Notes under the pieces: model-generated
Told to the model about the DNA's origin: nothing
The model's database searches: none
Seen by the model: only the letters and a program-made list of their open reading frames with translations
Assembly (NCBI RefSeq): GCF_038025025.1
Contig: NW_027117345.1
Span: 248,001-312,000, forward strand
Source of the DNA: Phyllosticta citribraziliensis
Lineage: Eukaryota
DNA length: 64,000 bases
Direction: 5' to 3'
Made by a program: the position numbers and the translations under genes
Part shown: positions 1 to 64,000 of the stretch, one piece after another
Layout: each line of letters begins with the position of its first letter
How positions within the stretch are numbered: the first letter of the stretch is position 1

Positions 1-1826
1 AGAGCGCAGCAGGTTGCCGCAGTGGAGGCGTTGGAAGGCCACTCAGATCGTGAGGTTGTGGTCAGGATGCTGGGTTGGAGGAGTGGCAGAGAGATGGAGA
101 GGTCAAGCTCACCAGGTCGAGAATTTTTGAAGATACTGATGCGTAGCCAAGCGCAGAAGTCGAGGCAGGAGCGCCGCTTCGGGTGAGCAACTCAGTCCAT
201 TTTTGGCCCGAACTGAACTGAACTGAATTTGACACAAAAAGTGTTAAATACGAGCCGAGGTGTTAAAGTTGACCACTCTGAAATAGTTTGACGCCTCCCT
301 CTTCTTGCTCCATTTTGACCAAGTTTGACTGCTGAAATGGGCTAATGCAATGTGCTTGAAGATGAGTTGGCCGTTGCCAGAGATGGCCTTCCTTACTCCA
401 TACCGACGTTTTTGGAACAACATCGTCAACGAGAAGCCCGCAGCCGCGCACTTTCTTCCTGAGTGGGATGAATACGGCTACTGCATCCTCGCTGCTGGAG
501 TAAAAAGAAATGTCCAGGATTCGATATGTCCTTCCCTGAGCCTAGTGGCATTCGAATACCCCTGAAAAGTATTTGACCCGAACATATTAACAATTCCAAG
601 CAAAACTTAGGTCAGATGCATTAAAGTCTCACAGCTCCAAGAGATAGACAAGCTCCTGGCCTAGGAAAAGAATGGCCGCGAAAAGGCGAAGTGTTGATCC
701 TCGGTGGAGGCGATCGAGCCAATTTTGCCATCACCATCACTTCAAAGATTTAAGCGACAATGCTGTCGTTAAACCATAGTTTCTCTGTCAGCCAGATATT
801 TACATATTGGAAATCGTGTTGTTGTCTTTTCGTGTGTCGTAAGGTCATGTAGAGTTGAGATAATGCACAGTGGACGTTTTCCGTCGACCCCTGGAACGTC
901 TGAATGCTCGCTTTTTCCTTTTCACGTGTATTGTGAAGGTCAAAAAGGACGACAGACTGGGCACAAGGGTTTCCGGTTTTAATGGCATGGATTGAAAGAA
1001 CCGACAGTGTTGTAATGAAGATCGCGAAGTAACCGCGATCAGACTACCTGCGGCCGTACTGCGCGACATTTCTCTAGTACCAAAGGTTCTGGAGCAGCGC
1101 ATGAGCATGAATGCTCGTCGTCGTCCAAAACCCATCAATTAGCCCGATTTCGAGCTTATTCGCTTTTTGGCGACGGGATACGGTCGTTATTAGTGGAATC
1201 GTTGATCATTGCTGTCTATTTAAGCTGTTGGCGACCTTTATTGGGTTGTGTATGAGAGAGGGATGATTACCATCTAATTGGCATCTGGTGCAATGGCCCT
1301 CAGAAGACTAAACACCGTTTTTGTCAGGGATCAGGATATCTCGTTGCATGGCTGGTGAGGAAACAGTTGCCGTGCATGAGTGTAAGACTTGTCCTGCCAT
1401 CCAGATCTAAAGAAGCACAAATTCAGCAAATTGATCACATCAAAGGATGGTTGCAGTTGCGCCCACAATTTATGAGATGCTTCGTTTTGGCTATTTGAGC
1501 CCAAAATTAGGCAAAATGCGTTGAAATTGAGCACTGGGGAGTGGAGCTGGCTGAACGATGACCAAACCTGGGAATGTCGGTCATCTGGGTGCTCGCCTTC
1601 CTCAATGCGTTCGTCCAAATTTCTTCCTCTTTGCTTCCGTCGAATCCTTTCTCACTCTGCACCGCCGTCGACCTCTCCACCTCGCCGTTTCCAGTCGTGA
1701 TATTGCCGCCGTGGCCTTCTCGTTGTTGGGGTCCTGGTTTTCAGGCCCCCTTCTGGCATATCATAACGCACCTTCAACTCCCGTTATGAAAGCCTCTACT
1801 CTTGTCTCTAGCCTTTTCAGAGTACC

Positions 1827-2885
1827 ATGGCGGGACCACCACCTCCTCTCAACGGCAACCAAGGAAACAACCCCGGCCAGTCTCAAAACAACATGTATTA
1901 GCTTCCGCCGCGACCACCGCCGCCATATTCTCGCCAAAATCAAAACAATTGGCCTCGGATTCCACCTCCACCGCCGCCCTCCCCTTAACAAAACCCAACT
2001 CCATCGTGGGGCTATCAGGATCCACAGCAGAACCAGGCCCCATCATCAGGCTATCAGGGCCCGCAGCGGTACCAGACTCCAGCTTTCGGTCATCAGGGGC
2101 CTATACAAGGCCCTACACACGTCTTCATCCCAGCTCCTCGGGAATATGTCCATGGTTGGCATAATCCGCACGCGACCAACTTTCCTCCGGGCCCAGGAAC
2201 AAACTACCCCTGGCCTGTAGCACCAGCTCCTCCATCGGTACCTCAGGGACAACAATTTTTTTGGAGCGTCGTGGCTTCCGTCTACCCATCCGGAGCCTTC
2301 GTCCTCCGACGCGCCCCCATCCACGCCAGCCCCCGCGCCAACTGGCAGACCAGGTACCAATTTCAAGAAGGCAAATGTCCATATTCGCCGCGAGCTGACT
2401 GAGGGCCTCCGAGAGTCTGTCAGTGAAAGAGAAGAGGTCTTTCTGCAGAATTGGAGGACACAGCAACAACACGAGTTGGTAGAAGCATTGCCGCAAGAAC
2501 TCGCGTTATTAGCACCGTCTGAGGGCTCAGCTGAGCAGACTGAGGCAACCAAGCGGCCAGCTGAGGTGGACTCTCCAAGCTCAATACCTGCCAAGCGCCG
2601 GAAAACCAAGGCCGACCTCCATGAAAGCAATGAAGATTGACATCAAGGATTGATGGAATGAGGGAGACCCGCCTGCAGTCGGGTGACGTTGTTGGTGGTT
2701 CGCTAGGTAGGATACATGTAGCTGAGTAGCTCTGGGCGCGTTCTCAAGCACGTCCGCTTCTATACAAGACAATGTCCACGTTTCCCAGATTCTCCAAGGA
2801 TCAACAGTTTGAACGCAAGCGTTGATGCTCTCGAGTCCGCATTGGCGACTGAAAGGACGATGGAGCTGCTTGTGCACTTCAAGAC
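1827..2885 (+). pseudogene. Decayed Pro/Gln-rich gene or element relic (copy 1 of a two-copy family in this window)
   Basis: The frame from ATG 1827 reads MAGPPPPLNGNQGNNPGQSQNNMY*LPPRPPPPY...SP*QNPTPSWGYQDP...GPTHVFIPAPREYVHGW, with in-frame TAG (1899) and TAA (1986) and a frameshift near the T7 run at 2256-2262. It continues ...EVDSPSSIPAKRRK and later ASVDALESALATERTMELLVHFK. Nucleotide and peptide similarity to the minus strand at ~21200-22175. Confidence 0.65.
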
Positions 2886-3808
2886 GGAGAATTCGCCGAA
2901 ATCAAGATTGGAAGAAGCGATTGTGGTAGAGCTTGAATGCGACTCGGCTTCACATGGCATCCAACTGGGACCTCTTAGTTGACCAGAATCAAAAATCTTG
3001 TTGGGGAGCTCGTGAAACGGCCAGAAGCATTTCAAAAGCCGATCTAGCAAACCCAGCCATTTGGGATCTTCAAAATCTGACGGACTTCCACTGTGCCTAA
3101 CGTTTGCGGGAAAGAGGCCACAGTCACTGCCGTTCTTGGGCGGGGCTCTTAGGTCGTCGCCGGGGCCAGGACGTCGGATCAGCGCCGGAAAGGAGGGGTT
3201 TGAAGACCTTTGCCATCGCGTTGATCAGGAACGAGGCAACTTTGAAAGCGTCCAGGGAGCGGCTGGCCCTCATATCTGGCAGACGGTGCTCTATTTCGCC
3301 ACGTATTTGGGAGGTTATCAAGTCGTTTCAGCTCAAACATCCACTATCTATCTGATCGATGTGGACTTTGAAATGGTCATGGTTGCGATGAGGCACATTG
3401 TAGGTTGGCTGGATTTTGAAGACGTGGGTAGATGGCAGTGAGACTGTAGCTGCGTTCAGAGAGCATTCATTCCCTACCACAGCTAGATGTTGAAAGCCCA
3501 CCTCTACCGTGGTTGCGTCCAGGGAACAGTCGTGTGCTGCTCCAGTCATGCTGAGGGAGCGGTCATTTGCCACTGACTGAAGGTATTCAAGACGCAGAAT
3601 ACCTGTGAACTATCAGCACACACACACACAACGGACGTATACTCCACAAGAGTCTGCAGTTTGGTCGACGAAAAAGCATGCCGCCACTCCCTTACCACTG
3701 CGTCTTCTCTCTTCGGACTCGAAACCTCATCGCCGTCTCGAGCCCCTTTTCCTAGAATCGAACCAGTCCTTCATCATAGCTGCCCCTGCGGCTCACCACA
3801 CCCACTCC

Positions 3809-3809
<1 letters not shown>

Positions 3810-3840
<31 letters not shown>
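3810..3840. repeat. Poly(C) homopolymer (31 nt)
   Basis: Uninterrupted C run read directly. Confidence 0.95.
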
Positions 3841-6800
3841 ATCAAAGAATAGAGCGGCGCTTCGCTCACCATAATCTCGTCTCGCACATAGCCTCTCGTG
3901 TCGCCTTGGCAGCCAACAGCGCTCTATCCCACGCACCCATGGATAGATGCACGCGGCGCCCAAAACGGCTGGACAAGACTCTCCGCCGACGCACAAGATC
4001 AAGTCCGCCACGATGTGATACGCATCGAGACATGCATGTCGCCATGCCTGCCCTGTGGTCACCGAGCCAAGGACGCAGGTGCCCATCCACGCTTCTTCGA
4101 TGCAGAGGAACACTTCGACGCACCGACTGCGCGATTATCCCAATTGAGACAAGACGAGACGAGACGAGATGAGGCGACGGACGGCGAGATAAGAAAGGAA
4201 AGCGCTCTACGCAATACGCCTGGCCACGAGGTGCCAAGCAAACAACCCGCTGGGTTGGACAGGCGGAGAGGCGAGATGAAATCAAACAACACGACGACCA
4301 TGACGACGACGATGGCATTCCCTCCCGACCTCCGCTACGCGCACCCACGCGCCGCAGCACGCAACGCCAGCAGCACCAGCACGCAACGGCATCCGCACCG
4401 CTCACAAGCAGAGCGTCTCAAGCGAAACGAAACGACAGCGAGCCTTGGCGCGCGCGCTGGGCGGGCGCCTAGCTGCTACGGTACCTATCCGGCCGGTCTG
4501 CGGTCTGCGTGCAACGATAAGTCCCCGACGCAACGCAACGCGACGCAACGCTACACAGCACAGCGAGCACGGCGGCACGCCGCCAAGCGTTTCCGCCATC
4601 ACCGCCGGCGCTTGGCAGATTTTCTCCTCTCTCTCGCTCTTTTTCTGTCCCGTGGGGCGTCGGCGCATTTCAGTGAAACACGAATGCACGGGCTGGGCAT
4701 GGCAGGTCCGCCGAGCGACGGAGGATGGACGGACGGACGCATCGTCGCTGGTGGATAGACACATACAAGCGTGCGTGCTTGGCGCGGGTGGAGTCGTCAG
4801 CGGCGCGTACGAGGTAGAAAGGCAGAAGGGGGCGGGATTTAGGATGCGGATCGGCGGTGCCAAGAGGCTTGGGAGATGGGACGAGGGACGATGGGCGGCG
4901 GATGAGTGGTTGGTCGGTTGGTTGGTTGCAGGCGTGTCTTTGCTTTCTATTCTGGGTCGCACGTACGTCCCTGACGGCGATGGCGACAGTAAATGAGAAA
5001 TTGAGGGGCCGAGGCGGAGGGAGGGAGGGAGCGTAGTTGAGATTCAGAGTCAGGGGGACACGCTTGTCTGGAGCAGCAGATGAATGGACGGGCATTGAGA
5101 TGTTTGTCGTGCTTTTTGCATTGTGGTAGTAGCGAGTACGGAATAGAGACTGTAAAGTGGTTAGTGAGATGGAGGGAGGTTCTGGACGATTAACATGCAG
5201 AGTACTATGGTGTACAAGAAAGAAATCGACTCGACTTACCCCCTCTTACCTATATCCTTTACCAAGCTGACTTAGTCGAAAAGGCCAATAAGCAAGAATG
5301 TATGCCACCCCTGACCGAGGAGTAAGTAGTCCAGGAGAAAGAGATGGAGACACAGTGCGGCGTCGAAAGAACTGAGACTGACTCCCAAATTCTGGCTGCG
5401 GCAGTGAGGAAATGCTTCCTCAGCGTAATTGCAGCAGAAGATCAAGGCCCCCTGATCACACTCCCGTCACCAGGTCTCGTTTCTATCAACACCCACCCTC
5501 CATAGAGAGCGAGAGATAGCAGAGAGATGGAGAGAAAGCACAGCACAGCCACAAGACCTACCTAGCACATCTCCAGGCGCAGCAGGGAGTGGCGCTCGCA
5601 TTCTAGAACGCATCACGGCAGACCCTAGCCAGCCAGCCAGCCCTACCGCCTGGCGTGGCCTGGCGCGTTGCGGGTGCGGTCAACATCACCACCACCAACA
5701 ACAACAACGACACCAACACCAAAAGCCACCCCGTCACACCATTCCAAAGAGCCATTGACTACCGGCAGATTCGGCACTCTCCTGGCGCAGCTGCCACATG
5801 ACGGTACCGGTAGTGTGCCGACATCGCGTGGCTTGCTGGCCACCTTAGCCCGTGAGCTAGCACGGCACCAGTCCACCCACCCGGCACGCACGCAGACACC
5901 CGTCGCCGGACCCAAACTATTCCCGTCCACAAGGTCGGTGCACCCACGGGAACGGGGCCGGAGGGCGGATGGGCTTGCCCGCCTGTCTGTCAACGGGCGG
6001 CGAGCCGGCGTGGCGGTTTTGGGATCGTTGTTGGTTTCGTCCGCGCGCGCGGAGCTGACAAATGGGTGGATGGGCGGCTGTTCGTGCTTTTGACGCCTGT
6101 CTGTCTCGTTGGTGTAAGTAGCGCTATTGGTGGTGTTGGTGGTGATGGTGCTGGTCATCGGGCACCATCCGTTCTTTCGTACGAGGAGGCGTCCTCTGCA
6201 GGGCAGCAACAGTGGCAGTATGGCTGGCTGCCATGGGTGGCTGACTACTGGGCTGATTACCGGAATGTAGACAGATAGTTTTACCACGCTCGCGCCGGCG
6301 ACAGCCCAAGTGGCTGATTTGATGCCGGATCTTGACTTTCTCCTCGATGTTTGCGTCATCGCGAGTAAGAGGAGAAGATGTTACGCGAAGATTGGACGCG
6401 TTTGTGATACTGTGCCCGGCGCGCTGCTCCTACCCAATGAGGAAATACCATTGCGGACGAGTCGAACTGCGCGCAGTCGGTTAGCCAGGCAGGTGGTCGA
6501 CACCAGACAACGACTCGTCATCGCCGTCGTGGCCGGTCGCCGTTGGCATCCCGCAAATTCCACGTCTCTGCGCCAAAGGCGATGTTCTTCCTCTCCACCT
6601 ACCTCCATGTCATCACCACTGATTGCCATCCGCGCAGCCCGCTGCCGTAAGAGCCGCGAAAAGGCAACGTCATCGCGAAAACGCCATTGACAGCTGAAAA
6701 AGCCTCGCGCGCGCGGCATTTGCTGCAAAACGGATGCTTACTCACGCACTCATCAACAGCACCGTTGAGCAGACCAGCAAGACCAACGCAAGGGTCAGTC

Positions 6801-9800
6801 AGAAGCGGTAGGGTCGGGCCGCCCGGCAAGAGGGCGCTTGCGCGCGCGCTCAACCGCTCGCAGGTCCTTCCGTGTCTTCAGTGCTTGCCGTTCGGCAGTC
6901 TAGGCCGGGGGTCGCGCTTCGGTCGGCACGGCAGAGGACAGGGAAGCCCAGGCGGGTTGAAGGAAAAAACTTGGGCCCCTGCCGAGGTCTTGGACCCAGA
7001 TCCGACGACCTGGCAAGACGGCTCTGCAGGTGGCGACGCGGTTTTTCTTCGTTGGAGTGTTCAGCCAGCTGAGCATGCAGTGGCAACTTGGGGCGAACAG
7101 GTCTGACGTTCCTTGTCCATACCGATACTCGCCGTCCGCGGGCGAAAAGACGTAAAAGCATGAAAAGTCAAAAGCTCAAAAACAGGAAGCTCGACAGAAA
7201 GGATGAAACAGAAGCAAGAGAGGCGAGCCACATCCCACGCGCGTACCGCCTGCTCGGTCACAACAGTGTCAAAGCAGGCAAGCCGGGAAGCGTACCGATG
7301 GCTTTTTAGGTGACCTACCCGATCAGGCAAGCGGCGGCGACTTCAACGCTTTTTGTTCCCTGGCTACCCCACGCAGGCATGCCAGGGAGGCCCTGGTGTT
7401 GTTGTTGAACGCCCTACCCCAACGACGACGGCGTGGTGCGCGGGTTTCTGCGCAAAGAAAGAATTTTCATTGGCGCAACGGCTCCATGTGAAACAGCGAG
7501 TGGTGAGAGAATGGACGCGACGGCGAAAAGTGAGGAAGAAACGTAAAAATGGAAAAGACGTCGCGAGGACGGGGCGCCTCTCTGCAAGGCGACTTGCGTG
7601 ATGAAATCTTAGGAGCGACGAGAGAAAAGAGGACATGGAACAGGAAATAAGAAAGAGACAGCTACACCATAGGCGGCGCCTGTCTTAGACCCAAATGCCT
7701 CTCCATCTTGAGCGTCGCAAGGGCAGAGCGTTGTCGTTGGAGTTGTTGCAAAGCACCAGAGGCACGCCCATAGGCCCTGGCGTGGGCGCCTGGCAGCCCA
7801 GACGGAGATGCGGACTGAAGGACCCCAGCAGAAGACGGAGACGGTAGCCCGACGCCGAAGAAAATCGCGCAGCGGAGACACCCGCACAAACCTGGTCCCC
7901 GTATTGATGCACTGGGAGCATGCCTGTCTGACGTATGGCCTCTATCCGCACGTCGAGTCGCCGGCCGACTCCCCCCTCGCCGCTCCCCTCTCTGCGCCCG
8001 ACGCGACCTGGCGAGAAACACGACGCGTCGTCTGCGGCAATGCGCATTGATGACACCGGCGATGGCTTGCGCCTTTGGTCAGTCGCGTGCCGGCTTCCCC
8101 GTCCCAGAGCTGCGTGTTTGGGGTCGGGTTTTCCGCTGCTGTGCCCTGACGTCGGCGGCTGAATTTGCCATTGCTGCCCTTGCTTATTCCCTCCAGTCAG
8201 CATGGCGCGCATACGCTATTGCATTTGCATGACATTTGTTGGCTCGCATTCGTGTCCGGCGAAGGCAGGTGGCTGGTCGGCCTGGCGGATGTCTTTTGCG
8301 ACTTTTTGGTCTGCTGCTGGCGGCTGCGAAGCTCTGAGCCAACCGCTGCAATGCTGCCGATCCGATTGCCCGAAGCGACAGGATGCCGGATGAAATCCGT
8401 GTTGAAGAGGAGAACAGGCTGAGAACAGGCTGTCCTCCAAACCACACCACCAATTGCATGTACCTACAGCTCGACGCCTTCCATAGGTGTAGATAACTCG
8501 GGTCTCTTCGGTGCGGCGCGGACATGATCCGGAGCACGACTACACGTCCTGCTCTTCTCCTATTCAACTGCGAACGCGGACGATGAACAGACGGGCAGGT
8601 GGTGGTGTTAGGTGTGGTCGCCATGAAGGTTCACGTTCGCTCCAGCCTCGGATCCGACGGTGATGCGATGCGATGCGATAAGGTGTACAGCCCAGCAGCA
8701 GCAGCAGCAGCAGCAGCAATATGCGGGTTCTGCCCGCTGGCTGTTGCAGCTGCTGCTGCAGCCGCCGCCGCCTCTGCCGCCATGATACGCGGCATTTTCT
8801 CGACTCCTTGAATGATGATGATGCGGGCGCCCTGTCCTGTCCTGGCCTTGGTTTATCGTTTCTTTGTTTCGAGGCATTTTCGCCCTCTGCCGCATCCAAT
8901 AGTCATGGCTCCCATTATTCATTACCGCTCGGTGGTTTCGGCTGTGCGGCTCGAGGCCGCGTGCGGCGTGGCAAGTGCCGGGAAGGTGGTAGTAAGACCA
9001 ATATCGGGTGGTCAGCGAACGGCGAGCGAGCGCGCGTCGTCCGTTGTGGTATCATGGCGCGTCGGCCGAGGAAGCCTGCCTTGGAGGCGTGGCGACGGCT
9101 GGGGGAGGAGAGGGTCGAAAGAAATGACGGCGGCGACGGTGGAAAAAAGAGAGATGGCAGAAAGAAGCCCAGACGTTTGGAGTTGCTGGTAGAGAAGAGA
9201 GAGAGGAACCTACGTCGACTGAAGTTGAAACTAGCGGTAGCGTGGCACACCCTCCATTGCTCTCCATCCCGTCCGCGCCTTCCCAACACGGCAATGCGCC
9301 ACGTGAGTGAGGTGAATCCAAGATTGACGTCGAGAGGTCGCTCCGGCCTCCCCGTCGTCACCCACACACCGTGGCAGCATCACAACAAAGAAAAGAACTG
9401 CGTGGCGGAACAATGCTCCAATAAAGCATGGCCTCCCATGTCCCTGCCCAGCTGGGTAGGTAGGGGACGAGGCACAGGGTAGGGGTAAAAATCGCTCAGC
9501 CCTATCACCACCATCCACCTGTACCGAACACCCTAACCAAAGCCAGAACCCCCACGCAAACGCCCTCCCAGACCACGAACCGCATCATTCTGCCTTGCAC
9601 ACCCCGACCTTGCGGGCTCAACCTTGCTTGCCCTGCTCAGTATGGTCTCACTGATCCCTACCTATTTTCTTAGTCTGCAGTCCTGGAGCCTGTGCCTGCC
9701 TCGCCCGCGCGAGCGATTAATGCACATACATACGCCGTCAGGCCAATTGAGAGATCTCCGAGACTCGTCCTCACGGCGAGGAGCACCGATTCCTTCTAGA

Positions 9801-10844
9801 AACAGCGAGGAAAGACGAGGCGTACTCCTAGGAAAAGAAGCATCCAGAAAAACGTTGATCAATCATTCAACGCGTAGTCAGAGATCGTGCTGGCTGGCTA
9901 TGCGCATCTGATTCGCCACCGCACATCACCACATCGACACATCCTCAGGCACCAGTACAGTCTCGACCCAACGAACGAACGAACGGGCGGTATGTGCCCC
10001 CACATCCACATCCACACGTTGCTGGCCGGTCTGCTTTGGTTTCTGTGGAGAGCGTGGTCCAAACACACCAGGGGGTGGGGGAGTGGCGACGGCCGCCCGG
10101 CTCGCCTCTCTGGTGGCGATGCAAATCCCCCTGACGATTGATACCGCGCTGGCGGGCACGGCGGGCACTCTAGGGGTAGTGGTAGGTAGGTAGACAGGTT
10201 CCACAGACCACGCGTGTGAGGAGGGAGAGAGGCTGGAGTGGCGGCTGATAGACTGACTGAACTGACGGGGAGCGAAATGGCACAAACCACATGCTCTACT
10301 GCTGACCAGCTGCTACTGTCTCCCACATCCCTTCTTGGTAGTCGTGACCCTACCGTTTGCCACCCATCTGTCATCTATCATCTGTCATTTGCCATCTTGT
10401 CATCGGCGCCACAGCGCAACGCAACGCGTCGTAAATGCCTCACTCGCGCAGCGTTCTCCCTCCCTCCGCCCCCCCATCACGCACAACCACCACCACCGAA
10501 TCTCAGCCCTACAGCGCGGTACGGCGAAGGTATCCGACGCGGCGGCGGAAGCGGAAGCGGAAACGGCGGCAGCATCTCGCAGACCCAACTAACCGTAGTG
10601 ATCCGAACAAGGCCGCTACACCCTTGCCTGTCCCCGACGAGCACTGCCACCACCATCTATCCTGCCTAACCAACGCGACGGATCCGCTGCCAGGTATGGT
10701 TGAGATAGGTAAGGCACAGGGGGGAGGGGGTGAAGGAAAACAGCGGCGCGTGGCGGGGCGGTCCGTCCCGTCCCGTCCCGGCCGTTGGTCGTCGTGTCCT
10801 GGAACTGGAACCCGGCTCGTCGGTTGGGGTTTCGAGTCGTCGAG

Positions 10845-10897
10845 CTGGCTGGCTGGCTGGTTGGCTGTCTGGCTGGCTGGTTGGCTGTCTGGCTGGC
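10845..10897. repeat. Imperfect (GGCT/GGTT)n tetranucleotide microsatellite
   Basis: ctggctggctggctggttggctgtctggctggctggttggct... read directly; one of many SSRs in the gene-poor region. Confidence 0.85.
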
Positions 10898-13800
10898 TTG
10901 TTTAGCACTTGGTCGGTTGGCTATCTGGTTAGTTAGCCCGCCGGCCGCCAGGGGGTGGTGTGGCGGTGGTGTGTGGCGCGGTGGAGGCAGGGTTGAAGCT
11001 GGGAGGTAGATGGCTGCCTATGGATAGGTAACTATGTAAGTAGACGTGTAGGTGAATGGCAGACGACGCACTGCGAGATGCAAAGGAAAATGGCCGTAGT
11101 CGACAACAGCCGAAAGATGGACTGGCGGTTAGTGCTTCCCCCAGACAACGGTCAAGTAACTTTGAATGTGTGCGATCACGAGTACACGGGCAAGTCGCCG
11201 CTTGCAGACAGGAGGTTGGGCTTGGAAGGGGGAGGGGGCTGGCAGCGGCGACGGATTAATTGGTCAATTGCCGCACAGAGAGCAGCGTCTGTGAAGCAAT
11301 ACGAATACCGCGTCAGTATAGCTTCGCCGCGCCGTCGAGCTGCTCTTGGCCTCATCTCGTTTTGCTCGCGGCCCCTTTTTGATTGCAATCCGCACGAGTA
11401 GTAGCAGCAGCAAGTCATTTTGTTGGTGCCATGACTGCTGTGCCCCATCAGAAACAGGTAACGGTGCAACGACTCTGCTACTTCCAAGACCCAGCCACGG
11501 AGACCGAGCATGCCCCAAGGCTGCCAATTGCCAAGAAGAGTGCGTCGTTGCTGTGTTGCACCTGGCTAGTAGGTGGTAGGGCAATCCTGTTAGTCAGACG
11601 GCGGTGCTTGACTGTTTGACTGGGCGCGGGAGATCAGCTCGAGTACCGCTTTGCGATGCGCGAAATCTGGTACGCCGGTGGCGGTCTTGGCCTGCCGGCC
11701 TTGGGGGGGAAGAGGGAGACGATGTCTTTCGTCCTTGCCACCGCCCGCCAGACGAGTTGCGGCATACCCCACGCGGAGAGAGGAAATGCCTGACGCGGGA
11801 ATAAGTTCCCTAGCGTCGGCCCCCATTGCTGCTGGGGCCGGGCAGCGAATCAGAGGGGCCGTCTTTGAAGCTGAGGCTGGCCGGCTGGTAGCCGCATAAC
11901 GGGCCGAGGGAGACAGACTGGGTCCTGACTAGCGGGCATTGGCGGCATGCGTTCCTTTGGGAGCCGGAGGTTGCTCTTGGGGGGGGCAGGATTATGATGA
12001 CATGTCTCCCCCAGATTGACATGTATGATGCAAGAAAAGAGGAGCGCTTGGCAGGCGGTCAAATAATAATGCAAAGCATGGCCGACATGTTCATCGGCGC
12101 ATACGGGGGGACGAGCAAAGGCACGGCAGCAGTCCAGGCGGCGGGCATCAGGAGGAGAGGTGTTGAGGCGGCCTCCCACAGGCGAGGGATTACTCCAGAC
12201 TCTCGGCCCTGCTTGTCTCATGCAAAAATCCGGGGCAAGGAAGAAAAAAGGGCGTCGGCCGGTCGGGGCAGGATGCCAATGCGGAGAGGGAGGAGACGAG
12301 TGCACTGGACAGGGCGGTCGAGATTGCACGCGCAGATGAGGACCGTATTCCGGCTTGAGTATCGGTGACACGGGGACATGGCGCGCAGGTGGCTCTGGAA
12401 TGAGGACCGACAGGACGAGCAATGAGCAACGGATCGGGCAAGGTGGCATGCACGCGCGCCGCACTCGGTTTTGGGGCAGAGGAAGAGCGCTGAGGCGTGA
12501 GAGAAGAGAGCGGAGGTTGGCTGCAGACGGGCCGATTCGGACAGCGGCAAGGAGGCCTGGAGGGGCAGAGGGCAGAGGGCAGGAAGAATTTGTTTCATGC
12601 AGACGAGGACAAGAAGCGGCGGGAGTCGAGACAATTGACGAGGACTGAGTACCGGTGTTGGAGGTGGGTGGTTCGGCCGACTTGCTCATAGAATTTGCTG
12701 TCACTGCAGCTCAGCATGGCAGCTATCTGCGGGAGAAGCCTGCACCGAAGGCGCGCGGTTGCCGCTGATTGGACGGGCCACGTTGGCCACTGCAAGCGCG
12801 TGGGCACGGGCCGCGGCCACGCTAGGCTACCTTAGGTTGATCCATCCATCCACCTCAGGCTAACCTGGGCTGGTGCTAACCCAACGCTTCTCTCAGCTCT
12901 CACTTGCGGACAATACACCGTCCCCTCGCCGGCGCCGTCACTGTGCGCGCTTGCTCACGTCACTCGTCACTCGCCGTCGGGTAGGGCGACGGCTCAGGCA
13001 CATTCCTGTCGTGCCCTTCTTCTGAATCTGCGCTAGGCTTGACTGGCTGGACCGACTCCACTGTTTTCATCTCCAGGCGCTCCACCCACCGCTGCTCGGC
13101 CGCCCGCCCCAGCACCCTGCAGATCCACGCCGCCTGCCGTCCGCCATGTAGCAATCGTCTCTGGGCTCTGTCTAGTCGAGACCCCGTGGGTGCCGGCCAG
13201 AGGTGTCGAGAGGCGGCCTGGAGGGCACCGAGAGCGCAAACGTCACATTCAGGACGTCGTGTCGCGGGGCGGCTCGGCCTCTGGATGCGGTGCGGTGCGG
13301 AGATCGGACAGCGACGAAGAGGAATGCAAAGGATGCAGAGCCAAGTTATGGTCAGAGCAAGGCGCCCACAGCTGCCAGTTGTGCGGGCTCTCGACACACA
13401 GGACACTTGATACCTCGAGCCGGCGCTACGTTTCTCGCTAGCTTGGAGCTTCGACCTACCTGCTGATGGATTGTCGGTGCGAGGGACGCGTGCGTCGGCA
13501 GTGAAAGGCGGTGGATGGGATAAGCAGCGGTCAGAGGGAAGCCGGAGGCGGAGGCGGAGGCCGAGGGCGAAGACGGCTTGGTGAGAGAAGACAGAGGGAG
13601 CGAGAGGGAGAGAGCGAAAGAGACAAGAAATTTCTTCTTCTCAAACATGGATTGTTGGTGGGTGGCCGCCCGTCTGTTTTGCTGCGAGCGTGTCGCTTAT
13701 CGGAAAGCCGTCCTCAATCTCCGAGTAGCAGCAGTCCCACGGGCTGGGCCAGAGGCACTCCCTCCAGCAGACAAAAAATCGCGCGGCTCTCAAGGGCGGC

Positions 13801-14120
13801 CATGGCGGCGGATCGAACGGCAATCATTTGCTCGGCTTAAACGTCACACAGGCTTGTTGCCCTGGGCCACCCACATGCACCCCCGACTGACGCCGCTACC
13901 TCTCTCTCGCCGTTTCTCCGGTGGTGCCCTGTGCAATCATCATCCGCCCAGCCATCTCTCATAAAGGCGCCTTCGCCCCGGCCCTCGTCACAAGCCTTTC
14001 TCTTCTTCACTCTTGTTCGTCTTCTCGTGTTTGATCGAGCGACAAGTGTGGGTTGCGCCAGGCGCCGTCAAGTTCAAGCAATCATCGCGTCGCGGGCGGA
14101 ACTGAAATCTCCCCTCCCTC

Positions 14121-14127
14121 TATAAAA
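14121..14127 (+). promoter_or_regulatory. TATA-like box upstream of the H+-ATPase
   Basis: TATAAAA about 80 nt upstream of ATG 14200, followed by a CT-rich tract typical of highly expressed fungal genes. Confidence 0.4.
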
Positions 14128-14199
14128 CTTTTTCTCCTCGCTCGTTCTGCCTCCTCTTTACCTCCCCCCCTCCCCAACACCTATCCAACCTAATCCAAA

Positions 14200-17100
14200 A
14201 TGGGAAAGAAGTCCAACAAGGATATCGAAAAGGGCGACGCGGCCCATGACGAGCCCGCCCGAGTCGACGAATATGAAGGCCTCGACGAATACGCCGCGCT
14301 CCAAAAGTTCATCACCACCTACCGCGACCCCAAGGCCGCCGAGGCCGAGGGCGCTGAGGAGGGCGATGTCACCGCCGCCAAGAAGCCCTGGTGGGCCTTC
14401 TGGCGCAGCAACAAGGGCACTGCTACCGCCGACACTGGTGTAGTCCCTCCTGCTTGGCTCGAGGCCGACATCAACCAAGGCATCACCGATGGCGACGTCC
14501 AATCGCGCCGCAAGCGCTTCGGCTGGAACGAAATCTCCACCGAGAAGGAGAACCTGTTCCTCAAGTTCCTTGGTTTCTTCCAGGGTCCCGTCCTGTACAG
14601 TAAGTGGCAGCATCCATGTTCCTGGGCGGTTTCCGTTCCTGGCACGTGATTCGCTAACGACCGCTGCAGCCATGGAGTTGGCCGTTCTGCTCGCCGCCGG
14701 TCTCCGCGACTGGATCGACTTTGGTGTCATCATTGGTATTCTGATGCTCAACGCCATTGTCGGTTGGTACCAGGAGAAGCAGGCCGCCGATGTCGTCGCT
14801 TCGCTCAAGGGAGACATTGCCATGCGCGCCACCGTCGTCCGCGACGGCCGCGAGCAAAGCATCCTCGCCCGTGAAATCGTCCCCGGTGACATCATCGTCC
14901 TCGAGGAAGGCCAGACCGTTCCCGCCGACGTTCGTCTCATCTGCGACTACTCGAGCCCCCAGGACTTTGAGCGCTACAAGGAGCTCCGCGACTCGGACAA
15001 GTTCAAGGAGGACGACCCCGATGACGAGGGCGAGGACGAGGACGAGCAGGACAAGACGCACCGTTTCGGCCAGCCCCTCGTTGCTTGCGACCAGTCTGCC
15101 ATTACTGGTGAATCGCTCGCTGTCGACAAGTTCATGGGCGATGTCTGCTACTACACCACTGGCTGCAAGCGCGGCAAGGCGTACGGTATTGCCCTGACCT
15201 CGGCCAAGTTCTCCTTCGTCGGTCGCACCGCTACCCTCGTCGCTGGCGCCAAGGACTCTGGTCACTTCAAGGCCATCATGGACTCCATTGGAACGTCGCT
15301 GCTGGTTCTCGTCGTCTTCTTCATCCTCGTCTCCTGGATTGGCGGCTTCTTCCGTCACCTCAAGATTGCGACGCCCGAGAACAGCTCCATCAACCTGCTG
15401 CACTACGCCCTCATTCTCTTGATCGTCGGTGTCCCCGTCGGTCTTCCCGTCGTTACCACCACCACGCTCGCTGTCGGTGCCGCATACCTTGCCGAGGAGA
15501 AGGCCATTGTCCAGAAGCTCACTGCCATTGAGTCGCTTGCTGGTGTCGACGTTCTCTGCTCCGACAAGACCGGTACCCTCACTGCCAACCAGCTGTCTCT
15601 GCGCGAGCCTTACGTTGCCGAGGGCCAGGATGTCAACTGGATGATGGCCTGCGCCGCTCTCGCCTCGTCCCACAACATCAAGTCGCTCGACCCCATTGAC
15701 AAGGTCACCATTCTGTCGCTCAAGCGTTACCCCAAGGCCCGTGAGATTCTCCAGCAGCCCTGGAGGACCGAGAAGTTCACTCCTTTCGACCCCGTCTCCA
15801 AGCGCATCACCACCGTCTGCTGGCTCAACGGCGACAAGTACGTCTGCGCCAAGGGTGCCCCCAAGGCCATTGTCAACCTGTCCAACTGCTCCAAGGAGGT
15901 CGCCGACCTGTACCGCGACAAGGCCACCGAGTTTGCCCGCCGTGGTTTCCGTTCGCTTGGTGTTGCCTACCAGAAGAACGACGGTGACTGGATCCTGCTT
16001 GGTCTCCTCTCCATGTTTGACCCTCCCCGTGAGGACACTGCCCAGACCATCCTCGAGGCCCAGAACCTTGGTGTCCCCGTCAAGATGCTTACTGGTGACG
16101 CCATTGCCATTGCCAAGGAGACTTGCAAGATGCTTGCTCTCGGTACCAAGGTCTACAACTCCGAGAAGCTGATCCACGGCGGTCTCACCGGCTCCACCCA
16201 GTACGACCTTGTCGAGTCTGCCGACGGTTTCGCCGAAGTCTTCCCCGAGCACAAGTACCAGGTCGTCGAGATGCTCCAGCAGCGTGGTCACTTGACTGCC
16301 ATGACTGGTGACGGTGTCAACGACGCTCCCTCGCTCAAGAAGGCCGACTGCGGTATTGCCGTCGAAGGTTCCACCGAGGCTGCCCAGGCTGCCGCCGACA
16401 TTGTCTTCCTTGCCCCCGGTCTTTCCACCATTGTCCTCGCCATCAAGATCTCTCGCCAGATTTTCAACCGCATGAAGGCCTACATCCAGTACCGTATCGC
16501 TCTCTGTCTCCACCTTGAGCTTTACCTCGTCACCTCCATGATCATCATCAACGAGACCATCCGTGTCGAGCTCATCGTCTTCATTGCCCTGTTTGCCGAC
16601 TTGGCCACCGTCGCCGTCGCCTACGACAACGCCTTTTCTGACGAGCGCCCCGTCGAGTGGCAGCTTCCCAAGATCTGGATCATCTCGGTCATCCTCGGCA
16701 TCTTGCTTGCTGCCGGTACCTGGATCATCCGTGGCTCCATGTTCCTCAGCAACGGCGGTATCGTCCAGAACTTTGGCTCCGTCCAGGAAATCCTCTTCCT
16801 CGAAGTCTCGCTCACCGAGAACTGGCTCATCTTCGTCACCCGTGGCGGCAAGACCTGGCCCTCGTGGCAGCTCGTCGGCGCCATCTTCGGTGTCGACGTC
16901 CTGGCGACCATCTTCTGTATCTTCGGTTGGCTCTCGGGCAAGCCCCAAATCACCAGCCCTCCCACTCCCTTCAACCAGCGCCTCGACGGCTGGACCGACG
17001 TCGTCACCGTCGTCGTTGTCTGGTGTTACTCGATCGGTGTCACCATCATCATCGCCATTGTCTACTTCCTCCTCAACCGCATCCCGTGGCTCGACAACCT

Positions 17101-17248
17101 TGGCCGCAAGAACCGCAGCAACAAGAACGAGCGCCTCGAGAACATCATCGGCCGCATCAGCAAGCTCGCCTTTGAGCACTCGATCACCCCCGATGGCAAG
17201 AACAGCTACTCGGTCGTCGAGAAGGCTGCCGAAGAGGAAGAGGACTAG
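14200..17248 (+). CDS. PMA1: Plasma-membrane H+-ATPase (P-type 3A); one intron 14600-14669
   Basis: Motifs DQSAITGES, CSDKTGTLT (phosphorylated Asp), KGAP, MLTGD, TGDGVNDAPSLKKAD; multiple TM segments; strong C-ending codon bias. The GTAAGT...GCTAAC...CAG intron joins GPVLY to TMELAVLLAAG. Confidence 0.97.
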
Positions 17249-20200
17249 ATTAGTAGCTGATGGTTTTTGGATGATAATTGCACGATCATGTGTCCCACCG
17301 GTCCTCTCGAGTCTCGTACAAACAAAAGTTCGGCTTGAAGGACGCAGGCGCTTGGATGATTGATGGGTTTTTTCTAGTCAAAGTCAAGAGATTTTGGGGT
17401 TTTATACTCTCTTGCTGTTCTGTTTTTCCGTTTTCCTTTGAGATACTACCTCCTCGCTAGTATAGACGATAGACCTTAATACCACTACAGAGGTAATGAA
17501 TTCAACGAAAAATGTTCAATTTGGTTGTGCCTGTTTCTTTTTGGAGTTGGTTTCTCTACTCGAGTCTTTTCTCTACACCATTTTCAAGTCGGTCATGGTT
17601 CTTGAGCATCGTCTTGGGCGTTTTGTCTCGTTGAGCATGTTGGCGGGCATTCTTTCCCAAAGTGCGCTCTTCTCACGTGCATTCGCGGCAGGCAATCTTA
17701 CCTACTGCACCGGCCTCCACCTACAGAAGAGCTTAGGACCTACGGCACAGTGGGTGTCGAAAGAACGAGACATGGTTCACTGCAACTACTGCACTCGGGG
17801 AGCAGTCATGCCCCATGAGAGCGACACAGCGACGCCCAAGGAGCATTCGTCCGGCAGCCAGCAACAGCAACAGCGACAGAAACAGCGACAACGGCAGCCA
17901 AAAGCCAAGCATCAACGCATCCCGCAATCGGCGCCAAGCAGCAGCCCCAGCAGTAACCATGAGGCATCCACAACTCATCTCATCTTTGCCATAATCACTC
18001 GGTCGGACAAGAAGAGACACCCAAGCAACGACAGCAAATCTCGCATCGGAGGCCAAGATTGTTTTCCCACATCACCTCCGCTCGCTCGCTGGCTGGCTGG
18101 CTCACTGGCTCGCTCACTCGCCTCCATCAACTCTTCTCGCTCGGCTTCCGACCCGCAGTCGGTCTTGGTGCTTGAGTGAGGGGTTTAACGGCTCGTTATC
18201 CCGCTGCTGGCTGCCCGCATGCGCCGATTGCGGTGATATGGCATACTTGTCCACAGGGGAACTGTTGCCGCCGCTGAGAGGGAGAATGGGTCTGGGTGGG
18301 CTCTTCATCTATCGTCGTATCAATCTGGCCCTGCATCATTCGACGTGGCTAACTAACGGCTGTCCATAGTTTCTTGGGCCCAGTCGACTTTGCTCACCGC
18401 ACCATAACCGCCTCGCCTCGCCTCGCTTAGATATGGAGGTAGGCAGGTAGGTAAGGTAGGTCTCGAGCCTCGCCGACGGACGATGATGATGCCTCGGCAC
18501 ACAGGCGCATCGCACGCACCCACGCCCGCACGCCCTTTGACGAGTTTTCCCCCACTGCTGCTGCTGGAGACCAGCATCGAGCACCAGCAAAGCACACCAA
18601 CAGCACCAGAGACCGGCTCTTTTTGCCCTCCTCATTGTGCGTTGGATGGCTCGGCACTCGAAGTGGGCGCGCGCACGCACACACCGGCCTGCTGGAAAAA
18701 CGGTGCCGAGTCGCGTTCATAGCGCGCATGCACACGCCGGAGCACACCACCGGCCGGCCTCTCCTCTCGCGTGGAGGCGAAGGATGGACCTTGTTTGTGG
18801 TTGGCAACACGCAACACGAAAAAGGTGCGATTGAGACAGACGGGCAAAACAAGAGAGAGGAGGCGGATGGTTTGCTGAATTGCCCATCGACAAACTCCCG
18901 CCCGCCTGCCTGTGTATGTACGCATCTGTCTCCCTTGACCAGCACCAGACCGCTGCTGTCGATCTCGCGTCCGTGGATTGATTCCCAGGCGCGCCTCTCC
19001 CTCTCCATACACGTCTCGTCTCGTGTGGAAACTCAATCACATATATACATACCATCCACATCCGCAACGCCGACCACCAACGGAAAAGGTACCGGTAGCC
19101 ACCATCAAACAAGCAACAACACCGCGACAAATCACGCCGAGCTCAACCACATCATCGAGCCCGCCAACCAACCATTCCACACCTAACCGTCCGTGCCCAC
19201 ACGCCCGCCGCCCCACACATTCCACAAGGAACCGCACCGCACCACCGCAACAGGCAAGATGCGCAAAGCGAGCCAGACGGTTTCTGGGTGCAAGCGGTGG
19301 AGCCGCTCCGCGCCTCCCCCTGAAAATCAATACGCTTGCGCGTAGCTCCCGTGCGCGCCTCGTCCAATCGCGCTCCCCCATCTCGTAAAACATCGGGGCC
19401 GCACTGCATTACACCCGTGAGTTGTGCGCAGTTATTATTCAAGAGAGTGGTGACGATCGTTAGGTCGTTTGTGGATGGCGGCGCCGGTGGGGAAATTATG
19501 CCGGGCGTTTGTTGTGCTGCCGATGACTCGCGCGCGGTCGGGGCTTTTTTTTGCTGTTTTTCGTGTTCGATGATGGATGGATGGATGGACGTGCGGATGG
19601 ACGGACTCGAGGGCGTGCGTGTGCGGTCTGTGGGAGGCATAGGCGCGCGCCATGTCTGCCCATCGTTGCTGCTTGAGGGGCAGAGTCGCGTGCGTACTGG
19701 TCTGGTCTGCCGCCCAACGTCACGGTACGGATGCTATGGCGCGGTCGATTATGCGCTGCGTTGTGGTGGTGGAAGAGACTGTCCCATCTCTCTTCACTCT
19801 CTCCACGGAACTCATTGACAGCCTGGCTGGCCGACCAACCTCGCTGGGCGCGGAGACGCATTGTCAGGACAGGACAGGACGGCACGCACAAACTCACCAC
19901 CCACGCGTCAATATGGACGGGCAGGCGGTCTGCATCTGTCCACGGCCATCATCCATCCATCCATCCATGTATCAACACATCTGGCGGTGGGCGGTGGACG
20001 ATAAGAAAAGAGCAAGGCAGCCTCGCAGCTCGCAGACCAACAAGCGGTCGACCAGTCGGGGGCGGCCATCCACCACTGACCACCGCCTTCTCCGTCCTCT
20101 GCCCACGCCACCGCGTACAGTACCGGCAGCGTGGCAAACTTGCCTCAAGCAGAGACAGGCGGTGGTCGTCGCGCGCAGAGCCCGACCGGCAGACGCAAAG

Positions 20201-20731
20201 CGGCCTGTCCTCGCTGGCGTGCGAGCGAGCGAGCGAGCGTGAAGTGAACGGCGCAGCGCAGCATTGGCCTTCGCCTTTCTTCACCTTCTCCGCTGTGTAC
20301 TCCTATGTGCAGTACTCCACTACACTTACCCCACAACCCACGCATCCACGCGCTGCCGTCCATCCTTTTCGCTGCACCCGCCCAAGACAGGTAGGGGTGG
20401 GTATGCCGGCCAGAGCGCGAGGGAAGACCGCGAAGCCGCGTGGCGACGGAAAGATATGTATGTGTGGACCATGTACATTGGTAGGAGCAGGGGACAGGGG
20501 TACAGTACATGCAACGGCGGCCGGTCAAAGAGCTGTGGCAACAGAGACAAAGAGGAAGCCCGCTGCGGCATCGCGGTCAAGTGCTTTTCAAGAAAGCTAC
20601 GCATTGCTGTCGTTCCTAACCGACGGTCGAAATCTGCGATACTGATTCGGCGGGGGCCATGTTCTTGTCCGCAATGTGCTGAGTCAACGTCTCAACGGGT
20701 GCTTGGCCCTTGGTTTCGAAGACTTGTCCTG

Positions 20732-21800
20732 CTAGGAATGAGGCAAAACTATAAGCGTCGGACCATTTAGCCCCATCTTGATGCGTACCGCAACCCAGTG
20801 TGAGCCATTGCGGTTGAAGGCAAAAGTGATCGACTCTACCTCAGTAGAGATGGCTGGAATGAAGCACCGTCGTCGAGCGGCTGTGCCGGCATAGGAGATA
20901 TACCACTGTCCGCCCTCTTCTTGCTCTACATGTCCTTGAGAGATGGCTTGCTGGGTGGTAGGGTCCTCATAGCCATAGAAATGAATTGAGAGGTCTTCAC
21001 AGAATAAGAGGGTAGTGGTCGAATCTCCTAGGCGGCGACTTTCTGTCTTTACCAGGGAGTCAATAGTCTCCCAGTGCAGCCAGGCGTCTTGGCCGCTGTT
21101 ACGATCCGGACGAGGCCAGAGGGTCATCATAGCATGACCAGCCGGTAAGGAAGCCTCGCCAGCTTAGATTGAGGCGCAGTCTTCTCCTTTTGCGACGAGC
21201 TTCTTGAAGTGGGCAAGAAGCATTAGCATCATATGAGCCGCCAATGCAGACTGAATGGTGTCGATATCTGCGCCAGAAGTCCGCTCCACCTTCTCCAGTG
21301 ATTCGATTTTGGCTAGCTCGCTTGGTCTAGCATCCTTTACCACGTAGTCGTCAGGGTCCTCAAAGTCCTCGATTCTTGGACGCTTGGCAGGTGGTGAGCC
21401 CAGAGAGTCCACCTCATCTGGCTGCGTAGCCGCCTCCATTGCCTCAGTGAAGTCATTGGGCGGTGATACTGGCCCTGCGGTCTGAATTCTTGCTAGTCGG
21501 CGTAGGCTGCGGCGCTTTAATCGACGGCGGCGGCTTTGGAAGGAGGTTGGTGGCGCTCTGAGAAGTGAGCGGACGTTCTTGTGGGTTCTGCCACTCATCA
21601 CCATAACCATATACGTAATCCGCAGGAACTGGAATGAAGACGGTTTTCGGGTCTCGGTAAGGCCCCTGATAGCCCATTGATGGTGTCTGGTGAGGAGAGT
21701 ATGGCCGCGGTGGCTGCGGAATCTGAGGCCTATCATTTTGATTTTGGCGGCGATTGCTTCCCTGGTTGCCGCGAAAAGGGTAAGGTGGTGGCCCCGCCGT
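20732..21800 (-). pseudogene. Decayed copy 2 of the Pro-rich family, with a Ulp1/C48 (SUMO protease)-like C-terminal segment; possibly transposon-derived
   Basis: Segments GYQGPYRDPKTVFIPVPADYVYG, EVDSLGSPPAKRPR and ADIDTIQSALAAHMMLMLLAHFK match copy 1. The start codon position reads ACG (21800). A single TAA (21164-21166) separates this from the in-frame WLHWETID...ITFAFNRNGSHWVAV, which resembles the Ulp1 WLxD..I and HW motifs. No Q..DCG catalytic-Cys motif is seen. Confidence 0.55.
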
Positions 21801-22472
21801 GGTGTTTAGAGAAGGCTAAATGGCCGGAGTATGGGGCGTTCGTAACGCGAGGCGAAAGTGCGTAAATGTATGCCGGAAGGGACCGAGGAGGGAGCGAGAG
21901 CATTCAAACACGGCGGATAAAGCGCGTGTAGCCGGTATGCCGGAAGAGATCTTCAAAAGAAGGCCCATAGGACGAGAAGGTGACGGCGGCAGGATGACTT
22001 TGCCGACTTTGCGACGACAATCTTTGGCAAAAGGCGGGAGGTGGAACGCGGCAAGACGACGATAGAAGACGGCGAGGCAGAGAGGTTGACGGCAGGTGGA
22101 GAGGCTGATGGTGTAGAGAGAAAGGGTAAGACGGAAGTAAAAGAGACAGTAAACAATTTGGACGCGTTCGTTGACTGGGTCTGGCTGTGGCGATGAATGA
22201 CTGCTCCCTAAGTGCACTCGCACTGCCTGGAGGTCTATCTCATTTCTTTCAACACCCACTGTGCGCCCGCGCAAACATCATCCATCCTGTTCACAGCATA
22301 AACGCAGTGTTGCAAATGCTGCGGGCATTTATGGAGGGAGAAGGTAGACGGCCCATGCACATACCGTACCTTGCGTAGGTAGGCAGGACAGAACGATTCC
22401 CTTCCCTCGTTCATTGTGAGGCCAGCCATGTTGAATACATAAACCAAAAACATCAGTTCGATTGTAGAGGAA

Positions 22473-22589
22473 AACACGATGGTCGAACGGTACGTCTGCC
22501 AAGATTAAAAGGCTCGATTCGAGCGGTGATCCAGCAAGTCAGCCTAATCTGGCAAAGACGCATTGGTTCGATCCTCGCAGTCCTCTTTT
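22473..22589 (+). tRNA. Degenerate tRNA-like sequence (Ser/Leu-type pseudo-tRNA or tRNA-derived Pol III head)
   Basis: A-box-like TGGTCGAACGG (22480-22490), B-box GGTTCGATCC (22565-22574), 3' end GCAGT resembling tRNA-Ser, then T-run terminators. The T-stem and acceptor stem do not pair well, so it is probably non-functional. Confidence 0.3.
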
Positions 22590-23277
22590 GCCTTTTTTTT
22601 CCTGTCGGTTCCTTTTTGCTCTGCTGCTCGGCGTCAGAGCGTCGAACGGAATTTGTGCGGGCTTGCTCGTGTGTTGTCTCCGGTAGATGCGACGAGAGGG
22701 GAAAATGAGGAGTTCACTGTTTTGGAGCAGACCTTCATTGAAGCTAGCTTCAGATGTCTGAGGTCACCCGCCCGCTAAGCAGCCAGTATTCCATTCGCTG
22801 TTGAGCAGGTAGAGTGGCCCAACTCATTTTTGAAGCGAACGAGGCCTGCTGTCAGAGACACCAGGCCGCTTGATGAAGCTGCCAGAGCGCAGCAGTGGAC
22901 GTCATAAGTTCAGCTCGCGGCCCTTGCTAACGTTCTCCCCATTCGTTCGTTGTCTTGCCAGTGCAATCGGCCGTCTTTTTTTTTCCAAGGAGCACCATTG
23001 CCGGGCCAGTTTGAAAACAACCGTCATGACCATGACTTTGAGAGAACAACAAAGACAATTGACGAGTTCCTCGCTCTTGGCATGTCCGACGCGGCAGTCG
23101 GGGATGACGGGATTGGTGTTAGGGACGGCAGATGCAAACTTAGCTCATCCTTGCAGGGGAACCATAGTCCTAGGGTTTCCTGCGCAACAAATCGCAGCTC
23201 CAAGTATTTCAACGTCTTCTGGGCCGTCTCTTCGTTCTTTTTTTCCCGCGCTCTTCTTACACTGCCAATCGCCCAAG

Positions 23278-24419
23278 ATGCGTCCTCCGTTCGCCCTCAT
23301 AATTGCGACGATTTCATGTTGCTTTTCAACCGCCCAAGCCCTGCGCATACTGCTCAACAACGATGACGGCTGGGCGAGCGCAAACATCCGAGAAACATAT
23401 CGCCTGTTGAGAGAGGCTGGCCACCAAGTCCTGCTCGTCGCCCCAGTCGTCGACAACTCGGGCCAAGGCGGCAGAGTGAGTTTTTTCCTTTTGCAAGCGT
23501 TCACGTCAGCTGCTCATGCAGGGTTTAGTCAGTCTTCACTCGGGAAAGCATCTTGATGGCCAACGGCGAATTCGACTCTGTTCTCAAAGGCGCTCCCTCA
23601 TTGGGCCACGACAAGGACGACGTCAACATTTGGTACTACAATGGCACGCCGGCCGCGTGTACGTTTGTCAATCTCGACTTTGTCATGGGCGAAGTGTGGC
23701 CCCAGGTCAACGCGCCCGACCTCCTGGTGTCTGGTCCCAACGTAGGCCAGAACTTGGGTGGGTTCTTGTATACGCTCAGCGGCACCATGGGCGCGACGAC
23801 GGCGGCAGTAGGGCGCGGCGTTCCCGCCATTGCTTTCTCTGCTGGGAGCAACGGCGGCCAGAGGAGCTACACAGACGTGAAAAGCCCGACAGAGGCTGGA
23901 TTGACCGATCCTGCCACCATCAGCGCAAATCTCACGGTCAAGCTGGTCCAACAGTTGATTGACAATACGCCCCAGGGCGAGCGCCTCCTCCCGTTGGGAT
24001 ACGGCATCAGGTATGCCCCAAAGCTCGGAATCGTCTCTTGCTGACGCGTGCATCGCAGTGTCAATTATCCAGATATAACCTCTTTCAAGGACAATTCGTG
24101 CATCGATCCGCCGTTTGTCCGCACGCGCATGACGGGCGGAGCTTTCAGTACCAAGGCAGTCTACAACAACGCCACGGGAATCTTCTCAGGCGAGAATATC
24201 GAAGGCGTAGGACTCAACGCGTGCATCAACGGCAATTGCAGCCTCCGCGGAGAGACAGACGTCGCTCTGAAAGGATGCGAGACCGCGGTGACCATTTTCA
24301 GCGTCGACTACGACGCGCCCACCGGACCCGACACATCCAAGATTGAGGACAGGCTGCGGCCTCTTGTGAGGACAGACGGCAGTGGCTCGACTGCGGGAAA
24401 CGACGTTAGTCCGACTTGA
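23278..24419 (+). CDS. Secreted SurE-family 5'/3'-nucleotidase / acid phosphatase; introns 23476-23528 and 24011-24058
   Basis: Signal-peptide-like MRPPFALIIATISCCFSTAQA followed by the SurE motifs ILLNNDDG, APVVDNSGQG, NGTPAAC, LLVSGPNVGQN, SGTMGA and SVNYP; splicing restores the frame. Confidence 0.9.
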
Positions 24420-24814
24420 TGGCTTGAGGGCGAGCTGACCATAGCGATTAGGCAACTGGCGCTGACGGGGTGACGTCTGGGAGTGACGAAAGCAAAGGAA
24501 GACGGTTCGGAAAGTGGTTTTCAGTGAGGAGAGCGCGTAGAAGGTCGAGTTTGAGAGACGAAGTGCGAAGATGGTGAATTGGGATAATACATGTAGATAT
24601 TCAACGAAGTGAAGGTTGCAGAGTGAGGAGTGAGAGCGGTCATGGGTGCGGGCGGCGACTGACGCAGTGCCAAGCCCCACGCGGACCTCGTTCCATGCCA
24701 TGGACGGAGCTCCCCATCTACTAGGCGGCAGCAATTCGACCAGACCATCCCACTCGTCGTCCTTTGATACTTTTTCTCCTCCTGATTTCCCGAACAACTA
24801 CTGCCTCGCTCTCC

Positions 24815-27100
24815 ATGTTTCGCGCCCAGCAGAATCAGTTTGACGAGGTCGTCGGTTAGTGCCTCACCTCCGCCCCGCCGCTGGACACGCCCAGGCAGCG
24901 CCCATGCTAACAGCTCCTGATTCACAGTCAAGGCTACCGACGAGAACCTGACGAGCGAAAATTGGGAGTACATTCTCGTGCGCAATTTTACCCTTCTCTC
25001 AACCTCGCGCTCCGGCTAATACCGTGTAGGACGTTTGCGACAAGGTCGGCGCCACCGAGAGCGGGTACGTTTCCCTATTCCTGATCGACCGCGCCTGGGA
25101 TGGACAAACACCTTGGCAGCCATGGCATGGACTGACCTGGATCGGGGGATGGTAGAGCTCGAGATGTCGTCGCTGCGCTCATCAAGCGTCTCGCCCACAG
25201 AAATGCCAACGTCCAGCTATACACATTAGAGGTTGGTGCTCGCCGATGACGATATAGAGGACTGTGTGGCTGACATGGAACGTACAAAGCTGGCGAACGC
25301 CCTCTCAAAGAACTGCGGTCTCAAGATTCACAAGGAGTTGGCTTCGAGGAGTTTCACCGATGCACTTCTCCGGCTGGCAGCCGACCGGAACACGCACCAG
25401 CAAGTCAAGGCCAAGATTCTCGAGCGCATGGAAGAATGGACGGAGATGTTTTCCAAGAGTCCAGAGCTCGGAATCATGGAGCAGGCCTATATGAGGCTCA
25501 AGACCCAGAGTACGGTTTCTTAGTCCCGGCAGGACCTTACAAACTGACCCAACGCAGACCCAACCCTGCGCCCCCCATCGAAGCCCGGAAAGACGCAAAT
25601 CACAGAGGCAGACCGTTCAAAAGAGGAGGAAGAGCTGCAGATGGCTCTGGCTTTGTCACTCAAGGAGAATCAAGTATCAGCACCCACCGCCGCCAAATCA
25701 AATCAGCCGGCAGCATCTCCGCAGCCCAGCAGTCAGCCGCCATCGCAGGCTATTGCCTCTGGCACAACCGCAGCAACAGTCTATCGTGTCCGCGCGCTCT
25801 ACGACTTTACGCCCTCTGAGCCAGGTGAACTGGCATTCCGCAAGGGTGACATAATTGCCGTGCTAGAGTCGGTCTACAAGGATTGGTGGAAGGGTTCTCT
25901 GCGCGGCCAAGTCGGCATTTTCCCTCTCAACTACGTGGAAAAACTGCAGGACCCTACAAGAGAAGAGCTGGAAAGAGAGGCGCAAATGGAGGGTGAAGTC
26001 TTTGGACAAATCAAGAACGTCGAGAAGCTGCTGGCTCTGCTGAGCACAACTTCTACTGCGGACGCGAGAGACAATGAGGAGGTCACGGTAAGCTAAGGCG
26101 CAATCGAGTCAGCATGACGCTAATATGCGCAGACGTTGTACCACCAGGTGGTGGCGATACGGCCAAAGCTAATTGAGCTGATTGGAAAGTACTCGCAAAA
26201 GAAGGGTGAGTTTGCCGTACGAGTCTTGGTTCCATCTGACACGTGGTAGACGACTTTACGCAACTGAACGAAAAATTCATCAAGGCACGGCGAGACTACG
26301 AGGCCCTTTTGGAGGCCTCCATGTCTCAAGCCGGCCAACCTGGCTACGGCCGACCACCGTTTGGCTACGCGGGACCCCCACCATCGCAGGGAGCACCATA
26401 CAATGCATATGCACCCCAAGGTGGCCCTCCGCAGCAGGACCCGCAGCAACGCTACTATTCTCCTGGTCCGGACAAGGGTTACGGCTACCAGGCGCCACCG
26501 CAAAACGGGCCACAGCCCTTCTTCATGGTCGCACCGGGTCAGACGCCATCCGCACCGGCAGCAGTGTCCAGCCCTACGCCAGCAAACAGTGATCCGTATA
26601 CCCAGCAGCAGCAACAGCAGCGCGTAGGTTCTGGCGGCCGTCCGCAGTCCATGGCTTATCCGCACGAGATGGCGGCCAATAGCCCCGTGGGCACGCGACC
26701 ACCGCAGCAAGCCTACGACTCGTATCAACAGCAGCAGCAGCAGCAGACGGAAGCCGGTGCCCAAGCCTCATACCCCGCACAACCACCACCGCAACAACCA
26801 GCATCAGCTCCTTATGACGCTTCTCCCTCCTCCGCCTATCCTCCGCAGCAACAACAGCAACAACAGCAACAAGCCCCGCCTGGCCCGTCGGACCCCTATC
26901 AGCAGCCGCAGGCTCCACAACAGCCGTCGCACCCGCCGCCCGCTGTTCCTGGCGGCTCTGCCAGCCCGGCGCAGACGTACGTTGCGTACCAGCCGTATCA
27001 GCAGCAGCAGCAGGCGCCGCCACAGATGTGGGGGCAGGGACAGGGACCGTCGGCGCCGCCAGTAGGTGGCAGAGATGAGGCAGAGGGCTTTTACAGGTAG
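24815..27100 (+). CDS. HSE1: ESCRT-0 subunit Hse1/STAM (VHS-UIM-SH3-GAT, Pro/Gln-rich tail), multi-exon
   Basis: MFRAQQNQFDEVV/KATDENLTSENWEYIL/DVCDKV (VHS), EEEELQMALALSL (UIM), VRALYDF...GELAFRKGD...WWKG...GIFPLNYV (SH3); several short GT-AG introns. Confidence 0.93.
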
Positions 27101-28022
27101 AGTGGATTAGTGATGGGATCGCGAGTGCGGCGTGGGTTGCGATCGTTGAGTTGATGGAAGGCAGAGGTCACGAACAGTCGGAACAAAACGATGGGGTGGT
27201 GGTAGTGCTGGAAAGAATTTGCATCATGCTGAAGTGAGGCGCGGTTTGGCAGCTACATACCTAGGTAGCTGGTGTAGCTTGCCTCGTTCTAACATCCTTT
27301 TCTTCTTCTACCTCTCCCTCTTTATCCTTCGTCGCCCTCTTCCTCTTCTTCCTCGTCTCTTCTTTCCTTGACCGTGTATCTATCTATCCATCTATCCGTG
27401 CGTCATGTGCTGTTCAGTTAGCGGAGAGGACTCGACGGGAGGCAGCAGTGTTAAAATGCGATATCATTCATCCATCATCTATTGATGCGTCTGCCATATC
27501 GCTGACCAATGAAGTGAACGGTTGCCAAAGACGAAGAGTGGAAGAAGTCCGCGATGACAGAAACATCATTCCGCCGCTCAACCACGTCCGTTTCTTCCAC
27601 TTTATGTGAGGCTAATGTGGTGGGCAGTGTCAGTCTGCGGAAGTAGGTGAACGGGCATCACTTTAGCGAAGGTGGAGAGAGGCGGATGGACGGTTCGCTG
27701 CGCAAGGTTTGGAAAGGTGGATTGGCACTTTATGAGCTTTCTTTTGCTTTGTTCAATGTAGAGTAAGTGACTTGGCAGCGGAGCTCTGCGTAGAGCACTA
27801 CAGCTTCTCGCCATCTTGCAGACCTCCTCTTTCTCCTCTCCTCTCCTTTCGTTTTCCAGCAAATCAAAGCACCCCCTTTCGCCAGAGAGCCAGTCAAAAT
27901 ATCAACGCTCCTCCATGTCTCGATCCTTTTGTAGATGGCAGCGCACCCCCCCGGCACCGACCAAACCAACGCCTAAAATGCAACGCAAAAATGCAAGATT
28001 CGTCGTGGGTATCAGAGCTTTC

Positions 28023-29322
28023 TCAAAAAACATCATCCATATTGACATCGCCGCCAACAGCACCAGCACCAGCCACGGCGGCGGCCGCCGCCCCCTGCGT
28101 CGCCACCTCTGGCGCCTCAGTCGCCGCCAGCTCATCCTGCACGAACACGGTGAAGCCGGCAAACGCGTCGCACAGCGCGCGCGAGTAGTACTCTCTGAAG
28201 TCATACCCGCCGGCGACGGCCGCCGGGACGGCCTTGGCGAAGTTGTCCAGGAAGTCCCAGTCGTAGCGGTCCTTGAGCACCGTGAACTGGCGCGCGTCCG
28301 TGTCGCCGTCGAAGGGGTCGAATGGCTTCTCCGGTTCCTTGGGGAGGCGTTTCTTGAGGCCCTTGATCTGGAAGCCGGGGGCGCCGTTGGACGGGGGCGC
28401 GGAGGCCGCGTTGGCAGAGGGGCGGGACGACGCCGCCGTCGCCGAGGGCGGCATGGGCGAGGAGCCTGACGCCCGCGTCGCCATGGCGCGCTTGAGATGC
28501 ACCTGTGTGATCTTGTTTGCGTCGCCCTGGCCCGACGCCAGCTGGTTGAGCACGTCGCGCCGGCCCTCGAGGCGCTCGCGCGCCAGGGCCTCGTCTTCGC
28601 GCACGGCGGCCTCGCGGCGCAGTCTTGTTTGCTCCTTTTCTTCGGCTTGTGCCGCTTCCCATGCGCTGGCCTCTTCTTCGGCGAGCGACGCGTTTTCCTT
28701 GATCGAGCCCGCGTTGGACTCGGCGTACTGGCGCAGCTTGGCCTCGGCGGCTTCGACGTTGATGCGGTAGATCAGGTCGTACGTCACGTCTTCGACGTCG
28801 TTGAGGTAGTTGTTGTAGTCCTGGACGGACTCGAATTCGTCCTCTCGCCGGTTGAAGCTGCGCAAAGTTAGGATTATGGCTTTGTTTGAGAGGGCGTGGC
28901 GAGGCTCACACTGCAGCCACTCGCCGCCGAATGTCGACTTCTCTTTCAATCTCCACATCTTCAAACGTCTTTTTCCTGAACCGATTCTTCCGCAGCGTCT
29001 TGCTGCAGCCCGCGACTCTACACGGGGCCGGGCCATGCGAGTATATCCGATCGACGCAGCTCTCGCACATCTGGTGGTAGCACTCGGGATTGATGAGGAA
29101 GCGCATGTTTGGATTGAGGTAGCGAGACGACTTGCACACGGGGCAAATGTCTATATCATCAACAAACTGGTTAGCAGGGGGAACTTCGTCGTCATCAACG
29201 GAGAGAGCTTCTTGAAGGCGCAAGCTGGAGAGGTGGGCTTGGAGGAGCTGAAGCTCACCGCCGTCCTCAACCGGTCCTTTGACAGCCGTCGCACCGCTCT
29301 CGCGACGCGCTGCTCGAGACAT
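28023..29322 (-). CDS. TFB3: CDK-activating kinase assembly factor MAT1 / TFIIH subunit Tfb3; two introns
   Basis: RING DICPVCKSSRYLNPNMRFLINPECYHQMCESCVDRIY...CRVAGC, then FEDVEIEREVDIRRRV / FNRREDEF...YNNYLNDVED and the C-terminal AGGY...YYSRAL.DAF. Confidence 0.95.
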
Positions 29323-29568
29323 TGTTGAGGGAGTTATGTGAAGCAGGAGGACCGCGAGGGTCGTGCGGTCTGGGGTCCGAGTCGGGTGGGAGTCGATGTG
29401 CGGTGTGAAGTGGAGCTCCAACGTCGGGAGTGGAGGTGCACTTTGGCGGAGCGCGGGTGGCGTCAGCCAAGCCGCAGTCCGCTCGGTCTTCCGCCGTCAG
29501 TTTTTCGCGACCATACTTCCGTCACTCTGACTCTTTACGCGCTCTCTCTTCACACATCGCCAAACAAA

Positions 29569-31671
29569 ATGGCTCAGACAGCCCCGATGAGCGCAGAGTC
29601 CCGCAACCATCTCAGCGACCTCGAGCGCCAACGTTTGCGCCTCGAAGATCAACTGGAACAGCTCCGCAAGTCACTTCGACACTGGCAAACGTGGGACGCC
29701 GAATATGAAGGGCTGAAGGAAGAGATCCAGGCGCTTCAAGAGAAGGACAATGGCGAGCCATCTGCGGACCAAATTCTGGCGGCCGGCCGCGAATTTGACG
29801 GCGAACTAGTCAACGAAAAGGAAATCCGCGAACTGCTCGGAACCAACCAACAGCGCACCGCCGGACAAGTGATTGACGTTATTAGTCGGCGCCAGGAATA
29901 CGTGCAGCAAAATGTCGCGACCGTGCAAAAGCAGGTGGAGGCCACCGAGGACCGGCTGAACAAGGTCCTCATCATCAGCAGTCCGAGCTTGCAGGACGAG
30001 GAAGGCGGGCCGTTGATGGACATACGAGAGGAGCTGGATGAAGAAGGCAACGTGCTCACGAGCTCGATTCACAAGGCGGGAGAGTCAGCACCTAGAATTG
30101 TCGAGGCACTACGAAAAGCTGGAATCACGGATTTGCAGGGAGACGAGAACAAGCAAACGGGAGATGAGAAAGAGGATGCAGGCAAAGATGCAGACAAGGG
30201 CAAGAGCCGCGCCACACCATGGGAACCAGCACCGCCGCCATCAGACAAAATCCACATCGACCTCAGCAAACTAGCAGAGGCGGACGGGTCGAGCAAGCCC
30301 TTCGGAGACGCCTCGACTCAGCCATCACCAACAGGCGAGGAGCCGCGGAGAAAAAAGTCGGTCACCTTCACACCAGACACCAAACCGCCAGCAGAAGAGA
30401 AACCCGCCCCTCCCAAGCCCGCAGCAGCAGCTCCCGAACCCGTCAAAGCAAAGAGTCCGCTCTCGTCGTACGCCAACTTCAAGCCGGGCAGCCGCATCGT
30501 CGAGCTCGACGACGACGACCGCGTCGTCAACGCCGAGCGCGCCGGCGTCGTCGCCCCCGTCATCCCGGACAACGAAACGCCCGAGGAAGCGGCGCTGCGG
30601 CGCGAGATGCTCGAGTACAGCCTCAACGAAGTGGGCAGCGTAGTCGCCGAGCTCGACCTGTACGACGGCACGGACGACGACGACGAGGAGGAATGGGAGG
30701 ACGAAGCAGACGACGACTTTGCGGAGGACGATGAAGACGAGGAGATGGAGGAAGACGAATGGGGTCGCAGCCGGCCCAGCGTATCTGCCGACTACGTCGC
30801 CAAGATGCGCGAGCTGGAGGAGAAGCTGAACGCGCGCATGATGGAAAACGTGGGCCCAGTCGAACCGGCCGACGCCGACGTCAACGAGGTGCTGCAGCAG
30901 GCGCAGGGCTTCCACCGGCTGCGCGTGCAAACAGACGAGCAGATCCCGCCGGCGCTGCTGCCCAGAGCGCCGTCGCAGACGCAACGGCACGATTCGCCGC
31001 TGCAGAGTACGCCGACGACGACGACGCTCTCGCCGACGACGGAGAAGAAGGTCACGTTTGCGGATGAGGTGGATGTTGCGCCGACGACGTCTGCTGTGGC
31101 TGCGGGCGATTCTGATACTGGTTCGAAATCGGCATCGTCACCACCACCATCGCAACCAGCTGTCACGCCCGTCTCCGACGCGGTCATCGAGCGCAGCACT
31201 TCTTCCTCTACACCACAACAGCCGCAGCAAGAACCCACCACGACGACCAAAAAGCGGCCCTCGCGCTTCAAATCATCTCGCGCCGCCACACCCACGACAC
31301 CCACCACGCCCACACCACCAACGCACGCCACAATCGCCTCCACAATCCTCGAACGACCATCCACCACCACCACCACCACCACCACCACCAACGACGACGA
31401 AGACGACGCTGCCCTCTCCCCGCAAACCCTCTCCACAGAGCTAATGACGCAGTACCACCGCGCGCGCAACACGCACATCAGCAAGCAGCCGGGCGGATTC
31501 ATGGCGCGCGAGGGCGAGGCGACGGGCGGCGTCGTCGGCGCGGATGGCAGCGGCGCGGACGCGGGGGATTTGGTCGAGGAGATGGGCGACGGGAGCGTGA
31601 GGCGGGTGAGTCGGTTTAAGGCGGCGAGGGTTCGGGGGGTGTCGGGGGAGCATGGGCAGGGTGGGGCGTAA
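29569..31671 (+). CDS. BUD27: Unconventional prefoldin RPB5-interactor (Bud27/URI)-like protein
   Basis: N-terminal prefoldin-like coiled coil (SLRHWQTWDAEYEGLKEEI...VISRRQEYVQQNV), PLMDIREELDEEGNV, acidic tract, KKVTF motifs and the C-terminal SRFK boxes (KKRPSRFKSSR, RRVSRFKAAR). Single exon. Confidence 0.75.
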   Translation: MAQTAPMSAESRNHLSDLERQRLRLEDQLEQLRKSLRHWQTWDAEYEGLKEEIQALQEKDNGEPSADQILAAGREFDGELVNEKEIRELLGTNQQRTAGQVIDVISRRQEYVQQNVATVQKQVEATEDRLNKVLIISSPSLQDEEGGPLMDIREELDEEGNVLTSSIHKAGESAPRIVEALRKAGITDLQGDENKQTGDEKEDAGKDADKGKSRATPWEPAPPPSDKIHIDLSKLAEADGSSKPFGDASTQPSPTGEEPRRKKSVTFTPDTKPPAEEKPAPPKPAAAAPEPVKAKSPLSSYANFKPGSRIVELDDDDRVVNAERAGVVAPVIPDNETPEEAALRREMLEYSLNEVGSVVAELDLYDGTDDDDEEEWEDEADDDFAEDDEDEEMEEDEWGRSRPSVSADYVAKMRELEEKLNARMMENVGPVEPADADVNEVLQQAQGFHRLRVQTDEQIPPALLPRAPSQTQRHDSPLQSTPTTTTLSPTTEKKVTFADEVDVAPTTSAVAAGDSDTGSKSASSPPPSQPAVTPVSDAVIERSTSSSTPQQPQQEPTTTTKKRPSRFKSSRAATPTTPTTPTPPTHATIASTILERPSTTTTTTTTTNDDEDDAALSPQTLSTELMTQYHRARNTHISKQPGGFMAREGEATGGVVGADGSGADAGDLVEEMGDGSVRRVSRFKAARVRGVSGEHGQGGA

Positions 31672-32179
31672 GGAGTACGGTACAGGCACCCAGGGAATGG
31701 GAGAGAGGAAGAGGTTGGAATGGATGTGTAGCGCACGGTAGTATGTATGGTAGATACCTACCTAGCATGAGAGAGCACGGCAGCAGCTACCTACCTACCC
31801 ATCTTCCAAAGAACGATACCCAAGACATTAGACACGACGGCATCCAATTTGTGCCGTCATCTCCTTCTTCTCCCACTACAACAGCCACCTCACATCCCAT
31901 CACTGACTTGGCCAAGCGGCAGGGCCACGAAAGAAAGGGGCACGAGTATTGCGCGCGCGCTCATCGGCAAACGACCACAAGGCGGAAAGCAGATAGACTG
32001 AGAAAACGGAGAAAAACGCCAAGTGATGCAAAACACCAACGCGCAAGAAAAGCGCCAGCAATTTTTGTCCAGCAGCAGACAGACCCCCAAAAAGAGAGAG
32101 AGAGAGAGAAAAGGAGACGACTAAAAGACGACAGGATGATGATCCGTCTCAACAGTCAAAAGTAGTGGTGTACAAATTC

Positions 32180-32209
32180 AAAAAAAAAAAAAGAAAAAAA
32201 AAAAAAAAA
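32180..32209. repeat. Poly(A) tract between convergent genes
   Basis: About 30 nt A run with one G interruption. Confidence 0.9.
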
Positions 32210-32460
32210 CGCCTGCCTGCGCCTGCGCTCCTCCGCTTCGTCCAACCAATGTGGTACGTAGGGTAGTCAAACAAGTAACACCGAGTACGCTCGCTCTGCT
32301 CGCAGGATATATCAGCTTGAATCCAACCAAGGTGTAACTGCCCAATCAATTTTGCAAAGCCCAAACGAAAACGAAAACGAAACAATGACAACCGGTAAAG
32401 ATCAGACGGGACGAGAGAGAGAGACGAGGCGTGACAGACTGACAGACTGACAACGAGCCG

Positions 32461-34305
32461 TCAATTCAGCACCTTGGTCCGCATCCACTCGCTCGTGCCG
32501 ACGCCCAGATTGAGGCCGTTGCGCGCCCACCAGCGGCGGACCTCGTCGCCCTTGGCGCCCTCGACGCCGTCCTCGAGCGCCTCCTCGATGTCGCACGTCT
32601 TGTACTCGACGCGCAGGCCGCTGCGCTTCCACCACTCGAGCACGTCGCGGTGGCCCATCTTGGTCGCGCCGACGAGCACCTGGTTGTCGTAGATCATCTT
32701 CTCGCCGTGCAGCGACGCCCAGAAGGAGAGGATGGACACGTGCCCGTGAGTCGAGGCGAGCTTGGCGACTGTGTCTTCGTGGCTGAAGGGGATGCTCGAT
32801 GTGACCCACCAGCGCAGAGTCGAGAGGGAGCCGGCCTGCGTCGCAAAGGCGATGGACTTGCCGGGTTTGAGGCGGAGCGGTCGACGCGTATTTGAGAGGG
32901 CAGTGGCAGCAGCGAGTGTGCAAGATGATGACGAGGCGCTAGTCGGGGGCAGGCGGTGACGAGGAGCCACAGAGCTTGCGCGACTGGCTGGTGTGCTGGC
33001 CGTATCACTCTCCGAATCGTCGCCCGACTCTCTGGTGGTGAGGGGTCGCCGGTCCGGACCACGCATGCTGGCCTGCTTCCACCATTCGAGCACTTCAATT
33101 TGGCCCTGCGAGCTGGCTTGCTCAAGAGCCGCCTCAGTGTATTTTGGCGGCAAACCAGAATTGCGCCACCATTCAAGCACGTGCACGAAGCCTGCGCGGC
33201 TGGCACCGTCAATTGCGTCGACCGTGTATTCCTTGTTCAAAAAGGTCGGCGACGTACGCCAATAATCCAGGAGCTCGACGCGTCCGAAAACAGCCGAGGC
33301 TTTGTCAGGCAGGAATGCGTGGCCAAAGGTGGCCCAGAAGAGGTCCTTGTGGTGGGTCTCGAGGTACGAGAGAAGCGGGACCATGGCGAAGCGCATGATG
33401 ATGCGTATGGCCTGGCGTGACAGCCATGATGGCGCGGGGTTGTTGTCGAAGAGGGATCTGATGTCATCGAGGTTGCCCGAGAGAATGGCCCACTCGAGCT
33501 TCTCCATAAATGTTTGCGGACCCTCGTTGCTAGTGTGGCGTGACCATAGCGGGGGTGTCGGCAGAGTGGTGTAAACGTCGAGGGCGCGTGCGAGCTCCCA
33601 GTCGCCGGCAAAGTCTAGGATCATGGACCAAATTTCGGGAGGCAGCGTTCGCGCTGTCTTGGTCGTCGAAGCCAAGGACATGTTGGGCTTTGGGGAGTGT
33701 CCCAGGGGGAGGGTCAAGTCTTGACCAAGAGACATGAGGTCCAGCTGGTTCTGGATGGCGCCCATGAGTTCATGTTTGCCCTCCCACGAAATGAACCGCT
33801 TGCCGGGGCCAGGATCAAACGTCCACAGCAGCGGTTGCAGCACCCGCATCCAGTTCCACTTGCGTCTTATCTTGCTGAGCTGCTTCTTTGTCATGGGGTT
33901 TTCCCACATCAAGGTAGACATGGCCAATACCAGCAGGGTGCGCTTAGACACGTCCCAGCCGCGCAAGACTTCGAGGATCAGATTATCAGTCATGCCGTGT
34001 AGCATCTTGGCGAGGGTGTTGGCATCGACGGGAGCGAGGACGAGCATATCGGCCCATGCGCAGAGCTCGACGGCGGCCTGGGCGACGTGGTCATGGCTGG
34101 CAAAGGGCGAACAGGGGCGAGAAGGGTCGGTTGAGACATTGACGAGGGAGGTTGTTTGCGGAGAGCGGAGAGGAGGGTTGACGATTGATCGGACGGCAAT
34201 GTTGTCGCGTGTGGAGAGGGTGTGGAGGAAGGGGTCGAGGATGGGCGAAGAGACGGTCGAGGCGACGAGGATGCGCAGAGCACGCGAGCTCTCTGGCGGA
34301 GGCAT
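32461..34305 (-). CDS. HFCD/PPC-decarboxylase-like flavoprotein domain + F-box-like motif + ankyrin-like repeats
   Basis: ELCAWADMLVLAPVDANTLAKMLHGMTDNL...RGWD...AMSTLMWENPMT (Hal3/CoaC fold), LPPEIWSMILDF (F-box-like), and about six A-x-x-x-G-x-x-x-x-L-x-W-W repeats. Intronless ORF; start taken at MPPPESS (34305). Confidence 0.85.
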   Translation of the reverse strand: MPPPESSRALRILVASTVSSPILDPFLHTLSTRDNIAVRSIVNPPLRSPQTTSLVNVSTDPSRPCSPFASHDHVAQAAVELCAWADMLVLAPVDANTLAKMLHGMTDNLILEVLRGWDVSKRTLLVLAMSTLMWENPMTKKQLSKIRRKWNWMRVLQPLLWTFDPGPGKRFISWEGKHELMGAIQNQLDLMSLGQDLTLPLGHSPKPNMSLASTTKTARTLPPEIWSMILDFAGDWELARALDVYTTLPTPPLWSRHTSNEGPQTFMEKLEWAILSGNLDDIRSLFDNNPAPSWLSRQAIRIIMRFAMVPLLSYLETHHKDLFWATFGHAFLPDKASAVFGRVELLDYWRTSPTFLNKEYTVDAIDGASRAGFVHVLEWWRNSGLPPKYTEAALEQASSQGQIEVLEWWKQASMRGPDRRPLTTRESGDDSESDTASTPASRASSVAPRHRLPPTSASSSSCTLAAATALSNTRRPLRLKPGKSIAFATQAGSLSTLRWWVTSSIPFSHEDTVAKLASTHGHVSILSFWASLHGEKMIYDNQVLVGATKMGHRDVLEWWKRSGLRVEYKTCDIEEALEDGVEGAKGDEVRRWWARNGLNLGVGTSEWMRTKVLN

Positions 34306-34544
34306 CAGGGAGGGAAAGGGAAAATGGAGGAGGAGGAGACGCGAGGTTGAGGTTGAAGGGCCATGTCGGATGTGGGATCGGGTTCGTTCAGTTGGCTGTG
34401 ATGATGACGGCGGAGCGCAGGCCGGGGGGACAGCCGTGGATAAGCGCGCTGCCGTGCGGTGGGTGCGGTGGGTGGTTACATAATTCGGGGTGTGCCCACT
34501 CCCTGCCATGCCCCACCGTGGCAGATTCAGGCCACGAACAGCCA

Positions 34545-34565
34545 GGGCCAGGGCCAGGGCCAGGG
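34545..34565 (+). repeat. (GGGCCA)n hexamer repeat, canonical G-quadruplex pattern
   Basis: GGGCCAGGGCCAGGGCCAGGG: four G3 tracts with 3-nt loops. Confidence 0.75.
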
Positions 34566-35284
34566 CCAGAGCACAAGGGACGGACGGGAGGCGAGATGGG
34601 ATTTTGCAAAACTGCACTGGGTGGAGAGAGCCCCAGGCCACGACATCCCATTGCGCCATGCCGTGGCTTGGTCGTGGTTGGACTGATCAAACTGCCCAAT
34701 GCAGGCGCTGCTGACTCGAACGGCGGCATGAATGCAGCGTTGGTTTGGTTTCGATTCTCCGCTGTATGTAGGCGGTGCTGGTGGTGCTGCAAATGTCTCA
34801 TCAAGCCACTGCTTTGTTTCTTCAATCGATGCTGATCATGGTGGCGCTGTCATCGACATTGAATAGTGGGGACGGGGACGCGGACGGGGTCATGGTCATG
34901 GTCGCCACCCCCCCAGACCAGACGTGATGGATTAATCCACACCTTCGTGCCACCATCCCTTCTGCATCCCAGCGCCAGCAGAGACATGGTCGTCCTCGTA
35001 CCATCATGATGATCGTGGCGGCCGCGCTTTCGCTGTGGCTGACGCTGACTGCAACGAGCTACGAGTAGCACTCGACGCCCCCGTCCGGCCCATCAGTGCT
35101 CTCTCTTTGTTGCGTCCCCAGGTACATAGCGTACTTCTTTTTTTTAGTCGCCGCTTGCTCGCCTGTCCTGCCCTGCCTGTCTGCCTGTCTGCCTGTCTGC
35201 CTGCCTGGGCCCTGCAGTGCCTGGCGCCCTCTGTCTGTGTACCTACCTATCCAGTCTCTCTGCTTTTTCACCATTGCCACCGCG

Positions 35285-35311
35285 CCCTCGCCCTCGCCCT
35301 CGCCCTCGCCC
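35285..35311 (-). repeat. (GGGCGA)n hexamer repeat on the minus strand, canonical G-quadruplex pattern
   Basis: Plus strand (CCCTCG)n gives five G3 tracts on the minus strand. Confidence 0.75.
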
Positions 35312-36220
35312 TCGCCTTCGCCTTCGCCCTTCTTTACACCATCCCCCCAACCACCTACCGTACCTACTGTACCTCTCCCTCTTCTGCTGTCACGGACGTC
35401 GTCTGGCCGCCGCCGCCGCCCCGAACCACACGCCTCACACGTCGTCCACCCACACGTGCCAGTGGTACCCACACCATCATCATCGTCCTTCCGTTCCGTC
35501 GCCGCCTCCACCGGCAGTCTCAGCTGTTTCCATTTGCGCCAGCTGACCCGACCTACCTACAACTCAAAGCTATCCATCTGCTCTTCAACCGACACTTTTT
35601 CTCCATCTCCACGCATCCCACCCTCTTCCGCCTGCCCACTGACTCGAGACACGTCGACGTCACTGCCGTTTCCGGCGCCCTTCCTTTGCTGTCCACCGTC
35701 AGGTTTACCCTTCGCAGTCGCCGCCCACCAAGTCGCATCGCCGCGCCGACGTCAGCTTGCGCCCATTGCCTCGACCGCGACATCGTCCACCTCACGTCCA
35801 CACTCTCCCCGGGCCTTGCCTCTTCTCCAGACTCCGCTGCAACGACCAAAAGCTCCGCCTTCGACGCTTCCCCCCCCCCACTTCATCCCGCGAGAGCGCG
35901 ACTGTGCTCGCCCTAAATATACGGCTCTAGGCCCTTCTCCTGCGGAACCTCTCAAGGCTCGGCGACACGACTGCCTCTGCCCTCGGCCCTTCTCGATCGT
36001 GTCCTGCGTGGTACAATTCTGCAGCTTGTAATGCGGCCGACACACTGATATTTTTCATACTTCTATTGCGCTCAAGGTATGGCCCGCTCGCTCGCCTGTC
36101 GCCACCCCTGTCATGGTGATTTCTCGCAACCACAACCCCGTCCCTGCTGACTCGACGCTCCCTTGGCGCTAACAACCCTCTGCAGTTTATGCTGCAACGC
36201 ACCTCTTGGGCTAGCATCCC

Positions 36221-39200
36221 ATGTCTCAGCAACTAGACGACGAGGCACAGGAACTGCGGCCGTTTACCCAGGATGCCGACTCTTCTGCATCGCAACGCGA
36301 TTCCTCTCCATCGCGCGCAAGGACGCGCATCATTACCGACGGCCCCGCATTTCGAAACAAGTCGCCTGGAAACTTGCAGCCTCATAATTCTTTCTTCTCC
36401 CCAACCTCGGACACAAATTCCCTGAGCCCCAATGTCGAAGATCGCGTCTTTCCCATTCGGAGTGTGGTGTCTGTGGACCCGACCCCGACTGCATCGGCCT
36501 GCCGAGATAGACAGGAGGGATACTTCTACCATTCAGCGGCACAGGCCCGAGCCAGAGATGGTCGCCGGGAATCTGTAAACAGCGCATCCTCTGCTGCTTC
36601 CGACTACCGTTCGTCGGGGAAATCACGACAGGAAGGCCAGCCGGTACCAACGACGCCCAAAATGCGAAGAGGCTTGTCCAACGAGCGGTTCGATTACAGG
36701 CAAGCACCGCAAACTTTCAACGACATTGTTTCCTCCAAAAGCGGGACCGACAGCGCCATGAATTCGGTACACTCTAGCGATATGCCAGGATCGCCCGCCC
36801 CGAGCTCCACCAGAAGTGTTGCAGAGAGCCTACCGGATCCGCCACTCGTCACAGCCCGCTTCAAGCACGTCGTCACCGAAGGAGGCCATGCCGTCATCAC
36901 TGGCAGGGGCGGCGAGATGTTGCAACGATGTGAAGACGAGCCAATCCACATACCGGGAGCCGTCCAAGGTTTCGGCGTGCTGGTTGCACTGGAAGAAGAA
37001 TCGGACGGGAAGCTCGTCGTTCGCATCGTCAGCGAGAATTCGAAAAGACTGTTGGGCTACTCGCCAGGAGCGCTGTTCGCCCTAGATAACTTTTGCGACA
37101 TTCTTTCCGAGGAACAAGCCGACAATTTGATAGATCACATTGACTTCATACGGGACGAGGATGCCGACGTCGCCACGAATGGACCAGAAGTCTTTACCCT
37201 GACCATCCGCAGTCCAGAGAAGAAGCCCCGCAAGTTTTGGTGTGCAATGCACGTCAGCCAGGCCAATCCAAACCTGGTCATCTGCGAATTCGAGCTGGAG
37301 GACGATCCAGTCAATCCGCTGGTGCCAACAAACGACGCGACGCCCGAGCTGCCCGAAGATACTCTGCAGAGCAATCCCACAGCGGAAGAGTATGCCGAAA
37401 GCACGCAAAACTTTAGTCGGCCGCTGAGGGTATTGCGCAGCGCAAGAAAGCGCAAGGGTGAAGCTGCAGCCATGGAGGTTTTCAACATCATGTCCCAAGT
37501 GCAGGAGCAGCTTGCAACGGCACCAAATCTCGAAAAGTTTCTCAAAGTGCTCGTTGGCGTCGTCAAGGAGCTGACGGGCTTTCATCGCGTCATGGTGTAC
37601 CAATTCGACACGCAATGGAACGGCCGCGTCGTGACGGAGCTCGTAGACCCTCGAGCGACGAAGGATCTTTACAAAGGACTCAACTTCCCCGCGTCCGACA
37701 TTCCAAAACAGGCACGGGAGTTGTACAAGATCAACAGGGTGCGAATGCTTTACGATCGAGATCAAGAGACTGCTCGTCTGGTCTGCCGGACCGTGGAAGA
37801 CTTGGAGACCCCACTTGACCTATCTTATTCCTACCTTCGCGCAATGTCGCCAATCCACCTCAAATACCTCAAAAACATGGCGGTTCGCTCATCCATGTCC
37901 ATTTCCATCAACGCCTTTGACGAGCTGTGGGGTTTGATTGCCTGTCACACGTACGGTCCAAAAGGCATGCGAGTCTCGTTTCCGATTCGCAAGATGTGTC
38001 GCCTGGTGGGCGATTCGGCCTCGAGGAATATTGAGCGGCTGTCGTATGCGTCGAGGTTGCAAGCGAGAAAACTGATCAACACGGTTCCGACTAGGCACAA
38101 TCCCTCTGGATACATTGTTGCATCCTCGGAAGATTTACTCAAGCTTTTCGATGCCGACTTTGGACTGTTGTCAATCAGAGACGAGACTAAGATCCTTGGC
38201 CAGTTGGAGCAGTCGCAAGAAGCGCTTGCAATGCTCGAGTACTTGCGCATGCGGAAAATCACGTCAGTCATGACTTCCCAGGACATTGCAATCGACTTTC
38301 CGGATCTTCGATATCCGCCGGGCTTCCAAGTCATTGCTGGCATGCTCGTCGTGCCGCTGTCGGTATCAGGCAATGATTTCATCGTCTTCTTCAGAAAAGG
38401 GCAGCTCAAAGAAGTCAAATGGGCAGGCAATCCCTATGAAAAGTTTGTCAAGGAAGGCACTGAAGGATATCTCGAGCCACGAAAGAGTTTCAAGACGTGG
38501 TGTGAGACGGTTGTGGGCAAATGCAGAGAATGGACCGAGGAAGAGATTGAGACGGCTGCGGTCCTCTGTCTTGTGTACGGGAAGTTTATCGAGGTCTGGC
38601 GGCAGAAAGAGGCAGCCTTGCAGAGCAGCCAGCTGACGCGACTCTTGTTGGCCAACTCTGCCCACGAAGTCCGGACGCCTTTAAATGCCATCATCAATTA
38701 CCTTGAGATTGCCCTCGAAGGCACCCTGGACCACGAAACGCGCGAAAATCTGGCCAAATCGCATTCTGCGTCCAAGTCGCTAATTTACGTCATCAATGAC
38801 CTTTTGGATCTCACCAAGACTGAGGAAGGTGGGCCACTGATCCGAGGAGAGGTTTTCGACTTGAAGGAGACTTTTGCCGAGGCGGCCGACATGTTTGCCG
38901 GCGACGCAAGGCGCAAGAAAATCTCGTACGATGTTGTGGAGCACCCCGGCGTGCCCCAGAAGGTCTTGGGCGACCAGCGCAGGGTGCGGCAGGCCATCTC
39001 TAACGTCACGGCCAATGCAATCCAAAACACATCGAGCGGGGGCGTCAAGGTGGATATGTATGCTTCTACGCAAAAACTGCTAACGGGGCGGTGGCTAATT
39101 AAGCTTACAGGTACGTGTCCAGCTGGGAGGACAATCACGTCAACGTCGAGGTAGCCGTCGCCGACACGGGCGCGGGAATGAGCAGTAAAAAGCTCGATGC

Positions 39201-40728
39201 TCTCTTCCGGGACTTGGAGCAAGTGCAGAGCGAAACGACCGAAATGCTCGAAGAAACTCTGGCTCCGAACGCCAAGAGGATCGAGGGCAACGGGGACGAA
39301 AAACGTACGCTAGGATTGGGCCTTGCCGTCGTGGCGAGAATCATCCGCAATATGAATGGTCAACTGCGCCTCAAGTCGGAAGAGGGCAAAGGCTCTCGAT
39401 TCGTCATTCAATTCCCCTTTGATATGCCGGATGGCAAAGATAAAAAGGGCCTGATGGATGCGTCTTCGATGGCGTCGCTGACTCCACAATCAGAGGGGCC
39501 TGCTCCGGGCGGCGACGGGCGCGAGCTGACGTTGGTAGACAAAGAGCATCTGCCCAAGGACACGAGCAACCCAATGCTCAGGAGAGACAGTTCAGACAGC
39601 GTCAACAGCAAGAAGAGCATGAAGAGTGTACAGAGCGCGTCGAGCGCACAAAGTGCCAAGAGCGATGTCGACAGGCTCATCGAAGCTATTCAAGAACCTC
39701 ACATGGTGGACAGCAGATCACAGTCACAAAACTCCATCGCGGGATCTCTTCCGACGCTGGACAGGTCCACTACCGGCAGTGGAATCTCTTCAAAAGCGCG
39801 GGCTAGAAGCGCGGGTGATACTGCAAGAAGGCAGCACTCACTTGGCCTCAGCCGGCCTGGTGAGTCCAACGTAACGGACTCGGGACAACCCGTCAGAGCG
39901 GTCCGCGTGGCAGACGAATTCTTTAATCGACCAGAATCCTCGGACAGCGAAAAGAGTTGCATTCTCGGCGAAGTGGATGACAATAGTCCAAAGATAGAGG
40001 CGCCGCTGAACGCAGACAATATGCGAGTCCTCGTGGCGGAAGATGATCCCGTTAACAGCAAAATCGTCAAGAAGAGGGTCGAAAAGATTGGCCACGAGGT
40101 GACGCTGACGGTCAATGGCGAGGAATGCGCTACCGTCTACGGAGAGAAGCCTGGCTATTTTGATGTCATTTTGATGGACATGCAGGTGAGTCGGCCCGAG
40201 ACACATAATTTTTGATGTTTCTAATGGTCATAGATGCCCATTGTCGACGGATTGACATCGACCAAGATGATTCGCTCTTACGAAAAGACCCATCCATCCC
40301 ATGTGCTTTCGAGACGAGCCGCGCTGAACGGCCGCATACCCATCATTGCCGTGTCGGCATCGCTTGAAGAGCGGGAACGGCAAACTTACATTGACGCCGG
40401 ATTCGACGCGTGGATTCTCAAGCCGATAGCTTTTGCGCGGCTGCAAGACCTCATGAGGGCGATTATCGACCGCGATGTGCGTGAGGCAGCGGTTTACAAG
40501 CCTGGCGAATGGGAGCGCGGTGGCTGGTTTCATCGAGCGCAACCCAGCGTTTTCCAGCCTCAGACGGAACCGAACCAAGACAAAAAGGTCTCGTCCAGTT
40601 CGCAACCTTCGGGCGCCAGGAAGGTCACGCCTGTTGCAGATACAGACGGACCTGCGGATGAATGGCCAGGCGAGGACGGCGGAGAAGGGTTCGCCAATGT
40701 TCCCCGGAGCCGAGAAAGCTGGCCGTGA
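36221..40728 (+). CDS. fphA: Fungal phytochrome, hybrid histidine kinase (NTE-PAS-GAF-PHY-HK-REC); introns 39058-39110 and 40186-40233
   Basis: RCEDEPIHIPGAVQ (biliverdin-binding Cys), HRVMVYQF, FPASDIPKQARELY, SPIHLKYLKNMAV, PRKSF (PHY tongue), AHEVRTPLNAI (H-box), DTGAG / LGLGLA / GKGSRF, receiver VLVAEDD...ILMDMQMP...KP. Confidence 0.97.
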
Positions 40729-41735
40729 TGATGTTTCCTTTGGTACGAGTCTTCCCCTTCAATTGTACGAAGCAATGATTCTGTATTCCTCTTCTCTTCC
40801 TCTCCATTACCCGTGTCCAGGTTGGACGGGTATGACCTCCAACAAAGTGGCGAGACGGCGATCGCATTCAACGGCCTCCAGAACCGACATATTTTTTCCT
40901 CCTCCAGAATCCAAGAATTGCGAGACGGCCGAGTTGGTTACTGGGTTACTGGGTTGCATGTTTTCTTTGCTTTTTATTGAGTCAATTGGTCTGGGACAGT
41001 CATGGCAAGGGGAAGGTTTGACGTCGTCACGGGTTTACGCATACGCATGTCCACCAGTGGAGTTCTGGCTCTGGATTTTCACTTCTTCATCTCTTTGGCC
41101 AGGGGCGTCGAATGCACGGAAACGAAGGGTGGTACAAGGAAGGCATGGTTGCTTCGGGTTTTTGGACCGTGAAGGGAGATGGCAGCCGAAAATGGGGCTG
41201 GCCAGGGCACGAGTCAGCGGAGTTGCGTGTGTGTGTGTGAAGACTGCAAAAGGGCATAGGGGCGGACAAATGGCATTCAGCGGTAGATGGAGCGAGAGAG
41301 AGAAAGCTCCCGGGACCCGAGAGTAATTCTGAGCGTAGAGGCAGCTGTGCAGAAACAAGACGTGCCTATTCAGCCACCGGTTGCCGTGGTCCAGAGCAGA
41401 CGGAGCGCGGGCATAGATTGCCCTCGGGAAGACGCGAAACCCCGCGCCTCTGGACGGATCTGAAGTTCCCTGGCCGCCGTTGACCGACCAATGACTTGAC
41501 GTCGATTACAGCCGTACCGTAGCACCACCTGGCCCTGAGACCCATCTCCACCAGCTCAACCTCCCACCGCTCCCATTTCCGGCCCGAGCACCTACAAAAT
41601 CCACGCCTTCGGTCCATTCGCGCCTCTCTGCCTGCTCCTCTCCAGTCGACCCTCTCTGCCTCTCTCTCGTTCTCTCTGCAGCTGCTCCCTTCCACCCCTT
41701 GCCCCAACAATTTTGCACCACCCCTCCAGGCCAAA

Positions 41736-42634
41736 ATGTCCGACATCAAGGAATTCACCTACTCCGACGTCTCGGAGCACAGCTCAAAGAAGGACCTGTA
41801 CATGGTCGTTCACGACAAGGTCTACAACTGCACCAGCTTCGTCGACGAGCACCCGTGAGTCCACTCCACCCATCCTATCTCCCCCGTCGTCCGTCTCCCT
41901 CGGCTGTTCGCCCCGGCCGTCTTGCCCGCCAACCAGCGGCCGCCTAGCCTGCTGCCTCCTTCGGCCAGCGGACCGGCGCCCACCCATACGCGCGCAATGG
42001 CTCGGGGAGGCGGCCAGGGCGATTGTTGGGACTCAATTGCTGTTTGTAAGGGCGCGCGCGCTGACATTTGCTCTCGCAGCGGTGGTGAGGAGGTCATGCT
42101 TGACGTGGGCGGCCAAGATGCCACCGAGGCCTTTGAGGACGTCGGCCACTCGGACGAGGCGCGCGAGATCCTGGACGGCCTGCTCGTCGGCAACCTGAAG
42201 AGAGTGGTACGTTTGTTTGCTCACCTACCCACCGGTTGCCTCGCACATCTCTACACACCTATCTGTTGTTGGCGCGGCGGCCTGCTGCGTCGCCGCTCTG
42301 CCGGCCGCTGAACAAGACGCCGGGACGCGGGACTTCCGAGAGCCTGCAAGTGGCATGACATGACACTGCGCGCGACGACGCCTGCCCCTCCTCAACGCCG
42401 ACCTTGAGCCTTTACATTTCTTTTTCTCGAAACCATGTACGACGGCAGCTAATGCGGCAATTGCTCCCACAGGCTGGCGACCCCGAACCCAAGGCGTCGC
42501 AGGCGCCGCAGTCGCAGAGCTCCAAGGGCGACGCGACCGGCTTTGGACTGGGCGTCTACGCACTCATCCTCGTCGGCGGCGGCCTCGCCTACTTCGCCTA
42601 CCAATACCTGCAGGCCAACTCGGACAAGCAGTAG
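41736..42634 (+). CDS. CYB5: Cytochrome b5, tail-anchored; introns 41855-42079 and 42207-42472
   Basis: HDKVY...FVDEHP/GG (heme His), [22 protein letters not shown]-terminal [23 protein letters not shown]. Confidence 0.95.
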
Positions 42635-44251
42635 GAGAGGACCGCGGGGGTGGCGGCGGGGGGAACAAACAAAGCAAGATAGCAAAAGCACGCACGCACG
42701 CACGCACGCGGCAGCGGCAGCGGCATCGAGTCTTGCGTGTCCCAACAAAAGATTCTGTGATGGCTGCTGCTGCTGCTGCCTGTCTGGTGGGATTGTTAGC
42801 GGGCCGGCTTTGGAATCCCCACCAGCATAAATCTACAGGAGCGATGATAGTTCGGCACCGGCTGCTCTGGGCATGCTGCTGCGCTGTCTGGTAAACGATG
42901 GGTCGCCCGTGGGTTCGGCCTATTCTTCTTGTTGCTTCGGCCCGCGTCGAACCTACGTACGGCGTATCCGCGCACAGCCGGACGGGATTGGAGGCGTGGG
43001 CTTGCTTGGACAGCGGCCGGCGACTTTGCCGTTTTTGGCGTTATTTTTTTCTGTCTACTACTTGTTCCCTTTTTCCTTCGCGCGCGCATCTGGTGGTGTC
43101 CAGCTGCATGCGCACACCCGATTGGGGGCGGTGGTGTTGAGAGGTCGACGGGAGGATGACGGACGGACGGGCGAGACGACTGAAAAATAAGCTGGGATGA
43201 CGGCTTGTGGCGGGTGGGAGGAGACAGTCGAGATAGGCAAGGTAGGGAAGCTATTTTCTTGGTCCTTGCCTCTCTCTCTCTACGTCGTCCTTCTCCAATC
43301 GCGGCTTGAGGTCATGGTTATGTTGATATGTCCTTTCTTTATTTTCCTTCCGTTTCTTTTCTCCGTTTTGTCACGTGGGGATGCTCCAACACTTACCCCC
43401 TGAAGAATTACACCTAGAAGAAGTACCCATCTATCTATCTACCTACCTACCTTATCTAGTAATAAACCCTTTGTTCAACCACTTTCCTCGTTGGCCCTGC
43501 TCTTTATGTCTTTTGCAAACATAGACCAATGTCTCCCCGCTTTGCCGGCCTGGAGTAGCATCTCACATCAGCGCGGCCGCCGCGCCGCTCAAAGGTAAAA
43601 AGGCTCTTGTTCCAATCCGCCTCCTCGACCACGGCTACCTACGGATCGCCGGTTCGTCAGCTCGCGAGGAGAGGAGGCACGGGACACTAGACGGCTTGGC
43701 TTGGCCTCCCTCCCTCCTGGACGGTGCAGGAGAGAGGTGGTATCCCTAGCAACGGACGGGGGTCACGACGTTTGATGTTGGAGTGTTTTGGGTTTGGGTT
43801 AGGGGATGACAGACGGGGTGATGGACGATGGACGTCATGAGCTACCTACCCGTACAGTAGGGGGCGCATTGTTGAGGTGTGATGGCTGGGCAGGCATAGG
43901 TTAGGGCGTCTATGACTGGTACCTTTGTGGGTCGTGATTTGTATAAATCGTGAGATGGTCGGTCGTGTGCATGTCACTGGTGAGGCAAGTTTTTGGTTCG
44001 CTTCTGCGTGGTTTTCACCAGTACGTGTAGAGATAGATGCAGCGAGTGCATGGGCCGCGGGAAATGTATACCCCAGCGAGGCGGCGGTCCACACCGCTTG
44101 GGTCGATCACGCCTCGAAGGAGTGGACTGCCCTGTCTGGGTTGAAGAAAGTCGCGGATCAGTGAACAAGACGTTTGAGGGTGAGAGTCCAAAGAAGACAT
44201 GACCAACAGGAGCCAAGGCCGGAAATCAGGGTCCGACGAGCCGACGCGAGG

Positions 44252-44257
44252 CCGAGG
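44252..44257 (+). promoter_or_regulatory. Candidate FarA/FarB-type fatty-acid response element CCGAGG upstream of PEX11
   Basis: CCGAGG about 350 nt upstream of the PEX11 ATG, next to a TTTATA element; matches the CCTCGG/CCGAGG core known from Aspergillus peroxisomal genes. A 6-mer can occur by chance in GC-rich DNA. Confidence 0.35.
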
Positions 44258-44602
44258 TCCATTCTTTATACGGCCGCTTGTCGTACCGTGGTGCTACTTG
44301 ATGTCCGGCGTCGCCGTCACAAGCCAAACCTACAGCATCCGCACCGTCACCCAAGCGATTCCATCATCGACGACCGCCATCGCGCGCGTCCCACGCCAAC
44401 TGCTGCTATCGCCCTCACCACCGACGCTGTCCCTTGACCTCCTGTCCCAGCGACCTGAAGCCGCCGCATCCCGACCGCTCCGCTATCTACATCTGCACAC
44501 CGCCGGCCGGCTGTTTGATCTTTGAGCTGCGCTGCTGCTCCGTTTCACATCCACCTCTTCACCTCAACCTACCGCGCGCTGTACAGCGAAGAAACCGCCA
44601 TC

Positions 44603-45496
44603 ATGGTCGCCGACGCCGTCATCTACCACCCGACCATCTCTCACTACCTCAAGTTTGTCGCGACGACGGGTGCGTCATCTCCCCCCATACCCCGCATTGG
44701 CCTCTGCAGAGAAGCTTCTTCGGGGGCTACGTACCTGCGTCATCCGCTCGCCCGTCGAGCAACACGCCCCCTCCACAGACACACGGGCTAACGGGAGGCT
44801 CTTCCAACAGTCGGCCGCGACAAGTTCCTGCGCACGCTGCAATACTTCTCGCGCTTCTACGCGTGGTACCTGTACCGCACGAACCACTCGGCGGCGGCCA
44901 TTGCGCCGTTCGACGCCGTCAAGAAGGCGTTCGGCACGACGCGCAAGATCCTGCGCCTGGGCAAGTTCGTCGAGCACTTCAAGGCCGCCGCCCTGGCCGC
45001 CGACTCCAAGGCCCTCGACCCCGTCCTCAAGTACTGCGCCGTCGGCCGCCAGCTCGGCTACGCGGGCTACATGTGCTTCGACAATGCCACTGTGCTGGAC
45101 GCCATTGGCGCGCGCAAGAGCGCGAGCATCAAGAGCATCCAGGAGAGCGCGTACAAGGCGTGGATGGCGGGCTTGCTGTGCAACGTCGTCGCGGGCGTGT
45201 ATAGCCTCGTGCAGCTGAGGCAGAGGGGCGGCGCCGTTGACGAGAAGGAGGCCGAGAGCGTGGTCGAGAAGAAGAAGATTGAGAGGTTAGTGTGGGTCGA
45301 TGGTTTGCGGTGTTGAGACTAACGTGCGTGCAGAGAGGCCAATGCTGCAAAGATCCAGCTCGTCTCCGATCTTTGCGACCTGACGGTTCCCGTGTCGGCG
45401 CTTGGTTACGCCACCCTGGACGATGGCATCGTCGGTATTGCTGGTACCGTCAGTTCGCTGCTCGGCCTGTACACGGTGTGGAAGAAGACGGCTTGA
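44603..45496 (+). CDS. PEX11: Peroxisomal biogenesis factor Pex11; introns 44670-44810 and 45286-45333
   Basis: MVADAVIYHPTISHYLKFVATT/VGRDKFLRTLQYFSRF...RKILRLGKFVEH...IQLVSDLCD...DDGIVGIAGTVSSLLG...WKKTA*. Confidence 0.95.
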
Positions 45497-46649
45497 TGCG
45501 GGGGCTGTGTGCCGGGTGAGCAGTTGAAGGAAAGGTAAGTCGAGTTTTGCGGAGGTGAGGAAATTCATTGCAGTTTTACGGAGGAATCTTTTTTTGCGAC
45601 GTTGTTGTTCTATTTACCCGAGAAGGATTCAGAATGACAGGTGTGTCAGTTTGTCTTTCGTGTACCTTTTTTTCTTCTCTCTCGGTCGAGGCGCCCCCTT
45701 ACCAGCCGCTCTTCTGTTTGTGTGTGTTGATATGTAGGTAATGACGACGGCTTGCTTGGACGAGGCAACGAGACGACGCACGCCGACAGACAGACAGCTA
45801 GGAGTCAGTGACCAATGTCATGGCGCTGGGACGGGCGTCCAGTGTTGCAACGACGGTTCCTGTCAGCTCCAAGTCGAAACTAAACGGCTGGCGGAACAGA
45901 GGCATGGTTTCACGCTTGTCAAAGTGCAGCAGTTTCCCCCCAGGGCTGAGGCACAGGTTGCGTCTGACAGAGAGCGTGCAGCGGTCTGGACGTCGACGGC
46001 CTGGCGTTGCATCGAGTCTATCTACATGGATGTCAGGTGTACAGGACACGCCGCTTCAGCCTCGTCTGGCGTGCACATTTCGCTTATCATGGCCGATCAG
46101 AGCAGAATTGTGGACAGAGTCGATTAAACTTTGGCGGCTGACTCGCACGCGTCGTCAGCAGGGCGATAGAGGCAGCGGGTGTTATTTGACAGCGACGAGG
46201 AGAGGCAAAGGCAGAGCTGACCGACCTGGGATGAAGATGAAGCTTTTACCAAGCACCGCGGGCCCGGTTGCGGCGGCACGGCCAGGGCGACCCCCCCAGC
46301 GTGGCACTAAGCATATCAATCTTCAACCTCTGGCCAATCATCCTCTGCCTTGGCACCACGAGCTCATGACGGGATGACGGACTCCTTCACCTGCCCCATT
46401 TGGGTCCAGCAGTACAGCCATGTAACCTAACCTCGATCGGCCGCCTTTTCTCGCTGCTGCGGTGCTGCTCGCCAGCTCTGTTCCCTCTTGGCCTTGTTCC
46501 CTCCCTCTTCGTCGCCGTGGACCAACTCGATGAATTGAAACTGTCGACCGCAAGTTTACACCTCTGACGTCTGTCTCTGCGGCTCGGCTCGAAACACCCC
46601 CAGTGTTAGGTTGGTTTACCCTCTGCCCCGCGCGCGCTCTGCCTGCGAC

Positions 46650-48354
46650 ATGCACTCGGTCGACGCGCCCAAGGACCTGCACGGCGCCGCGGCAGAGGTC
46701 GAAGCCTCGTCGTCGCCGTCGCCGCCGCCTCAGCACCACCACAGCTATGAGGACACGGACAAGAATCGCTGGGACCGCCTGTGGCCCGTCATTGCGTGCG
46801 GCGCAGGGCTGTTTTCTGACGGGTACCTGAACAACGTACGAAAACCAACATCTCGATGATTCATGGAGGACAGGCTCGCTCACTGACGGCGCGCAGGTCA
46901 TTGGCTCCGTCAACACGATGCTCAAGCGCATCTACCCCAACGAGTACGCCAACAGCAGCGCGCAGAGCAACGTCAGCAGCATCACGTTTGCCGGGACCGT
47001 CGTCGGCATGCTGTTCTTTGGCTACACGTCGGACCGCTACTCGCGCAAGTGGTCGCTGTTTGCGTCGACCGTCATCATCATCGTCTTTGCCGCGCTGGGC
47101 GCTGGATCCTATGGCGCGGGCGGCAGCGTGTCCGGCCTCTTTGCTGCCCTCACGGCGTACCGCTTCTTCCTGGGCATTGGCATTGGCGGCGAGTATCCTG
47201 CTGGGAGCGTGGGATGTGCGGAGGGCACGAGCGAGTTGAAGAGTGGCACGCGCAATCGCTGGTTCATCATGTTTAGCAACGTCATGATTGACTTTGCGTT
47301 TCTGGTGTCGTCGATTGTGCCCGTCATTGTGGTACGTCTAATTCCTCTCTCTCTATCTCTCTCTCTCTAAACGACCCCCATTGACACCGCCCAGGTCATT
47401 GCAACCGGCGAGTCCCACCTCCGCGCCGCCTGGCGCATCTGCCTGGGCATCGGCGTCATCCCGCCCCTCAGCCTCCTGTGGCTGCGCATCAAGCTGCAAG
47501 AGCCCGAAGCCTACAAGCGCGAATCGATGCGCGACGCGCCCATCCCGTACGTGCTGGCCATCAAGTACTACTGGTTCCGACTCTCGGCCATCAGCGTCAT
47601 CTGGTTCATCTACGACTTCTCGGCCTACGCCTTCGGCATCTACAGCACGACCATCCTGGCCAACCTGCTAGGCGACGACGCGGCGCTGTGGAAGAGCTTC
47701 GCCTGGAACATCCTCATCAACTTCTTCTACCTGCCCGGCGCCGTGCTGGGCAGCTTCCTGGCCGATGTCCCTGCCCTCGGCCCCAAGAAGACGCTCGTCA
47801 TCGGCGTCTGCGCGCAGGCCGTCGTCGGCTTCGTCATGGCCGGCGCCTACTCGAAGCTCGAACAGCCCGCCAACATCGCCGGCTTCTGCGTCGTCTACGG
47901 CATCTTCCTGTCGCTGGGCGAAATGGGGCCGGGCGACAACATCGGATTGCTCGCCAGCAAGACCAGCGCCACGGCCGTGCGCGGCCAGTACTACGGGCTC
48001 GCGGCGGCCATTGGCAAAATCGGCGCCTTCGTCGGCACGTGGGTGTTCCCCGTGATCCAGGCCAACGCGCCGAACGAGACGGCGTCGGGCCAGGACCCTT
48101 TTTGGGTTGCCAGCAGCTTGGCGCTGCTGAGTGGGGCTATCGCGTGGTGGTGTCTGCCGGCCGTCGGCCAGGATGATGTCGTCGAGGAGGACGCGCGGTT
48201 TAGGGCGTATCTGGAGGGGTGTGGGTACGATACGAGTCGGATGGGTTTGCGGAAGGAGGGGGCGGTTGAGGGGGAGGTGGAGAGGGGGAGGGGCGCGTCG
48301 AGCAGTGTGGGGAGTGAGGGCGGTGGGGTGGGCATGGAGGCGGCGAAGGCGTAG
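46650..48354 (+). CDS. GIT1: MFS glycerophosphodiester (glycerophosphoinositol/choline) permease, Git1-like; two introns
   Basis: ACGAGLFSDGYLNN/VIG, FGYTSDRYSRK, YRFFLGIGIGGEYPAGSV, WFIYDF, GEMGPGDNIGLLASK..ATAVRGQYYG, EEDARFRAYLE..GYDTS. Confidence 0.85.
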
Positions 48355-49547
48355 CCGTAGGCTGTGAATGAGGGAGTGAGGTATAGCAGAGCAGCTACGA
48401 AGAGCGAACAAGCGAGGAAGTGCACGGATCGACCTAGCATTTCTTTCTGGCAACGGAGCCAGAAAGAAGAGCACCGGTTACGGACGCATACATAGAGCGC
48501 GTGCATAGAGTACCTACAGTAGGCCGACACCATCTTGCCATCTTGCCCTTTCCTCATCTGTCGTCCATGTGATATAGATGCCATGTACACGTATGCATGG
48601 GGTAGGGAGGGAGTGAGTGAGTGAGTGAATAGGAGAGAAGGATATTATTCGTCATGTTCCCATCTGGCCGTCTATCCATCCATCCATGTACGTATCCATC
48701 GAGCGTCGTCGTCGTCGAACCGTCCGTCCTCATCTATTCGACCCATCGCAGGTCTCCCCGCGCCGGAATGCGTGGGAGACAAGAGATTTGGGGGGATAGT
48801 GTATGCAGATATGGGGAGGAGTGTACAAACATCAAAAAAAAGGGCGAGGAAGAAGTAAGCAGGGAGGGATTGGAAGTCTTGCAGATTTCATTCTTTACAT
48901 AATAAATGGACGACGCATTGTCGATGGGTGGATGGATGTATAGGTACCTACATGTAGGTAAGGTTTATAGGTACTGTAGGCTGGACATGGGACTAATAAG
49001 CAGGTAGGAGGTCAGATAGAGCAAGCAGGCTGGTTGATCCTTTCCCTGGGTGCCATATCGTACGTACGTGCCCTGCCTACATGTACCTACCGATTTTCTT
49101 CGCATCGTGGGCGTCAGTGGTCAGTGATTGATGTTTGGAATTACTACATGGCACCTTACTCCCACTTCTCCAACAACCCCCGTCACGACGCTAATATGAT
49201 GCTATTACGTCGCCTGCTGCCTCACCGGTCAGCCACTCACTCACTCGCCCACTCGCTCAACTCATCAATCGGTCGGCACAGCGCCATACTTCCCTGACCG
49301 AGCTGCCAAAACAAGGCGAATTAATTGCATCCGAGACTTTTCCTTCCCGTTTCGTTTCTCTCTTCTTTGCTAGATAGTTGTATGTGGGTAGGGTGGGTAG
49401 AGCAGAGCACACGCGACATCCTTCCGCATGCGGCAGGTGGAGAGCGAGCGAGCGAGCGAGGGGCAAGGAGGGGCACACGCACACTTACCGCACGCACACA
49501 CGCGGCACGGACGGCGGCACGGGTAGGGCGAACTCTAATTCCTCGTG

Positions 49548-49576
49548 TTTTTTTTTTTTTTTTTTTTTTTTTTTTT
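49548..49576. repeat. Poly(T) homopolymer (29 nt)
   Basis: Read directly. Confidence 0.95.
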
Positions 49577-50413
49577 GGTTTTTCCCTGCGGCGTCCGTCG
49601 GAAGGTTGCGCGTTCGATGGCTTGTTGATTTATTGCTTGACGCGCGTGGGAGGAGGGGGGACGGAAGGACAGGAGCGACGAGGGTTTGGCTGCTGCTGCT
49701 GCTGCCCCGTGGCATGGCGCTGAGGTTTGTGGTATGCCGTAATCCAGAGAGAGAGAGAGGGCGGCGAGGAAGAGAAAAGCAAACGAAACGGGAAATACAA
49801 CGGCGCTCGAGCCGCTGCTGCTGCGACGCAATGGAATGCGAGAACAGAACCAGCGCAGACCCTGCCTCTGCCTGCGTGCGTGCCGTTCTCCCGCCCTGCC
49901 GTCCGGCGTCAGGCAGGTCGTCGCCAGTGAGTATGTACGTGGAGCGAGCGCAGCAGCGTAAAAGTCAACGAGCAATTTACAAACGGCCGCGCCGCATCAA
50001 CATTGACCCTGCCCCAGGGCACTCATGCCCATGGTTGTCGGATCAGTGTCGCCGTGGACGCCCGGACCGGTCACGTCAGGTCAGGTCAGCATTTGGAGAC
50101 GTTGAGTTCGCTACCTGAGCTAAGACAAGCGGTTTGGGTGGACGGATGTTTGGGAGCACCCCGCGGATCAGCAGGAGTTTGTGGCGTCCGGAATAAACAA
50201 TTATTGCGAGGTGGGGTCAGGTCGGCGTCAGGTACCAGCCAGGGAAGGCGGAAAGCCACACACGCGCGCGGGTCAACTGAAGTCAGGCACCAAGAACAGA
50301 CACGACAAGTAGGTATTGAGCAATTCAGTTGTCTTGGATGGTCGATGCGATTGATGCTGCCTACCGTACCTATTCACATTCGCTCGCGGCTTACCTACCT
50401 ATCATGCTGTGGA

Positions 50414-51808
50414 TCAATACTTTACAGCTTTGCGGATGGCGTCGTAGATTCCTGCGTCTGTGGTCAGCGTGAATCGCGTCCCGGCCTGGTCTAATCACGA
50501 CTTACGGACGACGTCGGGCAGGTTAAACTTTTCGAATGCCAGCCCGACGTGCGTGCTCCATCCGGCGACTCTCTGCACGGGGGCCTCGAGCCGCAAAAAG
50601 GCGCCCTCCTGGATCGAGGCGGCGACTTCGGCGCCTACCCCCGCGTTCACCATGCTCTCGTGCACGACGATTGCTCTGCCCGTCTTTTGCACGCTGCCCA
50701 GCACCGTGGCGCGGTCCCACGGGTAGATGGTGCGCAGGTCGATCAGCTCGACGGTCACGCCCAGGTCCTGCTCGGCGGCGGCAATAGCGTTGGCGCAGTG
50801 GTAGAGCGGCGTGCCGTAGGAGACGACGGTGACGTCGGCGCCCGGCTTGACGACTTCGGCCTTGGAGAGCGGCAGCGTGTAGGCCTCGGTGGGCACCTGC
50901 TCGACGGCGGCGCGGTACAGGATCTTGGGTTCCATGAAGACGACGGGATCCGGGCTGGCGATGGCCGCGAGGAGCAGACCCTTGGCTTGGCTGGGGGATC
51001 GCGGGACCACGACGCGCAGACCCGGGATGTGCGTGAAGAGGGACTCGGGCGATTGGGAGTGGTACCTGAGGTGGCTCACATGTCAGACTCGCGGCGGGGA
51101 CAACATGGTAAACAAGCAGCCGGCCGTTGGGCCAATGACAGCAATGCAAATTACTCACAGCGCACCGTGTCCGACACCTCCGGTAGGCATGCGGACGACG
51201 AGACCGCCGGCATGCATGTTGGTTGCTCCTGCGCGGAAGCGCAGCTTTGCTGCCTCGTTGACCAGTTGGTCAAAGGCCGGGTAGACGTAATCGGCAAACT
51301 GGATCTCGGCAATGGGCTTCATGCCCTCGAGGGCGGCGCCTATGGCAAAGCCCACGATTCCTTGTTCCGTCAGCGGCGTGTTGAAGACTCGGTCGGAGCC
51401 AAAGTCGTTGGCAAGGCCCATGGAGCAGCGGAAGACGCCGCCAAAGGCGACGTCCTCGCCAAAGAGCAGCACGCGGTCGTCGGTGGAGAGGGCATGGCGC
51501 AGGGCCGAGTTGACGGCCTGGAAGAGGTTCTGGCGGGTGGTCTTGGAGTCACGGACGAGGTGCGAGGGCAGTTCGGGGTTGGCCAAGCAGGACTTGGGGG
51601 TGTGGGCGAGCAAGGGCGTCGAGCTGTAGTCGATGGGGAGGTTCAGGCGCGCGTTGGGAGGGTGGGCCGAGTAGGGTTGACGTCGTGGGGCATGGACATC
51701 CGGATGGACAGGTGGCGCATGACGTAGGGAACCTGCAGTCAACGACGAGGACGGGGACGGGCTTGGGAGACGGAGCCAAGACGATGGTTTGGAGAGGAGT
51801 TTGGACAT
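50414..51808 (-). CDS. BCKDHB: Branched-chain 2-oxoacid dehydrogenase E1 beta subunit, mitochondrial; two introns
   Basis: Ser/Arg-rich presequence; [77 protein letters not shown]; last exon [11 protein letters not shown]. Confidence 0.95.
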
Positions 51809-52230
51809 GGTGGACGGCGGTGCATGGCGTGCGGGGGGAGCACAGTCTGGGGTAGGGTGAGGTGGATGTTGGAGTGAAGTGAGAGAGCAGCAGCGAAGCC
51901 CAGGATTGCCCAGCTTCACCCACAGAAAACACCCACCTCAGCCACGGGCCGTCTGCTTGTCGCGTCACACTTGCGCCGCTCGTATCTTGGTATTCTGATG
52001 GTTTTGACCGCTCGACCGCACTGACTAGGTGTGAGGTGAGCAGCGCGCGCCCTCTGATCCCGGCTCGTTGCTGGTGGTCCCCGGCCCGCCGCCGACAGGC
52101 ACACCTCAGCAGTTGAAGGCGAGCCTCCCGCCGCATCTCCCACACTGAAATACCCTCGCCATCCCATCCCTCGCTCCTCCACCGCCCCAAACCCGCCCTT
52201 CGACTCTCCGGACGAGGCGCTTGACATCAA

Positions 52231-54736
52231 ATGTCTTTGGCTGCCACGAGGGCATTGGCAGCCGCCCCCTTCTCCCAACACCGCGGCCACGCCGCCGTGC
52301 GACCCGTCGCCCTGCTGCTTGCCAGTCTGCTCTTCTCCGCCGTTGGCTATGCCGCTCCGTTGAAACACCACTCCTCCCCGGTTCGTCTCTACGAGGACGA
52401 GCCAAAGAGCTCCGACGATGCTGAGCTGTGGGTCTTTTTGGGCACTGCCGTTGCCCTGGTCCTGCTCGGCGGCGCTTTCGCCGGGTTGACCATCGCGTAA
52501 GTCGGCCCTCGTGTCTCATCGTCACGTCGTGTCGTGCTAACCTCCCCTCCCCAGTCTCATGGGCCAGGATGAAATCTACCTCCAGGTCATCGCAACCTCT
52601 GGAGACGGTGCCGAGCGCAAGAGTGCCACTCGCGTCCTGAACCTCCTCAAAAAGGGCAAGCACTGGGTCCTCGTCACCCTCTTGCTTAGCAACGTCATCA
52701 CCAACGAGACTCTACCCATTGTTCTCGACAGGTCTCTCGGCGGCGGATGGCCCGCCGTTCTGAGCAGTACCGTGCTTATTGGTATTTGCACCGCCGCCTT
52801 CGCCTCACCGCCTGCTAACCGCCTCCAGTCATCTTTGGCGAAATCGTTCCGCAGTCCGTATGCGTCCGATATGGCCTCCCCATTGGCGCCTGGATGTCGC
52901 CAGTCGTTCTTGGCCTCATGTACCTCATGGCTCCGGTCGCCTGGCCTACTGCAAAACTACTCGACTGGCTCCTTGGCGAGGATCACGGAACAACCTACAA
53001 GAAGGCTGGGCTGAAGACCCTGGTCACTCTGCACAAGACGCTTGGGACAAGTCCCGAGGATCGCCTAAACCAAGACGAGGTGACCATCATCAGCGCCGTG
53101 CTCGACCTCAAGGACAAGCCCGTCGGCAGCATCATGACCCCCATGAACGACGTCTTCACCATGTCGGCCGATACTGTCTTGGACGAGAAGATGATGGACC
53201 AGATCCTGTCGGCCGGATACTCTAGAATCCCCATCTACCAGCCCGAGAACCCCAGTAATTTTGTGGGCATGCTCTTGGTCAAGCTACTCATCACCTACGA
53301 CCCCGAGGACGGCAAGCAAGTGCGCGATTTTGCATTGGCGACCCTCCCGGAAACGCGGCCCGAGACCAGCTGTCTGGACATTGTCAACTTTTTCCAAGAG
53401 GGCAAGTCCCACATGGTCCTCGTGTCCGACTTTCCGGGAGAGCCATATGGAGCGCTTGGCGTCGTTACTCTGGAGGATGTGATTGAGGAGTTGATTGGCG
53501 AGTAAGTGCCGGATCTTGGGTGCGTCATTTTAAAATGCCTCGTCGTTACTCACGTCCTGCAGGGAAATCATTGACGAATCCGACGTCTACATCGATGTGC
53601 ACAAGGCCATCCGCCGCATGACTCCTGCACCGCGCAATCGCATCCCCAAGATTGACCACGACGCAATCATCGACGATGCCGACGAAACGACGGGCCTCCT
53701 TGCAGGCCATGAGCGGAGGGTAAGCAATGACGCGGGGAGGAGTTCTGTGAGTCAGCTTGGCACAAGCCCCCAGGTGAAGCTCTTGCGCCGGAACAGCAGT
53801 GGTAATGGTTCATTGGACAAGGCTACTCCGGTGAGCCTCCGCGACGGAACATCCGAGCTCAAGGAGCAGCTCAGACACTTGGGTCCTTCGAACGCCGCGA
53901 GCCGGCCCAAGTCGACGCGTATTTCAACGGTAAAGATCAAGCCCAGTGTAAACACGATTCCCGAAGGTCCATCTGCAAATGGCGCCCACAAACCCGAAGG
54001 CGACGTATCTGCCAAGTCGACCCCTAGAGTGGGCCCCACGGCTCTTTCGGGTGGCGTGGGCGAAGGACAGCTCCGCGACGAGATCGACGCGCTCAAGGTC
54101 GCTACATCTGGCTACGGCACCATGAACGAGGGATCGGGTTCGCCCACGAGCCGTTCGCCCAAACAAGGTCCCAACGGCAATCGCACTCCCACCCAAGACC
54201 TCAACAGCCGAGAGCGCTCTTCAAGCCCTCAAAACAAGTCTCCAACGAACGAACGGCCCTCGCCTGTACACCGCAAGACCAACAGCAACAGCTCCGACAG
54301 CATCCGCTCGCTGCACAGCGGCTCCCCGTCGCGCTCGCAGGACCGCCTGTCGATCCCCCGCGGCACGGCGCGCTCGGGCAGCATCTCGGAAAACGTGATT
54401 GACGTCAACGGCGTCAAGAAGATGGTCCTGGAGACGCTGGGCAGCGGCGGCAGCGCGGAGAATGAAGAGGAGCGCAAGCGCGGCGGCTCCAGCCACAGCA
54501 ACAAGTCGCAGCGCTCGCTGCAGCGCATGTGGGCCAACGGCGGCAGCCGCCAGCACAGCGGCGACGGTAAAGGCGGTCCTGCGGATACTAACAGTAACGG
54601 CGCAGGCCCCAGTCTCGCGGCTAGCGGCATCTCCACTCCGATTGAGCCCAGCATGGAGAGCAGCCAGGGCGGCGAGGGCGCCAAGAAGAAGAAGAAAAAG
54701 AAGAAGAAGGCGGCCAAGAGTAAGAATAAGAGTTAG
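52231..54736 (+). CDS. MAM3: CNNM/DUF21 + CBS-pair membrane protein (Mam3-like metal homeostasis protein); three introns
   Basis: [101 protein letters not shown]; long Ser-rich tail ending in poly-Lys. Confidence 0.9.
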
Positions 54737-54923
54737 GCGCTCGCGTGGACTTTGCCGCCGCCGCCGACGACTTGAGGAGGCGAGCAGAGCATGTAGATGG
54801 AAATGAGCGCAGGGTGGCAGTGAGGATGGAAGGCAGGCTGACTGACTGTTATGGTGTAGCTAGCTTCGAGTGCAGCATTCCGAGGGGTCTGGGGAGGGAG
54901 GGGCGAAAGTGTAACGTACGTAT

Positions 54924-55262
54924 GGTGGCGGTGGTGGTGGTGGTGGTGGTGGTGGTGTGGGAAGTCTTCTTCTTCTCTTTCTTGCTTCTTGCTTTCGCCA
55001 AGAACAGGACGTGGTAAATGTCGAAACAATGTTTTATAGCACAGCACAACACAGCACCGACAGCGATGATGACGACGACGACGACGGTAGGAGTGGTAGC
55101 GGCGGTGGTGATGACGACGTACTTGTACACTTTTCTTCCTTTCCATTTTTCTAAAAGGGTGAGGGGCTCGGTTGGTGGTGGTGGTGGTGGTGGTGGTGTG
55201 GGTAGAGAGACAGGCAGACAGGCAGAAGAGGAAATATTCATCATCATCATCATCATCATCAT
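54924..55262. repeat. Cluster of trinucleotide microsatellites (GGT)n, (GAC)n, (CAT)n
   Basis: Several perfect runs read directly in the 3' flank of the CNNM gene. Confidence 0.9.
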
Positions 55263-56001
55263 ATTTCTCACGTCAAGCTCCTTTTTCTTTTATGTCTGCT
55301 TCGGGCTATATGCTAGATCCTGCAGACCACCAGGCCTGATGAATCACTGGAGCGCGCTGCAAGCAAGACGTGCGTAGCTTGTGTATCTGGCTGGCTTGGA
55401 CGATGAGGTCTATCTACTCTTGCCCATCATCCGCCTGTTGTATAGGTAAGTGTATGGGCAAGTCAAGTCCTGCGTGATGGCGGTCACGGGTTTTTCCATC
55501 GACTTCTTTGCTGCTACTGCCTACATGATGCAGCGGGCGGCGGCAGCGCAAATCAACATTGCACTGTACAATGCAGAATCTAGAGGAGGAGGAGGCGACG
55601 ACGGTGTTTGTTCAGTCAGGCATCAGATGGCAGACAGACAGACGCGGAGAGATGATCATCGGTCCGTCGTCGATATTAGGGGGTTTTCATTTTGTGCTTC
55701 CTTTCTTCAAGGTTCTGCTTTCTGGGTTTTGGTCTAGTCTTTGTTTTTGTTTTTGTTGTTTTCGTCGTTGGCTGCTGTGCAATGTGGAATAGAAGTGGAC
55801 CGGCTGTTGTCTTGTGCGCTTCTTCCTGGATGCAGGGGGCAGGCTGAGGTGTGTGTGGCTGCTGGTGGTGGTGGTCATGGATTGGTTGGTGATGACTACA
55901 CGTCCCTCCTCCGCTTCGTCTGTTGGTCTAATATCGCGGGTAGGTTAGCGCATACTTCTTTTACATCAAGGTAGAGGGACAGACAGACAAACATACCCTC
56001 A

Positions 56002-56608
56002 CTAATCCCAATATGCCCAGTGGTTCCAGCGCATCCTTCCAACCAACCGGCCCTCACTCAGCTCTCGAATCAGCCGATCACCAGAGGCGAGCAGCGCATC
56101 GCGCAAGGCCGCCTGCGGCTCCATCCGGCAATAGTGGCTCTCCAAGAAGGATTCGAGGTGCTTGAGAGCACGCAGGAGTTTGTGGGCCTCGTCTCCCTGG
56201 TCGTCATGCGCCTGCTGCTGGACTGAGGACGCGTCGTGCGTCGCCCAGTCCGCCGCGAAGGGATTCTCGTCGCTTGGGCCGGAGGACGAGGCGATGTGGG
56301 ATTCGATGCCGATCACGACGCTATTGGTGCTGATGGAGGTGCTGTCGTTGGTGAGGTTGAGGCTGTGGGTTGTTAGTGATGGGTAGTTGGCGCAATAGTG
56401 ATTGTGAGTGAGAGCTGTGCTGTGCTGTGCTGTTTGCGTGTTTGGACGGTTTTGTTGGAGCGGTGGAGGATGGAGCGAGGATGATGGGGAGGTGAGCTCA
56501 CGAGATGCTGCCGTGTGGTCCGGCGTAGATGCAAATGGTAGACGGCGTATTGGCGTTTTCGTTCGTTGACACAGGGGAGGATGGAGATGAAGACGAAGAC
56601 GACGCCAT
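56002..56608 (-). CDS. Hypothetical protein (~155 aa), two exons; intron 56501-56363
   Basis: ACCATGG start; a GTGAGC...CACTAAC...CACAG intron joins MASSSS...CIYAGPHGSIS in frame to LNLTNDS...RWNHWAYWD*. No family recognised. Confidence 0.55.
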
Positions 56609-57070
56609 GGTGGTCGTGGTCTTGGCCTTTGTTGTTGTTGTTGTAGATTGGTGTGTGGTCTGTTGTAGGTTTTGGGTTGTAGGCAGGTTGTAAAGCTCAG
56701 GACCGAGCAACTTGCAGACAGACTGACTGACTGACTGAAGGACAGGCCGTCAACAAAGGCAGACAGATTTAACACACGGGGGCTCTCGTCCCTCATGAAG
56801 CCCGTGAGCGCGCGTCAAGTTAACACATGCTGAAAAGATCAAGGATGACTGGACAGGGAATAGATAGATAGGTAGGTAGGTAAGTAGGAAAGTAGTCCGT
56901 CCGTACATGTATCTTACCAAGAAAAAAGAGAGAAAAACAGTAGCCGCTCTTCAGATATCCACCCTATACTCCCATCGGCAGCCAAACAGTCACTGCCGAG
57001 GTCGCCATCCAACACCGCAACCTCACCCAGTACACGCAACACCACCTCTCCCTCTCAACTCCCGCGTCCC

Positions 57071-59235
57071 TCACGCCCCCATCTTCCCCCTCGCCGCTCT
57101 CATCTCCAACCACTCCCTCGTGACCCCCCTATAATCCGCCTGGCGATACGGACTCGTCCACTCGCTCCACCAGCCACCCTTCCTTCGATGCTGCAGCCCC
57201 AAATCACTCAGCAGCTGATCGAAATACGGCAGCTGCTCCCAGACGAAGTCGGGGAAGCGGTCGCCGTAGCCGAACGGGTAGCGCAGCCGGCAGAAGCGCG
57301 TCTGCAGCGCCGTCTCCCTGTACACGCGCGTCGGGTCGGTGGAGAGGGCGGAGTCATCGTCGGCGGCGAGCGCGTTGTTGAGGTATGCGTACGCCCAGAG
57401 ACCCGTCACTTCGTTGCGCACTTGGTTGAGCAGGTTGGCGACGTAGCCTTGGAAGACGAGCGAGCGGTCGCCCGTTGCCGTCAGCCCGGGCGGCGCGAGG
57501 AACCGGTAGAGGCGGAAGGGCTGCATGCGTTGCTTTTTGGTCGTCAGGTGCGCGTCAGGAGAAAGCGGCGGCGAGGGGGTGATTTCGGTCGTCGTGGTCG
57601 TGACGCCAGTCTTCTTCGCAACGCCATTGACAGTAACAGTAGCCGTGGTAGTAGCAGCGGATGGCGGGACGGGACTGGCGGTGGCAGCCAGCGGCTTGGG
57701 GGCTTCGTTGAGAATGGGGAAGCGCTTGAGGATCTGCCTGTCGGCCTCGGCGTCAAGCTTGCTCCAGAACTTGGTCTGCGTCGCCGTGTACGAGGCGCTG
57801 GGGATGCCCAGCTCGGCGTGCAGGTGCGCCGGCTTGATGTCGAGGTTCGGCGCCCACTGCCAGTTCGTTGCCGTGATGAGTCCGCCCGGGGACGTCAGCC
57901 GCGTCCCGTCGGCGAGGTTGATGGTGTGTTCCGACAGGTGCGTCACGTCTTCGCGGTAGATTTGGACGGAGCCGTTGCGAATGAAGTCGTGGATTGGAGT
58001 GTCGTAGTTCAGGATTGCCAGCGAGGTTCCGAACCACATGACACTGGTTTATGATTAGCACGGACGTCGAGAGAAAGGTTGATGGACTCACTTCTCGTCG
58101 GGGATCAGCTTCTGCAGCTCCGGATGTGAAGTCAGACCAGACTGGTTGACGACATCACTACCCAGCTTCTCAAAGAACTTCCTGACAAAGAAGCGACCCA
58201 GCCGGGTGCCTTGTAAGAATCGGCGCGCCCAGCTGTCGCCCTGAGCCCAGATGCAGGGGCTGAACCAGGTCAGAATCCGCGTCAGGGGCACCATCTCGGT
58301 CCAGAGAGAGCCACCTGGAATTTTGATATGCGGTGGCGCCATCCACGTGGGCCCGTATCCCGACTTGCGAATGACCCAGTTGACCTGGAATCCGTTGGAC
58401 GCAAACATGTAGACCGAATCGTACGCGCTCTTGCTGCCGCCCAGGATCGTGACCTGGCGGTCGTGCTCGGGCGTCTCCTTGGTGAGCCGCACGCCCTCGG
58501 TGGCCAGCGCGGCTGAATTGAGAATGGGCGCATTGAAGCCCTCTTCGCCTTTGTAGTGTACTGCTTCCTGGAGTGGAAGGTAAGAAAGGGGTCTCCCAAA
58601 CTGTACTGGCATCAATCAACACTTACCGGCCGCGAGGTCAAGCCAGTAGCAACGATCAACTTGTTGCAAAACAAGTCATACTCCTTCCCACCCACATCCG
58701 CCTCAGTGGGGGCAACGTGCAGCTTCCACCTGCCATCGACCTGCTTCTCCGCACTGAGTGCCTTGGAGTTGAACCGGATGCGGCTCGTCAGGCCAAATTT
58801 GTCGGAATACTCGCACAGGTACTTGTGGACGACCTTGCCCGGAATGTGGCATCGGGGCGCGACGCCGAAGCCGTCATGCATGGGGTAGTCCGGGAGCTCC
58901 AGCGTCCCCAGCTGGTTGTTGCTCCGCAGTGTTGGATATATGCGGTCTTGCGACCAGACGCCGCCAATGGTGGGGTACTGTAGCCAAAGGCGGCCGCTGT
59001 CAGCTCCGCGCCGCGCTGCTGCTGCTGCTGCCGTCTCTCAAGACAAAAACTCACCGTGTCCAGAATGACCAAGTTCGTCTCTGGCGCACATTGCAGATAC
59101 GCCTTTGCTGCGCCGAGGCCGCCAAATCCTGCCTTGCTGTCAATTCGAACCTCCCAGTCTCTTGCAGTGTCAAAACGAACCAGCTCCAATCACCACCACA
59201 TCCACCTCGGTCTGTAAAGTCGATTGGGGAAGCAT
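57071..59235 (-). CDS. Flavin-containing monooxygenase (class B FMO-like), multi-exon
   Basis: VDVVVIGA/GFGGL (FAD GxGxxG, split by an intron), IGGVW, YPTLRSNN, LIVATGLTS, VTILGGSKSAYD (NADPH site), LITATNW, FRLYRFLAPP; C-terminal PYFDQLLSDLGL...PY...DY. Confidence 0.9.
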
Positions 59236-60014
59236 AATGACTCGTAAAACACGTCACTAAAAAGGCGGAAGCATTTAGAGAATGCTAGTAAATGAGGTAA
59301 GATGGCGCAGGGTCTGGTAATGGCTTGATTTCAGCATATTCGCCAGTGGTGATGCCATCCTTTTATGCCAGCCGAGTCGTCCAGTACCGTCGTATGGTTG
59401 ACCCTGCGGCTTGCGGCTCGCGCCATTGTGTCCGTATCTCCCCTTCGCTGCTACTGCTGCGCACAACCGACTGCCCAGTTGCCGCTATCTCTGGCCACTC
59501 TGGAAAACGGACGGGTGGCTTGGTTCCTGGAAGCCCATATCTCCGCGTGGTGCTAGAGAAAGCTTAATTTTCGTACCTGGGGTCGCCTTGTCAGTTGGGA
59601 TGCTGGGGTTCTGGACCTGGGGGGGAAAGGAGTGGTGGTTTTGCGAATAGGAAGTATATGACTGGCGTGGTGCAACATGCGGACCGCGCACTTGATCATC
59701 GTCTCGTGCTGCAGCCGACCTCTTTTAAGCTTTACCCGAGTGCGGGACGTGGGGACTGATAAGAGAATCCATGAAGGCTTCATGGTCACCCTGGCTTTGA
59801 TTGGCGAGAGCGACGGTTTGTGGGGCGGATATTTCCTGCTTGTTCCTTTGCAAAGACCCGCTTCAGTGGAGGCGGCTATGCGTTGTTCTGCTGCGGCGCG
59901 AGTTAGCATTGATATATACGCGTACCCCGCGACGGAGAACAGTTAGTTTGGAATTCCGCACTCACCTCAAACCTCAAGCCTCCAATTCCAAGTAAACAAA
60001 CACCTTTTATCACA

Positions 60015-60665
60015 ATGCTTTCCTTTTGCCGCCCGGCAATTCCTCCGCGCACCAAGAACGCAGACAAGAACCTCATCTTTTACGAAAATGGAAAGTCGTC
60101 GGTGCACTTCCACGCCCCCGACTCGGGCTACATCATGACGCACACAATCCCTCCCACGACGCCCGAGGACGGCGCGTCCATCATCGAGCCGCCCTTCCAC
60201 TACCACATTTCGCAAAACGAGTACTTCCGGCTACAATCCGGGACGGGCGTCTTCTTCAAAGGCCTCGACCCCAAGCCCTTTGCGAAGCTGTCGGACAAGC
60301 CAGGGGAGCCCAAGACGGCGTCGGTCGCCGCAGGCCGCTACCACCGCTTCTCCAACGCGTCGTCGGACGAGAACTTGGTCGTCGACATACAGCTGGACCC
60401 GGAGGCGTACGAGAACGAGCAGCGCTTCTTCCGCAACTTTTTCGGCTACTTGGACGACTGCAAGCGGACAAAGACCAGCCCCAGTCTCTTTCAGTTGATG
60501 GTGTTTTTGCACAGCGCCGACACGCCGCTCGCGCTGCCGCTGCCGTTCGAATGGTTGGGTGTCTTGGTTAGCCGCGTTTTCATGATTGTGGTTGCGTATT
60601 GGGGCAAGTGGATGCTGGGGTACAAGGATAACTATGTCGAGTACTATGAGGGAAAGTCCAAGTAG
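60015..60665 (+). CDS. Cupin (RmlC-like) domain protein
   Basis: Cupin motif 1 PPFHYHISQNEYF and motif 2 GRYHRFSN; C-terminal hydrophobic segment then LGYK..Y.EYY; intronless ORF with coding-like codon bias. Confidence 0.8.
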   Translation: MLSFCRPAIPPRTKNADKNLIFYENGKSSVHFHAPDSGYIMTHTIPPTTPEDGASIIEPPFHYHISQNEYFRLQSGTGVFFKGLDPKPFAKLSDKPGEPKTASVAAGRYHRFSNASSDENLVVDIQLDPEAYENEQRFFRNFFGYLDDCKRTKTSPSLFQLMVFLHSADTPLALPLPFEWLGVLVSRVFMIVVAYWGKWMLGYKDNYVEYYEGKSK

Positions 60666-61940
60666 CGATGCTGTCGTTTGTGTTTTGGCGCTGGAGCGAC
60701 TGGTGGGATGGAAATAGGTCCAAGCAATTGAAGTTTACCGTGTCTTACTGCCTGCGATTCCAATGGCCTTTGGTCTATGTGTGATGGTGCGAGAATCAGA
60801 CTCGAGGCAGATATCTGCAGCGCGTCCGACAGTCTCAATGCTGCGTCAGGCGACTTTCCAACTTTTTCCTCACTCAGCAGCTCGAACGCGCCCATCTCCA
60901 ACGCGCATTCGGCACATCGACCACACCCTCGATCAACTCATCCGACGCCATTGACAGCCGTCGCGTCGGAAGCCACACCCAGCCGTCAGCAGCAAGACCG
61001 GCATGCCGCATATTCTGGCAGACGCAGACTCAGCCGCGCCGCACAGCGCCGGGCACGCAGCACAGCAGAGCCGCCAGGCAGCCGGGGTATCCGCATCACT
61101 CAATCCATCACGACGCGCGACGAGGTGCGGCGTGTCGTGTGAGCTAGGACCCTGTGGCGCGAATTGGCGTTGCGGGGCACGGGGATCGGGCCTTTGGCCC
61201 GCTGGTTGGTCGCCGCCCGTTGCTGCTGGCTGGAGATTCCATGGATTCCTTGACGCAGAGAGGCGACGGGGTTGTCTGCGGTTACGGGCGTGCGGATCTC
61301 GCTCTTATCTCTTTGCTCCCTCGGCAGTTGTTTGAGTTTGTTTGTCTCGTTCCTTGTTTTCTTGGTGCTCAACTGGTACTGCACCTGTGCCCCGCGCCGC
61401 TGAGTGCGAAGGTTTCTGCCGTGCTTGGTTGCGGCTGTGGAGATGGATGCGTTCGCTTGCTGTGAGGTTGTTGTTGGACAAGGAAAGACAGGCGTCGGAA
61501 AAGGGACTGTGTGTCTTCTTGTCCTGATCCTCCACCCTCATCCATCTACACGTGATTGGCATCCTCCTCGTCCCGCCTGCTGCCAATCCATAATCAAGGC
61601 AAAGCCAACTCGGTCGTCAAATGAGAGAGTGGGTCGTCGGTCGGCAAAGGGGAGTTCATAGCCGCCCGCTATCAATCAGACAGATCCAGGTTTGCTGTAA
61701 GCAGCCAACGCCGTCGCGCTGCCGACAACGGCTCTAGCCCCGACGGATCGCGCAGAATACATGCGCCTGGTAGATTGGGGAAGAAATATTTTGAAAGCTG
61801 TCTGAACAAAACTTTTGGGGTTGCCTCGGCCACGATTCTACAGACCACGAAATCAACACCACCACACTACCATCACCACCACCAGCAGAACCACAGCAAA
61901 GTTCAGCACCCAACAACCACGCAAGACGTAATCCACCACC

Positions 61941-62927
61941 ATGGAGAGAGGCGCATTCACAGAAAAGTCGGCCGGCCAAGTGCGCTACCTGTACAAATCC
62001 AACCACCCCTACAAGAGCACCGGCGCCAACGCGCTGCAAACTCTCACACTGTGGATCCCGTCGTCGTCACCCGTCGGCAGCGCCGCCAGCACACCAACAG
62101 ACTACCTGCCACCGCGGCCAGGGCCGTGGGTCGTGTACATCCACGGCGGCGCATGGCGCGACCCGCTGGTCGACGCGGCGGCCTTTGAGCCCACCGTCCA
62201 ACACCTGCTCGCGAACCACGCGGCGACGTTTGCGCAGCTGGGCGGCATCGCCTCGCTCAACTACACGCTGTCGCCGCACCCCAAGCACCCGACGCACGCC
62301 TCGTCGCCCGCCGACCCCAGCCGCAACGCCGCCCACCCCGACCACATCCGCGACGTGCTCGCCGCCCTGGCTTTCCTGCAGCGCAGCTTCGGCTTCGGCG
62401 CCAACTACGTCCTCGCCGGCCACAGCTGCGGCGCCACCCTCGCCCTCCAGGTCGCCATGGACCACGCCAAGTGGATTGGCAGCGAGGCCGCCGCCGCGCT
62501 GGCCGTCGAGAAGCCGCGCGCCGTCGTCGGCCTCGACGGCTTGTACGATATGCCTGGCATTATTGCGGACCCGGGACCGAAGCACGCGCCGCTGAAGGGC
62601 GTGTACGACTCGTTCACGCGCAACGCTTTTGGCGACGACGAGGCCGTGTGGCACGCCATCAGCCCCGTGTCGGTGGAGAACTGGAAGGCCGAGTGGAAGG
62701 AGGGCGAGCGCGTCGTCCTGGCGCAGAGCAAGGAGGACAGCTTGGTGCCGTATGAGCAGACTACCAAGATGAAGGCGATGCTGACGCTGAGTCGGAGCAT
62801 GAAGCTGCGCATACGAGAGATGGAGTGCGGCGGCGATCACAACGAGCTGTGGCAAAAGGGCGATCGGCTGGCGGAGATTGTGGCGAGTGCGGTTGAGGAT
62901 GTTCTGTCTCCTGAGCAACATCTTTGA
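61941..62927 (+). CDS. BNA7: Kynurenine formamidase-like alpha/beta hydrolase
   Basis: WVVYIHGGAWRDP, HPDHIRDVL.AL, AGHSCGATL (nucleophile elbow), DGLYD, SKEDSLVP (Asp), GDHNELW (His). Confidence 0.8.
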   Translation: MERGAFTEKSAGQVRYLYKSNHPYKSTGANALQTLTLWIPSSSPVGSAASTPTDYLPPRPGPWVVYIHGGAWRDPLVDAAAFEPTVQHLLANHAATFAQLGGIASLNYTLSPHPKHPTHASSPADPSRNAAHPDHIRDVLAALAFLQRSFGFGANYVLAGHSCGATLALQVAMDHAKWIGSEAAAALAVEKPRAVVGLDGLYDMPGIIADPGPKHAPLKGVYDSFTRNAFGDDEAVWHAISPVSVENWKAEWKEGERVVLAQSKEDSLVPYEQTTKMKAMLTLSRSMKLRIREMECGGDHNELWQKGDRLAEIVASAVEDVLSPEQHL

Positions 62928-63041
62928 GTTGGAGGTTAATTCCATGACAATGTTTTCAAGCGCTTGGTTGAGTTCTTACCTGCCCCTTCCGATGTCTCAA
63001 ATTGAACGTGTGGAATCACGATTCCCCTTCTCTTCCAATGT

Positions 63042-64000
63042 CTACTGCATGTCAAAGATGCCCGTGTCGAACTGGAAGCACTCGGTAATCTGCGTCGCCA
63101 ACTCGCCGTAGTCAAAGTCGAGGGGCAGCTGAATCGACGCCCACGTCTCATCATCCCACAAATTCGGATCGACGCTCGCAGGCTCAGACTCGGTCCCAGT
63201 CGAGTGGTCCGCCGGCACAGAATCGACGTGGTGGGGCTGGCCGCACGAAGAGGGCCCGTCCTGGGTCTCCATGGTGAAGATTTGGCTGACGTATTTCTTC
63301 TTGACGCGGCGCTTTTGGTGGGCGAGTTGCTGCCGGTGCTTGCCGATGGCCTCGGAAAAGTTGCTGAGGATCTCGTAGTAGTGTTCGGCCTGCGGGCTGA
63401 GGCGCGCCAGGAACTGGAGCACCTTGCGCGCCTCGTTGAAGGCGTCTTCGATGTCAAAGTTGGCCTCGCCTTGGGCGAAGATTGAGAAGCCGAGGACGAG
63501 ACCGGCGGCGAATATCCATGCTCTGCGGAATGTTAGACCTCGTGTTGGGATGGGGCAGGTGGAGGCTTACTTTAGTAGACACATGTTTGCAATCAAGGCT
63601 CCCGAGTCGAGTGCCTCGGAGCACATTTGTGCCATGTACACTGCCGAGTCGATGCAGACCTGAGAGAGGCGCTTGTCGGTCCCCGTCGAGGTTCCTTCGG
63701 GAGGAGACTGACCGGAAAGATGACAAGTCAAGTGCGAGATCAAAAACGGACGGGTGACGAGGATGACGGCGAAATAGTACACACAGGCAACATGAATATT
63801 GCCAATGATGAGCTCCCGATCGGCCGGCGTCAGTCCCTGAGAGTCACTTCGGGTGAACCTTCGAAGGCCGTTGGGCAGACAATTGCTCCATTCCTCCAGC
63901 TGCTGCAGGTAGCCTTCTGCTGATGTCGGATTCAGCCCACGGCCAGAGCCAAGATCTCGAGCCACCCGGTCAATGGTGCAGCAGGCTTCGAACGTGGCAT
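63042..64000 (-). CDS. Fungal-specific transcription factor (probable Zn2Cys6 family), C-terminal part; 5' end lies outside the window; intron 63570-63523
   Basis: LEEWSNCLPNGLR, HVACVYYFAVILVTRPFL, CIDSA, NMCLLK/AWIFAAGLVLGF, SPQAEHYYEIL, acidic C-terminal tail. The Zn cluster itself is not visible. Confidence 0.8.

Follow-up and report, generated by a model that had tools for sequence, protein, structure and literature searches.

The closest described relatives of the protein reported here are the PPC decarboxylases (PPCDC) and Hal3 proteins (AtHal3a, 1e20/1mvn; human, 1qzu; Cryptococcus, 6eoa; PF02441), which have the same HFCD Rossmann fold and share with it the core WAD..LAP.DAN.L.KM..G..DNL. 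PPCDC requires His90, Asn142 with Met145, and Cys175, and the yeast proteins Hal3, Vhs3, and Cab3 are likewise fungal PPCDC paralogues that lost catalytic residues and took on regulatory roles (PMC9604783); each of them keeps a half-site, which gives an active heterotrimer. The Ppz1 inhibitors Hal3 and Vhs3 of Saccharomycotina have a long N-terminal extension with the motif BBxxxVTF and a C-terminal tail that is acidic. In plants, ZTL, FKF1, and LKP2 combine a LOV domain, which has a PAS fold, a photoactive Cys, and proven FMN, with an F-box and Kelch repeats. Giant viruses and chytrids have F-box and ankyrin proteins with short ankyrin repeats ending in WW, and the ANK/PRANC proteins of poxviruses have two-helix F-boxes, which bind Skp1 and in which helix 3 is dispensable (PMC4353913).

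The locus studied here, in a window of 64,000 nucleotides of Phyllosticta citribraziliensis contig NW_027117345.1 (the whole stretch of DNA analyzed, positions 248,001 to 312,000), joins elements of these systems in one protein. A stop-free open reading frame of one exon (32461..34305; this and all features of the protein lie on the minus strand) encodes 614 residues with a pseudo-PPCDC domain, an F-box-like motif, and ankyrin repeats. The gene has no intron and is present in a single copy in the genome. Unlike the PPC decarboxylases and Hal3, the protein has no equivalents of His90, Asn142, and Cys175, the loop that carries the His is deleted, and the GSVA motif has decayed, whereas a basic patch and the F-box-like and ankyrin modules have been added. 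In contrast to yeast Hal3, Vhs3, and Cab3, it keeps no half-site and has no acidic tail, and its genome also has a self-sufficient PPCDC gene. The viral and chytrid F-box and ankyrin proteins form expanded families, whereas this is a single-copy cellular gene with a fixed C-terminal signature and a pseudo-enzyme N-terminus; its two-helix F-box-like motif precedes the repeats, while that of the poxvirus proteins is C-terminal. The order of flavoprotein-type domain, F-box, and repeats is shared with ZTL, FKF1, and LKP2, but the fusion protein has HFCD instead of LOV, ankyrin instead of Kelch, and a doubtful flavin, and homology to them was not found. Receptors with F-box and ankyrin repeats were known already, as were half-dead paralogues of Hal3, and what appears to be new is their fusion in one family. 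The literature searched, outside which most subscription papers lie, gave no description of the fusion or of the family, and a review of Hal3 mentions two related Neurospora crassa genes and describes no such fusion.

Among 8000 scored candidates, 1166 were homologues of the fusion protein, and the best match was a protein of Phyllosticta citrichinensis with 97% identity. Databases name these homologues flavoprotein, “related to SIS2,” or “putative phosphopantothenoylcysteine decarboxylase.” The relatives in metagenomes had a single open frame in all 15 loci examined of the 17 fetched. In addition, two contigs of a relative with about 91% identity spanned 32422-34239 and 32422-34210 with no joint inside the coding sequence; they came from two runs of one study, presumed to be RNA-seq, and are not strict proof of transcription; runs whose word share was small were set aside. 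The single frames in relatives and the unjointed contigs indicated that the fusion is not an artefact of assembly or gene calling.

A phytochrome gene (PAS_2, GAF, PHY, HisKA; 36221-39154, plus strand, running past the listed end) is the upstream neighbor of the fusion gene and is transcribed divergently from it, with about 1.9 kb between them. The same head-to-head pair was found in two of the 17 fetched loci (L038 and L040, probably one lineage), and in Sordariomycete-type loci the fusion gene had other neighbors. The other flank is occupied by a BUD27/URI-like prefoldin gene (Prefoldin_3, DUF3835; 29569-31671, plus strand), and further left a MAT1/TFB3 RING gene (28023-29496, minus strand) stands head to head with it; both are housekeeping genes.

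The N-terminal domain (residues 9-193; 33727..34281) was identified by Pfam and by structure alignment. The Pfam Flavoprotein model (PF02441) matched residues 77-152 above the cut-off (E 3.9e-11), and the best solved relatives were human PPCDC (E 4.9e-16) and AtHal3a (E 1.1e-15). In the AlphaFold model of the whole protein (pLDDT 77.8), the domain aligned with structures of Hal3 and PPCDC over its whole length with Z values of 16-17.5, the best being Cryptococcus Hal3 (6eoa; Z 17.5, rmsd 2.8, 166 residues). Pfam and structure alignment therefore confirm the HFCD scaffold proposed in the original prediction, and the altered motifs that it listed, AAVELCAWAD, AMSTLMW, and a missing CGD, are all present in the sequence.

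At the site of the catalytic His (AtHal3a His90) the protein has A78 (34072..34074), and a helix replaces the preceding W..W..LH loop. This loop was deleted in all 135 aligned relatives, and none of the 166 relatives that could be matched, with 9 of 175 unmatched, had the His. The motif PxMNxxMW reads LAMSTLMW (33904..33927), with Ser130 in the position of Asn142; the 135 aligned proteins have Ser (131), Thr (3), or Asp (1) there and never Asn, and in the wider set Asn was found in 0 of 159 matched proteins (16 unmatched). The IACGD substrate clamp with Cys175 is replaced by an LWTFDP hairpin (33811..33828), as seen in the alignment and the model. CGD was absent from the clamp in 121 of 121 relatives, and a CG dipeptide of any kind occurred in the clamp region in 1 of 175. 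The domain has retained PxDAN (PLDANT in human PPCDC), M129, and W134. It also has a basic patch, KKQLSKIRRKWNW (residues 140-152; 33850..33888), with K or R in 116-131 of 135 relatives at six positions; its consensus KKQLxKIRRKWNW is conserved in the relatives and mostly missing from the canonical PPCDC of the genome.

That canonical enzyme (L002) is one of three PF02441 matches in the genome, together with the fusion gene and a Pad1/UbiX-like gene, and all three of its catalytic residues are present. It aligned with the HFCD domain at 35% identity over 144 columns (E 1e-20), and the domain is therefore most simply explained as a fused duplicate of PPCDC. With His, Asn, and Cys lost throughout the family and PPCDC made elsewhere in the genome, the assignment of the domain as a pseudo-enzyme, already suggested by the original prediction, is supported at the level of sequence, and the fusion protein is predicted not to make CoA. 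That it is an active PPCDC or a Ppz1 inhibitor of the SIS2/Hal3 type, as the database names suggest, is largely refuted and highly improbable, since all three catalytic residues are lost beside a canonical enzyme in the genome, and since the protein has neither an acidic tail nor a long N-terminal extension, its HFCD domain starting at residue 9. The names in use for this family across filamentous fungi are thus wrong as to enzyme function. The stand-alone PPCDC gene (L002, 1417-2175, G000:C11) has a 22-residue insertion after RAWD and adjoins a monothiol-glutaredoxin-like gene. The third match (L001, 1441-2409, G000:C2) encodes what we take, from its motifs, to be a Pad1/UbiX-like flavin prenyltransferase whose N-terminal extension is long. 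Another protein, P0309 (739 aa), has four tandem Hal3-like domains, several of which are without the catalytic His, Asn, or Cys.

The GSVA motif and the Trp loop are FMN contacts in this fold. In the fusion family, conservation was 0.30 in residues 9-75 versus 0.67 in residues 76-162. The ASGSVA motif reads ASTVSS in the protein of P. citribraziliensis, in which both the Gly and the Cys of the motif are absent, ASTGCT in many relatives, and ANGP in Sordariomycete-type relatives. The original prediction had proposed flavin-regulated sensing comparable to that of ZTL. This is unsupported because the N-terminal FMN motifs lie where the domain is conserved least; in addition, the motif Gly is lost in P. 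citribraziliensis, the Trp/His loop is deleted, and the F-box/ankyrin module occurs without HFCD in basidiomycetes and Pezizomycetes. Bound flavin is probably dispensable for the role of the domain, as far as the sequences allow a judgment.

A more general form of this idea is that the protein is an SCF receptor switched by a ligand, in which the dead domain would bind FMN or an intermediate of the CoA pathway and control substrate capture or the stability of the receptor. The full HFCD fold, the retained PxDAN, M129, and W134, the GC that replaces GS in the first motif of many Dothideomycete relatives (Gly in 101 and Cys in 92 of 135), and the divergent phytochrome gene here and in two of the 17 fetched loci are consistent with it. 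However, the weakly conserved N-terminal half, the motif residues missing in P. citribraziliensis and replaced by ANGP elsewhere, the loop deleted in 135 of 135 relatives, and the 102 of 277 motif carriers with no HFCD domain make such a switch unlikely, as does ScCab3, which keeps the fold and binds no FMN alone (PMC6168597).

The helices alpha4 and alpha5 form much of the trimer interface of Hal3 (PMC6168597). The core that spans them is the well-conserved part of the HFCD domain (0.67), and G104, R115, and W117 are present in 135 of 135 relatives. The site of the AtHal3 trimer-core residue L117 is variable and often polar (H 56, M 14, D 14, I 7 of 135); in ScHal3, L405E disrupts the homotrimers (PMC6168597). 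Because the trimer-core helices are best kept, the domain is most likely a module for oligomerization or docking. The same evidence bears on the proposal that the dead domain enters trimers of canonical PPCDC, so that the receptor would ubiquitinate or poison the enzyme and tune CoA synthesis; the original prediction had likewise raised co-assembly with the decarboxylase. Its origin from a fungal PPCDC, its conserved interface helices, and the mixed Hal3/Vhs3/Cab3 trimers of yeast (PMC9604783) agree with this. Nevertheless, unlike Hal3 and Cab3, the domain gives no catalytic half-site, and supplementary files 1-12 of PMC9744329, among them every SkpA and CulA pull-down, contained no protein described as “phosphopantothenoyl...,” a weak negative that depends on annotation wording; we regard this proposal as quite improbable. 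Taken together, the readings in which the PPCDC copy serves an SCF ligase of filamentous ascomycetes as its head for sensing or targeting, through FMN, a CoA intermediate, or PPCDC trimers, and couples cofactor status to ubiquitin-dependent degradation form a doubtful but not negligible minority. A metabolite-gated HFCD F-box receptor of this kind may have arisen independently of plant ZTL/FKF1, and, if the dead domain binds a cofactor or PPCDC, the family would link CoA or flavin metabolism directly to protein degradation.

A disordered linker (residues 194-220; 33646..33726; pLDDT below 50 at 196-219, conservation 0.24) leads to the F-box-like motif LPPEIWSMILDFAGDWELARALDVYTTLPTPPLW (residues 221-254; 33544..33645), which was recognized by hhalign, conservation, and the model as helices 1 and 2 without helix 3. 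Its core LPPEIWSMILDF occupies residues 221-232 (33610-33645). When the family profile was aligned with 30 F-boxes of the same genome, hhalign gave a probability of 87% (E 4e-6, 25 columns); among 38 sliding windows, only the three that overlap the motif exceeded 5.1%, and all non-overlapping windows gave at most 5.1%. The hydrophobic register LPxEI..I(F/L)...L was kept (L1 P2 E4 I5 I9 L18 V24 L28), with L-P-x-E maintained from rusts to Dothideomycetes, and the motif was the most conserved segment of the family (0.70). It was found in 170 of 170 HFCD-bearing relatives of sufficient length; as the profile used to detect it was itself made from family members, this number demonstrates conservation and not F-box identity. 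Distant relatives gave sub-threshold matches to the Pfam F-box-like model in 3 of 27 cases (E 0.0007-0.095, model positions 2-23).

The Pfam F-box models (PF00646/PF12937) matched none of 31 close relatives, the motif was not among the 47 PF12937 matches of the genome, and none of the 31 matches that a sequence profile obtained in the PDB was an F-box entry. The fragment of residues 215-415 was modeled with high confidence (pLDDT 95.6, pTM 0.88; helices 223-233 and 236-241 at pLDDT of about 96), and the matches listed by its fold search, which barely covered fragment residues 1-38, included ankyrins but no F-box protein of solved structure. In both alignment and model, helix 3 (VCK/RxW) is absent and a Pro-rich strand, YTTLPTPPLW, takes its place; the invariant DWE of the motif is not an F-box hallmark. 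The F-box assignment of the original prediction is therefore upheld for helices 1 and 2 with their register and the profile match, but not for helix 3 or at the level of Pfam. Because the motif is rigidly seated on the ankyrin stack in the fragment model, it may be a structural cap. This placement, the missing helix 3, and the negative Pfam result in close relatives would suit a protein that is not part of an SCF complex, in which the LPxE helices only cap the ankyrin scaffold at its N-terminus, as what remains of an ancestral F-box, and which acts as a non-ligase adaptor. We consider this unlikely to a similar degree as the targeting of PPCDC, since an L-P-x-E motif kept across such distances as the most conserved segment argues against a relic, as does the F-box-like behavior of the probable orthologue AN1767 in pull-downs, described below.

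Downstream of the motif, two degenerate helix pairs together with three G..V.L.WW repeats make up the first ankyrin-like stack (residues 262-412; 33070..33522). It is followed by a lineage-specific low-complexity insert (residues 413-476; 32878..33069; conservation 0.11) and by three more ankyrin-like repeats recognized by the model and structure alignment (residues 477-562; 32620..32877). The insert is rich in Ser, Thr, and Ala, has about 60 residues, is longer than in most relatives, and was modeled with low confidence. The five repeats quoted in the original prediction were confirmed, and further ones were found, namely ASAVFGRVELLDYW (336-349) and the two degenerate helix pairs (266-318). 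In the fusion protein, Pfam Ank_4 remained below threshold (E 0.0057); of the 31 relatives aligned, 26 were matched by it at E<=10, the best at 5.3e-7. The modeled repeats aligned with ankyrin-1 over 253 residues (Z 15.2); structurally they were nearest to ankyrin proteins of giant viruses, and three named F-box proteins were among the 50 matches listed. The protein ends in a conserved cap, EYKTCDIEEALED...WW..NGLNL...EWM (32464..32619), which is a family signature across Dikarya.

A Flavoprotein domain presumably yields the database wording under which the Aspergillus nidulans protein AN1767 is described. AN1767 was found by predicting the wording and size of an orthologue and then searching the combined table of a study in which SkpA-GFP and CulA-GFP were pulled down (PMC9744329). 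In that table the predicted phrase occurred in nine rows belonging to three proteins, and the exact wording only in AN1767. Three SkpA-GFP replicates yielded 18, 23, and 25 unique peptides of AN1767, and two clean CulA-GFP rows 4 and 16 (PMC9744329); one further CulA row (3 peptides) was left out, since the size given in it is that of a protein of 122 aa. AN1767 was present in six of seven condition tables of this study and missing from its GFP-control files, its Fbx-bait file, and its list of 74 F-box proteins. We infer that such a pattern is more to be expected of an F-box protein than of a substrate recruited by one on the list.

The gene of AN1767 is intron-free and encodes 608 or 635 aa, and the length, mass per residue, and pI of the protein are inside the range of the family; the Atlas cluster nearest to an Onygenales member has a representative of 634 aa. 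The neighbors of AN1767 (an MFS transporter and a MET22-like gene) showed no synteny with the fusion-gene loci, none of the 17 loci from a metagenome scan was Aspergillus-like, a text search for AN1767 brought up unrelated papers alone, and no domain name for AN1767 was given in the 12 of 17 supplementary files covered of PMC6106085, PMC4364702, PMC2386489, and PMC2289846. AN1767 itself probably has a syntenic counterpart in Afu6g09100. Since AN1767 was picked by description and size and not by sequence, the orthology is circumstantial; even so, the match in description, size, and gene structure makes it highly likely. If AN1767 is the orthologue, a steady Skp1 partner in a model fungus has been missed by the list of 74 F-box proteins.

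The SCF receptor proposed in the original prediction thus gains support from a motif found across Dikarya, a profile match to F-boxes of the same genome, and a probable orthologue copurifying with Skp1 and Cul1, and for the fusion protein itself it remains a prediction. With all variants summed, an SCF role is very probable, an estimate that leans heavily on the putative orthologue AN1767; with that evidence set aside, the balance tips only slightly in its favor. We find it reasonably probable that the protein is an overlooked single-copy SCF substrate receptor in which a dead PPCDC is an oligomerizing or docking head. In such a receptor, the F-box-like motif would dock on Skp1, the concave ankyrin stack and conserved C-terminal cap would bind a substrate for ubiquitination, and the dead domain would oligomerize the protein or dock it. 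The genome has one Skp1/SconC gene (L004, G000:C9) of four exons, and in the half that binds F-boxes it is almost the same as Saccharata Skp1.

The distribution of the family was explored by a profile search that covered 1.84 billion representatives and by a second search with HFCD-less relatives as queries. The motif, the repeats, and the C-terminal signature were found together in Agaricomycetes, Pucciniomycotina, Pezizomycetes, and the Taphrinomycotina yeast Savitreella. Among 509 fetched proteins, 277 carried the motif, 175 of them with an HFCD domain, 67 with a SAP-like domain, 35 with neither, and none with both; the basidiomycete and Pezizomycete relatives had an N-terminal SAP domain, a GST-like domain, or none. 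On the tree of the shared module (50 rows), all 21 true HFCD rows formed one clade with support 100/100. This tree was midpoint-rooted, and the direction of HFCD gain therefore rests on the species tree. The species tree places the gain in the lineage after the split of the Pezizomycetes. Because of this distribution and the tree, we conclude that the receptor module is older than the pseudo-enzyme and exists without it. A clade including Dothideomycetes, Eurotiomycetes, and Leotiomycetes would then have fused a duplicate of its own PPCDC to the module, and catalysis would have been lost. As an accessory, the N-terminal module can be exchanged (SAP, GST-like, dead PPCDC, or none), and the family clearly illustrates how N-terminal domains are swapped, SAP or no domain versus a dead enzyme, while a single F-box/ankyrin module is conserved. 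In the rust relatives P0315, P0483, P0484, and P0462, the GST-like N-terminus on the F-box-like/ankyrin module, which would be a second fusion with an enzyme fold, is either real or a gene-model join. When a Rhodotorula relative was used as the query, the fusion gene was the only match in the P. citribraziliensis genome.
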